Program-made: the position numbers and the translations under genes
From: a virus
Lineage: Duplodnaviria; Heunggongvirae; Uroviricota; Caudoviricetes
Reading direction: 5' to 3' (one strand)
IMG/VR virus record: IMGVR_UViG_2606217100_000004
DNA length: 18,323 bases
Part shown: positions 1 through 18,323 of the stretch, in pieces
Layout of the letters: each line of letters begins with the position of its first letter
Position numbering within the stretch: position 1 is the first letter of the stretch
Notes under the pieces: generated by a model
Told to the model about the DNA's origin: nothing
The model's database searches: none
What the model saw: only the letters and a program-made list of their open reading frames with translations

Positions 1-783
1 ATGAAGATCGTAAAGGCTGAAGTTTTTGTTACCTGTCCGGGGCGTAATTTCGTCACATTAAAAATCACCACTGAGGACGGTATTACGGGCCTTGGGGATG
101 CCACCCTCAATGGACGTGAGCTTTCCGTGGCCTCTTATTTGCAGGATCACCTTTGTCCGCAGCTTATTGGTCGCGATGCGCACCGTATCGAAGATATCTG
201 GCAGTTTTTCTATAAAGGTGCTTACTGGCGTCGCGGTCCGGTTACGATGTCGGCCATTTCAGCGGTTGATATGGCGCTGTGGGATATTAAAGCCAAAGCT
301 GCCAACATGCCGCTTTACCAGTTACTCGGCGGCGCGTCTCGTGAAGGGGTGATGGTTTATTGCCATACCACCGGTCACAGTATTGATGAAGCTCTGGATG
401 ATTATGCCCGTCATCAGGAGCTGGGATTCAAAGCCATCCGCGTGCAGTGCGGAATCCCTGGTATGAAAACCACCTACGGCATGTCGAAAGGTAAAGGTCT
501 GGCTTATGAACCCGCAACCAAAGGACAGTGGCCGGAAGAGCAGCTGTGGTCGACGGAGAAATACCTCGATTTCATGCCGAAATTGTTTGACGCGGTACGT
601 AACAAGTTTGGTTTTAATGAACATTTGCTGCATGACATGCACCATCGCTTAACGCCTATTGAAGCGGCGCGCTTTGGTAAAAGCATTGAAGATTATCGCA
701 TGTTCTGGATGGAAGACCCGACGCCTGCAGAAAACCAGGAATGCTTCCGTCTCATTCGCCAACATAGCGGAACTGTTTGCTGA
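1..783 (+). CDS. rspA: Starvation-sensing protein RspA (enolase-superfamily D-mannonate dehydratase family), 5' portion only; frame ends prematurely at a junction with prophage DNA
   Basis: ORF starts at nt 1 ([30 protein letters not shown]...), which I recognise as RspA. Full-length proteins of this family are about 400 aa; here the frame stops after 260 aa and the last residues (SGTVC) look junction-derived. Confidence 0.8.
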
Positions 784-847
784 GAACACCGTGCGGTGTC
801 TTGATGGAAAGTAATTTAGAATAACCTAACACGAGAGGCAAGTGTTT

Positions 848-867
848 TTGTTAGATTTGTCTAACAA
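848..867. promoter_or_regulatory. Perfect 8-4-8 palindrome TTGTTAGA-tttg-TCTAACAA, candidate DicA-type operator downstream of dicA
   Basis: Read directly from the sequence. The same half-sites recur at 1360-1377 in the dicA-dicC intergenic region. Confidence 0.5.
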
Positions 868-902
868 AAAGGGTGGGCGCAACTAATCACTTGAAAAGAA
901 TG

Positions 903-1310
903 TTATTTTATTGATTTATTTTTACGCGCTTTAAGCATTTCTTCGAAGAGTTTGTTGAAGTTTTCTACTCTTGAGCGCATTTCAGACAGTAAGGCTTCCT
1001 GCTCGGAAGATGGAAGAGCATCGAATAATTCGATCAATTCTTTGTGGTTGGGAGTTAGCTCTGTTTCCACATGTAGTTCTTGTGCAGGCACTGGTGCCTT
1101 GTCTTCGTCACCAAACATTAGCCATGTAGGTGAGCACTTCAGAGCATCCGCTAAAGCAAACAATCGTTTTCCGACTGGCTGGGTTTCGTCTCTTTCCCAT
1201 TGTGAAATTGTGACGTGAGCAACTCCAGCGAGGCGCGCAGCTTCTCGTTGTGTTAAGCGTAATTCTTTTCGTCGCGCCAGAACTCGCTGGCCTAGGGTTC
1301 TTGTATCCAT
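903..1310 (-). CDS. dicA: DicA-like HTH (XRE-family) prophage repressor
   Basis: 135-aa ORF with an N-terminal HTH (LRLTQREAARLAGVAHVTISQWERDETQP) and a C-terminus (VENFNKLFEEMLKARK) closely resembling K-12 DicA as I recall it. Divergent from a Cro-like gene. Confidence 0.8.
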   Translation of the reverse strand: MDTRTLGQRVLARRKELRLTQREAARLAGVAHVTISQWERDETQPVGKRLFALADALKCSPTWLMFGDEDKAPVPAQELHVETELTPNHKELIELFDALPSSEQEALLSEMRSRVENFNKLFEEMLKARKNKSIK

Positions 1311-1332
1311 AGTTAGGTAATTCTAATTTTTC

Positions 1333-1377
1333 TTGACTTAGGTATCCCGCGCACAATAATGTTAGAAAAGTCTAACA
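1333..1377 (+). promoter_or_regulatory. Candidate dicC promoter (-35 TTGACT 1333-1338, 17-bp spacer, -10 ATAATG 1356-1361) overlapped by a palindromic operator TGTTAGA-aaag-TCTAACA (1360-1377)
   Basis: Near-consensus sigma70 hexamers with 17-bp spacing seen directly. The palindrome shares its half-sites with 848-867. Confidence 0.5.
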
Positions 1378-1387
1378 ATAGGGGGCT

Positions 1388-1618
1388 TTGATGCTTAAAG
1401 TTGACGCAATTACTTTTTTTGGCAGCAAAACAAAGCTTGCCAATGCCGCAGGAGTGAGGCTGGCAAGTGTTGCTGCTTGGGGGATACTGGTTCCTGAAGG
1501 TCGCGCGATGCGTCTACAGGAGGCATCTGGCGGGGAGCTTCAGTATGATCCCAAAGTTTATGACGAATATCGTAAGACGAAGCGGGCGGGGCGGTTGAAC
1601 AATGAAAATCACTCCTGA
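1388..1618 (+). CDS. dicC: DicC-like (Cro-type) small regulator
   Basis: 76-aa ORF divergent from dicA. The C-terminal half (LVPEGRAMRLQEASGGELQYDPKVYDEY) matches my recollection of DicC. Confidence 0.75.
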   Translation: MMLKVDAITFFGSKTKLANAAGVRLASVAAWGILVPEGRAMRLQEASGGELQYDPKVYDEYRKTKRAGRLNNENHS

Positions 1619-2123
1619 ACAGGCTCGTGAGGCTCTGGATGCCTGGATATGTCGACCAGGAATGACACAGGAGCAGGCGACGATATTAATCACTGAAGCA
1701 TTCTGGGCTTTGAAAGAGCGCCCGAACATCGATGTTCAGCGTGTCACAGATGAAGGTGGCGCGGTTGATCAGCGAGCACTTGGCGTTAATCGAGTGAAGA
1801 TATTCGAACGCTGGAAGGCTATCGACACCAGGGATAAGCGTGAAAAGTTCACGGCGCTAGTGCCTGCAATTATGGAGGCTATCCGGATTAATGATTTCAG
1901 GTTGTATCGTGAAATTAGTGACGGAAAAAGCATCACGTACATGATCGCCGGGTTAAACAAAGAATATGGCGATGTGGTGGAGTCCGGACTGCTTTTTGCT
2001 GATCCTGCCGTAGTGGATCGTGAAACTGACGAACTTATAGAAAAAGCAATTGCTTTCAAACTTGCGTATCGACAGCAATACCAACAAAAAGCTGGATGGA
2101 ATTATGAGCCTTCTTTTTGCTGA
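1602..2123 (+). CDS. Hypothetical prophage early-region protein (possibly YdaT-like)
   Basis: 173-aa ORF whose start overlaps the dicC stop, in the position of a cII or YdaT-type gene. Family assignment is not verified. Confidence 0.5.
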   Translation: MKITPEQAREALDAWICRPGMTQEQATILITEAFWALKERPNIDVQRVTDEGGAVDQRALGVNRVKIFERWKAIDTRDKREKFTALVPAIMEAIRINDFRLYREISDGKSITYMIAGLNKEYGDVVESGLLFADPAVVDRETDELIEKAIAFKLAYRQQYQQKAGWNYEPSFC

Positions 2124-3069
2124 ACGCCCACTGGTTATAAACACACAGCTTGCGATGAAGATTGGCTTAAATGAAGCCATTGTGTTGCAGCAGTTGCATT
2201 ACTGGTTGAGAGATACCAATTCCGGCATGGAATGTGATGGTGTTCGCTGGATTTACAACACAACGGAACAATGGCTGGAACAGTTCCCATTCTGGTCAGA
2301 GTCAACGTTAAAGCGCGCGTTTGCAAGTCTGAAAACGCTGGGGCTTTTGCGTTGTGAAAAGCTCAATAAATCAAAGCGCGATATGACCAATTTCTACACG
2401 ATTAACTATGGGAGCGAGCTTTTAGATGATGGCAAATTGAGCGAATCCATCGGTTCAAAATGCGCCGCTCCATCAGGTCAAAATGACACGATGGAAGAGG
2501 TCAAAATGAAACGCTCCATTGGTTCAAAACGACCCAATGTCATCGGGTCAAAATGGCCCGATGATCCTACAGAGAATACAACAGAGATTACTACAGAGAA
2601 TAAAAACACTTTTCGTCCGGAAGCTTCGCAACCGGACCCGCAGACGGCTGAACAGGATTTTTTAATCCGGCACCCTGGCGCAGTTGTGTTTAGTGCGAAA
2701 AAACGCCAGTGGGGTAGCCAGGAGGATCTGGCGTGTGCGCAGTGGATATGGTGGCGGATCGTGGGTCTCTACGAACAGGCCGCCAGTGATGATGGCGAGA
2801 TCATGCGACCAAAAGAGCCTAACTGGACTGTCTGGGCCAATGATGTGCGCACAATGCGGATGCTGGATGGCAGAAGCCACAGACAAATTTGTGAAATGTT
2901 TGGTCGGGTACAGCGGGATCCATTCTGGGTAAAAAACATCATGAGCCCGTCAAAGCTCCGCGAAAAATGGGACGAACTGGTCATCCGCCTGGGGCGTTCA
3001 CCTGTACAGCGTTGTGTTAATCATATTTCTGAACCGGATACAGAAATTCCGCCTGGTTTCAGAGGATAA
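2104..3069 (+). CDS. Phage replication initiator (O-like replisome organiser with an iteron-encoding linker and a DnaT-like C-terminal region)
   Basis: ATG at 2104 is preferred over TTG at 2050 because it overlaps the upstream stop by only 20 nt. The N-terminal winged-HTH-like region resembles phage replication organisers, and the gene body contains five iteron-like repeats. Confidence 0.65.
   Translation: MSLLFAERPLVINTQLAMKIGLNEAIVLQQLHYWLRDTNSGMECDGVRWIYNTTEQWLEQFPFWSESTLKRAFASLKTLGLLRCEKLNKSKRDMTNFYTINYGSELLDDGKLSESIGSKCAAPSGQNDTMEEVKMKRSIGSKRPNVIGSKWPDDPTENTTEITTENKNTFRPEASQPDPQTAEQDFLIRHPGAVVFSAKKRQWGSQEDLACAQWIWWRIVGLYEQAASDDGEIMRPKEPNWTVWANDVRTMRMLDGRSHRQICEMFGRVQRDPFWVKNIMSPSKLREKWDELVIRLGRSPVQRCVNHISEPDTEIPPGFRG
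2445..2608. repeat. Candidate prophage origin of replication: five iterons (core GGTYCAAAAYG) at about 23-bp spacing, followed by short ACAGAGA direct repeats
   Basis: Iteron cores at 2452-2462, 2476-2485, 2499-2508, 2521-2531 and 2546-2555, each preceded by TCCATYRG-like sequence. ACAGAGAATA/ACAGAGATTA repeats lie at 2568-2608. The layout matches lambda-type ori inside the O gene. Confidence 0.6.
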
Positions 3070-3109
3070 GTTTTGATTTCAGGTCATGAGGTAATTTTAA
3101 GGGGGACTT

Positions 3110-3511
3110 GTGGCAAAAGTTTTTACACAAGAAGAGCGGGAAAAAATTAAAGGGCAGGTGGTGGAACTCGTGCGCCAGAGCGGTCGTGAGACGTTACGGC
3201 AACTGGAAGCTAAAACAGGTGCGACTAGATATCTGATGAGCGTTCTTGCCAGAGAGCTGGTAGCCAGTGGCGATGTATACAACTCCGGCTACGGGTTATT
3301 CCCGTCTGAACAGGCGCGTAAGGACTGGCAAAACGCCCGCAAAAAACTCTCGAGGGCAAAGGTGAAGAAAACAGCTGTGGTTGATCCGGACCTTATCTGG
3401 TCGTTACCTGATGGAGAAATACGTCGCTACGACAGTCGCCTAAACATAATCTGTCGCGAGTGCCGGATGAGTGAAGTTATGCAGCGCATACTGGCATTTT
3501 ATCAGGGATAA
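3110..3511 (+). CDS. Hypothetical prophage protein with a possible HTH
   Basis: 133-aa ORF with a GTG start at 3110 and a strong SD (AAGGGGGAC) upstream. Composition matches the phage backbone, not the AT-rich retron. Confidence 0.5.
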   Translation: MAKVFTQEEREKIKGQVVELVRQSGRETLRQLEAKTGATRYLMSVLARELVASGDVYNSGYGLFPSEQARKDWQNARKKLSRAKVKKTAVVDPDLIWSLPDGEIRRYDSRLNIICRECRMSEVMQRILAFYQG

Positions 3512-3778
3512 TGTTAGGTATTTTAGACGTTACTAGATTAAAAAGCATTAGTTCAGGAGTGAATTGACATTCTCATTTTTCATGGCACAGGGTAGATCTG
3601 GCGTGGTTGTCCGCTTTGTGCCAGAGGCGGACGTTGTTAAAATAGAAAATATCCCAACCTTGTATGAGTCGTGCAATAATTTCGAACTTTATACAAAGCT
3701 TTGGTTGTAAAGGTGTATAACCACAAGTGACATTAATCACATTTGTAAAGGCAAAATGCAACAAACTGAATTAGTTAA

Positions 3779-3806
3779 TTGCGTAAATTTGAAGTTATGT
3801 TAAGGT
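3779..3806 (+). promoter_or_regulatory. Candidate retron promoter (-35 TTGCGT 3779-3784, 16-bp spacer, -10 TAAGGT 3801-3806)
   Basis: The hexamers place a transcription start at about 3813, coinciding with the first base of the a1 inverted repeat. Motif-level evidence only. Confidence 0.3.
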
Positions 3807-3812
3807 GGTGAT

Positions 3813-3945
3813 GGTTTATGGGCAGATTTTGGGTCGCGTTTCGCGATCAGTGAAAAAAATGTCCGATAGGATTGCCTTTCAGGATCTCATGTTCCTCGCA
3901 TTTCTTAAGGTTCTTGTCAAGTTTGCGTAAGAGTGCCCATAAACC
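3813..3945 (+). ncRNA. Candidate retron msr-msd (template for msDNA), bounded by a1/a2 inverted repeats
   Basis: Perfect 12-nt inverted repeat: GGTTTATGGGCA (3813-3824) and TGCCCATAAACC (3934-3945). A G follows a1 at 3825 (candidate branching G), and a2 ends 19 nt before the RT start codon. The 133-nt span is a plausible size for an msr-msd. Exact ends are not determined. Confidence 0.45.
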
Positions 3946-3964
3946 CTTTTAGAGGCGATCTAAA

Positions 3965-5800
3965 GTGAAACGACTACAATCATTAAAAGAAGCAAAAACA
4001 AAACCAGACTTGGCTAAGCTATTAGGAATCAAACCTTCAGCGTTAACATACTGCCTATATGTATTAAAACCTGAAAATCAATACACACAGTTTAAGATAC
4101 CAAAAAAAAATGGCGGCGAACGGATAATAAGTGCACCTAACGGAATATTAAAGACGATACAGTCATCCTTATCAGGACTGCTTCTAGATTGCTTAGACGA
4201 AATAGTTTGCATTAAGTTTCCAGACTCAGAGTTAGCAAGGCAGAAAGCAAAAAACTCAAAAATATTAAAGTTAAAATGTTCCAACTCAGAAATCAAACAA
4301 CCCTCACTGTCTCATGGATTTGAAAGAAAGCGTTCAATTATTACAAATGCAATGATGCATTTGGGGAAAAAATATGTTTTTAATATAGACTTGGATAATT
4401 TTTTCGGCAGTTTTAACTTTGGTAGAGTCCGAGGTTTTTTCATAAAAAATAGAAACTTTGCACTCGATCCGGAAATCGCAACTGTAATTGCTAAAATTGC
4501 GTGCTACAACAATGAACTACCCCAAGGCAGCCCATGCTCCCCAGTAATCACTAATCTAATCATTCACTCGTTAGACATTAAACTGGCAGCGATTGCATCA
4601 AGAAACTCATCCACTTTTACAAGATATGCTGATGATATTACATTCTCTACGAGGAAGGGGGCGTTTCCTTCTGCTATAGCAAAAAATCAAAATGGTAAAT
4701 ATATCGTTAGTAAGAAAATTAGGGGCGAGATAACTCGCTCAGGTTTTATAATTAATGATGGGAAGACAAGAAATCAGTATAAAGACTCGAGGCAAGATGT
4801 AACAGGCTTAGTGGTTAATAAAAAGCCAAACACGAAAAAAGAATATTGGAGGCTTGTGCGTGCGCAATGTGACCATTTATTTAAACATGGTGAGTTCTTA
4901 GAGGTGATTGACGGCAAGGAAATAAAGGGGAATGTTAATAGCCTTGCAGGCAAACTTAACTTCATAGACCAAGTTGACCACTATAATAGATTGCGTCAAG
5001 GCGAAAAATTAAATCCAAAATATCACTTAAAAAAAGATGCCAATAAAAATGGCCATGCCAAAAAAAGGCGTTACTTGCATAGTTCTAGAGAAAAAACGTT
5101 TAGTGAGTTTCTCTTCTATCGTTTATTTTATGGCAATGAATTACCAACAATTCTTACGGAAGGTAAAACTGACAATATTTATCTGAAGGCAGCAATACAT
5201 AAGTTAGCCTCATCATTCCCTAATTTGGCGGTAGCTGAAAGTCCAGGGCTCTCTTATAAGCCACGGACTAAATTTGTTAACTACAATGAGCGGACAAAAT
5301 ATTTACTTGAACTTTATGGTGGCGCTGATTATTTAAAGGATTTTGTTATTCATTATAAACAACACTTTAATCGTTATAAGGCTCCCAAACCATCTAATCC
5401 AGTAATTATACTTGTTGATAATGATAGCGGACCAAAAGATCTGATTAATTACGTTAGTAAAGTTGATAATATTGGTATTTTCCCCACAGGTGTTCCAGAT
5501 ATCCGCGCCTCTGAGTTTGTACATATTTTTTGTAATCTTTATTTAGTGCTTACCCCTCAAGTTAAGGGATATACAGGAACTGATATAGAGCATTTTTTTA
5601 AAGATGCAGATCGACTTAGACCACATAAAGGTAAGTTTTTCAATACAGTCTCTAAGCGTGATCATGATAATGATTTGAGCAAGGAATCTTTCGCAACTCA
5701 TATTGTTCATGCCCACAAGCATGAAATTGATTTTAGTGGATTTACAAGCCTGTTAGAACGGTTAGTAAAAGTCATAAATCACTTTGACACTGTTAAGTAA
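3965..5800 (+). CDS. Retron-type reverse transcriptase fused to a C-terminal TOPRIM-like domain (Retron-Eco2/Ec67-like)
   Basis: 611-aa ORF with a GTG start. RT motifs appear in order: NAMMH (NAxxH), NIDLDNFF, LPQGSPCSP, YADD (nt 4625-4636), VTGLVVN (VTG). The C-terminal part has TEGKTD (E codon 5159-5161) and VDNDSG (DxD), the TOPRIM E...DxD signature. The gene is strongly AT-rich compared with its flanks. Confidence 0.85.
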   Translation: MKRLQSLKEAKTKPDLAKLLGIKPSALTYCLYVLKPENQYTQFKIPKKNGGERIISAPNGILKTIQSSLSGLLLDCLDEIVCIKFPDSELARQKAKNSKILKLKCSNSEIKQPSLSHGFERKRSIITNAMMHLGKKYVFNIDLDNFFGSFNFGRVRGFFIKNRNFALDPEIATVIAKIACYNNELPQGSPCSPVITNLIIHSLDIKLAAIASRNSSTFTRYADDITFSTRKGAFPSAIAKNQNGKYIVSKKIRGEITRSGFIINDGKTRNQYKDSRQDVTGLVVNKKPNTKKEYWRLVRAQCDHLFKHGEFLEVIDGKEIKGNVNSLAGKLNFIDQVDHYNRLRQGEKLNPKYHLKKDANKNGHAKKRRYLHSSREKTFSEFLFYRLFYGNELPTILTEGKTDNIYLKAAIHKLASSFPNLAVAESPGLSYKPRTKFVNYNERTKYLLELYGGADYLKDFVIHYKQHFNRYKAPKPSNPVIILVDNDSGPKDLINYVSKVDNIGIFPTGVPDIRASEFVHIFCNLYLVLTPQVKGYTGTDIEHFFKDADRLRPHKGKFFNTVSKRDHDNDLSKESFATHIVHAHKHEIDFSGFTSLLERLVKVINHFDTVK

Positions 5801-6361
5801 TATTATGATGCGCACTGATTATTCCTTATTCAGCTAAAATTTCTACTGTAGTCCCAACTTCCGTTCCTCGCTCAAAGCGGACTAAAAGGTTAGCTTGTGT
5901 CGGACTTTGCGTATTAAAAGAAGTGCTGGTGGTGACTAGTGGTTGAGCCCCATTTCCACAGAAAAAATCAGAGAAACTATACCCAATAGTTGTATTGAAT
6001 CACTGACGAGACAGCCTCATATTCATCAGGACTGGTGTACGTCCAATACAGGAGGTTGTGGTGCTGGTTCTCAAATGTGCGCTGGCTATTACGGCTGTAA
6101 TGGCGATTTATTGTCTTGCTATTGTTCTTATGGATCGCCTTTCTGACTGATTTCATATTGGCGAGGTAACGGTAGTTAAGTAGAATGGCTGCGGGTGCTT
6201 GAGGCTATCTGCCTCGGGCATGAACACCAAAGGCAGATAGAGAAAAGCCCCAGTTAACATTACGCGTCCTGCAAGACGCTTAACATTAATCTGAGGCCAA
6301 TTTCATGCTAGACACATGTAGGTTAGCCTCTTACGTGCCGGAAGGCAAGGAGAAGCAGGCT

Positions 6362-6517
6362 ATGAAGCAGCAAAAGGCGATGTTAATCGCCCTGATCGTC
6401 ATCTGTTTAACCGTCATAGTGACGGCACTGGTAACGAGGAAAGACCTCTGCGAGGTACGAATCCGAACCGGCCAGACGGAGGTCGCTGTCTTCACAGCTT
6501 ACGAACCTGAGGAGTAA
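6362..6517 (+). CDS. hokD: Hok-family membrane toxin (HokD/RelF-like); in-frame upstream extension from 6305
   Basis: MKQQKAMLIALIVICLTVIVTALVTRKDLCEVRIRTGQTEVAVFTAYEPEE: a 51-aa single-TM Hok peptide with an AGGAGA SD upstream. A 3' fold-back hairpin and a terminator follow. Confidence 0.85.
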   Translation: MKQQKAMLIALIVICLTVIVTALVTRKDLCEVRIRTGQTEVAVFTAYEPEE

Positions 6518-6585
6518 GAGACCCGGCGAGGGAGAAATCCCTCGCCACCTCTGATGTGGCAGGCATCCTCAACGCACCCGCACTT

Positions 6586-6612
6586 AACCCGCTTCGGCGG
6601 GTTTTTGTTTTT
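6586..6612 (+). terminator. Intrinsic terminator downstream of hokD
   Basis: Stem CCCGC/GCGGG with a TTCG loop, followed by TTTTTGTTTTT. Confidence 0.6.
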
Positions 6613-6733
6613 ATTTTCAACGCGTTTGAAGTTCTGGACGGTGCCGGAATAGAATCAAAAATACTTAAGTAGCGCGCAGGGATAAGAGGGATGGTCCCTT
6701 AAAGGGGAGAGCTAATTATCCGGAAGGATTCTG

Positions 6734-6985
6734 ATGATGAACATCGAAGAACTGCGTAAAATTTTTTGTGAAGATGGCCTCTATGCTGTGTGCGTTGAAA
6801 ATGGAAATCTTGTTAGTCATTACCGCATTATGTGTTTGCGAAAGAATGGGGCTGCGTTAATTAATTTTGTGGATGGTCGAGTGACAGACGGATTTATCTT
6901 GCGCGAAGGTGAGTTTGTCACTTCATTACAGGCACTGAAAGAGATCGGAATAAAAGCAGGCTTTTCAGCTTTTGCAGAAGAATAA
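6734..6985 (+). CDS. rem: Rem-like small prophage protein
   Basis: 83-aa ORF (MMNIEELRKIFCEDGLYAVCVENGN...) with a GGAAGGA SD, lying between hokD and the DUF968 gene as in Qin-type prophages. Confidence 0.65.
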   Translation: MMNIEELRKIFCEDGLYAVCVENGNLVSHYRIMCLRKNGAALINFVDGRVTDGFILREGEFVTSLQALKEIGIKAGFSAFAEE

Positions 6986-7051
6986 ACTCATCTACAATCT
7001 TGCGCGGGGCTGAACTCCCGCTGAGTAACACCGTGCCACCGGAGAAAACCG

Positions 7052-7330
7052 ATGGCACGCAACGTAAAATATTACAATTCTGATAATTCGCCCGTTCTTG
7101 TCTGCACGCACGAGCGGTATTCTCACGCATTCAAGTCTGAATGGTTCCAACACCCTCCATGCACTGAAGAGCAGGCTGAATGGATAATTCAGTGTTACCG
7201 CAGGCGCGGATACGAGGTTAAGAAAGCCCTTAGCCTCGACTACCGTCACTGGATAATCTCAGTCAGATTGCCTTACTCCGAACGCCCACCACGTGCGTCC
7301 CGCACTTTCCAGCAACGGATCTGGAGGTAA
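7052..7330 (+). CDS. Hypothetical prophage protein
   Basis: 92-aa ORF with a GGAGAAAA SD; its stop overlaps the SD of the next gene, suggesting translational coupling. Confidence 0.45.
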   Translation: MARNVKYYNSDNSPVLVCTHERYSHAFKSEWFQHPPCTEEQAEWIIQCYRRRGYEVKKALSLDYRHWIISVRLPYSERPPRASRTFQQRIWR

Positions 7331-7331
7331 C

Positions 7332-8381
7332 GTGCGGGTATTACTTAGACCTGTTCTGGTGCCTGAGCTTGGGCTGGTGGTCCTTAAGCCGGGCCGTGAA
7401 TCCATACAGATATTTCATAATCCTCGAGTGCTGGTGGAACCGGAACCAAAAAGCATGCGTAATCTGCCATCCGGAGTCGTTCCTGCCGTTCGCCAGTCGC
7501 TGGCGGAAGACAAAACATTGCTGCCGTTTTTTAGTAACGAACGGGTGATTCGTGCTGCTGGCGGTGTTGGCGCATTGTCTGACTGGCTATTACGTCATGT
7601 TACATCCTGCCAGTGGCCTAATGGCGATTACCATCACTCTGAAACAGTCATTCACCGTTATGGTACCGGCGCAATGGTGTTGTGTTGGCACTGCGACAAC
7701 CAACTGCGTGACCAGACATCGGAATCACTGGAGCTGCTTGCTCAACAAAATCTGACAGCATGGGTGATTGACGTCATCCGTCACGCAATAAGCGGTACGC
7801 AGGAGCGGGAATTATCTTTGGCTGAATTATCCTGGTGGGCGGTCTGCAATCAGGTGGTGGATGCACTACCTGAGGCTGTATCGCGTCGTTCGCTGGGATT
7901 ACCAGCGGAAAAAATCTGCTCGGTGTACCGCGAAAGCGACATCGTACCGGGAGAGCAGACCGCCACCAGCATATTGAAACAACGCACAAAAAATCTTGCA
8001 CCGTTGCCTTACGCCCACCAGCAACAAAAAACACCACAGGAAAAGACGGTGGTAAGCATCACCGTTGATCCAGAGTCTCCGGAATCTTTCATGAAGCTGC
8101 CTAAACGTCGCCGCTGGGTTAAGGAGAAATACACACGTTGGGTTAAGACACAGCCGTGTGCTTGCTGCGGTATGCCAGCCGACGATCCGCATCATCTGAT
8201 TGGTCACGGGCAGGGCGGAATGGGAACAAAAGCACATGATCTCTTTGTGTTGCCTTTGTGCAGAAAGCATCACAACGAGCTGCATACGGATACAGTGGCA
8301 TTTGAAGAGAAGTATGGCTCCCAACTGGAGCTGATATTTCGTTTTATCGATCGCGCGCTGGCAATTGGCGTACTGGCGTAA
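7332..8381 (+). CDS. ydfU: DUF968-family prophage protein (YdfU-like)
   Basis: GTG start at 7332 preceded by GGAGGT. The C-terminus has Cys/His clusters ([18 protein letters not shown]...CRKHHNELH) as in the lambdoid DUF968 protein upstream of Q. Confidence 0.7.
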
Positions 8382-8394
8382 GTGGAGAACGAGC

Positions 8395-9141
8395 ATGAAC
8401 CTTGAAGCCTTACCAAAATATTACTCCCCAAAATCTCCAAAATTGAGCGATGACGCTCCAGCGACAGGCACCGGTTGTTTAACAATTACGGATGTAATGG
8501 CAGCGCAGGGGATGGTGCAGTCGAAAGCACCACTTGGGTTGGCCTTATTTCTGGCAAAAGTTGGTGTTCAGGACGCTCAGTTTGCGATTGAAGGCCTGCT
8601 AAATTACGCGATGGCACTGGATAACCCGACATTGAACAAATTGAGTGAAGAAATCCGGTTACAGATTATTCCTTACCTCGTGAATTTTGCCTTTGCTGAT
8701 TACTCCAGGTCTGCGGCAAGTAAGGCTCGCTGTGAGCATTGTTCAGGTACGGGATTTTATAATGTATTGCGCGAAGTGGTGAAACACTACAGACGCGGGG
8801 AATCTGTAATCAAGGAAGAATGGGTGAAGGAACTATGTCAGCATTGCCATGGTAAGGGCGAAGTCAGCACAGCGTGCAGAGGGTGTAAGGGTAAAGGGAT
8901 TGTTCTGGATGAAAAAAGAACCCGGTTTCATGGCGTACCGGTATATAAGATTTGTGGGCGTTGTAATGGAAACCGGTTTAGTCGTTTACCGACCACGCTG
9001 GCACGACGTCATGTCCAGAAGCTGGTACCAGACCTGACCGATTATCAGTGGTATAGCCTGGTTTTTGGCCTGCTGACGTATCTGACAAATCTTTATTTCA
9101 AGATTAAAGAAGACAGGCGTAAGGCTGCGAGAGGAGAGTAA
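8395..9141 (+). CDS. quuQ: Late-gene antiterminator Q-like protein
   Basis: ATG at 8395 with a GGAGA SD. Cys-rich zinc-binding region (CEHCSGTGF...CQHCHGKGE...CRGCKGKG...CGRCNG), positioned immediately upstream of lysis genes. Confidence 0.7.
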
Positions 9142-9145
9142 TCCA

Positions 9146-9453
9146 ATGACTCAAGACTATGAACTGGTTGTGAAAGGAGTCCGTAATTTTGAGAATAAAG
9201 TTACGGTAACTGTAGCCTTACAGGACAAGGAACGCTTTGACGGTGAAATTTTTGACCTGGATGTCGCCATGGACCGTGTTGAAGGAGCTGCGCTGGAGTT
9301 TTATGAGGCAGCAGCCAGAAGGAGCGTCCGGCAAGTCTTCCTGGAAGTAGCAGAAAAATTGTCAGAAAAAGTTGAGTCTTATCTGCAGCATCAGTACTCC
9401 TTTAAGATTGAAAATCCTGCCAATAAGCACGAGCGTCCTCATCATAAATATAT

Positions 9454-9457
<4 letters not shown>
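9146..9457 (+). CDS. ydfR: YdfR-like (DUF1327) late-region protein
   Basis: 103-aa hydrophilic ORF between Q and the endolysin. It has no transmembrane segment, so it is not a holin. Confidence 0.6.
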
Positions 9458-10481
<1,024 letters not shown>

Positions 10482-10703
10482 GGTAATATTAAATCGGAAC
10501 ATTTACATCGCGGAATGTAAAATTTAAATAAAAAGGACTCTTCCATGAGCCAAAATTCCTGAAATCTTAAGGGTAAGATAAAAGGTCTTAATCAGAATGA
10601 CACGTTTTATTAATAAATAAAGCTATTCTTTCATTGCTGTGTTTTTCTTTACAAAAGTAATCCTTGCTATGGGTGGTTAATCATGCGTTAATGGTGTTCT
10701 GGT

Positions 10704-10740
10704 TTGTTACAAATTTATCTGAAGCAGTCATTGTTATAAT
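10704..10740 (+). promoter_or_regulatory. Candidate cspI promoter with extended -10 (TGtTATAAT at 10732-10740) and a roughly 100-nt AT-rich leader
   Basis: TGnTATAAT motif seen directly. A long AT-rich 5' UTR is typical of CspA-family cold-shock genes. Confidence 0.3.
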
Positions 10741-10843
10741 TTTATTATTTGTACCTCTTGAGATTTCCTTGTTGGTTTTTCTCTCTGATATTTTTTTTCG
10801 GACCATTCTGCCCAAGGGCTAATTTCTTCAAAAGGTAATAATT

Positions 10844-11056
10844 ATGTCTAACAAAATGACTGGTTTAGTGAAATGGTTTAACCCTGAAAAAGGTTTTGGT
10901 TTCATCACGCCGAAAGATGGCAGCAAAGATGTGTTTGTCCATTTCTCAGCAATTCAGAGCAACGATTTCAAAACATTAACTGAGAATCAGGAAGTTGAAT
11001 TTGGTATTGAGAACGGACCTAAAGGTCCTGCCGCTGTTCATGTAGTGGCGCTTTGA
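10844..11056 (+). CDS. cspI: CspA-family cold-shock protein
   Basis: 70 aa, [23 protein letters not shown]...VHFSAI: RNP1/RNP2 cold-shock domain motifs. Confidence 0.9.
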
Positions 11057-11260
11057 GGTAGACAATATTACAAACCATATTCACTTTAGATGCCCGTGTT
11101 GTCATGGTTCCCAGTATAGAACATCATCTTTTGATGTTTCTGACATGAATCCTTTCGGGGCAAAATGTATCTTTTGTAAATCAATGATGATTACATTTGA
11201 TAATATTTCACAATACTTAAATGCCAGCCGTCTGTCGTTGGATTTAAAAAAGTGAAAATG

Positions 11261-11283
11261 AAGGCTCCTTCGGGAGCTTTTTT
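11261..11283 (+). terminator. Intrinsic terminator
   Basis: Stem GCTCC/GGAGC with a TTCG loop, followed by TTTTTT. Confidence 0.5.
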
Positions 11284-11327
11284 GCTTGGTATCTATTCGA
11301 TGGATACTCACATACTACGGTAACATC

Positions 11328-11558
11328 ATGAAAAAAATCATAGTTTTTTTTAACTCTGAACCAGCAGTGGTAGTGCCAGCGATGACTGGAGTTAACACCA
11401 TCATGCGTGAATATCCAAATGGCGAAAAAACACACCTTACTGTAATGGCCGCAGGGTTTCCATCTCTGACCGGAGATCATAAAGTCATTTATGTAGCCGC
11501 GGATCGACATGTTACTTCAGAAGAAATTCTGGAAGCAGCAATAAGGCTCTTGAGTTGA
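11328..11558 (+). CDS. Hypothetical small protein
   Basis: ATG at 11328 preferred over the TTG at 11286, which lies inside the terminator tail. No clear SD and no recognised family. Confidence 0.35.
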   Translation: MKKIIVFFNSEPAVVVPAMTGVNTIMREYPNGEKTHLTVMAAGFPSLTGDHKVIYVAADRHVTSEEILEAAIRLLS

Positions 11559-11726
11559 TTTTATGCTATTGTATTGATAATTCAGGAAAATCCTCTTTGT
11601 CTGTTTGTGTAAAATTTAGACTATCGTATGTTGATTATTGCGATGTTTCATCTTATCTTTTACACGTTTGCACCATATAATCGACTTACTGTGTAACTGG
11701 AAAGTCATAACAGACTAAAAGAGGAA

Positions 11727-11903
11727 ATGATGAATATTGAAAACTTAAAAACAAAAGCAGAAGCAGATATTTCTGAATATATAACAAAAAAAATTATTGA
11801 ACTTAAGAAAAAGACCGGGAAAGAAGTTACCAGTATTCAGTTTACCGCACGGGAAAAAATGACGGGTCTTGAAAGCTATGATGTCAAGATTAATTTAATC
11901 TGA
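11727..11903 (+). CDS. gnsB: GnsA/GnsB-family small protein
   Basis: 58-aa ORF not in the supplied track (MMNIENLKTKAEADISEYITKKIIELKKKTGKEVTSIQFTAREKMTGLESYDVKINLI) with an AGAGGA SD. Confidence 0.65.
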   Translation: MMNIENLKTKAEADISEYITKKIIELKKKTGKEVTSIQFTAREKMTGLESYDVKINLI

Positions 11904-11930
11904 TGTATTCAATAATAAAATTTATCCATA

Positions 11931-11958
11931 AACCTCGTTTTTACGGGGTTTTGTTATA
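11931..11958 (+). terminator. Candidate intrinsic terminator after gnsB
   Basis: Stem AACCTCG/CGGGGTT around a TTTTTA loop, followed by a T-rich tract. Confidence 0.4.
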
Positions 11959-12017
11959 TTTGAATGGTTCCGAATATCTAAATCACAATTGTTGATGGTT
12001 TTTATTAAACCAATGCA

Positions 12018-12046
12018 GTCCGGCTCAGGAGTGAGAGAAGCCGGAC
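12018..12046 (-). terminator. Candidate hairpin terminator downstream of ydfO
   Basis: 8-bp stem GTCCGGCT/AGCCGGAC, 9 nt past the ydfO stop; the U-tract on the minus strand is weak. Confidence 0.3.
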
Positions 12047-12054
12047 GTTATGGT

Positions 12055-12465
12055 TTAGCGTGGTAAGATCTGTGTAGTTTTCTGGATGCTTTCAGTAAAT
12101 AGTAATGAGTTATCAAAGGCATAGTAATATCTTTGGTGTTCCTGGATATTTGTAACCCATCGGAAAACTCCTGCTTTAGCAAGATTTTCCCTGTATTGTT
12201 GAAATGTGATTTCTTTTGATTTCAACTTATTATAGGAGGTCTCTATAAGATGTTTGTTTCTGGAGAATTTAACATTTACAACCTTTTTGAGTCCTTTTAC
12301 TAACACTATGTTGTCGTTTTCTAACACAATGTGAATATTATCTGTGGCTAAATAGTAAATATAAAGTGAGACATTGTGACGTTTTAGCTCAGAATAAAAT
12401 AATTCACAGTTTAAATCTTTACGCACTTGATCGAATATTTCTTTAAAAATGGCAGCCTGAGCCAT
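12055..12465 (-). CDS. ydfO: DUF1398-family prophage protein (YdfO-like)
   Basis: Start chosen at the internal Met ([17 protein letters not shown]...). [13 protein letters not shown] and [30 protein letters not shown] resemble YdfO as I recall it. Confidence 0.7.
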
Positions 12466-12765
12466 TGGTAAACCTTCCATGTGATACGATGGCGCGTAGT
12501 TAGCATTATCGTGTTTATTGTTTCAATCTGGTCTGACCTCTTTGTGTTTTGTTGATGATTTATGTCAAATATTAAGCCTGTTTTTGATGAATAGTGTTGA
12601 TTGCGTAACAAAATTGAGCCTTGCTGGCATCCAGGAGGGATATGCAACCGACAGATGTATGTAAGGTCGATGTACTCAAACTTTCATACTTTTCCTCTTT
12701 TATGCAGTAAGATTTGAAGTAATATTTTAACCGCTAGATGACGAGCAAACGCATGGAGCGACAAA

Positions 12766-12972
12766 ATGAATAAAGAACAATCTGCTGATGAACTCTCGTT
12801 GGATCTGATTCGTGTAAAAAATATGCTTAATAGCACCATTTCTATGAGTTACCCGGATGTTGTAATTGCATGTATAGAACATCAGGTGTCTCTGGAAGCA
12901 TTCAGGGCAATTGAGGCAGCGTTGGTGAAGCACGATAAGAATTCGAAGGATTATTCCCTGGTGGTTGACTGA
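12766..12972 (+). CDS. Hypothetical small protein
   Basis: 68-aa ORF with a GGAGCG SD 6 nt upstream, divergent from ydfO. Confidence 0.45.
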
Positions 12973-13296
12973 GCACCATAACTGCTAATCATTCAAACTA
13001 TTTCACCTGTGACAGAGTCAATATCGCATTCTGTCACTGTCAGGCTAATACAGAGCTGCAATTCAACTACTGCAATGTCCTCGTAATTAGGTGAATTTAC
13101 AATATCGTCCTGTTCGGATGCCGGTTGCATTGCTGAAGATGAGGCATTTATGGTTCGCATATTTTCCCCTCATGCTCGTCAGTCCTGTGCGTAGGAAGAA
13201 ACAGGACACTCACACTAATTTGTGTGGGCATGCTGTGATGTCCTTCTGAATTATTCCTATGCCATTATGTAAAGCGCTGTATCAGATGCTCATCAC

Positions 13297-13320
13297 GGCT
13301 GTCAGGCTGTCAGGCTGTCG
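13297..13320. repeat. Three tandem copies of an 8-mer (GGCTGTCA x2, GGCTGTCG) leading into a GC-rich tract
   Basis: Read directly from the sequence. Confidence 0.5.
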
Positions 13321-13542
13321 GGTCCTCCCGGTGGGGGCCCCTGCCACGGGGCGGGAGCGTCGCGGAAAAAGGCTAGTTTTTGCATTTCCATGGCGGCGGC
13401 AGCATGTTTGGTAATTTATTGATAATTAAAAGTTATTTCTCTTTTTACCTGTACAATATTTTTTTCTCCCTGTCATTAGACCAGTTTACAATTAATTGAA
13501 ATATATAAATAAACATGATTTTCACCTGCCAGATGGAGTTGC

Positions 13543-14221
13543 TTATGTCAAATGTGAGCGGGATCGGTGATGCTTATTACGACCACCTGCACGTACCCAG
13601 TCTGATTCTGTCGCCGCTCCACCACGAATCTGAATTTTCCAGGCCTCAGCCTCCTTAACAGGGTCAATCCACGGCATCACCGGTCCGGAATACACCGCGG
13701 TATACAGTGAAGAACGATCAAGATCGCGGGGTAGCCTGATAACACCGGATGCCACAGCCTGTTTCAGCCAGGCACGATACATCGGGCGGGTGACGGCACC
13801 AATAAACCAGTCCTGCAGGATCAGGTAGCCATCAGTGGATTCAACCAGCTCCTGACGCTGGGCGCTGTAAGTGCCGTTATAGTTGCGTGCCGTACTGGAA
13901 AAACTCAGACGACTGCCCGCCGCCACGGCACGCAACTGACCATTACGAAAAGTTTCAAGGTTAGGATTGGGACGATCCGACTTCACCATTCCGATTTCTT
14001 CGCCGGGTTTCAGATCGTCGTAAATAATGCCTGGCTGAATGGTAAGCTCGCGTTCATTCTCCTTGCTGCCATTACCATCCGGTTCATAGCTCTGCCCGTC
14101 GCCTTTCCGGATGTACATCCCCAGAGCAGCGGCGATCCTTGCTGCAGTCAGCTCAGAATCTTCATACTCTTTCAGGGCACTGAGGCGGATCAGCACACCG
14201 GACAACAAAGACGTCCCGCGC
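13543..14221 (-). pseudogene. Lambda-family portal protein (gpB-like) internal/C-terminal fragment
   Basis: The minus-strand frame (…RAVAAGSRLSFSSTARNYNGTYS…WLKQAVASGVIRLP…PWIDPVKEAEAW…) resembles the C-terminal part of lambda gpB as I recall it. The first 38 codons of the track ORF are an out-of-frame read of the V fragment. Confidence 0.45.
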
Positions 14222-14908
14222 ATCTGGTGCAAGGGCGATGCGTTTGCGAACCCTTTATCGGACACTGACTGGCTGCGTCTTGCGATGGTGAAGGATCTGC
14301 AACCTGGCGAAATGACCGCTGATGCAGAAGATGACACTTATCTCGATGATGAAGATGCAGACTGGAAAACGACAACCCAGGGGCAGAAATCCGTCGGTGA
14401 TACTTCGGCGACGCTGGCCTGGCGTCCGGGTGACAGCGGGCAGAAAAAACTGGTTCAGTTGTTCGACTCCGGTGAAGTCTGCGCGTTTCGTATCAAATAT
14501 CCCAACGGCACTGTTGATGTTTTCCGTGGCTGGCTGAGCTCACTGGGTAAAACCATTGCCTCAAAAGACGTGATGACCCGCACAGTGAAAATCAGCGGTG
14601 TGGGGCGTCCGTATCTGGCAGAGGAAGGCACTGAAACAGTGAGCGTTACCGGGCTGACGGTGGCACCGGCATCTGCCAGTGTAAAAGTGGGAGCAACCAC
14701 CACGCTGACCTTTACAGTAAAACCTGACGGAGCCAGTGACAAAGCGATCAGTGTGCATTCGACAGATCCACAGACTGCCACGGTGACCCTGAACGGGCTT
14801 GTGGCCACGGTGAAAGGCGTGAAGCAGGGCAGTGTCAGCATTGTGGGCATGACTTCTGACGGCGATTTTGTGGCAGTGGCTGCGGTGGCTGTCAGCGCCG
14901 CAGGTTAA
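14222..14908 (+). pseudogene. Lambda gpV-like major tail protein, N-terminally truncated
   Basis: ANPLSDTDWLRLAMVKDLQPGEMTA…YLDDEDADW…PNGTVDVFRGW…Ig-like C-terminus closely matches lambda V from about residue 20 onward. No V-like start codon or N-terminus is present. Confidence 0.75.
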
Positions 14909-14910
14909 CA

Positions 14911-15667
14911 GGACGATACTCATCATTTGCCCCGGTTAGTGCCGCTTCCTCGGCAACGGCGGCAGGCAATTCCGCGAAGGCGGCAAAGACGTCTGAGACA
15001 AACGCCAGGTCTTCTGAAACGGCAGCGGAACAGAGTGCCTCAGCTGCGGCAGGCTCAAAAACAGCGGCTGCGTCGTCTGCCAGTGCAGCGTCAACAAGTG
15101 CCGGGCAGGCCTCAGCCAGTGCTAGCGCCGCCGGAAAATCGGCAGAAAGCGCCGCATCGTCCGCTTCAACAGCCACAACGAAGGCTGGCGAAGCCACTGA
15201 ACAGGCCAGCGCAGCAGCGAGGTCTGCTTCCGCAGCGAAGACATCCGAAACGAACGCGAAAGCGTCGGAAACCAACGCAGAATCCTCAAAAACGGCTGCC
15301 GCATCGTCCGCCAGTTCGGCGGCGTCATCGGCATCATCGGCGTCTGCTTCAAAAGATGAGGCGACCAGACAGGCGTCAGCAGCGAGGGGCAGCGCCACGA
15401 CGGCATCCACGAAGGCGACAGAGGCTGCTGGCAGTGCGGCAGCGGCAGCACAGAGCAAAAGTACGGCAGAATCCGCAGCAACGCGCGCTGAGACAGCGGC
15501 AAAACGGGCAGAGGATATTGCATCCGCCGTGGCGCTTGAGGATGCGAGCACGACGAAAAAGGGGATAGTACAGCTCAGCAGTGCGACTAACAGCACTTCC
15601 GAGTCACTGGCGGCAACGCCAAAAGCCGTTAAGGCCGCGTATGACCTGGCTATACGAGGTGTATAAC
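14911..15667 (+). pseudogene. Side tail fibre (Stf) Ala/Ser-rich segment, no start codon, open from the V stop, ending in a frameshift
   Basis: A frame without ATG reads …KTSETNA…SASAAS…[34 protein letters not shown], then stops at 15665-15667. The tail-fibre sequence continues in another frame. Confidence 0.55.
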
Positions 15668-16510
15668 AACGGATATCCAACAGCGTATGGAAATATCATT
15701 CACCTGAAAGGGATGACAGCCGTTGGCGAAGGTGAGTTACTCATCGGCTGGAGTGGTACAAGCGGTGCTCATGCTCCGGCATTTATTCGTTCACGACGGG
15801 ATACGACCGGCGCAAACTGGTCGCCGTGGGCGCAGCTTTACACCTCGGCTCATCCTCCTGCAGAGTTTTATCCAGTCGGTGCACCAATCCCGTGGCCATC
15901 AGATACCGTTCCGTCTGGTTATGCCCTGATGCAGGGGCAGACTTTTGACAAATCTGCTTACCCGAAACTTGCAGCCGCTTATCCGTCAGGCGTGATCCCT
16001 GATATGCGTGGCTGGACGATTAAGGGCAAGCCCGCCAGTGATCGAGCCGTATTGTCTCAGGAACAGGACGGCATTAAATCACACACCCACAGCGCCAGCG
16101 TATCCAGTACGGATTTGGGGACGAAAACCACATCGTCGTTTGATTACGGCACTAAATCCACGAATAACACTGGTGCGCATACCCATAGTGTTAGCGGTAC
16201 GGCTGCTTCAGCCGGTGCACATACCCATTCGATGACATTTGTTTCAGGTGGTTCCAGTGGTGCTCCGGGAAGTGGATCACCTGATTATTCTAAATACAGT
16301 GTTAACACTTCTTCTGCAGGCGCTCATACGCACTCTGTATCGGGTACTGCTGCAAGCGCAGGTGCACACGCACATACTGTCGGTATTGGTGCTCATACGC
16401 ACTCCGTTGCGATTGGTTCACATGGACATACCATCACCGTTAACGCTGCTGGTAACGCGGAAAACACCGTCAAAAACATCGCATTTAACTATATTGTGAG
16501 GCTTGCATAA
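15581..16510 (+). CDS. stfQ: Side tail fibre C-terminal portion (StfQ-like); true start uncertain
   Basis: Contains PIPWPSD…[10 protein letters not shown]…repeated GAHTHS/GAHAHT…[31 protein letters not shown], a typical lambdoid tail-fibre distal domain. The first roughly 20 codons of the track ORF are probably out-of-frame junk. Confidence 0.65.
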
Positions 16511-17085
16511 TGGCATTCAGAATGAGTGAACAACCACGGACCATAAAAATTTATAATCTGCTGGCCGGAACTAATGAATTTATTGGTGAAGGTGACGCAT
16601 ATATTCCGCCTCATACAGGTCTGCCAGCAAACAGTATCGATATTGCACCGCCAGATATTCCGGCAGGCTTCGTGGCTGTTTTCAACAGTGATGAGGCATC
16701 GTGGCATCTCGTTGAAGATCATCGGGGTAAAACGGTTTATGACGTGGCTTCCGGCGACGCGTTATTTATTTCTGAACTCGGTCCGTTACCGGAAAATGTT
16801 ACCTGGTTATCGCCGGGAGGGGAATATCAGAAGTGGAACGGCACAGCCTGGGTGAAGGATACGGAAGCAGAAAAACTGTTCCGGATCCGGGAGGCGGAAG
16901 AAACAAAAAACAGCCTGATGCAGGTAGCCAGTGAGCATATTGCGCCGCTTCAGGATGCTGCAGATCTGGAAATTGCAACGGAGGAAGAAATCTCGTTGCT
17001 GGAAGCATGGAAAAAGTATCGGGTATTGCTGAACCGTGTTGATACGTCAACTGCACAGGATATTGAATGGCCAGCACTGCCGTAG
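16510..17085 (+). CDS. tfaQ: Tail fibre assembly protein (Tfa)
   Basis: 191 aa; ATG overlaps the stf stop (ATAATGG), and the product resembles Tfa chaperones (…[14 protein letters not shown]…EWPALP). Confidence 0.8.
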
Positions 17086-17182
17086 GGTAAAACATATAAA
17101 TTCTATAATTAGATGTATCTTTCCATTTACGGCAAGGAAGGTGGCTTGGAAGACGTAAAGCATCTCACACCGAGATTATTTT

Positions 17183-17773
17183 TTATATGTCAGGTGTCTG
17201 AAGTTTTGCTTTGGCTCTTAAAATGGTTTGCCGCGAGGTTTTGAATTCCCGGGCAATGGCACTTATACTTACACCTGACTTAATTCGTTCGAATACCACC
17301 TGTTTCTGTTCTTCATTTAACACTGGTGGTCGACCAAAACGTTTCCCTGCGCCCCGGGCTCTTACTATCCCGGAATGAGTGCGTTCAAGTAAAAGGTCTC
17401 GTTCAAATTCAGCGACTGCTGAAATTACTTGCATCATCATTTTTCCTGTTGGACTGGTCAGGTCAATGCCCCCCAATGCTAAGCAATGCACTCTGATACC
17501 TGTTTCGGTCAGTTGTTCCACTGTTTTCCTGATATCCATTGCATTACAACCAAGGCGATCCAGTTTTGTCACAATCAATTGATCACCACATTTCAGGCGA
17601 GCAAGCAACCGGTTAAAACCAGGACGCTCACTGGTTGCTGCTGAGCCGCTAATGTGTTCTTCGATTATTTGCTGAGGTTTGATTTTAAAACCTGCACTTT
17701 CGATTTCCCGGCGTTGATTTTCGGTGGTCTGATCCAGCGTTGATATCCGACAGTAAGCAAAAATTCGAGACAT
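17183..17773 (-). CDS. pinQ: Serine recombinase / DNA invertase (Pin/Gin/Hin family)
   Basis: 196 aa: [15 protein letters not shown] (catalytic Ser motif), resolvase core, and a C-terminal HTH ([17 protein letters not shown]). Confidence 0.9.
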
Positions 17774-18089
17774 AGTGAGACTCTATACGAAATTGGTGTT
17801 CATATCATAATGCATCTCAGAAAATAATTTTGATTATTTTTGTGCATATTTGTATGTACACGTTCGAAAATAAACGAATGCGTATGCAACCCCGTAATTT
17901 TGGTGAGACCCAAAATCGATTTTGTGAAAAATGGCTTTAACTCGGTTTGTTTTTCGAGTTCCGGGCGGACTCAAGGAAGAAGAATAGTGTTGCGTGTTAT
18001 TTTAACCAGATTTCAAGTTGTTTGGTCGTGGAAAAGTGGAGCAAAATGTTGTTAAAGTGGAAAAATGATAAAAAAGTAAGTTTATTATA

Positions 18090-18323
18090 TTACATTTTAC
18101 CATTTAAATTTTGGTTGTCTTTAAGAACTGATATCGCTGTTTGTAATAATTCTTTGTTATCCAGCCATGATTTTTTCTTTATGTTTCCTTCAATGTAATC
18201 AAGCAATGTTCTGGTATTGATAGGTCTTCCCTGTTTTGCTACTTCCACTACAGCATCCCCTAGGATAATTCTTACTTCAGGAAGCTGCGCAGGGAACCAC
18301 TTTAGGGTGTCTTTTGATTTCAT
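18090..18323 (-). CDS. ydfK: YdfK/YnaE-like small prophage protein
   Basis: 77-aa ORF whose start codon lies at the last bases of the window, adjacent to pin as ydfK/ynaE are in Qin/Rac-type prophages. Confidence 0.55.
   Translation of the reverse strand: MKSKDTLKWFPAQLPEVRIILGDAVVEVAKQGRPINTRTLLDYIEGNIKKKSWLDNKELLQTAISVLKDNQNLNGKM

Follow-up and report, generated by a model that had tools for sequence, protein, structure and literature searches.

Illegitimate deletions that remove host-killing functions of the early left operon as well as int and xis are a feature of the decay ('domestication') of defective prophages and of the survivors of lambda induction, and such deletions may also extend into neighbouring host genes. 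The closest described relative of the locus analysed here is the immunity region of the Qin prophage of E. coli K-12, for which the initial annotation had correctly given the order dicC/dicA/ydfA-ydfB-ydfC-dicF-dicB-ydfD-ydfE'-IS2-intQ'-ynfP-rspB-rspA. K-12 DicA binds the operator Oc in vivo, and one base change abolishes this binding (PMC3441716). Ragunathan and Vanderpool (J Bacteriol 2023; PMC10448788) engineered a deletion, delta-dicBF (ydfA-intQ::tet), that removes everything from ydfA through int and keeps dicBp, dicA, dicC and rem; cells that carry it survive when dicBp switches, whether spontaneously or under stress. Of the colonies grown from overnight cultures of a K-12 strain without dicBF, about 1% had dicBp switched on; from dicBF+ K-12 no dicBp-on colonies were recovered, for which the authors blame DicB/DicF toxicity (PMC10448788).

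The stretch of DNA analysed here (18,323 nucleotides; hereafter the window) shares with K-12 Qin the chromosomal site (on the ynfA–rspA side), a 135-aa DicA-family repressor, a divergent cro-like gene, the operator half-sites TTGTTAG-N6-CTAACAA and a nearly identical leader past the inferred dicB promoter. It differs from Qin, however, in that the left arm from this leader to int, rspB and the 3' end of rspA are missing, that the repressor is only 56% identical to K-12 DicA over its full length, and that the place of the relBE-ydfV-flxA region is taken by a YdaT-type gene, replication genes and a retron Ec67-family reverse transcriptase. Just as in delta-dicBF, the interval from ydfA through int is gone and dicBp, dicA, dicC and rem are kept, but the present deletion arose naturally and without a marker; its prophage-side end falls in the leader, not at ydfA, and on the other side it takes in 1.9 kb of host DNA, which destroys rspB and rspA. 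As in prophage domestication, a second deletion runs from within Q, whose 3' end is lost, across the genes in between and into the 5' part of the holin gene; as a difference from the survivors of lambda induction, there is no sign that an induction came first, and an undeleted relative has exactly the same intact repressor and switch. The event is of a known kind, i.e. ordinary prophage decay, and only the particular allele is new.

The junction between rspA and the dicBF leader

The undeleted relative is E. coli SW071614 (NZ_CM129856.1), which carries the intact order ynfA-rspA-rspB-int-xis-exo-ydfD-dicB-DicF-ydfC-ydfB-ydfA-repressor (dicA)-cro; K-12 has the same order, but with a decayed int end. 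Over the whole locus, i.e. about 26 kb, the two strains differ by about five substitutions and one single-base indel, with one mismatch in the 8,291 nt (8.3 kb) past the junction and one in 10 kb upstream. The initial annotation had read this place as a deletion that removed dicB and DicF. Measured against SW071614 it is indeed one clean loss of 7,379 bp (L001 12624–20002, where L001 denotes the SW071614 locus), inside which both dicB and DicF lie, but its extent is considerably larger than this pair: the missing segment begins with the last 449 nt of rspA (its last 149 codons), continues through rspB, the host/prophage boundary, int, xis, a 2.5-kb exonuclease gene and ydfD, and beyond dicB and DicF also holds ydfC, ydfB and ydfA, before it ends with the 29–31 nt (about 30 nt) of operon leader that precede the ydfA start codon. 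Thus, the dicBF operon (ydfABC-dicF-dicB-ydfD), which adjoins the repressor gene in SW071614 and in K-12, is not in the window, and none of its genes is found beside the repressor gene there. With Rfam models, DicF was detected at L001 19045–19096, between dicB and ydfC (76.7 bits; gathering score, 48), whereas it had no match in the whole window at gathering thresholds and none at E<=1 in 700–4100, a region in which the permissive-threshold Rfam search returned no structured RNA. This loss holds for the present prophage only, and the strain may keep another copy, since 4,648 of 5,426 complete E. coli genomes carry dicB/DicF-like DNA, the median being two loci per genome.

At the level of single bases, the window is identical to rspA of SW071614 up to nt 766, without a mismatch, and diverges from nt 767; from position 765 on, it is the dicA–ydfA intergenic region of a Qin-like lambdoid prophage. 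In a three-way comparison of window, rspA side and prophage side, every base at the junction could be assigned to one parent, with no base inserted, and the parents have the dinucleotide TA in common. The breakpoint and the microhomology, which the initial annotation had left to be located by alignment, are thus rspA nt 766, at codon 255/256, and these two base pairs; on the right, the deletion ends in the dicBF operon leader, 29–31 nt ahead of the ydfA start codon. The flanks are loosely alike (CGCCnnnnTAnCG, 8 of 13 positions), as can be seen when CGCCAACATACCG on the rspA side is set against CGCCGGGGTAGCG on the prophage side.

The rspA fragment sits in its usual chromosomal context downstream of ynfA, the genes further upstream (dmsD...ynfA) are in normal order on the source contigs, and window 1–769 matches rspA in 5,396 of the 5,426 complete genomes. 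That the reading frame stops at 783 and that some 120 bp separate it from dicA had been noted correctly before (the gap, 784–902, measures 119 bp); the intact part of the frame, however, had been put at about 257 codons and comprises 255 native codons, to which five new ones are added. The full-length gene of SW071614 has 1,215 nt and encodes 404 aa, i.e. full RspA does not end where the frame in the window stops. In the truncated protein the MR_MLE_N domain is complete, but Pfam MR_MLE_C is matched only over profile positions 25–95 of 219, as compared to 26–218 in the full protein, and the NCBIfam model PRK15072 over positions 1–258 of 404. It therefore falls short of a full enzyme of the RspA/ManD subgroup of the enolase superfamily, which has complete capping and barrel domains and about 404 aa. 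Because more than half of the catalytic barrel domain is gone, truncated RspA is, by its domain content, very unlikely to be active, and rspA is a truncated pseudogene here.

A mechanical open reading frame of 46 codons (649–789, minus strand) begins with a GTG in the orphaned dicBF leader, crosses the junction and runs antisense to rspA; it is probably not translated, since no Shine-Dalgarno-like sequence lies upstream of it.

Table 1. Features around the rspA–prophage junction and further RNA matches in the window (L001, SW071614 locus).
Feature	Position	Strand	Remarks
rspA, 5' part	1–766	+	766 of 1,215 nt; 100% identical to L001 11858–12623
Truncated RspA' ORF	1–783	+	260 aa/codons; 255 native residues + SGTVC from prophage DNA; TGA 781–783
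Deletion junction	765–766	no strand	dinucleotide TA common to both parents
dicA–ydfA intergenic remnant	767–902	−	operon control region and initial ~40 nt of its leader, dicBF operon itself deleted; = L001 20003–20138
Inferred dicB promoter	814–841	−	−35 TTGCCT (841–836), 17-nt spacer, −10 TAAATT (819–814)
Putative proximal operator-like site	814–831	−	imperfect, TGTTAGGTTATTCTAAAT; last 12 nt of spacer and inferred −10
Distal operator-type site	848–867	.	perfect 20-nt palindrome TTGTTAGATTTGTCTAACAA, TTGTTAG-N6-CTAACAA; just upstream of inferred −35
DicA-family repressor gene	903–1310	−	135 aa, intact; Pfam HTH_3
Oc-type operator	1359–1378	.	ATGTTAGAAAAGTCTAACAA; between repressor and cro-like genes; second copy of the 18-nt core
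Cro/DicC-like gene	1391–1618	+	75 aa, intact, divergent from repressor; Pfam P22_Cro, 45.9 bits
sok antitoxin RNA	6193–6367		Rfam, above gathering score
cspI leader	10698–11083		Rfam, above gathering score
IS009	16853–17051		Rfam, above gathering score

The surviving control region and its repressor

According to the initial annotation, an operator-like palindrome was the only trace left of the interval between dicA and rspA. The palindrome is perfect, but it is not alone: 136 bp survive, with an inferred promoter, two operator-type sites and the start of the leader (table 1). This remnant aligns with the dicA–ydfA intergenic region of K-12, and its leader part is nearly invariant across the window, SW071614 and K-12. 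In its half-sites the palindrome does not differ from the K-12 DicA operator Oc, TTGTTAGTCATAACTAACAA, and it is a predicted binding site for a DicA-family repressor. Its 18-nt core, TGTTAGA-N4-TCTAACA, has exactly two copies in the window, at 849–866 and, between the repressor and cro genes, at 1360–1377; in shuffled sequence the mean number of matches was 0.07, and none of 200 shuffles had two. At the position of the proximal, imperfect site K-12 carries TGTTAGTCATGGCTAATC.

The dicB promoter is placed from alignment with K-12 only, where the geometry is the same (TTGACC, 17 nt, TAATCT). A consensus promoter scan with a threshold of 9 of 12 positions passed it over, as it agrees with the consensus at 8 of 12, and the literature that we searched gave no mapped dicB start site. 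Transcription from this promoter would start near 806 and run leftward. By its position and orientation, the promoter—DicA-repressed and now orphaned—should thus point into rspA, i.e. antisense to it. A scan for Rho-independent terminators found nothing above chance from the orphaned promoter to ynfB.

On the other side of the remnant, the immunity region is of the Qin DicA/DicC type, with a DicA-family repressor gene, a divergent Cro/DicC-like gene and copies of the putative operator at both the pR-type and the pL-type promoter. The repressor scores 222.9 bits (cut-off, 101) with the NCBIfam model NF007257, 'transcriptional repressor DicA', over profile positions 1–134 of 135; thus, what had been called dicA is a homologue from this family, but with its 56% identity not K-12 dicA itself. 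The cro-like gene is named 'Cro/CI family transcriptional regulator' by RefSeq in SW071614, and a promoter-like site found by the promoter scan (TTGACT-16-AATAAT, 1333–1360, plus strand) faces it; the last two bases of its −10 hexamer are the first two of the Oc-type operator.

Window 765–1400 matches the repressor/cro region of Qin-like prophages, in SW071614 with 100% identity. Alongside the repressor gene, the cro-like gene and both operator regions, rem (6734–6985) is kept in the window. No repressor or operator mutation able to force deletions was found, the sole mismatch in the next 8.3 kb being located at 2570 in a replication-gene ORF.

Origin of the deletion

An important question is by what kind of event the two parental sequences became joined. 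We propose that an E. coli clone carried a Qin-like lambdoid prophage at its usual site beside rspB and that 7,379 bp would have been lost from it spontaneously in one step, so that rspA nt 766 met the leader of the pL-type dicBF operon at the 2-bp TA match, by illegitimate recombination in the form of either replication slippage or end joining. With collinear flanks, nothing inserted and an overlap of 2 bp, the junction has the hallmarks of a short-homology deletion; neither end shows an insertion sequence, a long repeat or an attachment site, which is why we take the event to have been illegitimate recombination. Overall, we regard such a single deletion from rspA nt 766 to 29–31 nt upstream of ydfA as very probably correct. 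Insertion of the prophage into rspA was considered and rejected: the prophage breakpoint lies in a pL-type leader rather than at an attachment site, and the near-identical relative keeps the interval.

A different outcome with the same junction would be that the 7.4-kb segment was moved rather than lost, by translocation or a complex rearrangement, and that DicB and DicF are still made from it elsewhere. The window does show just one of the two junctions that such an event could produce, and the same prophage has another rearranged junction at 14238. An inversion in place is nevertheless excluded by orientation, because it would set ydfA and not dicA beside rspA 1–766; a moved segment would have left its promoter behind, since dicBp stays at 814–841; and a simple deletion requires only one event. 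Relocation thus seems very unlikely to us.

It is also conceivable that the deletion was made by dedicated recombination, i.e. by aberrant Int/Xis excision, by adjacent deletion mediated by an insertion sequence or by Pin acting at pseudo-sites, and int, xis and pinQ do belong to this prophage. In addition, both private deletions in the window have the TA overlap as well as GGGTAGC at the right breakpoint, which accounts for two of the four copies of this heptamer in 40.6 kb. However, neither breakpoint coincides with a prophage end—one lies in rspA, the other in the pL-type leader—and no insertion sequence or end of one is left at the junction. Moreover, the four parental sites are alike only in the heptamer (about 16 of 52 positions) and show no dyad symmetry around TA, and at a third junction of this prophage the overlap is GCA. 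Int/Xis excision in particular is at odds with most of the prophage having stayed in place (767–18323) and with breakpoints away from the rspB-side prophage end. We therefore consider dedicated recombination highly improbable. An insertion-sequence-mediated deletion was rejected, as the junction is free of insertion-sequence DNA and the IS3 by which the strains differ is inserted elsewhere in the prophage, in SW071614; for a recombinase pseudo-site at GGGTAGC/TA, neither extended similarity nor dyad symmetry was found, and the third junction differs.

As to its distribution, none of the 5,426 complete E. coli genomes covers window 1–1400 in one piece, and the junction as a 28-nt pattern had no match in species-representative genomes (one per species) or in JGI metagenome contigs. 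An exact-protein look-up, in contrast to these searches, returned the 260-aa fusion protein from four draft or Logan contigs, with two GenBank accessions (KDY25021.1 and KDZ94275.1); the deletion rests on assemblies, and behind all four contigs there may be a single clone, or even just two read sets. Thus, the answer to whether other genomes share the junction, a point the initial annotation had raised, is that no complete genome does and that four contigs carry the exact truncated protein. One of them, JNQW01000020.1 (NCBI GCA_000704365.1), equals the Logan assembly of SRR1186649 over 20.8 kb, and the two, which were assembled separately, are each identical to the window over the 10,783 nt compared. 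It could also be that the genome is in fact intact and that rspA was fused to the immunity region of the prophage only during assembly, in a chimeric contig. In favour of such an artefact are the source being a draft short-read assembly and the absence of the junction from complete genomes. It is nevertheless barely credible: an NCBI assembly and an independently made Logan assembly agree in the junction and in 20.8 kb of sequence, four contigs that differ in length encode precisely this fusion protein, which has two accessions, and the parental overlap of 2 bp is far below any assembler overlap, so that a repeat-driven misjoin is not expected. These points speak for a real junction that is private to a single clone. 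Its absence from complete E. coli genomes, species-representative genomes and JGI metagenome contigs marks it as derived and private, and, taken together with a locus near-identical to that of SW071614, points to a recent deletion in one clone.

Consequences and further rearrangements of the prophage

After such a deletion the prophage should no longer be able to excise, and DicB and DicF, which inhibit division, as well as the lysis protein YdfD would no longer come from it. At the same time, the host would lack RspB along with an active RspA. DicA/DicC switching, apparently lethal in dicBF+ K-12, would be harmless in the absence of dicBF, and a selective advantage of losing dicBF is therefore plausible; the deletion, which also destroys rspA and rspB, could instead be neutral or have been hitch-hiking. 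In any case, the allele represents a clean and base-resolved natural case of the disarming of a cryptic prophage, in which a single event would lock the prophage in place and remove its division inhibitors, with the repressor switch and the promoter remaining intact. With SW071614 as the near-isogenic, intact partner, it lends itself to measuring what carrying dicBF costs in fitness, and it is a natural equivalent of delta-dicBF, which has served in studies of the DicA/DicC switch. For annotation, it means that rspA is to be listed as a pseudogene and the prophage as non-excisable and devoid of dicBF.

The second private deletion lies at 9055/9056, within an ORF at 8395–9141 (plus strand), where 1,867 bp of SW071614 (L001 28292–30158) are missing. 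It takes the 3' end of ydfT/Q, cspF', cspB, ynfU and the 5' end of essD, and leaves an in-frame fusion of Q antiterminator and holin of 248 aa (Pfam Antiterm and Phage_holin_2_1). This junction, too, is found in none of the 5,426 complete E. coli genomes. At 765–771 and 9054–9060 the two deletions show the same 2-bp TA overlap with GGGTAGC on the retained right side; the heptamer has four copies in the 40.6-kb reference locus, two of which are at the breakpoints of the private deletions. Past GGGTAGC/TA, no similarity and no dyad symmetry were detected among the four parental sites of both deletions, and what the two have in common is probably coincidental, though unexplained.

A more far-reaching, joint reading would be that the pair of deletions are scars of one episode and that the orphaned promoter drives host genes. 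Each deletion takes out a module that kills the host: the first removes dicBF-ydfD, the second part of Q, the region between Q and the holin gene, and the beginning of the latter. The common episode could have been a lytic switch that the cell survived, or a process of breaking and joining that depends on sequence. The orphaned promoter, controlled by DicA, DicC and Rem, could then be read antisense through rspA and ynfA towards ynfB-speG, which would put host genes under the prophage switch. As a whole, we think this joint reading unlikely.

Further along the prophage, at 14238/14239, part of a portal gene (minus strand) meets part of a 'phage tail protein' gene (plus strand), and the two overlap by 3 bp, GCA. 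No complete genome of the collection covers both sides of this junction, and SW071614 has a different junction at this place, i.e. these near-identical strains have decayed differently there. At 9216/9217 the window has the empty target site of an IS3-family element that is present in SW071614, where it is flanked by a 3-bp duplication, AGC; the element is thus an insertion in SW071614 and not a loss in the window.

The place of relBE-ydfV-flxA in K-12 Qin is occupied by a gene for a retron Ec67-family RT-Toprim protein of 611 aa (3965–5800, plus strand; NCBIfam, 738.8 bits with a cut-off of 450), which PADLOC assigns to RT-Toprim type I-C. A candidate msr-msd region just upstream of the RT gene had no Rfam match; a perfect 12-nt inverted repeat is present there, with arms at 3813–3824 and 3934–3945 that are 109 nt apart and could be the flanking arms of such a region. 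Of the Rfam matches above the gathering score (table 1), the sok antitoxin RNA lies by hokD, the cspI leader is a cspA-type thermoregulator, and IS009 is found inside tfaQ.

Follow-up and report, generated by a model that had tools for sequence, protein, structure and literature searches.

The window, by which we mean the whole stretch of 18,323 bp that was analysed, carries a repressor gene on the minus strand (903-1310) and a divergent cro-like gene on the plus strand (1391-1618), separated by an intergenic region of 80 bp (1311-1390). The repressor is a 135-aa protein of the DicA family (Pfam HTH_3, E=1.5e-14) with a P22-C2-like helix-turn-helix N-terminal domain followed by a short C-terminal domain. 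It is 56% identical to K-12 DicA over 132 aa (E=1e-54), the C-terminal half included, and its residues 1-71 match the structures of the P22 C2 N-terminal domain (1adr/2r1j, E=1e-18). Only HTH-type matches were returned by Pfam for this product, and an S24 peptidase domain was absent. The original prediction, made from the sequence of the window, had named the gene dicA; the assignment to the family stands, but the gene is a heteroimmune allele and not K-12 dicA itself. The 75-aa product of the divergent gene belongs to the DicC/P22-Cro family (Pfam P22_Cro, E=4.9e-12) and shares 86% identity with K-12 DicC, from which it departs mainly within its first 31 residues. Downstream of it lie a YdaT-like gene, a replication-type gene and a DUF977 gene. 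The RefSeq labels in the matching prophage are HTH-domain protein, Cro/CI family regulator and YdaT family protein, and homologues in phage records are annotated dicA and dicC. Further to the right, the ORF at 6734-6985 (plus strand) corresponds to rem, the Qin-type DicA antirepressor, and is annotated as such in the collinear intact relative (L001); in K-12, Rem relieves DicA repression (PMC10448788).

The repressor gene is flanked by two copies of one palindrome. When the 18,323 bp were searched for TGTTAGA-N4-TCTAACA with ≤2 mismatches allowed, it was found with 0 mismatches at 849-866 and at 1360-1377, and the window contained no further match at this threshold. The chance expectation is 0.07, and two matches were seen in 0 of 200 dinucleotide shuffles. 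On the plus strand, 848-867 reads TTGTTAGA-TTTG-TCTAACAA, and the dyad is perfect out to 11+4+11 (845-870). The right copy, 1360-1377, reads TGTTAGA-AAAG-TCTAACA; taken at 20 bp (1359-1378) its outermost pair is broken, with A in place of T, giving (A)TGTTAGA-AAAG-TCTAACA(A). Both palindromes had been anticipated: direct reading confirmed the one at 848-867, and the copy described as near-identical at 1360-1377 in fact has exactly the same TGTTAGA-N4-TCTAACA arms. Two weaker sites had been missed by the original prediction, which was right about its two palindromes: a third match at 814-831 (3 mismatches) and a fourth site at 1311-1328 (4 mismatches). A further match with 3 mismatches at 12309-12326 was rejected as being at chance level (0.78 expected). 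Lying on either side of a DicA-type repressor gene, the two palindromes are most likely its operators for the dicC and dicB-operon promoters, with binding predicted from the sequence.

On the right side, the promoter of the dicC homologue (the equivalent of lambda PR) occupies 1333-1360 on the plus strand and matches 10 of the 12 consensus positions (TTGACT-16-AATAAT), with the -35 at 1333-1338, a spacer of 16 bp and the -10 at 1355-1360. It was the sole sigma-70-like match in a promoter scan of 700-1700, and its -35 is conserved in 5 of 6 heteroimmune loci. The predicted right operator (1359-1378, ATGTTAGA-AAAG-TCTAACAA) covers both the end of the -10 and the start, which would be expected near 1367; the palindrome proper begins at the final base of the -10 (1360), in accord with the overlap with a near-consensus dicC promoter that had been proposed. 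It aligns column for column with K-12 Oc, so that a 20-bp inverted-repeat operator over the dicC -10 is present here as well. The weak operator-like site at 1311-1328 (AGTTAGG-TAAT-TCTAATT, 4 mismatches) abuts the ATG of the repressor gene and aligns with K-12 AGTTAGC-TAAT-GCTAAAT. It is probably the equivalent of the K-12 site 'Oa', and its status as an operator is uncertain.

On the left side, a putative leftward promoter (the equivalent of dicBp and of lambda PL) lies at 813-841 on the minus strand, with the -35 TTGCCT at 841-836, a 17-bp spacer and the -10 TAAATT at 818-813. At 8 of 12 consensus positions it fell below the threshold of the promoter scan and was not called. The arrangement TTGnnn-17-TAnnnT is kept in position across all the heteroimmune loci, and from the alignment transcription would be expected to start near 806. 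The perfect palindrome at 848-867 lies 36 nt past the repressor stop codon and 7 bp upstream of the leftward -35, with its centre at about -50 to -51. The weak candidate site at 814-831 (on the minus strand TGTTAGG-TTAT-TCTAAAT, 3 mismatches) fills the spacer of the leftward promoter and overlaps its -10, at 35 bp centre-to-centre from 848-867. As the perfect site is thus distal and 814-831 proximal with respect to TTGCCT-17-TAAATT, 848-867 is the predicted promoter-distal left operator. It had originally been placed where the dicB-operon promoter would lie. Both K-12 and the intact relative do have that promoter there, upstream of ydfA, but the palindrome is its distal site and the promoter core is overlapped by 814-831.

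The region of 848-867 is homologous to the K-12 dicA-ydfA intergenic region, and the arms of the palindrome are identical, at equal offset, in E. ruysiae, E. albertii, BL21 and SW071614, with central bases that vary. The comparative data suggest that the two sites, 35 bp apart and bracketing the -35, are the DicA sites at dicBp. Further into the direction of leftward transcription, the window retains the start of the dicB-operon leader, with an inverted repeat ACACCG-N2-CGGTGT at 786-799 (minus strand). This repeat is identical in K-12, BL21 and SW071614; in Citrobacter and Enterobacter loci the dyad is kept and the sequence is different. A consensus fold of the leader across the heteroimmune loci, made from a poor alignment, contained 7 pairs, 2 of them with a compensatory change. 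Rfam, with matches admitted up to E≤1, gave none in the immunity region or in the intact relative's dicB-operon leader.

To the left of 765 the window consists of rspA. The 5' fragment of this gene (starvation-sensing protein; 1-766, plus strand) is truncated by a deletion, its frame running on to a stop at 781-783; as far as about 766-769, many E. coli genomes have an rspA that is 99.5% identical to it. In a base-by-base comparison with BL21 rspA it diverges after ...CGCCAACATA. Prophage homology begins at 765, and from there onward the sequence is 99-100% identical to a prophage whose neighbour is rspB and which about 560 of 5,426 complete E. coli genomes carry, B/BL21, C and SW071614 among them. 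In SW071614 the order is rspB, int, xis, exo, ydfD, dicB, ydfC, ydfB, ydfA, repressor, cro-like gene. The window is collinear with it and shows one mismatch over the stretch that extends from 765 to 7700 or beyond. We compared rspA (...CGCCAACATA|CCGTC, that is ...AACATA|CCGTC), the intact prophage (...CGCCGGGGTA|GCGGAACTG, that is ...GGGGTA|GCGGAACTG) and the window (...CGCCAACATAGCGGAACTG). This three-way comparison places the deletion junction at 765-766, where rspA is joined to the dicB-operon leader, and it gives a microhomology of 2 bp, TA. The ends of overlapping BLAST matches had pointed to a 5-bp microhomology, TAGCG, which the base-by-base comparison rejected.

The missing sequence amounts to about 7.4 kb and comprises the 3' third of rspA, rspB, int, xis, exo, ydfD, dicB (with dicF), ydfC, ydfB, ydfA and the end of the leader. 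The window therefore has no dicB operon (ydfABC-dicF-dicB-ydfD). As the operon is present in the near-identical SW071614, its absence is due to a secondary deletion and not to a different architecture. The junction was spanned in 0 of the 5,426 complete E. coli genomes. As read from the assembled sequence the deletion is real, and with the left operon gone, one operator has indeed been orphaned by it, as had been proposed. The left promoter and its two predicted operators appear intact and would now control nothing but a short antisense read.

We then compared the immunity regions of related prophages. A scan of one genome per species yielded 21 loci with DicA relatives that were 46-99% identical, in Escherichia, Citrobacter, Enterobacter, Symbiopectobacterium and others. 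Every intact locus has its best upstream palindrome 65-68 nt before the ATG, and the sequence of this palindrome varies with the immunity type. The arms are TGTTAGA/TCTAACA in the window type, TGTTAGT/ACTAACA in the K-12 type, TGTTAGG/TCTAACA in Citrobacter, CCTTAGG/CCTAAGA in E. hormaechei, TGTTGAG/TTTAACA in C. braakii and TATTGAG/CTCAATG in another group; two distant types have TAAC-N4-GTTA. When six heteroimmune types were aligned, 4 of 6 arm positions changed on both arms and yet stayed complementary. Complementary cells made up 91.7% of the total, compared to 8-44% when the partner was slid by 1-3 columns. Moreover, the Oc-type sequence of each type matched its own downstream region best (diagonal sum of 32 mismatches versus 52.9 +/- 4.1 in permuted data, 11 types). 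The observed pairing or co-variation score was reached by 0 of 500 shuffles and a diagonal sum as low by 0 of 20,000 permutations, counts that overstate independence and are not probabilities because the loci are related by descent. The equivalent of Oc was chosen automatically as the best palindrome, which gave the wrong register in the distant loci L018, L019 and L021 and works against the co-variation result.

In the window type, the K-12 type and five other types, a distance of 34-36 bp separates the best two downstream matches, and in K-12 and about nine other loci the downstream pair, with this spacing of 34-36 bp, brackets a conserved TTGnnn-17-TAnnnT. Arms that are shared between two places and that differ from type to type would be predicted if one DNA-binding protein recognises both places, and not if there were two independent hairpins. 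A point on the other side is the E. hormaechei locus L008, in which helix 3 of the repressor is identical and the operator is different.

Viral contigs (IMG/VR) were scanned for TTGTTAGA-N4-TCTAACAA, which was found in at least 120 contigs. Among the matches listed, 80 contigs had a DicA homologue within 150 bp of the site, and both sites were present in 59 of the 64 contigs whose repressor was ≥90% identical. As the scan selected on the downstream site, the arms of this site are conserved by construction and only the upstream site provides independent evidence. In 15 aligned variants of the upstream site, among the matches listed, the arms are invariant except for the innermost base of the right arm, which is C or A in place of T in a few contigs, and the central 4 bp and the flanks vary. 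Fixed arms around a variable centre are the signature that would be expected of an operator in which the central bases are not recognised individually. The same arms were also found, again among the matches listed, in 14 contigs that have the helix VAHVTISQWE in common and whose repressors are 52-56% identical.

The closest studied counterpart of this locus is the Qin (Kim) prophage of K-12. The order and orientation of the left operon, the repressor and the divergent cro-like gene are the same, the repressor has 135 aa in both, and rem is present. Oc is a 20-bp inverted repeat that stands at an equal offset (-67/-68 from the ATG) and adjoins the dicC -10; the leftward -35 lies between two sites with a spacing of 35 bp, and the leader downstream of them is identical. 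The right side of K-12 reads ...TTGACT-17-TATCTT-GTTAGTTATGACTAACAAT..., and its dicA-ydfA spacer contains TGTTAGC-TATA-GCATACA and TGTTAGT-CATG-GCTAATC, 35 bp apart, around TTGACC-17-TAATCT. The arms in the window (TGTTAGA/TCTAACA) differ from those of K-12 (TGTTAGT/ACTAACA) in the innermost base only, on both arms, from T to A and from A to T. Such a symmetric change would be expected if the specificity of a dimer had altered. The window has a perfect distal left site, whereas in K-12 this site has 4 mismatches to Oc, and the K-12 middle site Om has no counterpart here. The right arm of the window is more complete, with the ydaT-like, replication and DUF977 genes where K-12 has ydfX/ydfW. 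Unlike in K-12, the whole dicB operon is deleted.

Published work on K-12 gives these positions a function. K-12 Oc (TTGTTAGTCATAACTAACAA) is bound by DicA in vivo and mediates DicA-dependent repression there, and one substitution in an arm abolishes both (Yun et al., PMC3441716). Repression through Oc depends on dicA and returns when DicA is supplied from a plasmid (PMC3441716). The dicC promoter, for which 5'RACE gave the start, has its -10 overlapped by Oc, and from Oc DicA activates the transcription of dicA as well (PMC3441716). The weak sites Om and Oa are not bound by DicA (in the case of Oa, by DicA alone) in vivo in K-12 (PMC3441716), so the candidate weak sites of the window may not be operators of the repressor. 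At dicBp, DicA represses 22-fold in K-12, and derepression follows the deletion of dicA and not of dicC (PMC10448788). Even for K-12, the place at which DicA binds there is described as unknown or as low in evidence (PMC7567609). Three operator-like sequences per side, analogous to lambda OR and OL, have been described for K-12 Qin by sequence only (PMC10448788, PMC3441716).

The region also resembles P22 immC. The DNA-binding domain of C2 is homologous to residues 1-71 of the repressor, and the cro-like protein belongs to the Pfam family P22_Cro. P22 operators are 18 bp long, with 7-bp arms and a variable centre of 4 bp, and the sites described here would match this geometry. The arm sequence differs, however, and two convincing sites per side are present instead of three. 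The repressor has 135 aa compared to 216 aa in C2 and is without the C-terminal S24, RecA-cleavable domain (PMC10448788), and induction is by antirepressor and not by cleavage. The likeness to lambda CI/Cro is one of logic. A repressor holds a PR-like and a PL-like promoter through matching operators that flank the repressor gene, and it is opposed by the product of a divergent cro-like gene. There are differences in the details of the protein families and in the length and spacing of the operators (35 bp on the left), and our site searches found one strong and one weak site per side compared to three adjacent operators per side in the lambda type. The resemblance is in the way of working and not in membership. 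A functional likeness only is seen with GfoR/GfhR of the Gifsy prophages; these repressors are short and non-cleavable, lose their activity through a small antirepressor and have been likened to DicA/Rem (PMC10448788).

Three other explanations of the palindromes can be weighed against these data. [quoted passage not shown] Their positions would suit such a role, the left site lying 36 nt past the dicA stop and the right site starting at about +1 of dicC, and both folds are more stable than those of shuffled sequences (-9.7 kcal/mol, z=-4.2, for 836-882 on the minus strand; -9.6 kcal/mol, z=-3.3, for 1350-1390 on the plus strand). RNA pairing, too, would account for the conserved dyad symmetry. 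However, the stems are A+T-rich and are followed by runs of A, not of U, on the dicA-sense strand; a terminator at 848-867 was rejected on the grounds of its A+T-rich stem, the absence of a U tail on either strand and the absence of a call in the terminator scan. Independent hairpins give no reason for arms that are shared between two places and that change together across immunity types. Within an immunity type it is the arm sequence, and not merely the pairing, that is fixed, whereas the central 4 bp are free to vary. When DicA represses a heterologous promoter in K-12, one substitution in an arm is enough to abolish this repression (PMC3441716). We consider RNA hairpins the least probable of the alternatives. 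That the left palindrome is a decaying relic, or a sequence which arose by chance or by duplication at the border of the deletion, and would be functionless even in intact relatives, appears highly improbable as well. It does control no gene any longer, and the homologous distal site in K-12 is degenerate, with 4 mismatches to Oc. Nevertheless, the palindrome is perfect, with a dyad of 11+4+11, it lies 80 bp inside the retained sequence and not at the junction, and its arms are identical in relatives with a complete left operon (SW071614, BL21, E. ruysiae, E. albertii) and in 59 viral contigs among the matches listed. As the window has 1 base difference from the intact relative in 6.9 kb, too little time has passed since the deletion for decay to tell us anything.

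The sites could also be operators that are recognised mainly by the DicC homologue or by another factor, and not by the repressor encoded at 903-1310. In lambdoid switches Cro and the repressor share operators, and the differences between the DicC homologue and K-12 DicC, which fall mainly in the first 31 residues, are in step with the change of operator. In addition, overproduction of DicC represses dicA in O157:H7, as cited in PMC10448788. In K-12, however, repression through Oc requires dicA and is restored by plasmid DicA (PMC3441716), and it is the deletion of dicA, not of dicC, that derepresses dicBp (PMC10448788). The operator arms, moreover, track helix 3 of the repressor in contigs, among the matches listed, whose repressors are otherwise about 55% identical. 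The main explanation already includes joint use of the sites by the two proteins, so only exclusive use by DicC would be an alternative, and we regard it as very unlikely, if the least so of the three.

In our judgement the window very probably carries a lambdoid immunity region of the Qin/P22-immC type next to rspB, in which the repressor holds both promoters through TGTTAGA-N4-TCTAACA operators and from which the left operon has been deleted, with binding predicted from sequence comparison. The DicA-type switch with matching operators put forward in the original prediction is thus supported by the homology of the two proteins to DicA and DicC, by the position of the Oc-type site, by the left-promoter region and by the deletion. 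The repressor would most likely bind as a dimer to the 18-bp TGTTAGA-N4-TCTAACA operators. Dimers at 1359-1378 would occlude the rightward -10 and start and so keep the dicC homologue and the early genes (ydaT-like, replication) off, and by analogy with K-12 the repressor may stimulate its own weak promoter. Dimers at 848-867 and 814-831 would hold the leftward promoter, which in intact relatives precedes ydfA-ydfB-ydfC-dicF-dicB-ydfD-exo-xis-int. Competition for these sites presumably comes from the Cro-like DicC homologue, which possibly prefers 1311-1328 and would, by binding there, turn the repressor off; Rem (6734-6985) would lift repression. As the 7.4-kb deletion extends from the interior of rspA to 40 nt downstream of the leftward start, the leftward promoter would now read about 40 nt of leader and then run antisense into the rspA stub.

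By analogy with lambda CI at OL and OR, the distal left and Oc-type operators, 511 bp apart, may interact by DNA looping, which we think conceivable but improbable. If it were true, repression of the rightward promoter would be tighter and autoregulation would be tuned, and the left site would be functional despite the loss of the left operon. As there are about 20 DicA molecules per cell in K-12, an additional high-affinity site would then be quantitatively important.

The system as such is already known, as it matches the published model of Qin immunity, and the understanding of such switches is unchanged. What is new is a predicted heteroimmune operator that differs from Oc by a symmetric change of the inner base, together with comparative support for a bipartite left operator at dicBp, for which the literature still gives the DicA site as unknown (PMC7567609). 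[quoted passage not shown] For annotation, the value lies in assigning putative operators and the two early promoters to a heteroimmune Qin-type prophage that is common. The series of operator variants would moreover constitute a natural specificity table for the repressors of the DicA family.

We compared the immunity region of the window with the DicA-relative locus of Enterobacter hormaechei (L008), whose repressor has a helix 3 identical to that of the window repressor (VAHVTISQWERDE). The predicted operators differ, reading CCTTAGG/CCTAAG in L008 (positions 1395-1510 compared) versus TGTTAGA/TCTAACA in the window (1300-1400 compared), and the start of repressor helix 2 differs as well (LSQAA in L008, LTQRE in the window). 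As the same helix 3 is found with different operators and with a different beginning of helix 2, the base specificity of the outer operator arms is probably set outside helix 3. At least 14 IMG/VR contigs (loci L028, L029, L042, L043, L045, L046, L057, L063, L078, L087 and others) encode a repressor that is only 52-56% identical to that of the window and differs in its C-terminal half; the recognition helix is the same. These contigs carry the perfect TGTTAGA-N4-TCTAACA palindrome, whose centre precedes the matched portion of the gene by 71.5 bp; in the 150 bp downstream, no copy of it with at most 1 mismatch was seen.

Two weak operator-like sites in the window, 1311-1328 and 813-830, match each other at 16 of 18 positions in inverted orientation and resemble each other more than either resembles the perfect palindrome. 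Inside the 1311-1328 element, on the dicA-sense strand and 9 nt before the ATG, lies TAGAAT (1325-1320), a possible -10 element for a nearly leaderless dicA mRNA, which would be reminiscent of lambda cI transcribed from PRM. A usable -35 to go with this hexamer was not seen. Far from the immunity region, 12309-12326 (TGTTGTC-GTTT-TCTAACA) has 3 mismatches to the operator pattern, and we rejected it as an operator because 0.78 matches are expected by chance at this stringency.

The sense strand of the dicB-operon leader is the minus strand, and its inverted repeat ACACCG-N2-CGGTGT lies at 786-799; the full leader element is found in the collinear intact locus of E. coli SW071614 (L001, about 5972-6050). 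Intact relatives have, after the repeat, a conserved GTTCCGC motif and then a second hairpin, CCCC-GGCGTTAA-GGGG, immediately ahead of ydfA. The window retains the first hairpin only. Both dyads are maintained in Citrobacter and Enterobacter loci in changed sequence, as in AATCAC...GTGATT and CCCTG...CAGGG, suggesting that the leader RNA is structured, possibly in a nut- or put-like manner. An automatic consensus fold of the leader gave weak support, and an Rfam search with the leader returned no match.

Elsewhere in the window, Rfam matches at gathering-score level were sok antitoxin RNA adjoining hokD (6193-6367), the cspA-type 5' UTR thermoregulator of a Qin-type csp gene (10698-11083) and IS009 RNA (16853-17051). 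Between a DUF977 gene and hokD lies a reverse transcriptase gene (3965-5800, plus strand, 611 aa; Pfam RVT_1, E=6e-16); the SW071614 record, which is collinear here, annotates it as a retron Ec67-family RT/endonuclease. In BL21(DE3) DUF977 directly adjoins hokD, and the reverse transcriptase gene therefore appears to be inserted cargo. The interval 3512-3964 yielded neither an identifiable msr/msd RNA nor any Rfam match.

Across 765-7700, position 2570 is the sole base that differs from SW071614, an isolate from wastewater in the Galapagos. Judged by this near-identity, the deletion is very recent relative to the SW071614 lineage, or else the source is closely related to SW071614.

What the first reader, a model, noticed from the sequence alone, without database searches (positions are those of the whole stretch)
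2445..2608. Iteron array inside the replication initiator gene (candidate ori)
Five copies of a roughly 18-bp unit (TCCATYRGGTYCAAAAYG) at about 23-bp spacing lie inside the coding sequence of the O-like protein, producing repeated SIGSK/VIGSK peptides. Short ACAGAGA direct repeats follow. This is the lambda-type arrangement, where the origin lies within the O gene and is bound by the O N-terminal domain.
Basis: partly seen in the sequence, partly recalled or inferred. Interest (0 to 1): 0.5.

Follow-up and report, generated by a model that had tools for sequence, protein, structure and literature searches.

The report
Replication origin inside phage initiator gene
Five evenly spaced 23-base repeats followed by three 12-base repeats in the middle of a prophage replication-initiator gene are very probably the phage's origin of replication, a known kind of arrangement (phage lambda, staphylococcal RepA_N plasmids), and the same layout, with a nearly invariant 12-base motif, turns up in phages of very different bacteria.

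Summary
Window 2448-2563 holds five head-to-tail 23-bp units (spacing 23, 23, 23, 24). Each is an imperfect palindrome, CATCrGGTCA-AAA-TGrCCyGATG. Three 12-bp CAGAGAnTAC repeats follow (2570-2605), then a short inverted repeat (2615-2637). All lie in the linker of gene 2104-3069.

The lambda-type reading is supported by comparison, not by experiment.
- The units are read in three frames, so they are DNA repeats, not peptide repeats.
- Third-codon variation among close relatives collapses there (4/55 against 102/229 sites).
- 62 of 81 homologous loci, from Enterobacterales to Firmicutes, carry the same array after the same N-terminal domain.
- The residue aligned with S67, in the predicted recognition helix, fully predicts the base flanking the invariant CAA (58 arrays; 40/41 in a second set).

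The 12-mers are constrained at the DNA level: 138/138 Thr-Glu pairs are ACA-GAG. They also accompany unrelated iterons in other phages.

Verdict: a known kind of origin in a new variant. The window's prophage is defective.

The parts
2104..3069 (+). Replication initiator gene (321 aa): N-terminal winged-helix domain, origin-encoded linker, lambda-O-like C-terminal domain, DnaT-like tail
   Evidence: PHROG 391 'replication initiation O-like', E 2.6e-92. The same CDS is annotated in phage HannyBb at 97.4% DNA identity. RefSeq names it 'phage O protein family'.
2104..2424 (+). Coding region of the N-terminal DNA-binding domain (aa 1-107), a RepA_N/DnaD-NTD-like winged helix; the recognition helix is aa 66-78
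2425..2447 (.). Possible sixth, degenerate iteron (GATGATGGCAAATTGAGCGAATC)
   Evidence: Family D2. Relatives L094, L098 and L100 have a good sixth unit at this position.
2448..2470 (.). Iteron 1: CATCGGTTCAAAATGCGCCGCTC
   Evidence: the repeat finder D1; core hit at 2453-2462
2471..2493 (.). Iteron 2: CATCAGGTCAAAATGACACGATG (good dyad)
   Evidence: the repeat finder D1; core hit at 2476-2485
2494..2516 (.). Iteron 3: GAAGAGGTCAAAATGAAACGCTC (outer arms degenerate)
   Evidence: the repeat finder D1; core hit at 2499-2508
2517..2539 (.). Iteron 4: CATTGGTTCAAAACGACCCAATG (good dyad)
   Evidence: the repeat finder D1; core hit at 2522-2531
2541..2563 (.). Iteron 5: CATCGGGTCAAAATGGCCCGATG (best dyad, 10/11 complementary)
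   Evidence: the repeat finder D1 and inverted repeat I7; core hit at 2546-2555
2570..2605 (+). Three 12-bp repeats: CAGAGAATACAA, CAGAGATTACTA, CAGAGAATAAAA. Purine-rich on the coding strand. Proposed DNA-unwinding / helicase-loading element
   Evidence: TRF and D3. The motif is unique in the window. The least stable 40-bp window of the gene starts at 2574. GC is 0.37. The constraint is at the DNA level: 138/138 ACA-GAG, and 11-bp spacing in other loci.
2615..2637 (.). Short inverted repeat GTCCGG-N11-CCGGAC, at the position of the palindrome that ends ori-lambda
   Evidence: Read. An inverted repeat with perfect arms of at least 6 bp follows the 12-mers in 67% of 52 related loci against 11% of shuffles, with covarying arms. 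Lambda comparison.
2671..2985 (+). Coding region of the C-terminal domain homologous to the lambda O C-terminal domain
   Evidence: BLASTP against lambda O: aa 147-294 align with 135-270, 34% identity, E 8e-27
3007..3066 (+). C-terminal tail QRCVNHISEPDTEIPPGFRG, near-identical to the last 20 residues of E. coli DnaT
   Evidence: phmmer against PDB (2ru8, 6aep, 9zbt), E 2e-4, 15/20 residues identical. NCBIfam DnaT positions 160-179. The tail is found only in Enterobacterales members.

Best explanation
Window 2425-2637 is most likely the replication origin of a lambdoid (now defective) prophage. It is embedded in the linker-coding part of the phage's own initiator gene.

Proposed mechanism, with each step marked as shown or inferred:
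1. The initiator is made from the rightward early operon (cro-like, YdaT/cII-like, initiator). The gene order is shown; that these genes form one operon is inferred.
2. Dimers of its N-terminal winged-helix domain bind the five or six dyad-symmetric 23-bp iterons. The recognition helix reads each half-site, and residue 67 reads the base next to the invariant CAA. This is inferred from covariation and fold. The even 23-bp spacing would place the dimers in a regular array that bends or wraps the DNA, like the lambda O-some or the RepA_N-Rep box complex. This is inferred by analogy.
3. The adjacent block of three CAGAGAnTAC 12-mers is the least stable and most strand-asymmetric part of the gene, and it starts at a fixed 15-18 nt from the last iteron centre. 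It is proposed to be the site that is opened. Its sequence is under DNA-level selection (shown). What reads it is unknown.
4. The lambda-O-like C-terminal domain and the DnaT-like C-terminal tail are proposed to recruit the host helicase-loading machinery directly. No phage P-, DnaC- or helicase-type gene is present (shown for the window and for viable relatives). The recruitment route is inferred.

The N-domain, iterons and 12-mers travel together as one exchangeable specificity module. The C-terminal domain is swapped between relatives (shown).
For: Repeat reality and uniqueness.

The repeat is at the DNA level, not the peptide level.
- The 23-bp period puts the same unit in three frames.
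- Among 47 distinct close variants of the gene, variable third-codon sites number 3/40 in the array and 1/15 in the 12-mers. In the N and C domains they number 39/107 and 63/122. Fisher p = 5e-8.

Conservation of the layout.
- Of 81 homologous loci from GTDB genomes, 66 have at least 3 units spaced 22-24 bp right after the N-domain.
- 62 of these have a CA...TG centre flanked by complementary arms.
- 54 are followed by 2-5 CAGAGAnTAC repeats.

Link between protein and site.
- The residue aligned with S67 determines half-site base -4: S gives T in 22 arrays, D gives G in 18, K/R gives A in 9, N/H gives C in 3, and A/P/M/E gives T in 6.
- MI equals H at 1.67 bits. The permutation maximum is 0.67, and the next-best column reaches 0.50 of H.
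- The mapping recurs in many separate 70%-identity clusters.
- The rule predicts 40/41 arrays in an independent IMG/VR set.

Fold. The N-domain is a winged helix closest to the pSK41/pTZ2162 RepA NTD, which binds iterons.

Proven analogues with the same anatomy.
- Ori-lambda lies in the middle of O (PMC7466680).
- The pSK41 Rep boxes lie centrally within rep. They have a 23-bp period and a GTCAAAAGGAC core, and short AT-rich direct repeats follow them (PMC5703833; PMC7145576).

Other points.
- Dyad symmetry is a half-site property and not base pairing: 411 one-sided deviations against 26 compensated ones.
- The least stable 40-bp window of the gene covers the 12-mers.
- The C-domain is homologous to lambda O.
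- Viable phages carry the module at 97% identity with no other replication gene annotated: HannyBb (45-kb record read in full), mEp460_ev081 and PhiR42_1.
- In Klebsiella phages the DNA similarity stops right after the 12-mers (window 2149-2599), and their C-domain is unrelated.
Against: There is no experimental evidence for binding, unwinding or replication in any member of this protein family that I could find (literature searches).

The window's prophage is a remnant. Its left arm is missing and its head and tail genes are fragmentary. The origin may therefore never fire here.

The N-domain has no detectable sequence similarity to lambda O or to RepA_N. The binding role rests on a predicted fold and on covariation, and phylogeny can partly inflate covariation.

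Units 1 and 3 are poor palindromes.

15 of 81 homologous loci showed no array, mainly a Neobacillus/Bacillus group and truncated genes. The layout is therefore not universal in the family.

Iteron arrays can also serve in autoregulation or copy control.
Confidence: 0.85

Rival explanations
1. The repeats are a peptide repeat, or low-complexity linker, of the protein. On this reading they have no role as DNA, and the DNA periodicity is a by-product.
For: The region encodes a linker between two folded domains. SIGSK, SIGSK and VIGSK recur. In pSK41 the equivalent protein segment is dispensable (PMC5703833).
Against: The 23-bp period is not a multiple of 3, and the same unit is read as SIGSK, PSGQN and EVKM. 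Third-codon positions are the most conserved sites here, 4/55 variable against 102/229. All 138 Thr-Glu pairs after the arrays use ACA-GAG. In several Firmicute loci the 12-mers are spaced 11 bp apart and read in 2-3 frames.
Confidence: 0.02
2. The array binds the initiator, but its main job is regulatory. It might repress or titrate the initiator, mediate incompatibility or exclusion of related phages, or 'handcuff' copies, while replication starts elsewhere.
For: Iterons in plasmids have both roles (general knowledge; PMC4980987 is listed but was not read). Cloned lambda ori iterons inhibit related phages (PMC3349717 abstract). The prophage here is defective but keeps the array intact.
Against: The array is always coupled, at a fixed 15-18 nt, to the least stable, strand-asymmetric 12-mer block and to an inverted repeat. 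That is the anatomy of proven origins. No second array or second initiator-type gene is present in the window or annotated in HannyBb.
Confidence: 0.07
3. The palindromic units act through nucleic-acid secondary structure. They might form hairpins or cruciforms in single-stranded DNA, or a structured RNA, instead of serving as duplex binding sites for a dimer.
For: Each unit is a palindrome that could fold. Arms differ between loci but remain complementary at the consensus level.
Against: Within arrays, deviations from the consensus are one-sided in 411 cases. Only 26 of 65 double deviations stay complementary, against 21.7 expected by chance. Symmetry is therefore kept per half-site, as expected for a protein dimer. 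Individual units in the window pair at only 6.4 of 10 positions on average. One protein residue predicts the arm base. No Rfam family reaches its gathering score here.
Confidence: 0.02
4. This concerns the 12-mers only. The CAGAGAnTAC block may be conserved as a recombination junction between exchangeable modules and not as a working origin element. On this reading its DNA identity reflects frequent crossover there.
For: DNA similarity between E. coli, Klebsiella and Pantoea phages ends at or is confined to this block. The C-terminal domains are swapped right after it.
Against: The motif is kept from Enterobacterales to Staphylococcus, Lactobacillaceae and Clostridia, where recombination cannot homogenise it. 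It keeps a fixed distance from the last iteron. It also occurs with remotely related N-domains and unrelated iterons. It is the least stable DNA of the gene. Both roles could coexist.
Confidence: 0.1
5. The element is an origin by descent, but in this particular defective prophage it is an inert relic.
For: The left arm of the prophage is absent: a chromosomal gene ends at 783 and the repressor gene starts at 903. The portal and tail-tube genes are fragments.
Against: The initiator ORF is intact. It is 100% identical in about 30 IMG/VR contigs, and window 765-6000 is 99.9-100% identical in 4 complete E. coli genomes. It is 97% identical to viable phages, with the iterons and 12-mers almost unchanged. 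The repressor and cro-like genes are also intact.
Confidence: 0.1

Closest known systems
Ori-lambda inside gene O of phage lambda (and the Stx-phage variants with six iterons)
   Same: The origin lies in the middle of the initiator gene, between the DNA-binding N-domain and the C-domain. It has 4-6 dyad-symmetric iterons with an A-tract centre (lambda TCCCTCAAAACGAGGGA) at 20-24-bp spacing. A roughly 40-bp AT-rich, purine-asymmetric stretch follows, then a palindrome (PMC7466680). The C-terminal domain is homologous (34% identity, E 8e-27). The gene sits after cro and cII-like genes and before a ren-position gene.
   Different: The N-terminal domain is unrelated by sequence: no PF04492 hit and hhalign probability 0.06%. 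The iteron sequence differs. The spacing is a strict 23 bp. The AT-rich part consists of defined CAGAGAnTAC 12-mers. No P gene follows. The protein ends in a DnaT-like tail that lambda O lacks.
RepA_N plasmid origins (pSK41 / pTZ2162 Rep and their Rep boxes)
   Different: There is no PF06970 or PF18008 hit, and hhalign probability is 0.09%. The C-terminal domain is lambda-O-like and not Bac_RepA_C. The context is a phage, not a plasmid. The repeats after the boxes are CAGAGAnTAC 12-mers, not the 15-bp TGATACTGATTTTAT.
DNA-unwinding elements made of short repeats next to initiator sites (oriC 13-mers and DnaA-trios; RK2 oriV 13-mers)
   Same: This compares how it works, not membership. Two to five short direct repeats of 11-12 bp form an AT-rich, strand-asymmetric block. 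The block lies at a fixed distance from the last initiator site and is the least stable DNA locally. The comparison with oriC and RK2 is from established knowledge and was not tested here.
   Different: The motif is different (CAGAGAnTAC). The block lies inside a coding sequence. The reader of the motif is unknown. It is conserved across phyla and across remotely related initiators.
E. coli DnaT (primosomal protein I)
   Same: The last 20 residues are nearly identical, QRCVNHISEPDTEIPPGFRG against [20 protein letters not shown]. Some database records name the phage protein 'Primosomal protein I' for this reason.
   Different: Only the tail matches. The NCBIfam DnaT score is 16 against a cut-off of 201. 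The DnaT N-terminal domain and three-helix CTD are absent. The function of the tail is not stated in the sections of the preprimosome paper that I read (PMC13377028).

Membership tests
Lambda O / ori-lambda type | N-terminal DNA-binding domain of the Phage_rep_O family (PF04492) | tested here: not met
   Lambda O hits PF04492 at E 5.7e-36. The window protein has no hit even at E <= 10. hhalign of the N-domain profile against the lambda O N-terminus gives probability 0.06%.
Lambda O / ori-lambda type | C-terminal domain homologous to the lambda O C-terminal (P-interacting) domain | tested here: met
   BLASTP aligns aa 147-294 with 135-270 at 34% identity, E 8e-27.
Lambda O / ori-lambda type | Origin inside the initiator gene: at least 4 dyad-symmetric iterons about two helical turns apart, then an AT-rich stretch, then a palindrome | tested here: met
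   for the window; for lambda.
Lambda O / ori-lambda type | Partner P-type helicase loader gene directly downstream | tested here: not met
   The next gene is DUF977 / 'Ren-like', followed by a retron reverse transcriptase. No loader, helicase or primase is annotated in the whole genome of the 97%-identical phage HannyBb or next to the gene in L002, L004 and L005.
Lambda O / ori-lambda type | Initiator-dependent replication from the cloned segment | not testable with these tools
   This needs the plasmid-replication assay described under next steps.
RepA_N initiators and their intragenic origins | RepA_N domain by sequence (PF06970) | tested here: not met
   No hit at E <= 10. pSK41 Rep hits at E 2.5e-32. 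hhalign probability is 0.09%.
RepA_N initiators and their intragenic origins | Winged-helix NTD with the RepA_N / DnaD-NTD fold | tested here: met
RepA_N initiators and their intragenic origins | Semi-palindromic iterons converging on a poly-A tract, located centrally within the rep gene | tested here: met
   The definition comes from PMC7145576 and PMC5703833. The pSK41 boxes read directly show the same 23-bp period and the GTCAAAAGGAC core.
RepA_N initiators and their intragenic origins | Genus-specific C-terminal domain of the Bac_RepA_C type on a theta plasmid | tested here: not met
   The C-domain is lambda-O-like with no PF18008 hit. The element is a lambdoid prophage.
Iteron-type origin (general) | Cognate initiator recognises the repeats | tested here: inconclusive
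   The test was in silico only. Residue 67 predicts base -4 in 58/58 and 40/41 arrays. Arm sequences are more alike within an array (0.63) than between arrays (0.49). Direct binding was not tested.
DnaT (primosomal protein I) | Full-length similarity to DnaT (NCBIfam PRK02854) | tested here: not met
   The score is 16.2 against a cut-off of 201. Only model positions 160-179 match.

The most novel reading that the evidence does not exclude
The CAGAGAnTAC 11-12-bp repeats may be more than an AT-rich spacer. On this reading they are a sequence-specific, strand-asymmetric opening or helicase-loading element. It would be shared by a large superfamily of phage winged-helix initiators from Proteobacteria to Firmicutes, making it the phage counterpart of the oriC 13-mers or DnaA-trios.

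Their reader would be either a conserved surface of these initiators or a factor common to all bacteria. An R-loop formed by the purine-rich transcript is another possibility.

The module around them has three parts: n iterons of 23 bp, the 12-mers, and an inverted repeat. It carries a one-residue/one-base recognition code (residue 67 and base -4). That code would let origin specificity be predicted and re-engineered.
Probability: 0.4. Interest if true: 0.7.

Novelty: new variant of a known kind. Interest (0 to 1): 0.5.

Why it matters
For this window, the result gives a concrete, testable origin for a group of E. coli, Klebsiella and Pantoea lambdoid phages and prophages. None of the feature tables I read, which covered this region in four relatives (a fifth record carries no annotation), lists an origin. 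The protein is named inconsistently there: 'O-like', 'primosomal protein I', 'transcriptional regulator' or 'hypothetical'.

More broadly, three points came out of the comparison.
- The lambda paradigm and the RepA_N plasmid paradigm are joined in one protein. It has a RepA_N-like DNA-binding module with pSK41-like 23-bp iterons, fused to a lambda-O-like C-domain.
- A single residue of the recognition helix tracks a single iteron base across phyla. This is a simple handle for predicting incompatibility or immunity of replication modules and for building orthogonal replicons.
- A nearly invariant 12-mer lies next to very different iterons. It offers a defined substrate for asking how phage initiators open DNA and load the host helicase without a loader of their own. 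The DnaT-like tail points to the restart primosome as one candidate route.

An intact initiator and origin in a non-excisable prophage is also a potential source of replicative killing or local amplification. Here that amplification would include the adjacent retron.

Tried and rejected
- **Pfam and NCBIfam on the initiator.** They gave no domain, only a weak DnaT tail hit.
- **Sequence search of PDB with the whole protein.** It returned only the DnaT tail and a spurious YteR match.
- **hhalign of the N-domain profile** against the lambda O N-terminus and the pSK41 RepA NTD. Neither showed sequence-level similarity.
- **Rfam on the window.** Nothing was found at the locus, and there was no retron RNA family.
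- **Literature searches.** I searched for the motif strings (GTCAAAATGAC, ACAGAGAATAC, CAGAGACTAC, TENTTE and others) and for descriptions of such origins. Hits were only primers or unrelated text, and no description of this family's origin turned up. Weigel & Seitz 2006 and Weaver et al. 2009 are not held, so earlier mention there cannot be excluded.
- **First attempt to centre iterons by fixed-period cutting.** It failed where spacing varies and was replaced by a motif-based unit finder.
- **The first search pattern, GGTYCAAAAYG.** It was too strict and found 3 hits, no better than chance. It was replaced by GKTCAAAAYG.
- **The viral-contig scan with the protein alignment.** It returned only relatives at 96% identity or more. 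These were useful for the synonymous-site test but not for diversity.
- **The role of the DnaT tail.** The sections of the preprimosome paper that I read do not describe the last 20 residues. PMC4132743 had no hit for the search terms used.
- **Rejected readings.** These are the peptide repeat, the hairpin or RNA structure, and the DnaA-box or IHF-site reading of the 12-mers. The last has no resemblance by eye and was not scanned formally.
Full report
**1. What is in the sequence**

Gene 2104-3069 (+) encodes a 321-aa protein. Inside it, the repeat finder and TRF report five head-to-tail 23-bp units at 2448, 2471, 2494, 2517 and 2541, with spacing 23, 23, 23, 24. Each unit is an imperfect palindrome, CATCrGGTCA-AAA-TGrCCyGATG. 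Unit 5 is complementary at 10 of 11 arm positions (I7).

The core GKTCAAAAYG occurs five times in the 18.3-kb window, only here, against 0.24 expected. Identity at lag 23 is 45/70, which is the window-wide maximum (0.67) against 0.57 at most in 200 shuffles. A TRF score this high for a long period appeared in 1 of 300 shuffled windows. A weaker sixth unit may lie at 2425-2447.

Three 12-bp repeats follow: CAGAGAATACAA, CAGAGATTACTA and CAGAGAATAAAA at 2570-2605. Their motif is also unique in the window. After them comes GTCCGG-N11-CCGGAC at 2615-2637.

The unit is a 23-bp dyad and not an 18-mer. Only units 1, 4 and 5 give xIGSK, because units 2 and 3 are read in the other two frames as PSGQN and EEVKM.

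**2. Context**

The gene order is as follows:
- cI-like repressor (903-1310, minus strand)
- cro-like (1388-1618)
- YdaT/cII-like (1602-2123)
- the initiator (PHROG 391 'replication initiation O-like', E 3e-92)
- DUF977 / 'Ren-like' (3110-3511)
- a retron-Ec67-family reverse transcriptase (3965-5800)

Further right lie DUF968/HNH, a Q antiterminator, lysis genes, a cold-shock gene, fragments of portal and tail-tube genes, tail-fibre genes and an invertase. To the left, a chromosomal enolase-superfamily gene ends at 783. This is a lambdoid prophage that has lost its left arm and most morphogenesis genes.

The replication module itself is 97% identical to that of the deposited phage genomes HannyBb, mEp460_ev081 and PhiR42_1. 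The whole HannyBb genome has no other replication gene annotated.

**3. The repeats are DNA elements, not peptide repeats**

A 23-bp period puts successive copies in different frames.

Among 47 distinct close variants of the gene, third-codon positions vary at 39/107 sites in the N-domain and 63/122 in the C-domain. They vary at only 3/40 in the array and 1/15 in the 12-mers (Fisher p = 5e-8).

Across 51 diverged loci, every one of 138 Thr-Glu pairs after the arrays is written ACA-GAG. Elsewhere in the same genes ACA is used 208/969 times and GAG 519/1176 times. In several Firmicute and other loci the first two 12-mers are 11 bp apart, so copies are read in two or three frames.

**4. The layout is a family trait**

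I searched one genome per GTDB species with an alignment of four diverged homologues and obtained 80 loci. They span Enterobacterales, Pseudomonas, Acinetobacter, Photobacterium, Staphylococcus, Lactobacillaceae, Bacillaceae and Clostridia.

- In 66 of 81 loci (window included), at least three units spaced 22-24 bp start right after the conserved N-domain.
- In 62 of these the unit has a CA...TG centre (mostly CAAAATG, CAAATTG or CAATTTG) flanked by complementary arms.
- In 54, 2-5 CAGAGAnTAC repeats begin 15-18 nt after the centre of the last unit. The spacing is 12 bp in 98 cases and 11 bp in 7.
- An inverted repeat with covarying arms follows in 67% of distinct loci against 11% of shuffles. 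Arm pairs include GGTTGC/GCAACC, GGTTTC/GAAACC, GGTTCC/GGAACC and GGCTCA/TGAGCC.

The loci without arrays are mainly truncated genes and a Neobacillus/Bacillus group.

**5. Link between the N-terminal domain and the repeats**

The N-domain model (pLDDT 86.6) is a winged helix. The recognition helix spans residues 66-78 and is followed by a beta wing.

Across 58 distinct arrays, the residue aligned with S67 determines the half-site base next to the invariant CAA:
- S gives T (22 arrays)
- D gives G (18)
- K/R gives A (9)
- N/H gives C (3)
- A/P/M/E gives T (6)

The mutual information equals the full entropy of the base (1.67 bits). The best of 5000 permutations gave 0.67, and the next-best alignment column reaches only half. 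Each main pairing recurs in several separate 70%-identity clusters. In an independent set of IMG/VR arrays the rule was right 40 times out of 41.

Arm sequences are more alike within an array (0.63) than between arrays (0.49).

Deviations from the consensus are overwhelmingly one-sided, 411 cases. Only 26 of 65 double deviations are compensated, against 21.7 expected. This fits a dimer reading two half-sites. It does not fit hairpin pairing.

This is the strongest evidence available without an experiment that the N-domain reads the repeats.

**6. Comparison with lambda**

Ori-lambda lies in the middle of O. It has four dyad iterons (TCCCTCAAAACGAGGGA) spaced 20-24 bp apart, a purine-asymmetric AT-rich stretch and a palindrome (PMC7466680). 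The window shows the same order.

The 12-mers are the least stable 40 bp of the gene, with dG -44.6 against a mean of -55.0 and sd 3.5. GC there is 0.37.

The C-terminal half of the protein is homologous to lambda O (34% identity, E 8e-27). The N-domain is not: it has no PF04492 hit and hhalign probability is 0.06%. No P-like gene follows.

**7. Comparison with RepA_N plasmids**

In pSK41 the NTD binds four Rep boxes located centrally within rep. The central protein segment is a dispensable linker encoded by the origin, and the CTD is host-specific (PMC5703833). RepA_N iterons are described as semi-palindromic repeats whose inverted repeats converge on a poly-A tract (PMC7145576).

Reading pSK41 directly, the boxes form a 23-bp-period array, GAAATGTCAAAAGGACACGTCTA x 3.8. 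The core GTGTCAAAAGGACAC compares with GGGTCAAAATGACCC here. Fifteen-bp AT-rich direct repeats follow.

By sequence the window protein is not a RepA_N member. The DNA-binding half of the system therefore works like, and looks like, a RepA_N origin, while the C-terminal half is lambda-like.

In Klebsiella phages the DNA similarity to the window covers exactly the N-domain, iterons and 12-mers (window 2149-2599). It then stops, and the C-domain is unrelated. These three parts thus behave as one exchangeable specificity module.

**8. The 12-mers reach beyond this family**

- 112 hits lie inside an ORF of at least 90 upstream codons in the Thr-Glu frame.
- 58 distinct upstream regions have the window-type N-domain and 49 do not.
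- Of those 49, 39 still have at least 2.8 tandem units directly upstream, with a 23-bp period in 33. Their iteron sequences are quite different, for example CCCGCAAACAGGTTTGCAGGAAA and GACCCTCCCAATTTCAAAAGGGG.
- One such group is a remote homologue of the window's N-domain (hhalign probability 90%, E 1.5e-6).
- None has a lambda-O-type N-domain.

The 12-mer is therefore not read by the variable recognition helix. It goes with a broad winged-helix initiator superfamily, or with something common to all hosts. What reads it remains open.

**9. How helicase loading might occur (inferred)**

The protein ends in QRCVNHISEPDTEIPPGFRG. This matches 15 of the last 20 residues of E. coli DnaT. The tail occurs on members with different C-domains, but only in Enterobacterales.

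With no loader gene in the phage, I propose that the C-domain and tail engage host primosome or helicase-loading proteins. I could not find what the DnaT tail binds.

**10. Verdict**

The finding is real and its interpretation is supported. It is an intragenic iteron origin of a known kind, in a variant that joins RepA_N-like recognition to a lambda-O-like effector domain. Its unwinding block is a defined and widely conserved 12-mer.

Nothing is experimentally shown, and the prophage in this window is defective. I found no published description of this family's origin in the searchable literature. Two key reviews could not be read (for one of them).

Noticed in passing
window 3965-5800 (+), with 3511-3965 upstream: A retron Ec67-family reverse transcriptase/endonuclease (NCBIfam NF038237, 739 bits) sits right after the replication module. 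At this position phage HannyBb has a methyltransferase fragment and a hypothetical gene. No Rfam family for the retron RNA reached threshold. The 450-bp gap upstream of the reverse transcriptase is the likely place for the msr/msd RNA.
   Followed up: partly
window 3007-3066 (aa 302-321 of the initiator): The C-terminal tail is nearly identical to the last 20 residues of host DnaT. It is present on initiators with different C-domains, but only in Enterobacterales (about 26 of 79 complete homologues by eye). These phages have no helicase-loader gene. This looks like molecular mimicry of a restart-primosome protein.
   Followed up: partly
window 1-903 and 12000-17800: The prophage is a remnant. 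A chromosomal enolase-superfamily gene ends 120 bp from the repressor gene, so int/xis/recombination genes are absent. The portal (13543-14337, minus strand) and tail-tube (14111-14908) ORFs overlap as fragments. Tail-fibre, tail-fibre assembly and DNA invertase genes remain.
   Followed up: partly
window 6193-6367 (+): Rfam sok antitoxin RNA (117 bits), implying a hok/sok-type toxin-antitoxin locus. HannyBb annotates a MokW-like host-killing protein at the matching place.
   Followed up: no
window 10698-11083 (+), 10844-11056 (+): A cspA-type thermoregulator 5' UTR (Rfam, 113 bits) and a cold-shock protein gene lie inside the prophage late region.
   Followed up: no
window 16853-17051 (+): Rfam IS009 small RNA (221 bits) overlaps the 3' part of the tail-fibre assembly gene (16510-17085).
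   Followed up: no
L003/L005/L092/L101/L104/L106 etc., 10-45 nt after the 12-mers; window 2615-2637: The inverted repeat after the 12-mers changes by compensatory substitutions between relatives: GGTTGC/GCAACC, GGTTTC/GAAACC, GGTTCC/GGAACC and GGCTCA/TGAGCC. It occupies the position of the palindrome at the right end of ori-lambda. Its role is unknown; it could be a second protein site or a hairpin in the opened strand.
   Followed up: partly
L169 and L215 (IMG/VR contigs): Some initiators that carry the 23-bp array and the CAGAGA 12-mers have an HNH endonuclease domain inserted between the winged-helix domain and the origin-encoded linker. The Pfam hit (PF01844, aa 156-205) was obtained for L169; for L215 the insertion was seen only by reading the sequence.
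   Followed up: no
L086 and L089 (GTDB genome contigs): Contigs labelled as Bacillota and Veillonella parvula MAGs carry this E. coli prophage module at 98-100% identity. This is most likely binning contamination and not host range.
   Followed up: no
L288 (pSK41) 13703-13815: Right after the four pSK41 Rep boxes come 15-bp (TGATACTGATTTTAT), 9-bp and 21-bp AT-rich direct repeats. This is a possible plasmid counterpart of the phage 12-mer block.
   Followed up: no
window 12291-12332 and 13297-13319: Two other small tandem repeats reported by TRF: 21 bp x 2.0 and GGCTGTCA x 2.9. Neither was examined.
   Followed up: no

Follow-up and report, generated by a model that had tools for sequence, protein, structure and literature searches.

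The DNA analyzed here, a window of 18,323 nucleotides taken as a whole, very probably carries a complete type I-C1 (Ec67/Eco2-family) retron as prophage cargo, with a mechanism like that of Eco2. The locus consists of a single gene for an RT-TOPRIM fusion with a non-coding RNA (ncRNA) immediately upstream, an organization common to it and Retron-Eco2 (Ec67), the type I-C1 retron represented by structures 9LM3, 9I2F, 9I2G, and 9S1F. An earlier note on this DNA had proposed an Ec67-family RT-TOPRIM fusion, likely a variant within a known class and not a system of a new type, and the family match described below bears out this judgment. The anti-phage family is already known, the protein is already named in RefSeq, and close relatives are present in a published census.

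The RT-TOPRIM fusion protein

The fusion gene occupies positions 3965-5800 on the plus strand and encodes 611 aa plus a stop codon from a GTG start preceded by a GAGG Shine-Dalgarno sequence at 3952-3955; in relatives the codon at this position is ATG or GTG. The same ORF is the PGAP call WP_032206437, which RefSeq names by family. Within the RT domain (residues ~1-345) we located NAMMH (128-132), NIDLDNFF (140-147), LPQGSPCSP (185-193), YADD (221-224), and VTG (279-281), and within the TOPRIM domain (residues ~390-611) TEGKTD (398-403) and VDNDSG (484-489), so that all of the RT and TOPRIM motifs listed in the earlier note are found in the translation in the order it gave.

Profile searches, structure prediction, and alignment to the Ec67 RT had been proposed as checks, and each places the protein in the Ec67 family. 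The NCBIfam model NF038237 (retron_Ec67_fus; curated cutoff 450 bits) matched at 738.8 bits, with residues 4-607 on profile positions 1-572, and the PADLOC RT-Toprim_I-C models (PDLC02966/02963), which are also the top PADLOC models for the Ec67 protein, matched residues 1-609 at ~734 bits (E=2.7e-221). A phmmer search against the PDB returned Retron Ec67 (9lm3, 9i2f) at E=1.8e-137, and the best PDB, NCBIfam, and PADLOC matches were all retron RTs. Models for retron types XI and XII came next (~315-324 bits) and covered the RT part only (residues ~83-354). Among Pfam models, RVT_1 alone matched (E=6e-16) and no TOPRIM model did, so that the TOPRIM assignment is drawn from the homology to Ec67 and from the retron-specific HMMs.

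Alignment to Ec67 extended over the full length, with 41% identity over 608 columns (BLASTP; 586 aa in Ec67 vs 611 aa here). The catalytic residues of Eco2, YADD 199-202 and TOPRIM E374/D378/D460/D462 (PMC12916289), align to Y221-D224 and E399/D403/D485/D487, all of which are invariant in 24 homologues, so that the two proteins have in common YADD, the E/D/D/D TOPRIM tetrad, EGxxD plus DxD, and their best HMMs. The present protein differs from Ec67 by a 4-aa insertion near residue 365 and by a 25-aa insertion after residue ~85, in the N-terminal RT region (residues ~85-110), which is kept in 24 members of its subclade. The TOPRIM motifs EGxxD and DxD belong to subtypes I-C1 and I-C3, whereas I-C2 has DxE (Mestre 2020). 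Subtype I-C2 is thus ruled out by DxD in place of DxE, and I-C3, which also has DxD, was set aside only on two other grounds, an ncRNA with homology to Ec67's and a set of best PADLOC models that the two proteins share.

Foldseek returned the Eco2 cryo-EM structures as the best matches of the AF2 model (E ~1e-38, full length). Confidence was mostly ~85-95 (pLDDT) in the TOPRIM part, with a mean of 71 overall and several RT-core segments at poor confidence, and superposition on Eco2 gave a global TM of only 0.47-0.50 with a large rmsd. The low confidence and low global TM probably result from modelling without nucleic acid, and because of them we took the domain assignment from sequence homology. 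The counterpart of the Eco2 trimer-contact loop (325-347) is diverged and of low confidence in the model.

Other retrons share parts of this organization. Types XI (RT-protease) and XII (RT-TIR) belong to the same RT clade 8 and also carry C-terminal effector fusions, the C-terminal domain being a protease or TIR in those types and TOPRIM here. In type I-B (e.g., Eco8) the effector is likewise a TOPRIM nuclease restrained by msDNA, but it resides on a separate, ATPase-containing OLD-type protein and cuts DNA; the I-C TOPRIM falls in a lineage separate from that of type I-B (Mestre 2020).

The msr-msd RNA

Comparison of related loci shows that the perfect 12-nt inverted repeat, which had been noticed upstream of the gene where an msr-msd is expected, forms the a1/a2 stem of an msr-msd RNA that covaries and has homology to the Ec67 one. 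The RNA spans 3813-3945 on the plus strand, bounded by the a1 arm GGTTTATGGGCA (3813-3824) and its perfect complement, the a2 arm TGCCCATAAACC (3934-3945), before which lies an invariant AGAGT motif. The left edge at 3779 given by the earlier note does not hold as a boundary of the RNA and coincides instead with a weak -35-like hexamer. In dinucleotide-preserving shuffles of 3512-3964, a perfect repeat of at least 12 nt arose in 7 of 1000.

Rfam, searched with gathering thresholds and also with permissive ones, gave no RNA family match in the ncRNA region, and since this result was informative neither way, the comparison was built from related loci. An a1/a2 pair surrounds a conserved GCAGATTT...AGAGT core in all 44 of the related viral-contig loci examined, Ec67 included; one further related locus begins at the gene and lies outside these 44. 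Covariation was assessed on 27 distinct type I-C loci, among them that of Ec67 (L014 in alignment A2). Double (compensatory) changes were observed at 19 of the 21 pairs of the ncRNA and 95.4% of the cells in the alignment were paired, a level reached by 0 of 500 shuffles and compared with 28-43% in slid controls. The a1/a2 helix showed compensatory changes in 12 of its 13 pairs, and the msr hairpin at 3832-3848 (GGTCGCG, TTT loop, CGCGATC), identified by RNAalifold and pair counts, in 6 of its 7; this hairpin is also present in the single-sequence MFE fold, and the z-score of the ncRNA fold was -3.9. The msr core (GCAGATTT, the hairpin, then AATG), an a1/a2 stem of 12-13 bp, and a branching G directly after a1 are common to this ncRNA and that of Ec67.

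The predicted branching (priming) G is at 3825, an invariant column in GCAGATTT context, and is homologous to G15 of the Ec67 msr, the branching G of that retron (PMC12916289). Applying a boundary rule by homology, we predict an msd template at 3861-3932, with a 3' end uncertain by a few nt, and hence an msDNA of ~72 nt that would be the reverse complement of this segment (TCTTACGCAAAC...CCTATCGGAC). Run on the Ec67 locus, for which reverse transcription is reported to end at G52:dC67 (PMC12916289), the rule yields a 67-nt sequence, in line with that end point, which matches the RT-DNA in the census (Terminal 1036) save for minor departures close to the 3' end. For Terminal 1016, the sequenced RT-DNA starts and ends where the rule predicts, at most 1 nt off, while that of Terminal 1049 reads 6 nt beyond the rule's boundaries.

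The census, an experimental one (PMC10849725, supplementary file 3), includes three retrons of the same subclade as the present protein, Retron Terminal 991, 1000, and 1016. In Terminal 991, both a1 and the msr are the same as at the present locus (GGTTTATGGGCAGATTTTGGGTCGCGTTTCGCGATCAGTGAAAAAA...), the msd of all three is entirely different from that found here, and a search of the census supplement for the present ncRNA gave no match. The msd is hypervariable even among retrons with an identical msr; relative to Ec67 it is unrelated in sequence and predicts an msDNA of ~72 nt rather than 67 nt. When a stable hairpin was sought, the predicted msDNA folded no better than shuffles, as was also true of the Ec67 msDNA, and for this reason we make no structural claim for the msd. 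A near-palindrome, CTTGACAAG, is conserved in the msDNA of close relatives.

A putative, weak promoter for the ncRNA and RT gene was read manually on the plus strand at 3779-3806 (TTGCGT at 3779-3784, a 16-nt spacer, and TAAGGT at 3801-3806), ending 6 nt before a1. The arrangement TTGCAA-N16-TAAGTT/TATATT stands at a similar place in three related loci (L005, L008, L010), in which the surrounding sequence differs. A scan for consensus promoters and terminators detected neither a sigma-70 promoter ahead of a1 nor a terminator downstream of the gene. No credible additional ORF was present in 3512-3964 or 5801-6300, and the small ORFs near the ncRNA were discounted as accessory genes, PGAP annotating none there in H6 or SW071614; between the DUF977 gene and hokD the RT-TOPRIM gene is the sole PGAP annotation.

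Prophage context and distribution

The carrier is a Qin-like cryptic lambdoid prophage of E. coli, which is defective and heavily degraded. The retron sits in it as an AT-rich mobile cassette at 3613-5882 on the plus strand, comprising ~200 nt of upstream sequence, the ncRNA, the RT-TOPRIM gene, and a tail of ~80 nt, with a GC content of 34-39% vs ~50% in the flanks. The same cassette, 99.5% identical, recurs in E. coli EC7 inside a second type of prophage, one with baseplate, tail-fibre, and pinE genes, and the proposal that the retron is prophage cargo is upheld. Ec67 is also prophage-borne, although on a different carrier, a P2/186-like retronphage.

The cassette lies directly upstream of hok/sok, at a site where K-12 has relBE, and in strains with the same lambdoid flanks a HEPN gene replaces 3634-5848. 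Of 5426 complete E. coli genomes, 19 carry the protein, and in these the cassette is 99.5-100% conserved across the two prophage contexts. Members of the 611-aa subclade occur widely across Enterobacterales, Vibrio, Aeromonas, and marine gammaproteobacteria. No close relative was detected by tblastn among 50,697 phage genomes on deposit (best match 36% identity), and searching the literature in full text for the RefSeq accession and for pieces of the ncRNA and protein sequences turned up no publication.

Proposed mechanism and alternative interpretations

By analogy with the mechanism described for the Eco2 family (PMC12916289; PMC12405507), the msr-msd transcript would fold through the a1/a2 stem, and the RT would prime from the 2'-OH of G3825 and copy the msd into a branched msDNA of ~72 nt. 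Bound msDNA would hold the TOPRIM active site (E399/D403/D485/D487) caged and inhibited until phage DNA endonucleases, which in Eco2 are of the DenB or A1 type, degrade it during infection; the freed TOPRIM RNase would then cut tRNAs and other RNAs, such that translation would stop and phage propagation be blocked. It is from Eco2 that we infer msDNA synthesis and its exact ends, as well as the caging, what triggers release, which RNAs are cut, and the defence phenotype.

Assignment to another RT class (group II intron maturase, DGR, or Abi/DRT/UG), with the inverted repeat a coincidence, is extremely improbable. The signals in its favor are matches to group_II_RT_mat (TIGR04416) at 44 bits against a cutoff of 300 and to Drt2 at 32.8 bits against a cutoff of 390, both of which are explained by the shared RT fold alone, and the retron-specific models score 15-20 times higher. 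The retron motifs NAxxH and VTG and the covarying msr-msd homologous to that of Ec67 also argue against such an assignment. We rejected a group II intron RT or maturase on the sub-threshold TIGR04416 score and the lack of any intron RNA or other Rfam match in 3450-6200, and a DRT/UG system on the sub-threshold Drt2 score and the PADLOC matches, of which the 25 listed were all retron or retron-like RTs. A less improbable, although still improbable, alternative is that the retron is a silent or decaying passenger of a defective prophage, intact in sequence and either unexpressed or making no msDNA in its host. The degraded state of the prophage and the lack of a strong promoter in the scan are consistent with this, as is one E. 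coli genome (H20) with only a 38% fragment. In addition, the census reported no RT-DNA visible by PAGE from close relatives: when expressed heterologously, Terminal 991 yielded none that could be detected and Terminal 1016 none on PAGE (PMC10849725). Against this alternative stand a full-length ORF that has every catalytic residue, a perfect a1/a2 stem, the near-identity of the cassette among its 19 carriers and in two prophage contexts, and a -35/-10-like arrangement whose spacing from a1 is the same in relatives.

There is a somewhat greater, though still low, probability that this is a genuine retron which works unlike Eco2, with a different assembly, different phage factors sensed, or different substrates cut. 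The modest identity to Ec67, the 25-aa insertion kept throughout the subclade, the diverged, low-pLDDT equivalent of the trimer loop, and the variability of the msd all point in this direction, and several phage families trigger Eco2 itself through factors still unidentified. Against this, the catalytic residues, the msr core, and the geometry of a1/a2 and the branching G are all common with Ec67; the two proteins match the same models in PADLOC and NCBIfam, and nothing suggests a different effector chemistry. From the conserved insertion, the subclade's own inter-subunit loop, and an invariant msr with a freely swapping msd, one may tentatively propose that the 611-aa subclade is a functionally distinct I-C lineage, with a non-Eco2 assembly or other phage nucleases sensed and with an arms race over trigger specificity behind the turnover of the msd, a proposal that we regard as unlikely. 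An Eco2-like type I-C1 retron remains by far the preferred reading, even though the divergence from Ec67 in protein and msd, the lack of a Pfam TOPRIM match, the census outcomes for Terminal 991 and Terminal 1016, and the negative promoter scan count against it.

Implications

The value of this locus is mainly one of annotation, as it supplies the ncRNA, branching G, predicted msDNA, catalytic residues, and cassette boundaries of an uncharacterised Ec67-family retron; it opens no new question. The retron could also offer retron engineering another scaffold. The occurrence of one cassette in two prophage backbones that are unrelated, and its place in the hokD-upstream slot that holds relBE or a HEPN gene elsewhere, provide a clear example of a site at which defence and toxin genes are swapped in Qin-like prophages. 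As a second E. coli I-C1 retron, with 41% identity to Ec67 and another msd, it would be a useful comparator for the generality of Eco2 caging and its trigger.

Protein family and catalytic residues

The RT-TOPRIM ORF occupies 3965-5800 on the + strand (611 codons, GTG start) behind a Shine-Dalgarno GAGG at 3952-3955. Relatives carry ATG or GTG at the homologous start position, and PGAP annotation of complete genomes has this ORF as WP_032206437. All seven motifs listed for this ORF in the earlier note were confirmed, and in the order stated there: NAMMH (residues 128-132), NIDLDNFF (140-147), LPQGSPCSP (185-193), YADD (221-224), VTG (279-281), TEGKTD (398-403) and VDNDSG (484-489). Pfam returned RVT_1 as its sole match. 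The profile-HMM check proposed in the same note bore out the retron reading, with nearly full-length matches to NCBIfam retron_Ec67_fus (NF038237; 738.8 bits, cutoff 450; end-to-end alignment of residues 4-607) and PADLOC RT-Toprim_I-C (PDLC02966/02963; ~734 bits over residues 1-609), the latter also being the top PADLOC models for the protein of Ec67 (Retron-Eco2). Among solved structures, 9LM3 and 9I2F, both chains of Retron Ec67/Eco2, matched best (E=1.8e-137). Identity as a group II intron RT or a DRT was considered and rejected, as the NCBIfam models for both scored far under their cutoffs.

In Eco2 the YADD motif is residues 199-202 and the TOPRIM catalytic residues are E374, D378, D460 and D462 (PMC12916289). 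Because chain numbering equals native numbering, these transfer to Y221-D224, E399, D403, D485 and D487 of the window protein. Across 24 aligned homologues (58-85% identity) none of these residues varies. The TOPRIM motifs of the window protein are EGxxD and DxD, the combination given for types I-C1 (the Ec67 variant) and I-C3, with DxE given for I-C2 (Mestre et al. 2020); type I-C1 is favoured by the homology of the ncRNA to that of Ec67 and by the top PADLOC models, which the two proteins share. The AlphaFold2 model had a mean pLDDT of 71, with the TOPRIM half mostly at ~85-95 and several RT-core segments poor. Foldseek placed Eco2 cryo-EM structures at the top (E ~1e-38 to 1e-33, full-length alignments), with a global TM to these structures of only 0.47-0.50.

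Conserved ncRNA and predicted msDNA

The perfect 12-nt inverted repeat described in the earlier note is real, its a1 arm GGTTTATGGGCA (3813-3824) being the exact complement of its a2 arm TGCCCATAAACC (3934-3945). When the 453-nt intergenic region was dinucleotide-shuffled 1000 times, 7 shuffles contained a perfect repeat this long; its length by itself is unusual, yet not decisive. Since Rfam gave no match over the ncRNA region, we collected related loci by scanning viral contigs, which yielded 45 loci with relatives at 37-100% identity, five of which (L014, L015, L016, L043 and L046) encode proteins ~99% identical to Ec67. All loci with upstream sequence have the a1/a2 repeat around a conserved core, GCAGATTT ... 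hairpin ... AATG ... AGAGT, and the region 5' of a1 is unrelated from locus to locus.

For an alignment of 27 distinct ncRNAs, including those of the window and Ec67, the RNAalifold consensus comprised the a1/a2 stem and a single msr hairpin (3832-3838 paired with 3842-3848 in the window). In this structure 95.4% of cells were paired, with both-sided changes in 19 of the 21 consensus pairs (137 cells in total), values matched by none of 500 shuffles; slid controls paired at 28-43%. The predicted branching G, 3825, lies in an invariant column and is homologous to Ec67 G15.

The Eco2 RT halts at G52, past the flipped U51, with termination reported at G52:dC67 (PMC12916289); the homologous window position is G3861. 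We defined the msd template as running from the G homologous to Eco2 G52 to two nt before a2. For the Ec67 locus this rule gives a 67-nt product, in line with termination at G52:dC67 and essentially the RT-DNA listed for Ec67 (Terminal 1036) in an experimental retron census (PMC10849725), and for the window it predicts an msDNA of 72 nt templated by 3861-3932. The census RT-DNAs (PMC10849725, supplementary file 3) are an independent check on such predicted ends. Sequenced ends of Terminal 1016, from the same subclade, agree with the rule within 1 nt (PMC10849725), and the 3' end of Terminal 1049 RT-DNA lies 6 nt beyond it (PMC10849725), so that the predicted 3' end of the window msDNA is uncertain by a few nt. 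A near-palindrome, CTTGACAAG, at 3913-3921 (msDNA nt 12-20) recurs in the msDNA of the loci most closely related to the window (L004, L005, L008 and L010), the remainder of the msd varying among them and the window; it might allow inter-strand pairing of the kind in the Eco2 three-way junction.

Cassette, carriers and insertion site

The cassette has a GC content of 34-39% between flanks of ~50%. Genes for a DicA-like HTH repressor, a Cro-like protein, YdaT and DUF977 lie 5' of it, and a complete hok/sok locus, Rem, YdfU, Q antiterminator and lysozyme lie 3'. In the complete E. coli genomes H6 and SW071614 the setting is a Qin-like cryptic lambdoid prophage adjoining rspAB. We found the retron in 19 of 5426 complete E. 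coli genomes; six of these carriers have both Qin-like flanks, and the other 13 have only 3613-5874 in common with the window, like E. coli EC7. There, a core 99.5% identical to 3613-5882 (L047, 6001-8270) lies beside paoD, at the end of another prophage whose genes include pinE, one GIY-YIG gene and genes for baseplate and tail fibre. Additionally, some E. coli strains share the lambdoid flanks (DUF977 gene left, hokD right) but have a gene for a 311-aa HEPN-domain protein in place of 3634-5848 (L048, 4123-5291). The cassette edges, 3613-3633 and 5849-5882 (~20-35 nt each), are common to all three contexts. In K-12 Qin, relBE lies immediately 5' of hokD and fills the upstream position, so that homology to the window starts only at 6348. 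The second prophage context, together with HEPN or relBE at the same slot, indicates that the retron is exchangeable cargo, and the slot appears to be a toxin/defence swap site holding retron, HEPN or relBE. No deposited phage genome carried a close relative of the retron.

The hok/sok type I toxin-antitoxin locus is complete at 6193-6517, ~390 nt 3' of the retron (Rfam sok match, 117 bits; Hok ORF, 6305-6517); owing to relBE upstream, K-12 hokD lacks the sok/upstream region found in the window. Within the cassette, ~70 nt 5' of a1, a 24-bp imperfect palindrome, ACAAGTGACATTAATCACATTTGT (3723-3746), may be an operator; ATTAATCAC is also found 5' of the ncRNA in L005-L007.

Elsewhere, part of rspA (MR_MLE domains; ORF end 783) fills 1-764, directly against the prophage immunity region. 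The corresponding region of the nearest complete genome, SW071614, is 29.3 kb long (window, 18.3 kb) and matches in 5 pieces at 100% identity; the window apparently lacks the rspB-int-xis-exo-dicB and cspF-cspB-essD-IS3 segments. Rfam matches to IS009 (221 bits, 16853-17051, inside the tail-fibre-assembly gene region) and the cspA thermoregulator (113 bits, 10698-11083, over the cspI 5' region) are ordinary Qin-prophage features. Region 15001-15500 is odd in composition (63% GC, AT skew +0.40), and both of its strands carry long ORFs that overlap; its counterpart in related genomes is the region of a truncated tail-fibre pseudogene.

Comparison with Ec67 and proposed mechanism

Publications already describe the retron class together with its mechanism and structure, RefSeq gives the exact window protein its family name (90% cluster, 210 member sequences), more than 5000 homologues were returned, and subclade relatives have been tested in the census (PMC10849725). 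Our literature search found no paper naming this retron's accession, ncRNA or peptide string. The window protein is 41% identical to that of Ec67 (BLASTP against locus L014, 608 columns), from which it differs in its diverged counterpart of the Ec67/Eco2 trimer-contact loop and in a 25-aa insertion at ~85-110 (nt ~4217-4294) that is kept across the whole 611-aa subclade. The insertion is Lys/Ser-rich, with P86, S88, Q112 and P113 invariant in the subclade; AlphaFold2 confidence is low across much of it (pLDDT <50 from residue 98). The msd is likewise unrelated in sequence to that of Ec67, and a census retron with an msr identical to the window's has a completely different msd (PMC10849725); that retron gave no detectable RT-DNA under heterologous expression (PMC10849725).

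Family membership, catalytic conservation, RNA architecture and cargo status have been shown for the window locus, and we infer the steps of its action from Eco2 (PMC12916289, PMC12405507), in which three RT-TOPRIM subunits are joined by msDNA, which also cages their TOPRIM active sites. The ncRNA would fold by way of a1/a2, and the RT would prime at the 2'-OH of G3825 to yield a branched msDNA of ~72 nt, which would cage the TOPRIM active sites as in Eco2. Phage endonucleases, e.g., DenB, would cut the msDNA, and the freed TOPRIM would then cleave tRNA acceptor stems and other RNAs, leading to translation shutdown.

Follow-up and report, generated by a model that had tools for sequence, protein, structure and literature searches.

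The closest known relative of the locus reported here is Retron-Eco2 (Ec67), an experimentally characterised, prophage-borne type I-C1 system (PDB 9I2F/9I2G/9S1F and 9LM3) whose only protein is an RT-Toprim fusion. The Eco2 msr has one stem-loop, rG20-rU42, between single-stranded segments (PMC12405507, PMC12916289). The branch point is rG15, to which dT1 of the msDNA is joined (PMC12916289, PMC12405507), and reverse transcription stops at rG52:dC67, beside the flipped U51 (PMC12916289). Eco2 forms a trimeric, msDNA-caged complex that is activated by phage nucleases (DenB/A1) and cleaves tRNA acceptor stems; within it, nucleotides 29-50 of the msDNA do not form the hairpin once proposed, but were found by cryo-EM to take part in inter-subunit pairing in a three-way junction (PMC12916289). 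Toprim domains of type I-C carry motif IV as EGxxD and motif V as DxD, the latter being DxE in the I-C2 variant (Mestre et al. 2020, PMC7736814).

By RT domain, the next closest retrons are types XII (RT-TIR) and XI (RT-protease), whose PADLOC models RT-TIR_XII and RT-Protease_XI score 323 and 318 bits, respectively, against the RT described below. They share the single-protein RT-effector fusion, but their C-terminal effector is a TIR or protease domain where ours is Toprim, and the full-length PADLOC match is to I-C only; the NCBIfam model Retron_TIR likewise scores 279.9, under its cut-off of 600. Retron-Eco1 (Ec86, type II-A) has a homologous RT (E = 1.4e-28) and the same general logic of a1/a2 arms, a branching G and msDNA as sensor, but differs in its separate effector protein, long msd hairpin and filaments, none of which apply here.

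The locus lies in a Qin-like cryptic lambdoid prophage of E. coli, which makes up the window (the whole stretch of DNA analysed, 18,323 nt). A truncated rspA fused to a DicA/Cro/YdaT immunity region is followed by a hypothetical gene, a DUF977 gene and the retron, and beyond the retron lie hokD/sok, rem, ydfU, a Q-like antiterminator and lysis genes. A 453-bp spacer (3512-3964) separates the upstream ORF, ending at 3511, from the RT gene. We consider it very probable, from sequence comparison, that positions 3813-3945 within this spacer are the msr-msd gene of a type I-C retron like Ec67/Eco2, with the RT-Toprim fusion at 3965-5800 as its sole protein (Table 1). Every type I-C feature that we tested at the sequence level was found, and the locus is an uncharacterised, distinct lineage within a well-studied retron family, not a new kind of system.

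The 611-aa ORF contains the Pfam domain RVT_1, matches the PADLOC model RT-Toprim_I-C over its full length (E = 2.7e-221) and scores 738.8 bits against NCBIfam retron_Ec67_fus (NF038237; cut-off 450). These best PADLOC and NCBIfam models are also those of Eco2, the top PADLOC models being alike for the window RT and for Ec67's own RT. Among solved structures all of the best matches are retron RTs, led by the 'Retron Ec67 protein' entries 9LM3 and 9I2F/9I2G/9S1F (E = 1.8e-137). Retron RTs typically carry YADD together with NAxxH and VTG; here the protein has NAMMH, RYADD and RQDVTG in register with Ec67, with YADD at residues 221-224 (199-202 in Eco2). Toprim motif IV reads E399-G-K-T-D403 and motif V D485-N-D487 (D460/D462 in Eco2). 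The catalytic motifs YADD, EGKTD and DND, which the Eco2 fusion also carries, are therefore intact, and the motifs are conserved among relatives. Motif V reads DND in the window protein and in every relative, and thus DxD rather than DxE, which rules out I-C2 and leaves I-C1 or I-C3; the top PADLOC models are those of Ec67 (I-C1).

Identity to the canonical Ec67 (Eco2) RT is 42% over the full length. Our protein is longer, at 611 aa as compared to 586 aa, and has an extra insertion of 26 aa between Ec67 residues 90 and 91, which is kept throughout the subfamily at 26-33 aa. The stretch aligned to the trimer-contact loop of Eco2 (Eco2 residues 325-347) is divergent, being poorly conserved and carrying a 4-residue insertion. 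Given this loop stretch and the subfamily insertion, the oligomeric state and trigger specificity may differ from those of Eco2. An identical gene occurs in E. coli H6, H5 and others, where RefSeq names the product 'retron Ec67 family RNA-directed DNA polymerase/endonuclease'; these RefSeq annotations list no RNA feature upstream of the RT gene, and a literature search on the RefSeq protein WP_032206437 found no paper naming the protein.

Table 1 Features of the candidate retron and its surroundings, with window coordinates and the basis of each assignment.
Feature	Position	Strand	Basis or remark
Transferable cassette: leader of about 200 nt, ncRNA gene, RT-Toprim gene and 82 nt downstream	3613-5882	+	
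Candidate sigma-70 promoter: TTGCGT (-35, 3779-3784), 16-nt spacer, TAAGGT (-10, 3801-3806)	3779-3806	+	Positional conservation
a1, 5' arm of the inverted repeat, GGTTTATGGGCA	3813-3824	+	Direct reading; paired to a2 in all 22 sequences
Predicted branching guanosine (2'-OH primer)	3825	+	Invariant in 22 sequences; aligned to rG15 of Ec67
msr stem-loop, GGUCGCG / UUU / CGCGAUC, 7 bp	3832-3848	+	RNAalifold; counterpart of Eco2 rG20-rU42
Conserved single-stranded linker AGUGAAAAAAAU, equivalent of Eco2 ssRb	3849-3860	+	Alignment
Predicted msd template, read from 3932 down to 3861	3861-3932	+	Analogy with Ec67 (A118 to G52) through the R1 alignment
Small conserved RNA hairpin, GUCC/GAUA/GGAU	3861-3872	+	RNAalifold; inside the predicted msd template
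a2, 3' arm of the inverted repeat, TGCCCATAAACC	3934-3945	+	Direct reading, repeat search, comparative pairing
Shine-Dalgarno sequence of the RT-Toprim gene, AGAGG	3951-3955	+	
RT-Toprim fusion, 611 aa, GTG start	3965-5800	+	Pfam, PADLOC, NCBIfam and PDB matches

A first-pass annotation of this DNA had reported a perfect 12-nt inverted pair in the spacer, followed on its 5' arm by a G and ending 19 nt before the RT start. The letters and coordinates of the pair proved exact, the G is present at 3825 directly after a1, and a2 ends at 3945 with the GTG at 3965. A repeat search gave arms of 12 nt, 100% complementary and 109 nt apart, and this is the sole perfect inverted repeat of at least 12 nt within 3500-4000. 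The pair had also been judged improbable by chance, in agreement with 300 dinucleotide-preserving shuffles of the spacer, in which the longest perfect inverted repeat measured 7-11 nt, reaching 11 nt in 8 of the 300 and 12 nt in none. The single-sequence chance of a 12-nt repeat in this spacer is below about 1%. As such a statistic is suggestive and not decisive, the decisive support comes from comparative evidence.

Scanning one genome per species yielded 22 loci encoding RT relatives with 50-85% identity. Their hosts include Yersinia, Klebsiella, Pantoea, Shewanella, Oceanimonas, Grimontia, Vibrio, Aliivibrio, Aeromonas and Colwellia, as well as Marinobacter, Thalassolituus, a Bathymodiolus symbiont, Undibacterium and others, the checkable relatives being Gammaproteobacteria apart from the one Undibacterium. 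Both the RT start and upstream DNA were contained in 21 loci, at which we inspected 260 nt upstream. In all 21 the equivalent of a1/a2, at the same distance, is the longest inverted repeat ahead of the RT; across these species the equivalents occur only just before the RT gene, always in one orientation and 17-31 nt from its start codon. Both arms change in concert, with GGTTTATGGGCA/TGCCCATAAACC being replaced in relatives by GGCTTATGGGCA/TGCCCATAAGCC, GGCCTATGGGCA/TGCCCATAGGCC or GGCTTATAGGCA/TGCCTATAAGCC.

An alignment of 22 sequences with Ec67 left out (A1) was folded by RNAalifold, and three helices were recovered: a1/a2, the 7-bp msr stem-loop and the small hairpin at 3861-3872. Pair counting over the 22 sequences revealed that a1/a2 is 100% paired, with both-side changes in 3 of its 12 pairs, and that the six msr-stem pairs tested are paired in 96% of cells, with both-side changes in two. 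None of 500 shuffles reached the observed covariation score, and slid controls dropped to 27-41% paired. Sequence identity is also unevenly distributed along the element, with a mean pairwise value of 85% over a1 and the msr, 38% over the msd body (3877-3922), which is the variable part of the family, and 86% over the template start and a2. Such a profile is the one expected of an RNA in which the msr and the priming site are recognised by the RT and the msd body varies freely, and as far as sequence conservation goes it is typical of retrons. In comparisons with more distant relatives, DNA similarity begins at 3810-3813, that is, at a1.

We then compared the element with the mapped Ec67 ncRNA. 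The Ec67/Eco2 ncRNA sequence used for this was verified against genomes: in 14 from E. coli it occurs at 100% identity beside an RT gene annotated as Ec67-family. A covariance model (R1) built from alignment A1, without Ec67, matches the Ec67 msr-msd end to end at the E. coli 2012C-4502 locus (L024:4001-4133, 50.5 bits, E = 9.7e-11), where the canonical Ec67 RT lies at L024:4170-5927. In the R1 alignment G15 of Ec67 falls on G3825, the branch context reading GGCA-G15-AUUU in Ec67 and GGCA-G3825-AUUU in the window. The msr stem-loop is present in both, the linker runs CAGUG...AAU51-G52 in Ec67 and CAGUG...AAU3860-G3861 in the window, and the template starts are GGAG-UGCC and AGAG-UGCC, respectively. 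Across the 22 sequences the CAGUG of the linker is invariant and its A-rich tract conserved; the linker aligns with Ec67 CAGUGGCCUUAAU, whose last base is U51, flipped where msDNA synthesis terminates (PMC12916289). The layout is the same as that of Eco2, with an ncRNA upstream of the RT and on the same strand that has a1/a2 arms, the branch context, one msr stem-loop, the CAGUG linker and GAG-UGCC; it differs in that a1/a2 measures 12 bp here and about 13-14 in Eco2, and in an msd body unrelated in sequence.

These comparisons bear directly on what the first-pass annotation had made of the repeat. The role, orientation and downstream RT link that it had assigned to a1/a2 are backed by the Ec67/Eco2 homology and by covariation in the 21 relatives, and its candidate branching G, invariant in 22 sequences and aligned with the mapped rG15, finds support at the level of sequence. 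Of the covariance models searched, a kind of check that it had suggested, R1 finds the mapped Ec67 msr-msd and the Rfam models return no retron match. Rfam includes a retron msr model; a scan of 3400-4100 that allowed E values as high as 10 gave no retron family and three chance-level matches to unrelated snoRNA/sRNA families (E = 2-4.7), and a scan of the whole window at gathering thresholds gave nothing in the ncRNA region. We attribute this to the diversity of retron ncRNAs and do not regard it as evidence against a retron.

By analogy with Ec67, the predicted msDNA would be about 72 nt long, as compared to 67 nt in Eco2, with the sequence 5'-TCTTACGCAAACTTGACAAGAACCTTAAGAAATGCGAGGAACATGAGATCCTGAAAGGCAATCCTATCGGAC-3'. 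Its predicted 5' end is securely placed, to about 1 nt, because two motifs, GGCA-G-AUUU at the branch and, at the template start, GAG-UGCC, do not vary and are found in Ec67 too, whereas the predicted 3' end, placed to about 5 nt, is uncertain because alignment posterior probabilities there are 0.5-0.7. It is unlikely, although not negligibly so, that the retron is processed at other points than these, using a different branching G or making an msDNA whose length departs widely from 72 nt. Such processing would be compatible with a 3' end placed by alignment alone, with the hairpin at 3861-3872, whose placement relative to the termination point is not that of its Ec67 counterpart, and with the subfamily insertion, which may lie near the finger subdomain implicated in Eco2 termination (PMC12916289); the invariance of the two motifs shared with Ec67 at the branch and the template start argues against it.

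RNA folding was another of the checks put forward with the first-pass annotation. The minimum free energy fold of 3811-3947 (-43.3 kcal/mol, z = -3.2) closes a1/a2 and the msr stem. A strong msd stem was sought in this fold and none was found, in keeping with the earlier remark that no msd stem was obvious. When folded with DNA parameters, the predicted msDNAs of the 22 loci and the real Ec67 msDNA did not exceed shuffles in stability (mean z = -0.14), and the expectation of a long msd stem in this family was dropped. Together with the cryo-EM description of Eco2, this suggests that the absence of an msd stem, predicted for our msDNA as it is seen for that of Eco2, is a trait of the family and not a defect of the candidate. 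We also considered a palindrome in the predicted msDNA like that of the Eco2 three-way junction; CTTGACAAG and CTTAAG are present here, but by eye they are not conserved in Oceanimonas or Grimontia, and this candidate was rejected.

Transcription had been proposed to start at a1 from a TTGCGT-16-TAAGGT promoter. Both elements are present and their position is conserved, but they match the consensus at 6 of 12 positions, and a consensus promoter scan left the pair below threshold and did not report it. In 18 of 21 relatives the two best promoter candidates include a TTGnnn-16/17-TAnnnT arrangement whose -10 stops 6-7 nt short of a1, strong examples being TTGTCA-17-TAGAAT and TTGAAT-17-TAGAAT, and Ec67 has a weaker TGGAAA-17-TATGTT at the same distance from its known msr 5' end. 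Because of this positional conservation the candidate promoter is credible despite its poor match and, considering also where similarity to the distant relatives begins, we reasonably infer that transcription starts at or near G3813.

Among 5,426 complete E. coli genomes, 19 carry the retron, in two prophage contexts, with 99.5-100% conservation and an identical ncRNA; in at least 9 of these 19 the match begins at window position 3613. E. coli EC7 has a 2,270-bp block that matches the cassette at 99.5% identity, again with an identical ncRNA, and similarity stops at both ends of the block. The EC7 copy sits at the end of a different prophage, adjoining pinE and pao genes, and the cassette is followed there by a truncated LysR-family gene instead of the hokD/sok found here. 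The occurrence of the same block in two prophages suggests that a 2.27-kb cargo cassette has moved between them. Beyond the RT stop the part common to both contexts extends for 82 nt, and it includes no conserved accessory effector gene, as expected for a type I-C single-protein system. Whereas the prophages concerned here are lambdoid, of Qin-like or pinE type, the prophage carrying canonical Ec67 is P2-like, and the retron there has a DinI-like gene on one side and the portal gene on the other.

Such conservation argues against a retron that is real but decayed, its ncRNA and RT being silent passengers of a cryptic prophage that give neither msDNA nor defence. The host element is indeed a degraded Qin-like prophage, with rspA truncated and int/xis missing, the promoter is weak, and in Klebsiella sp. 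WOUb02 the RT frame is interrupted after 118 aa while the ncRNA is intact. In the window, however, the 611-aa frame is unbroken and keeps every catalytic motif, the cassette is maintained across the 19 genomes and both contexts, and the a1/a2 and msr pairs are preserved by compensatory change across the family. We therefore regard decay as very improbable. That the arms are instead MITE-like terminal inverted repeats, a protein-binding palindrome or an RT-regulating leader structure can be set aside for practical purposes: mobile-element terminal repeats would co-vary too, 133 bp is a MITE-like size and the a1/a2 stem does lie within the 5' leader of the RT mRNA, but the element occurs once in the window (R1 scores 128.8 bits on the plus strand and 20 bits on the minus strand), is tied to the RT start in one orientation in 21 of 21 species at 17-31 nt, has the conserved-msr/variable-msd interior and shares homology with the Ec67 msr-msd, which was mapped biochemically.

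For the type I-C retron that we favour, one transcript would run from at or near G3813 through the ncRNA into the RT gene, as suggested by the promoter position and by the lack of a terminator in the 19-nt gap. Pairing of a1 with a2, backed by covariation, would bring G3825 beside the template start, and the RT would recognise the conserved msr part, comprising the stem-loop and the CAGUG-A-rich linker. Following the alignment with Ec67, priming would occur from the 2'-OH of G3825 and copying would proceed from A3932 leftwards to about G3861. The product would be a branched RNA-DNA in which about 72 nt of DNA, 5'-TCTTACGC..., is joined to G3825. The later steps are taken wholly from the Eco2 literature: the msDNA would keep RT-Toprim inactive, as an oligomer with its Toprim nuclease caged, until phage nucleases of the DenB or A1 type degrade the msDNA and free Toprim, and the freed Toprim would nick tRNA acceptor stems, so that translation stops and the infection is aborted.

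Some features of the subfamily set it apart from Eco2, namely the 26-33-aa insertion that Eco2 does not have, the divergent trimer-loop stretch and the predicted msDNA of about 72 nt with its fast-evolving body. We tentatively raise the possibility, which we hold to be doubtful, that the 611-619-aa clade is a functionally distinct I-C branch that assembles unlike the Eco2 trimer or senses another phage trigger, and in which the leader with its CRP-like palindrome may regulate expression.

This analysis leaves the current understanding of retrons unchanged, and its result is what would be expected once the RT has been recognised. What it provides is comparative support for the ncRNA boundaries (a1, the branching G, the msr stem-loop, the template start and a2) of an E. 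coli type I-C retron, in a setting where genome annotation marks the RT gene alone and Rfam misses the ncRNA; with these boundaries the system becomes directly clonable for work on msDNA, defence or editing. The 22-locus alignment and covariance model separate the constrained parts (a1/a2, msr and template start) from the free msd body. The retron described here is known from its sequence and Eco2 from experiment, and a protein 42% identical offers a second comparator for the recently solved Eco2 mechanism. The 2.27-kb cassette, found in two unrelated prophages, shows single-gene retrons travelling as prophage cargo. Within the conserved upstream leader, the CRP-like palindrome at 3726-3741 is the sole such match in the window, where 0.66 would be expected by chance.

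A copy of the retron cassette, 99.5% identical to that of the window and with an identical ncRNA, was found in E. coli EC7, where it lies in another prophage and adjoins pinE and pao genes. Alignment of the two copies revealed an abrupt loss of similarity at both the left and right ends, and because similarity ends so sharply on either side, the retron has moved from prophage to prophage as a 2.27-kb unit.

To the left of the cassette (window 1-3511), the truncated rspA is joined directly to the DicA-like repressor, with which stand a gene of the Cro/CI type and one of the YdaT family. Set against E. coli H6, the window is missing rspB and, from the Qin-like prophage, the genes for integrase, excisionase and exonuclease. 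Three RNA elements in the window matched Rfam models above the gathering score.

Features of the window and their coordinates
Feature	Window	Strand	Details
rspA, truncated	1-766		
DicA-like repressor	903-1310	minus	
Short ORF	3564-3710	+	C-terminal ~30 codons conserved as peptide
Retron cassette	3613-5882		Leader, ncRNA, RT-Toprim and 82 nt downstream; matches 6001-8270 of the E. coli EC7 locus (L025)
CRP-like palindrome	3726-3741		AGTGA-CATTAA-TCACA; 9/10 match to CRP core
Insertion vs Ec67 RT, 26 aa	4217-4294		RT residues ~85-110
sok antitoxin RNA	6193-6367		Rfam, 117 bits; overlaps hokD leader
cspA-type thermoregulator 5' UTR	10698-11083		Rfam, 113 bits; precedes cold-shock gene
IS009 RNA	16853-17051		Rfam, 221 bits

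The left boundary of the cassette falls inside a short ORF. Peptide-level similarity links the C-terminus of this ORF to one of 32 codons that precedes the retron in Yersinia similis (PEADVVKIENIPTLYE... in the window, SEADVVKVKNTLPLYK... in Y. similis). The short ORF may be all that is left of an ancestral neighbour gene, or it may encode a small leader peptide. The leader also carries a CRP-like palindrome (the CRP core consensus being TGTGA-N6-TCACA), which precedes the predicted start of retron transcription by ~80 nt and which both Yersinia loci keep as CGTGA-TATTAA-TCACA. It is the one such site in the window, but 0.66 would be expected by chance.

Within the RT, the insertion relative to Ec67 is present in all full-length relatives examined and is closed by a conserved KQPSLSHGF; it measures 33 aa in the Vibrio/Colwellia branch versus 26 aa here. 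It may be located within or close to the finger subdomain, which in Eco2 determines where msDNA synthesis terminates. In the Klebsiella sp. WOUb02 relative (L006), whose RT starts at 3001, the reading frame ends after 118 aa, within the insertion. As tblastn similarity persists past this stop to the end of the gene, the sequence suggests a frameshift, which probably reflects either recent inactivation of the retron or a sequencing error. The ncRNA upstream is intact, a1/a2 included.

At the canonical Ec67 locus of E. coli 2012C-4502 (L024 3990-5930; NZ_CP027440.1), the RefSeq CDS of the RT begins at 3990, and the known msr-msd (4001-4132) starts 11 nt further on. Since this CDS reads through the msr-msd, its annotated start codon is ~60 codons too early.

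Follow-up and report, generated by a model that had tools for sequence, protein, structure and literature searches.

It is clear that the portal and tail tube gene fragments lying head to head in the window (the whole 18,323-base stretch of DNA that was analysed) meet at a junction that is real but is private to one clone, a scar of an ordinary kind. Very probably this scar is a non-functional rearrangement of a Qin-type cryptic prophage, which would have arisen from an ancestral inversion of approximately 4.2 kb followed by deletions. Neither an invertase crossover core nor a mobile element lies at the breakpoints, and illegitimate, microhomology-mediated recombination is the best description of the events. 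The first-pass annotation had seen a mark of prophage decay in the arrangement, and this description is upheld in the form of an ordinary deletion-and-inversion scar.

All 18,323 bases of the window match positions 53657-71979 of contig JNQW01000020.1, from a draft E. coli assembly (GCA_000704365.1), with 100% identity, and the edges of the window are the ATG of rspA at the start and the start codon of ydfK at the end. It can be assigned to a Qin-type cryptic lambdoid prophage of E. coli, integrated between rspA/rspB and ydfJ/ydfK, given the rspA and ydfK flanks, the presence of tfaQ and pinQ, and the co-linear, intact relative that strain ATCC 25922 carries at this site. In the RefSeq annotation of near-identical DNA from closed genomes, the genes between rspA and ydfK comprise a Cro/CI pair, a YdaT-family protein, a retron Ec67-family reverse transcriptase, hokD, rem, ydfU, ydfT, essD, ydfR, rrrQ, rzpQ, cspI, gnsB, a DUF1398 protein, tfaQ and pinQ. 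The rspAB / ydfJ-ydfK site, the Qin late-region gene set and the stf-tfaQ-pinQ series are thus all represented, but the dicBF-ydfD-intQ left arm is not, as it has been deleted with rspA nt 766 joined straight to the repressor region. In K-12, dicBF is housed in the Qin cryptic prophage (PMC10448788, PMC6832061).

The site is common to the window prophage and to Qin of K-12, bounded by rspA at one end and by tfaQ-pinQ-ydfK at the other, and the gene sets are alike in hokD/sok, rem, ydfU, ydfT, essD, ydfR, rrrQ, rzpQ, cspI, gnsB, an stf fragment, tfaQ and pinQ. Like Qin, the window prophage is a defective lambdoid element from which the head and tail genes are gone. The genes listed for the K-12 prophage also include dicBF, relBE, hokD, cspB/F/I, rrrQ and stfQ-tfaQ-pinQ. 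Unlike Qin, the window is missing int, xis, exo, dicB and half of rspA, which a private deletion removed, carries the retron Ec67-family reverse transcriptase, and keeps part of the portal gene and an almost complete V gene head to head, where the K-12 prophage presumably keeps nohA (a Nu1 homologue) beside stfQ instead. The window prophage is decayed further than the K-12 copy, and differently.

On the minus strand, an open reading frame of 264 aa in the list of open reading frames (13543-14337) holds an inverted internal fragment of a lambda-family portal gene at 13576..14231, corresponding to portal nt 1353 down to 698, that is, to approximately aa 233-451 of 502. This reading frame matches the Pfam profile PF05136 (Phage_portal_2) with 117.5 bits, well above the curated cut-off of 32.9 bits, over profile positions 204-354 of 354, and the fragment has 99% aa identity to the portal encoded by the ATCC 25922 prophage (aa 233-451 of 502). 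The alignment with lambda gpB covers aa 244-474 at 23% identity (E = 1e-9). The minus-strand fragment is portal-derived, as had been proposed when it was called gpB-like, although at 23% identity the likeness to gpB is only distant. The piece is truncated at both ends, lacking the N-terminal 232 aa and the C-terminal 51 aa, and what is left of a complete, ring-forming portal of approximately 500 aa is aa 233-451 of 502 alone. At the nucleotide level, it is 100% identical to the inverted portal of strain SW071614 over the 648 bp that they have in common, and 98% identical to co-linear portals; the counterpart piece in SW071614 is flagged as a pseudogene in RefSeq. A phage or plasmid source for the portal piece was considered and rejected, given that a phage search returned ordinary portal and V homologues and no phage with the portal'-V' junction.

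The plus-strand open reading frame of 265 aa (14111-14908, from the same list) overlaps the 264-aa frame by 227 nt and contains the gene of the major tail tube protein (gpV family) from nt 65 to the stop codon (14229..14908), which encodes aa 23-247 of 247. It matches PF16461 (lambda tail tube protein) with 215.4 bits over profile positions 2-135 of 135 (cut-off 26.1 bits), and the C-terminal Ig-like Big_2 domain (PF02368) is kept with 43.9 bits, so that the tube domain and the Ig-like domain of a gpV-type protein are both present. Over aa 23-247, the fragment matches the V homologue (247 aa) of ATCC 25922 and GPEC87-32-644 with 100% identity, and the 55% identity to lambda gpV (aa 24-246) bears out its earlier description as gpV-like. 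The deletion took the U-V junction upstream of the gene as well as its first 64 nt (22 codons), and the fragment has no intact N-terminus with its own start and translation signals. The first-pass annotation was therefore right that both fragments lack their N-terminal parts, but it overlooked the missing C-terminus of the portal and how little of V is gone.

The DNA 3' of V continues on the plus strand (14909..14938) up to the loop of the V terminator hairpin, as placed by base-level comparison, and is joined at 14938/14939 to the side tail fibre gene (CCCCGGTTA/GTGCC in the window versus CCCCGGTTATCCGGGGCTTTTTT in ATCC 25922). GPEC87-32-644 is the sole other carrier of this V-stf junction among complete E. 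coli genomes. The deletion from V to stf cuts exactly within the loop of the hairpin, and the terminator is thereby destroyed. The side tail fibre (stfQ-like) sequence that follows (14939..16510, plus strand) is a pseudogene, N-terminally truncated and frameshifted, which is recognized by its Collar and Phage_fiber Pfam matches and is also backed by the RefSeq annotation of the 100%-identical stretch of GPEC87-32-644. It is followed by tfaQ (16510-17085) and then by pinQ (17183-17773, minus strand).

The breakpoints were measured at base level against the ATCC 25922 locus (L003). Co-linear prophage DNA, in which window 9054-13580 corresponds to L003 26249-30774, ends 36 nt into terS, the gene of the small terminase (DUF1441, Nu1-like; L003 30739-31266), and the terS remnant at 13545..13580 on the plus strand, with the first 12 codons (MSNVSGIGDAYY), is the last co-linear prophage DNA ahead of the inverted piece. 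The left inversion junction (GGTGATGCTTATTACGACCACCTGCACG) lies in a 5-bp microhomology, ATTAC (13576..13580), that belongs to the terS side and to the inverted portal side alike. This junction occurs in one of the 5,426 complete E. coli genomes, that of SW071614, and its 28-mer had no match in JGI metagenome contigs or in GTDB representative genomes.

At the other end of the inverted piece, the portal on the minus strand abuts V on the plus strand, in the head-to-head arrangement that had been described. The meeting point had been put at approximately 14222; a junction is indeed there, but base-level comparison places it at 14229..14231, in a 3-bp microhomology, GCA. The homology extends imperfectly, with GCAGACGGCGA in the portal parent versus GCA-AGGGCGA in the V parent, and BLAST stretched it to 10 bp solely by opening a gap. 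The trinucleotide is found at both parental breakpoints and a single copy is left in the window, as in microhomology-mediated (RecA-independent, illegitimate) bacterial deletions, in which one copy of a short direct repeat present in both parents is retained. A homology of 3 bp is at the short end of those typically reported for such deletions. No IS element, att site or long repeat was found at the portal'-V' junction, and no transposase open reading frame adjoins it.

An apparently intact lambdoid prophage occupies the same chromosomal site in ATCC 25922 (NZ_CP009072, 3.478-3.517 Mb). Its genes are co-oriented, from terS, terL, W, portal (502 aa), a protease/capsid fusion and head completion genes to Z, U, V (247 aa), G, T, H, M, L, K, I and J. 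The co-linear parts of this prophage and the window have 99.8-100% nucleotide identity, and the portal and V genes are represented in both; of the full terS-to-J series in ATCC 25922, the window has 36 nt of terS, 656 nt of the portal (inverted) and V from nt 65. Given that portal and V are co-oriented in ATCC 25922, with the breakpoints approximately 4.5 kb apart, and lie head to head in the window, an inversion and deletions are required, as the first-pass annotation had argued, and two related strains keep other pieces of this inverted segment.

In SW071614, the sequence to the left of the junction is 99.9-100% identical to the window, and the terS-inverted portal junction is present in both. 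The inverted segment of this strain passes the start of the portal gene, crosses the W-like gene and enters terL (L003 34935->32551, approximately 2.4 kb), and then jumps into the tail fibre gene. GPEC87-32-644 and the window have in common the V-stf junction and the host flank, with 100% identity over the 4,095 bp from window 14229 to the end and over the 3.6 kb of upstream host flank, for which ATCC 25922 gives 98.0%. In GPEC87-32-644, a 311-bp inverted piece of terL (L003 32072->31762) is followed by co-linear capsid genes through V. Both strains have later deletions and an IS3 insertion of their own, and neither has the portal'-V' junction. The insertions of the IS3 family lie in ydfR in SW071614 (L001 9659-10872) and in the capsid gene in GPEC87-32-644 (L002 11846-13074); together with the deletions, they amount to at least seven independent lesions in one prophage of one clone. 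A look-up with the retron reverse transcriptase returned many Qin-type loci, all of which were in the normal orientation or were SW071614 itself.

In all three related strains, the inverted terL-portal pieces differ by 1.3-2% from their co-linear counterparts in ATCC 25922 (L003) and CUVM53 (L012), whereas the flanking late region and V are 99.8-100% identical to those copies. This suggests that the ancestor had a mosaic head module. Its head region may have been a somewhat different mosaic, or possibly came from elsewhere.

Three steps very probably account for the present arrangement. In an ancestor of the clone, approximately 4.2 kb (L003 30775-34935) would have been inverted by illegitimate recombination, over a span that begins at terS codon 13, takes in terL and the W-like gene and ends at portal codon 451, with ATTAC at the surviving left junction. 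A deletion would then have joined the terminator loop of V to a point midway along the tail fibre gene, with removal of G-T-H-M-L-K-I-J. In the window lineage only, a further deletion of approximately 7.4 kb between two GCA trinucleotides, of which the junction is observed, would have removed the 5' part of the inverted portal, W, terL, terS' and the portal 3' stub, and with them all head genes, Z, U and the first 64 nt of V. Of this loss, approximately 3.5 kb would be inverted segment and approximately 3.9 kb the stretch that begins with the portal 3' stub and ends at V nt 64, and it would have left the portal and V fragments 5'-end to 5'-end. None of the arrangements of the window, SW071614 and GPEC87-32-644 is derivable from another, and all three can be reached by simple deletions from a single ancestor with terS'-portal' inverted and V already joined to stf. 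It is likely that the inversion took place in the common ancestor and that each lineage then lost different parts. The predicted reciprocal junction of the inversion (...GATTTTAAAAACACTCCA/CCGGATGATGTCAAACGTCG) is found in none of the 5,426 complete E. coli genomes, among which no genome with the complete inversion was found either, and for this reason the order of inversion first and deletions later rests on parsimony.

The lack of a fully inverted genome would also be expected if a single template switch of the FoSTeS/MMBIR type, in the window lineage and with no prior inversion, had deleted terS to V and copied in the 656-bp inverted portal, and the mere 3-5 bp of microhomology at both junctions is typical of such events. 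This origin is nonetheless quite improbable, given that the left junction of SW071614 is exactly the same, that its 100%-identical inverted portal continues for 2.4 kb into W and terL, and that GPEC87-32-644, from the same clone, holds another inverted piece of terL; independent switches hitting the same base are very unlikely. The proximity of pinQ, 3 kb away, brings up inversion by this neighbouring serine invertase at secondary (quasi) crossover sites, which invertases of the Cin and Gin families can use at low frequency. The invertase crossover core (AAACC-NN-GGTTT) is absent at both breakpoints, the 10 matches to it in the window with two mismatches or fewer compare with 11 expected by chance and none falls at 13576 or 14230, and the parental sequences have ATTAC alone in common, all of which makes the participation of PinQ extremely unlikely. 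For the stepwise rearrangement, it may be asked whether the decay was more than neutral. The at least seven private deletions or IS insertions in three strains, on top of the common terminase-portal inversion, are the basis for reading the locus as unusually unstable or under active selection, which we regard as unlikely. If true, the inversion may put the packaging genes head-on to late transcription and favour their loss or, alternatively, selection may shed virion genes and keep the retron, lysis and cold-shock modules.

The existence of the junction itself is documented in several assemblies. An artefact, in the form of a chimeric join made during library preparation or assembly and absent from the chromosome, would be in keeping with the absence of the portal'-V' junction from all 5,426 complete E. 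coli genomes and with the lack of matches to its 25-mer in JGI metagenome contigs and GTDB representative genomes. This 25-mer is, on the other hand, present in the submitter's NCBI contig JNQW01000020.1 and in the Logan assemblies of two different SRA runs, SRR1186649 and SRR1186487, and these three assemblies (L017, L018, L019), retrieved by means of the private ydfT-essD fusion protein encoded 5 kb upstream of the junction, are 100% identical to the window over 10-18 kb. Given that an identical junction appears in two independent assemblies of separate sequencing runs, that the two sides have just 3 bp in common, which leaves a k-mer graph assembler nothing to misjoin, and that closed genomes confirm the region's other junctions, a one-off assembly artefact appears very unlikely, and the junction is known from assemblies. 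A literature search on the accession and run numbers returned nothing. The other question raised by the junction is whether it has created a new expressed gene with a function for the host, either V with a novel N-terminus of 40 aa and an intact Ig-like domain or a portal-derived protein. The 265- and 264-aa frames do traverse the junction, as the first-pass annotation had pointed out, and the V part is 100% conserved. The plus strand has 46 stop-free codons upstream through the junction (39 when counted from the ATG at 14111) and the minus strand has 35, and as many are found upstream of 25-28% of all position/frame pairs in the window; the open frames are at chance level and carry no meaning. 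No site resembling a sigma-70 promoter was found in 13000-15200, and none of the candidate starts (ATG at 14111, 14223 and 14285; the GVG-class GTG at 14337) is preceded by a Shine-Dalgarno sequence. Gene callers start within the homologous parts, giving 220-226 aa for portal' and 207 aa for V' from the ATG at 14285, and no called gene on record gives the exact through-junction products (265 and 264 aa); the callers use shorter starts. The perfect identity of the V part is what would be expected of a recent deletion and is no evidence of selection. For these reasons, a new gene is highly improbable. Nothing in the sequence indicates that either chimeric frame is expressed, and neither fragment would make a working protein.

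The importance of the junction lies in annotation and goes little beyond it: both open reading frames should be annotated as pseudogene fragments belonging to a single decayed Qin-type prophage, and not as genes. The breakpoints and the three related arrangements offer a small, clean example of a lambdoid prophage whittled by an inversion and then by independent microhomology deletions, and the private junctions could serve as clone-specific markers.

Other lesions were observed in the window prophage. At window 1-783, the remnant of rspA is truncated at nt 766, with a TA microhomology (765-766), and joined to the prophage repressor region; compared with ATCC 25922, this junction deletes the rest of rspA, rspB, the integrase, excisionase and exonuclease genes, ydfD, dicB, ydfB and ydfA. 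As read from these losses, the host gene rspA is destroyed and the prophage should no longer be able to excise. Both the NCBI contig and the SRR1186649 Logan assembly contain the junction between rspA and the repressor region, which occurs in none of the 5,426 complete E. coli genomes. At window 8395-9141, a private deletion of 1.87 kb (junction 9054/9055) takes out cspF, cspB and ynfU and fuses ydfT, which encodes a Q-type antiterminator, to the final part of the holin gene essD; the putative fusion product of 248 aa has Antiterm and Phage_holin_2_1 Pfam matches.

The retron Ec67-family reverse transcriptase/endonuclease of 611 aa is encoded at window 3965-5800 on the plus strand, with an upstream region at 3632-3965 in which no Rfam match was found at the gathering threshold. 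A DUF4209 gene occupies the same position in ATCC 25922, on the opposite strand, and this position looks like a slot for swapped defence cargo in the prophage. The Rfam matches above the gathering score are the sok antitoxin RNA by hokD (6193-6367), a cspA-type thermoregulator leader before cspI (10698-11083) and the IS009 RNA within tfaQ (16853-17051).

Follow-up and report, generated by a model that had tools for sequence, protein, structure and literature searches.

Hendrix and Duda are said to have reported in 1992 that the stf gene of phage lambda PaPa is split by a frameshift into orf-401 and orf-314. In Mu, P1 and e14, sites of Din invertases are usually found at the start of the variable part of the fibre, which is also where the breakpoint hotspot described below is situated. 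Serine recombinases make 2-bp staggered cuts, and Cin uses quasi-sites which share the central dinucleotide. PinQ of E. coli K-12 is an active serine invertase, which flips the P segment of the cryptic prophage e14, blocking adsorption of phage T2; the pinQ recombinase was recently shown to confer phage defence in K-12 (PMC12529663).

The window analysed here, i.e., the whole stretch of 18,323 nucleotides of IMG/VR record IMGVR_UViG_2606217100_000004, represents a lambdoid prophage of the Qin family of E. coli in an advanced state of decay. It lies between rspAB and ydfJ, carries tfaQ-pinQ-ydfK-ynfT at its right end and has the same gene order as K-12 Qin; the host gene rspA contributes its 5' part at positions 1-766. 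The V-stf'-tfaQ-pinQ-ydfK locus of strain GPEC87-32-644 and positions 14229-18323 agree at 100%, and the left 14.2 kb resembles strain SW071614, from which it differs by two further deletions and the lack of an IS3 copy. The whole window was present as one colinear piece in none of the 5426 complete E. coli genomes of the collection, 4975 of which match a query spanning V, stf, tfaQ and pinQ; the junctions at 766, 9055 and 14238 are peculiar to the window among all loci fetched. The tail fibre locus of this prophage is very probably a non-functional stfQ-type pseudogene (in a Qin-family cryptic lambdoid prophage, rspA to ydfK/ydfJ), which resulted from two deletions. This type of remnant is already known in kind and is annotated as a pseudogene in RefSeq.

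Several features of the surrounding prophage DNA were recorded as well. At 765-766, rspA is cut at about codon 255 and fused to the prophage early region with a TA overlap (CAACATA/GCGGAAC; breakpoints are marked by a slash throughout); in comparison with SW071614, about 7.4 kb is lost at this junction, namely the 3' end of rspA, rspB, int, xis, an exonuclease gene, ydfD, dicB, ydfC, ydfB and ydfA. Because of this deletion the remnant has neither integrase nor attL and is therefore locked in place. Another deletion with a TA overlap (GGTATA/GCCTGG, at 9054-9055; about 1.87 kb in comparison with SW071614) removes the 3' end of ydfT, cspF', cspB, ynfU and the 5' end of essD. In the early region, an ORF of 611 amino acids (3965-5800, + strand) corresponds to an SW071614 gene annotated as "retron Ec67 family RNA-directed DNA polymerase/endonuclease". 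At the right end, two intact genes follow the stf remnant: tfaQ for a tail fibre assembly chaperone (16510..17085, + strand; WP_000885587.1 in the identical locus L001; Caudo_TAP, E 1e-42, at 16510-17082; 186 of 191 residues as in K-12 TfaQ), and pinQ for a serine DNA invertase (17183..17773, - strand; annotated; Pfam Resolvase and HTH_7; 194 of 196 residues as in K-12 PinQ). The activity of PinQ in K-12 offers a reason why this end of Qin is kept. The spacer between the two genes (17086-17182) is almost the same as that between tfaR and pinR in K-12 Rac; its beginning, CCGTAGGGTAAAAC, agrees at 9 of 13 positions, possibly by chance, with a breakpoint site termed S2 (GTCGGGTAACCG; see below).

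The V-type ORF ends with TAA at 14906-14908. The Ala/Ser-rich Stf frame (mod 3 = 1 by position) has no stop between 14860, inside the 3' end of V, and TAA at 15664-15666 (268 codons), and its sole ATG, GTG or TTG is a GTG at 15529, 45 codons ahead of the stop, which is why the mechanical ORF list (at least 50 amino acids) is empty in this frame. The listed ORFs at 14927-15568 (+ strand) and 14892-15680 (- strand) result from reading the GC-rich repeats of the shaft out of frame and are rich in Arg and Pro. The C-terminal tail fibre frame (mod 3 = 2) runs from 15653 to the stop at 16508-16510 and ends with NYIVRLA; the mechanical ORF over this part (15581-16510, + strand) has a GTG start and an internal ATG at 15713. 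A preliminary description of this DNA had proposed a Stf frame without a start that is open back into the 3' end of V, and a C-terminal domain continuing in another frame from about 15650, and both proposals were confirmed; its position for the stop (15665-15667) has to be moved by one base to 15664-15666, with the C-terminal residues as noted there. Exact-protein look-ups of the 309-aa and 265-aa ORFs of the C fragment returned no record, and a scan of 13400-17300 for promoters and terminators yielded nothing above shuffled expectation, and no promoter-like site on the + strand of the remnant.

Both frames were aligned with the intact Stf of E. coli ATCC 8739 (1007 amino acids), a comparison with full-length proteins which had been recommended in the preliminary description. 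The N fragment (14937..15652, + strand; shaft with one Phage_fiber_2 repeat, no start codon) corresponds to residues 259-496, with 232 of 238 identical, and at the DNA level shows 96.5% identity to locus L002 of ATCC 8739 (16001-16716). The C fragment (15653..16510, + strand; Collar and His-rich Phage_fiber repeats) corresponds to residues 723-1007, with 284 of 285 identical, and matches L002 from 17392 at 99.9%; between the two pieces a gap of 677 bp was located. This homology in two frames is far above chance. In Pfam searches the N fragment was assigned to Phage_fiber_2 (PF03406, E 5e-19) and the C fragment (15653-16507) to Collar (PF07484) and Phage_fiber (PF03335). The out-of-frame TAA (15664..15666, + strand) ends the frame of the N fragment four codons past the junction (...AAYDLA/IRGV).

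When measured against lambdoid Stf proteins (in PGAP, "prophage tail fiber N-terminal domain-containing protein"), the locus possesses the Ala/Ser-rich shaft with the Phage_fiber_2 repeat (ending in AAYDLA) and, ahead of a tfa chaperone gene, the C-terminal Collar with GAHTHS-type Phage_fiber repeats. The N-terminal tail-attachment domain (residues 1 to about 120, MAVKISGVLKDG...) and the start are missing, since homology to intact Stf begins only at residue 259 and the frame has no start codon. Furthermore, a single continuous frame of about 1000 codons is replaced by two fragments in different frames with 677 bp absent between them, and the locus is therefore a pseudogene derived from the Stf family rather than a member gene.

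The upstream boundary of the remnant was resolved with strain MSB1_9D, in which the prophage at this locus is essentially intact and has the same V allele as the window. The V gene (major tail tube) is itself incomplete: its 3' part (14229..14908, + strand) begins at V nucleotide 65, is 97.0% identical to the MSB1_9D locus L004 (15144-15823) and contains Phage_TTP_12 (E 2e-63, profile 7-135) and Big_2. The mention of V in the preliminary description thus needs a correction: homology to V starts at window position 14229, and the listed ORF at 14111-14908 (265 amino acids, "V") is a chimera, whose first approximately 40 codons read antisense portal DNA. The truncated V abuts an inverted fragment of a lambda-family portal gene (13576..14238, - strand; 97.7% reverse match to L004 11275-10612; Pfam Phage_portal_2, profile 204-354). 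The junction between them (14229..14238), which was recognized from overlapping BLAST segments and compared with its native flanks, shows about 10 bp of ordinary microhomology and is not of the TA type; it was absent from every other locus fetched. Comparison of the three relatives suggests an older inversion of a terminase-portal block, which would have been followed by three independent deletions, in the window, in GPEC87-32-644 and in SW071614.

From 14229 to 14938 the window is colinear with MSB1_9D through V and 30 nt into the V-G spacer, and from 14937 onward with the stf gene of that strain from nucleotide 774. The spacer piece (14909..14938, + strand) is identical to L004 15824-15853 and stops within the loop of the V terminator hairpin, which natively reads GCCCCGGTTA/TTCGGGGCTTTTTT and has lost its 3' arm and T-tract in the window. 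The V-G spacer and stf nucleotide 774 overlap by the two bases TA (14937..14938): the native left side is ...GGTTA/TTCGG in the hairpin loop, the native right side is ...GCCAGTA/GTGCC (longer, GCGCCAGTA/GTGCCGC), and the product is CCCCGGTTA/GTGCCGC. In comparison with MSB1_9D about 11,084 bp are lost, comprising G, T, H, M, L, K, I, J, lom and Stf residues 1-258; colinearity with this strain thus bears out the earlier statement that G through J and the 5' end of stf are absent. The junction is inherited, being present with 100% identity in one of the 5426 complete E. coli genomes (GPEC87-32-644).

For the internal junction the best intact reference was ATCC 8739. Its stf gene matches the window at 14937-15652 and again from 15651 onward, at the identities given above, and 677 bp (L002 16717-17393) are absent in between. 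Here, too, the overlap is TA (15651..15652), with the product GGCTA/TACGAGG; the native left side is GGCTA/ACGGG (longer, GACCTGGCTA/ACGGGAAA), and the native right side is GAGTTA/TACGAGG (longer, CTTGAGTTA/TACGAGGTG), the latter being a recurrent breakpoint, termed site R. Residues 497-722 are lost, i.e., 225 internal codons plus 2 nt. Since 677 mod 3 equals 2, the frame changes; in comparison with another allele group the gap is 545 bp, which is also 2 mod 3, and the shift of frame is thus independent of the reference allele. Because the references are relatives rather than the ancestor, with the left stf piece showing 96.5% identity to ATCC 8739 and 93.4% to MSB1_9D, the sizes of the deletions are estimates. 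The internal junction is inherited as well: it was found at 100% identity in two complete E. coli genomes, GPEC87-32-644 and SW071614, and in the IMG/VR contig L106, and, since in SW071614 it is preceded by a different upstream junction, it predates the split of these lineages. Both stf pieces occur in the same order in single intact genes (ATCC 8739 and strain 2014C-3011), and the change is therefore a loss of sequence and not an exchange.

Native stf contains a perfect 6-bp inverted repeat, TTATAC-GAGGT-GTATAA, corresponding to window positions 15650-15666, which reads TATAC...GTATA after the deletion; the breakpoint at R coincides with the left base of this repeat, and the out-of-frame TAA at 15664-15666 is located in its right arm.

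These results bear on several other explanations of the two frames. The preliminary description spoke of a frameshift in the tail fibre gene, i.e., of a small indel which resequencing could repair; a frameshift of one base, or an error of sequencing or assembly around 15640-15670, in a 3' half of stf that would otherwise be continuous is scarcely conceivable, since the change of frame alone speaks for it, whereas 677 bp, not 1-2 bp, are absent in comparison with intact alleles, and the junction is the same, base for base, in two independent RefSeq assemblies (GPEC87-32-644 and SW071614) and in contig L106. A collapsed repeat would hardly account for it either, as the two flanks have just TA in common. 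Nor was a frameshift of the lambda PaPa type found, which would show up in colinear DNA as the gain or loss of 1-2 nt or as a slippery site; the gap is 677 or 545 bp, depending on the reference. The preliminary description had also considered a scar of module exchange. In such a case homologous or homeologous recombination would have brought in another C-terminal receptor-binding module out of frame, at a mosaic boundary of the tail fibre. Stf alleles are indeed mosaic, MSB1_9D and Rac have a different central and C-terminal module, and the identities of the left and right pieces to ATCC 8739 are unequal (96.5% versus 99.9%); this explanation would nevertheless appear very unlikely, since both flanks belong to one contiguous Stf allele type and are found in the same order in the intact genes of ATCC 8739 and 2014C-3011, with the 225 codons and 2 nt between them, homology of the flanks is limited to TA, and an exchange of modules could not yield the same right breakpoint joined to nohA, to terminase and to non-coding DNA in other strains. 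As to the known recombination hotspot to which the scar had been ascribed, the right breakpoint is in fact recurrent, but it is neither a boundary of homologous modules nor an invertase crossover site.

It might also be thought that the locus is a working split gene, with the ORF from 15581 (or 15713) as an independent C-terminal fibre gene, or with programmed frameshifting in the manner of orf-401 and orf-314 of lambda PaPa. Annotation pipelines do call analogous remnants coding sequences, e.g., StfQ of K-12 with 320 amino acids, or a 282-aa "phage tail protein" starting at the internal ATG in strain WP2-S18-ESBL-08, and for this reason the C fragment may be translated. Besides, C-fragment remnants beside tfaQ-pinQ are very widespread, as judged from the 4975 of 5426 genomes matching the spanning query, and a chimeric tail fibre fragment of e14 has a host function in K-12 (PMC12529663). 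On the other hand, the shaft frame lacks a start, the +1/-2 shift follows a deletion, no promoter-like site was detected in the remnant, the N-terminal attachment domain of the fibre and all tail genes are gone, and PGAP calls a pseudogene; a functional split gene is thus improbable. The pseudogene reading, which the preliminary description had offered as one of two, is upheld by the PGAP annotation of the identical GPEC87-32-644 locus as "frameshifted; incomplete; missing N-terminus".

The stfQ-type pseudogene very probably originated as follows. A first deletion (the order being presumptive) of about 11.08 kb, from the V terminator loop, 30 nt past the V stop, to stf nucleotide 774, removed the start and the tail-attachment domain. 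A second one, of 677 bp within stf, caused the shaft to run into a stop after four out-of-frame codons, with the receptor-binding C-terminal part left out of frame. Judging from the sequence, no tail fibre could be made without a start, an N-terminal domain and tail genes, and the remnant is presumably not expressed. The DNA would be carried along because decayed prophage DNA lies on one side of it and intact tfaQ-pinQ on the other, and the stf fragments may be mere passengers. Both junctions, with their 2-bp TA overlap of a recurrent class, suggest a mechanism of cutting and rejoining with a preference for certain sequences, which would differ from random slippage. For annotation, the locus should be labelled an stfQ-type pseudogene and not a frameshifted gene to be repaired, and the adjoining V ORF should be labelled truncated. 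The weight of this change is small; the remnant beside pinQ exists in several independently truncated forms.

Site R (TA/TACGAGGTGTATAAC, 15651/15652) is joined elsewhere to other partners at exactly the same TA: to nohA in strain MB57, to terminase at two positions (WP2-S18-ESBL-08 and metagenome contig L125), and to non-coding DNA downstream of a ynfO/ylcI-like gene in IMG/VR contig L060; R has five partners in all. Exact-match scans for the flank of R, a form of sampling which required the sequence of site R, gave 193 loci, 155 of which are native at this position, while 33 have a junction at S2 and three have junctions at R; two have too little upstream sequence to be classified. Site S2 (GGTCGGGTA/ACCGCGCTG, the right side beginning with ACCGCG; also written AAAGGTCGGGTAACCGCGCTG) is a TA located 45 bp upstream of that of R, near 17347 in locus L002 of ATCC 8739, and is absent from the window. 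Its junctions have 17 distinct left partners distributed over the whole late region (an example of a partner site is GCGGTTATCACGG), the commonest being nohA-stfQ of K-12; 18 of 19 flank variants end in TA, and since three of the 19 are variants of the nohA flank, the number of partners is 17. Some ends are used more than once: S2, R and a third site are all partners of nohA-3945, R and the left site of the window itself are both partners of terminase-5516, and the V-G loop site is connected with stf nucleotide 774 in the window and with S2 in contig L071.

Overlaps of TA were also found at the window junctions 766 (rspA/early region) and 9055 and in relatives, one of these junctions joining inverted terminase DNA to stf. 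With a base-exact junction caller, about 33 distinct TA junctions and about 15 of other kinds (about 48 in total) were obtained from approximately 200 related loci. The flanks of TA junctions are biased toward C-G-G-N-TA-N-C-C-G, i.e., they are CGGNTANCCG-like: GG at -3,-2 is present in 13 of 30 sites, versus 10.8% of background TA sites, with a nominal p of 6e-6 for a motif which was chosen after seeing the data, and C at +2 in 16 of 25. Among the 676 TA sites from nohA to the end of stf in ATCC 8739, S2 is the sole one with a 6/6 match to the motif. The products always retain the -1 base of the left partner and the +1 base of the right partner, which fits a 2-bp stagger. The junction between ynaA and lomR of Rac is not of the TA type, and the TA pattern is therefore not universal. 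A search of the literature on stfQ, tfaQ and pinQ, on invertase crossover sites in lambdoid fibres and on TA deletion junctions yielded no description of such a pattern. In K-12 DLP12, a prophage without a pin gene, the aaaD/tfaD junction (L207 5655-5665) joins terminase to tfa with a TAT overlap (CCCTTAT/TCC).

As to the cause of these junctions, an enzyme cutting with a 2-bp stagger at TA in CGGNTANCCG-like sites, e.g., a serine-recombinase-like protein, a TA-targeting transposase-like protein or a nuclease leaving TA overhangs, may tentatively be proposed for both cuts in stf and for most others in this prophage family. It would be consistent with the exact TA overlap in about 33 of about 48 distinct junctions and with the bias in their flanks; with the fact that S2 alone among the 676 TA sites matches the motif fully and has 17 distinct partners; with the reuse of ends with different partners, sites acting as left or right ones, and at least one junction joining inverted DNA; and with the retention of the -1 and +1 bases as predicted for a 2-bp stagger. 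Against this candidate activity, the motif was defined post hoc; the counts for S2 and R may be inflated by selection for stfC-tfaQ-pinQ; the loci were sampled via the sequence of R; about 15 junctions are ordinary; and a TA-containing junction is present in DLP12, which has no pin gene. Selection to keep stfC-tfaQ-pinQ probably sharpens the accumulation at S2 and R, but it cannot account for the base-exact reuse.

The neighbouring invertase PinQ could have recombined S2 or R with quasi-sites, as an active serine recombinase is encoded about 1.5 kb downstream, and the stagger, the quasi-sites and the usual position of Din sites mentioned at the outset would be in keeping with this. We regard it as unlikely, since classic pix sites (TTCTCCCAAACC AA CGTTTATGAAAA) are the known substrates of PinQ, and these have an AA core and do not resemble CGGNTANCCG, and since there is no Din-like site at the junctions and no inverted partner near pinQ, and DLP12 has its TA-containing junction without pin; a crossover site of the Din family (26 bp, with two 12-bp inverted half-sites ...AAACC NN GGTTT... 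and a 2-bp core) was detected neither at 14937 and 15651 nor at S2 and in the tfaQ-pinQ spacer. The pix sites of e14, retrieved from the publication, do not resemble the junction motif, and PinQ as the cause was thus not supported (PMC12529663). Other candidates were considered and rejected. The att core of the prophage integrase, TTATGGATTTC, has only TTAT in common with some of the junction sites, which speaks against action of the integrase at secondary att sites; for a transposon end or an adjacent deletion by an IS, an inverted copy of the S2/R flank (up to 4 mismatches) should be present downstream, and none was found, nor any IS at a TA junction. Extended microhomology is not a general cause, since the lost left sides are unlike the retained right sides, except for an 8-bp case (L154). 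The retained -1 and +1 bases would fit a 2-bp stagger and not the 4-bp stagger expected of gyrase subunit exchange, and EcoP1I-type cleavage from a nearby GGTCT was discarded because of the wrong distance (checked by hand). A hairpin at R could form from the palindrome TTATAC GAGGT GTATAA, but nothing comparable is seen at S2 and at most partner sites.

A wider proposition, which we consider rather doubtful, is that decay of lambdoid prophages in E. coli is driven by an unrecognised sequence-preferring activity, which would cut with a 2-bp stagger at TA in CGGNTANCCG-like sites and rejoin the ends, and not mainly by random slippage; its footprints would include both stf junctions, those at 766 and 9055, and nohA-stfQ of K-12. 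Equally doubtful is the view that this activity produces deletions and at least one inversion-type junction, recurring at the same nucleotides in unrelated strains. If domestication of prophages in E. coli proceeded by such site-preferring cutting and joining at TA, the positions of good sites would partly dictate which parts of a prophage survive (e.g., the C-terminus of stf, tfa and pin), and the enzyme behind it would add a new factor to genome reduction.

Among the closest known systems is the pseudogene ACYVV2_RS11395 of GPEC87-32-644 (NZ_CM142762.1), annotated as a phage tail protein, which contains both junctions within the 100% identical stretch 14229-18323; it differs in its surroundings, since that strain has kept a full-length V and the upstream head genes, while V in the window is truncated and fused to the inverted portal fragment. 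The stfQ/nohA remnant of K-12 Qin (b1547/b1548) is found at the same chromosomal locus, with tfaQ-pinQ-ydfK downstream, and is likewise a C-terminal Stf fragment which arose from a large deletion with a TA-overlap junction. In K-12, however, nohA is joined directly to stf at S2 (GAATATA/ACCGCGCTG), 45 bp upstream of the site R used in the window, V and the Ala/Ser-rich shaft are missing, and the C-terminal repeat module is different, with 255 of 282 residues identical. Lambda PaPa shares with the window a side tail fibre gene in two frames with tfa downstream, and its stf/tfa DNA matches at about 90%, but that phage is viable and its gene is complete except for a one-base deletion, whereas in the window 677 bp and the whole 5' third of the gene are gone from a defective prophage. 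The invertible segments of the Din family (G/Gin of Mu, C/Cin of P1 and P/Pin of e14) resemble the window in that a serine invertase gene is located beside stf-tfa and that the breakpoint is near the start of the variable C-terminal part of the fibre; unlike these segments, the window has no alternative inverted cassette and no 26-bp AAACC-NN-GGTTT site, and its rearrangements are deletions with a TA overlap.
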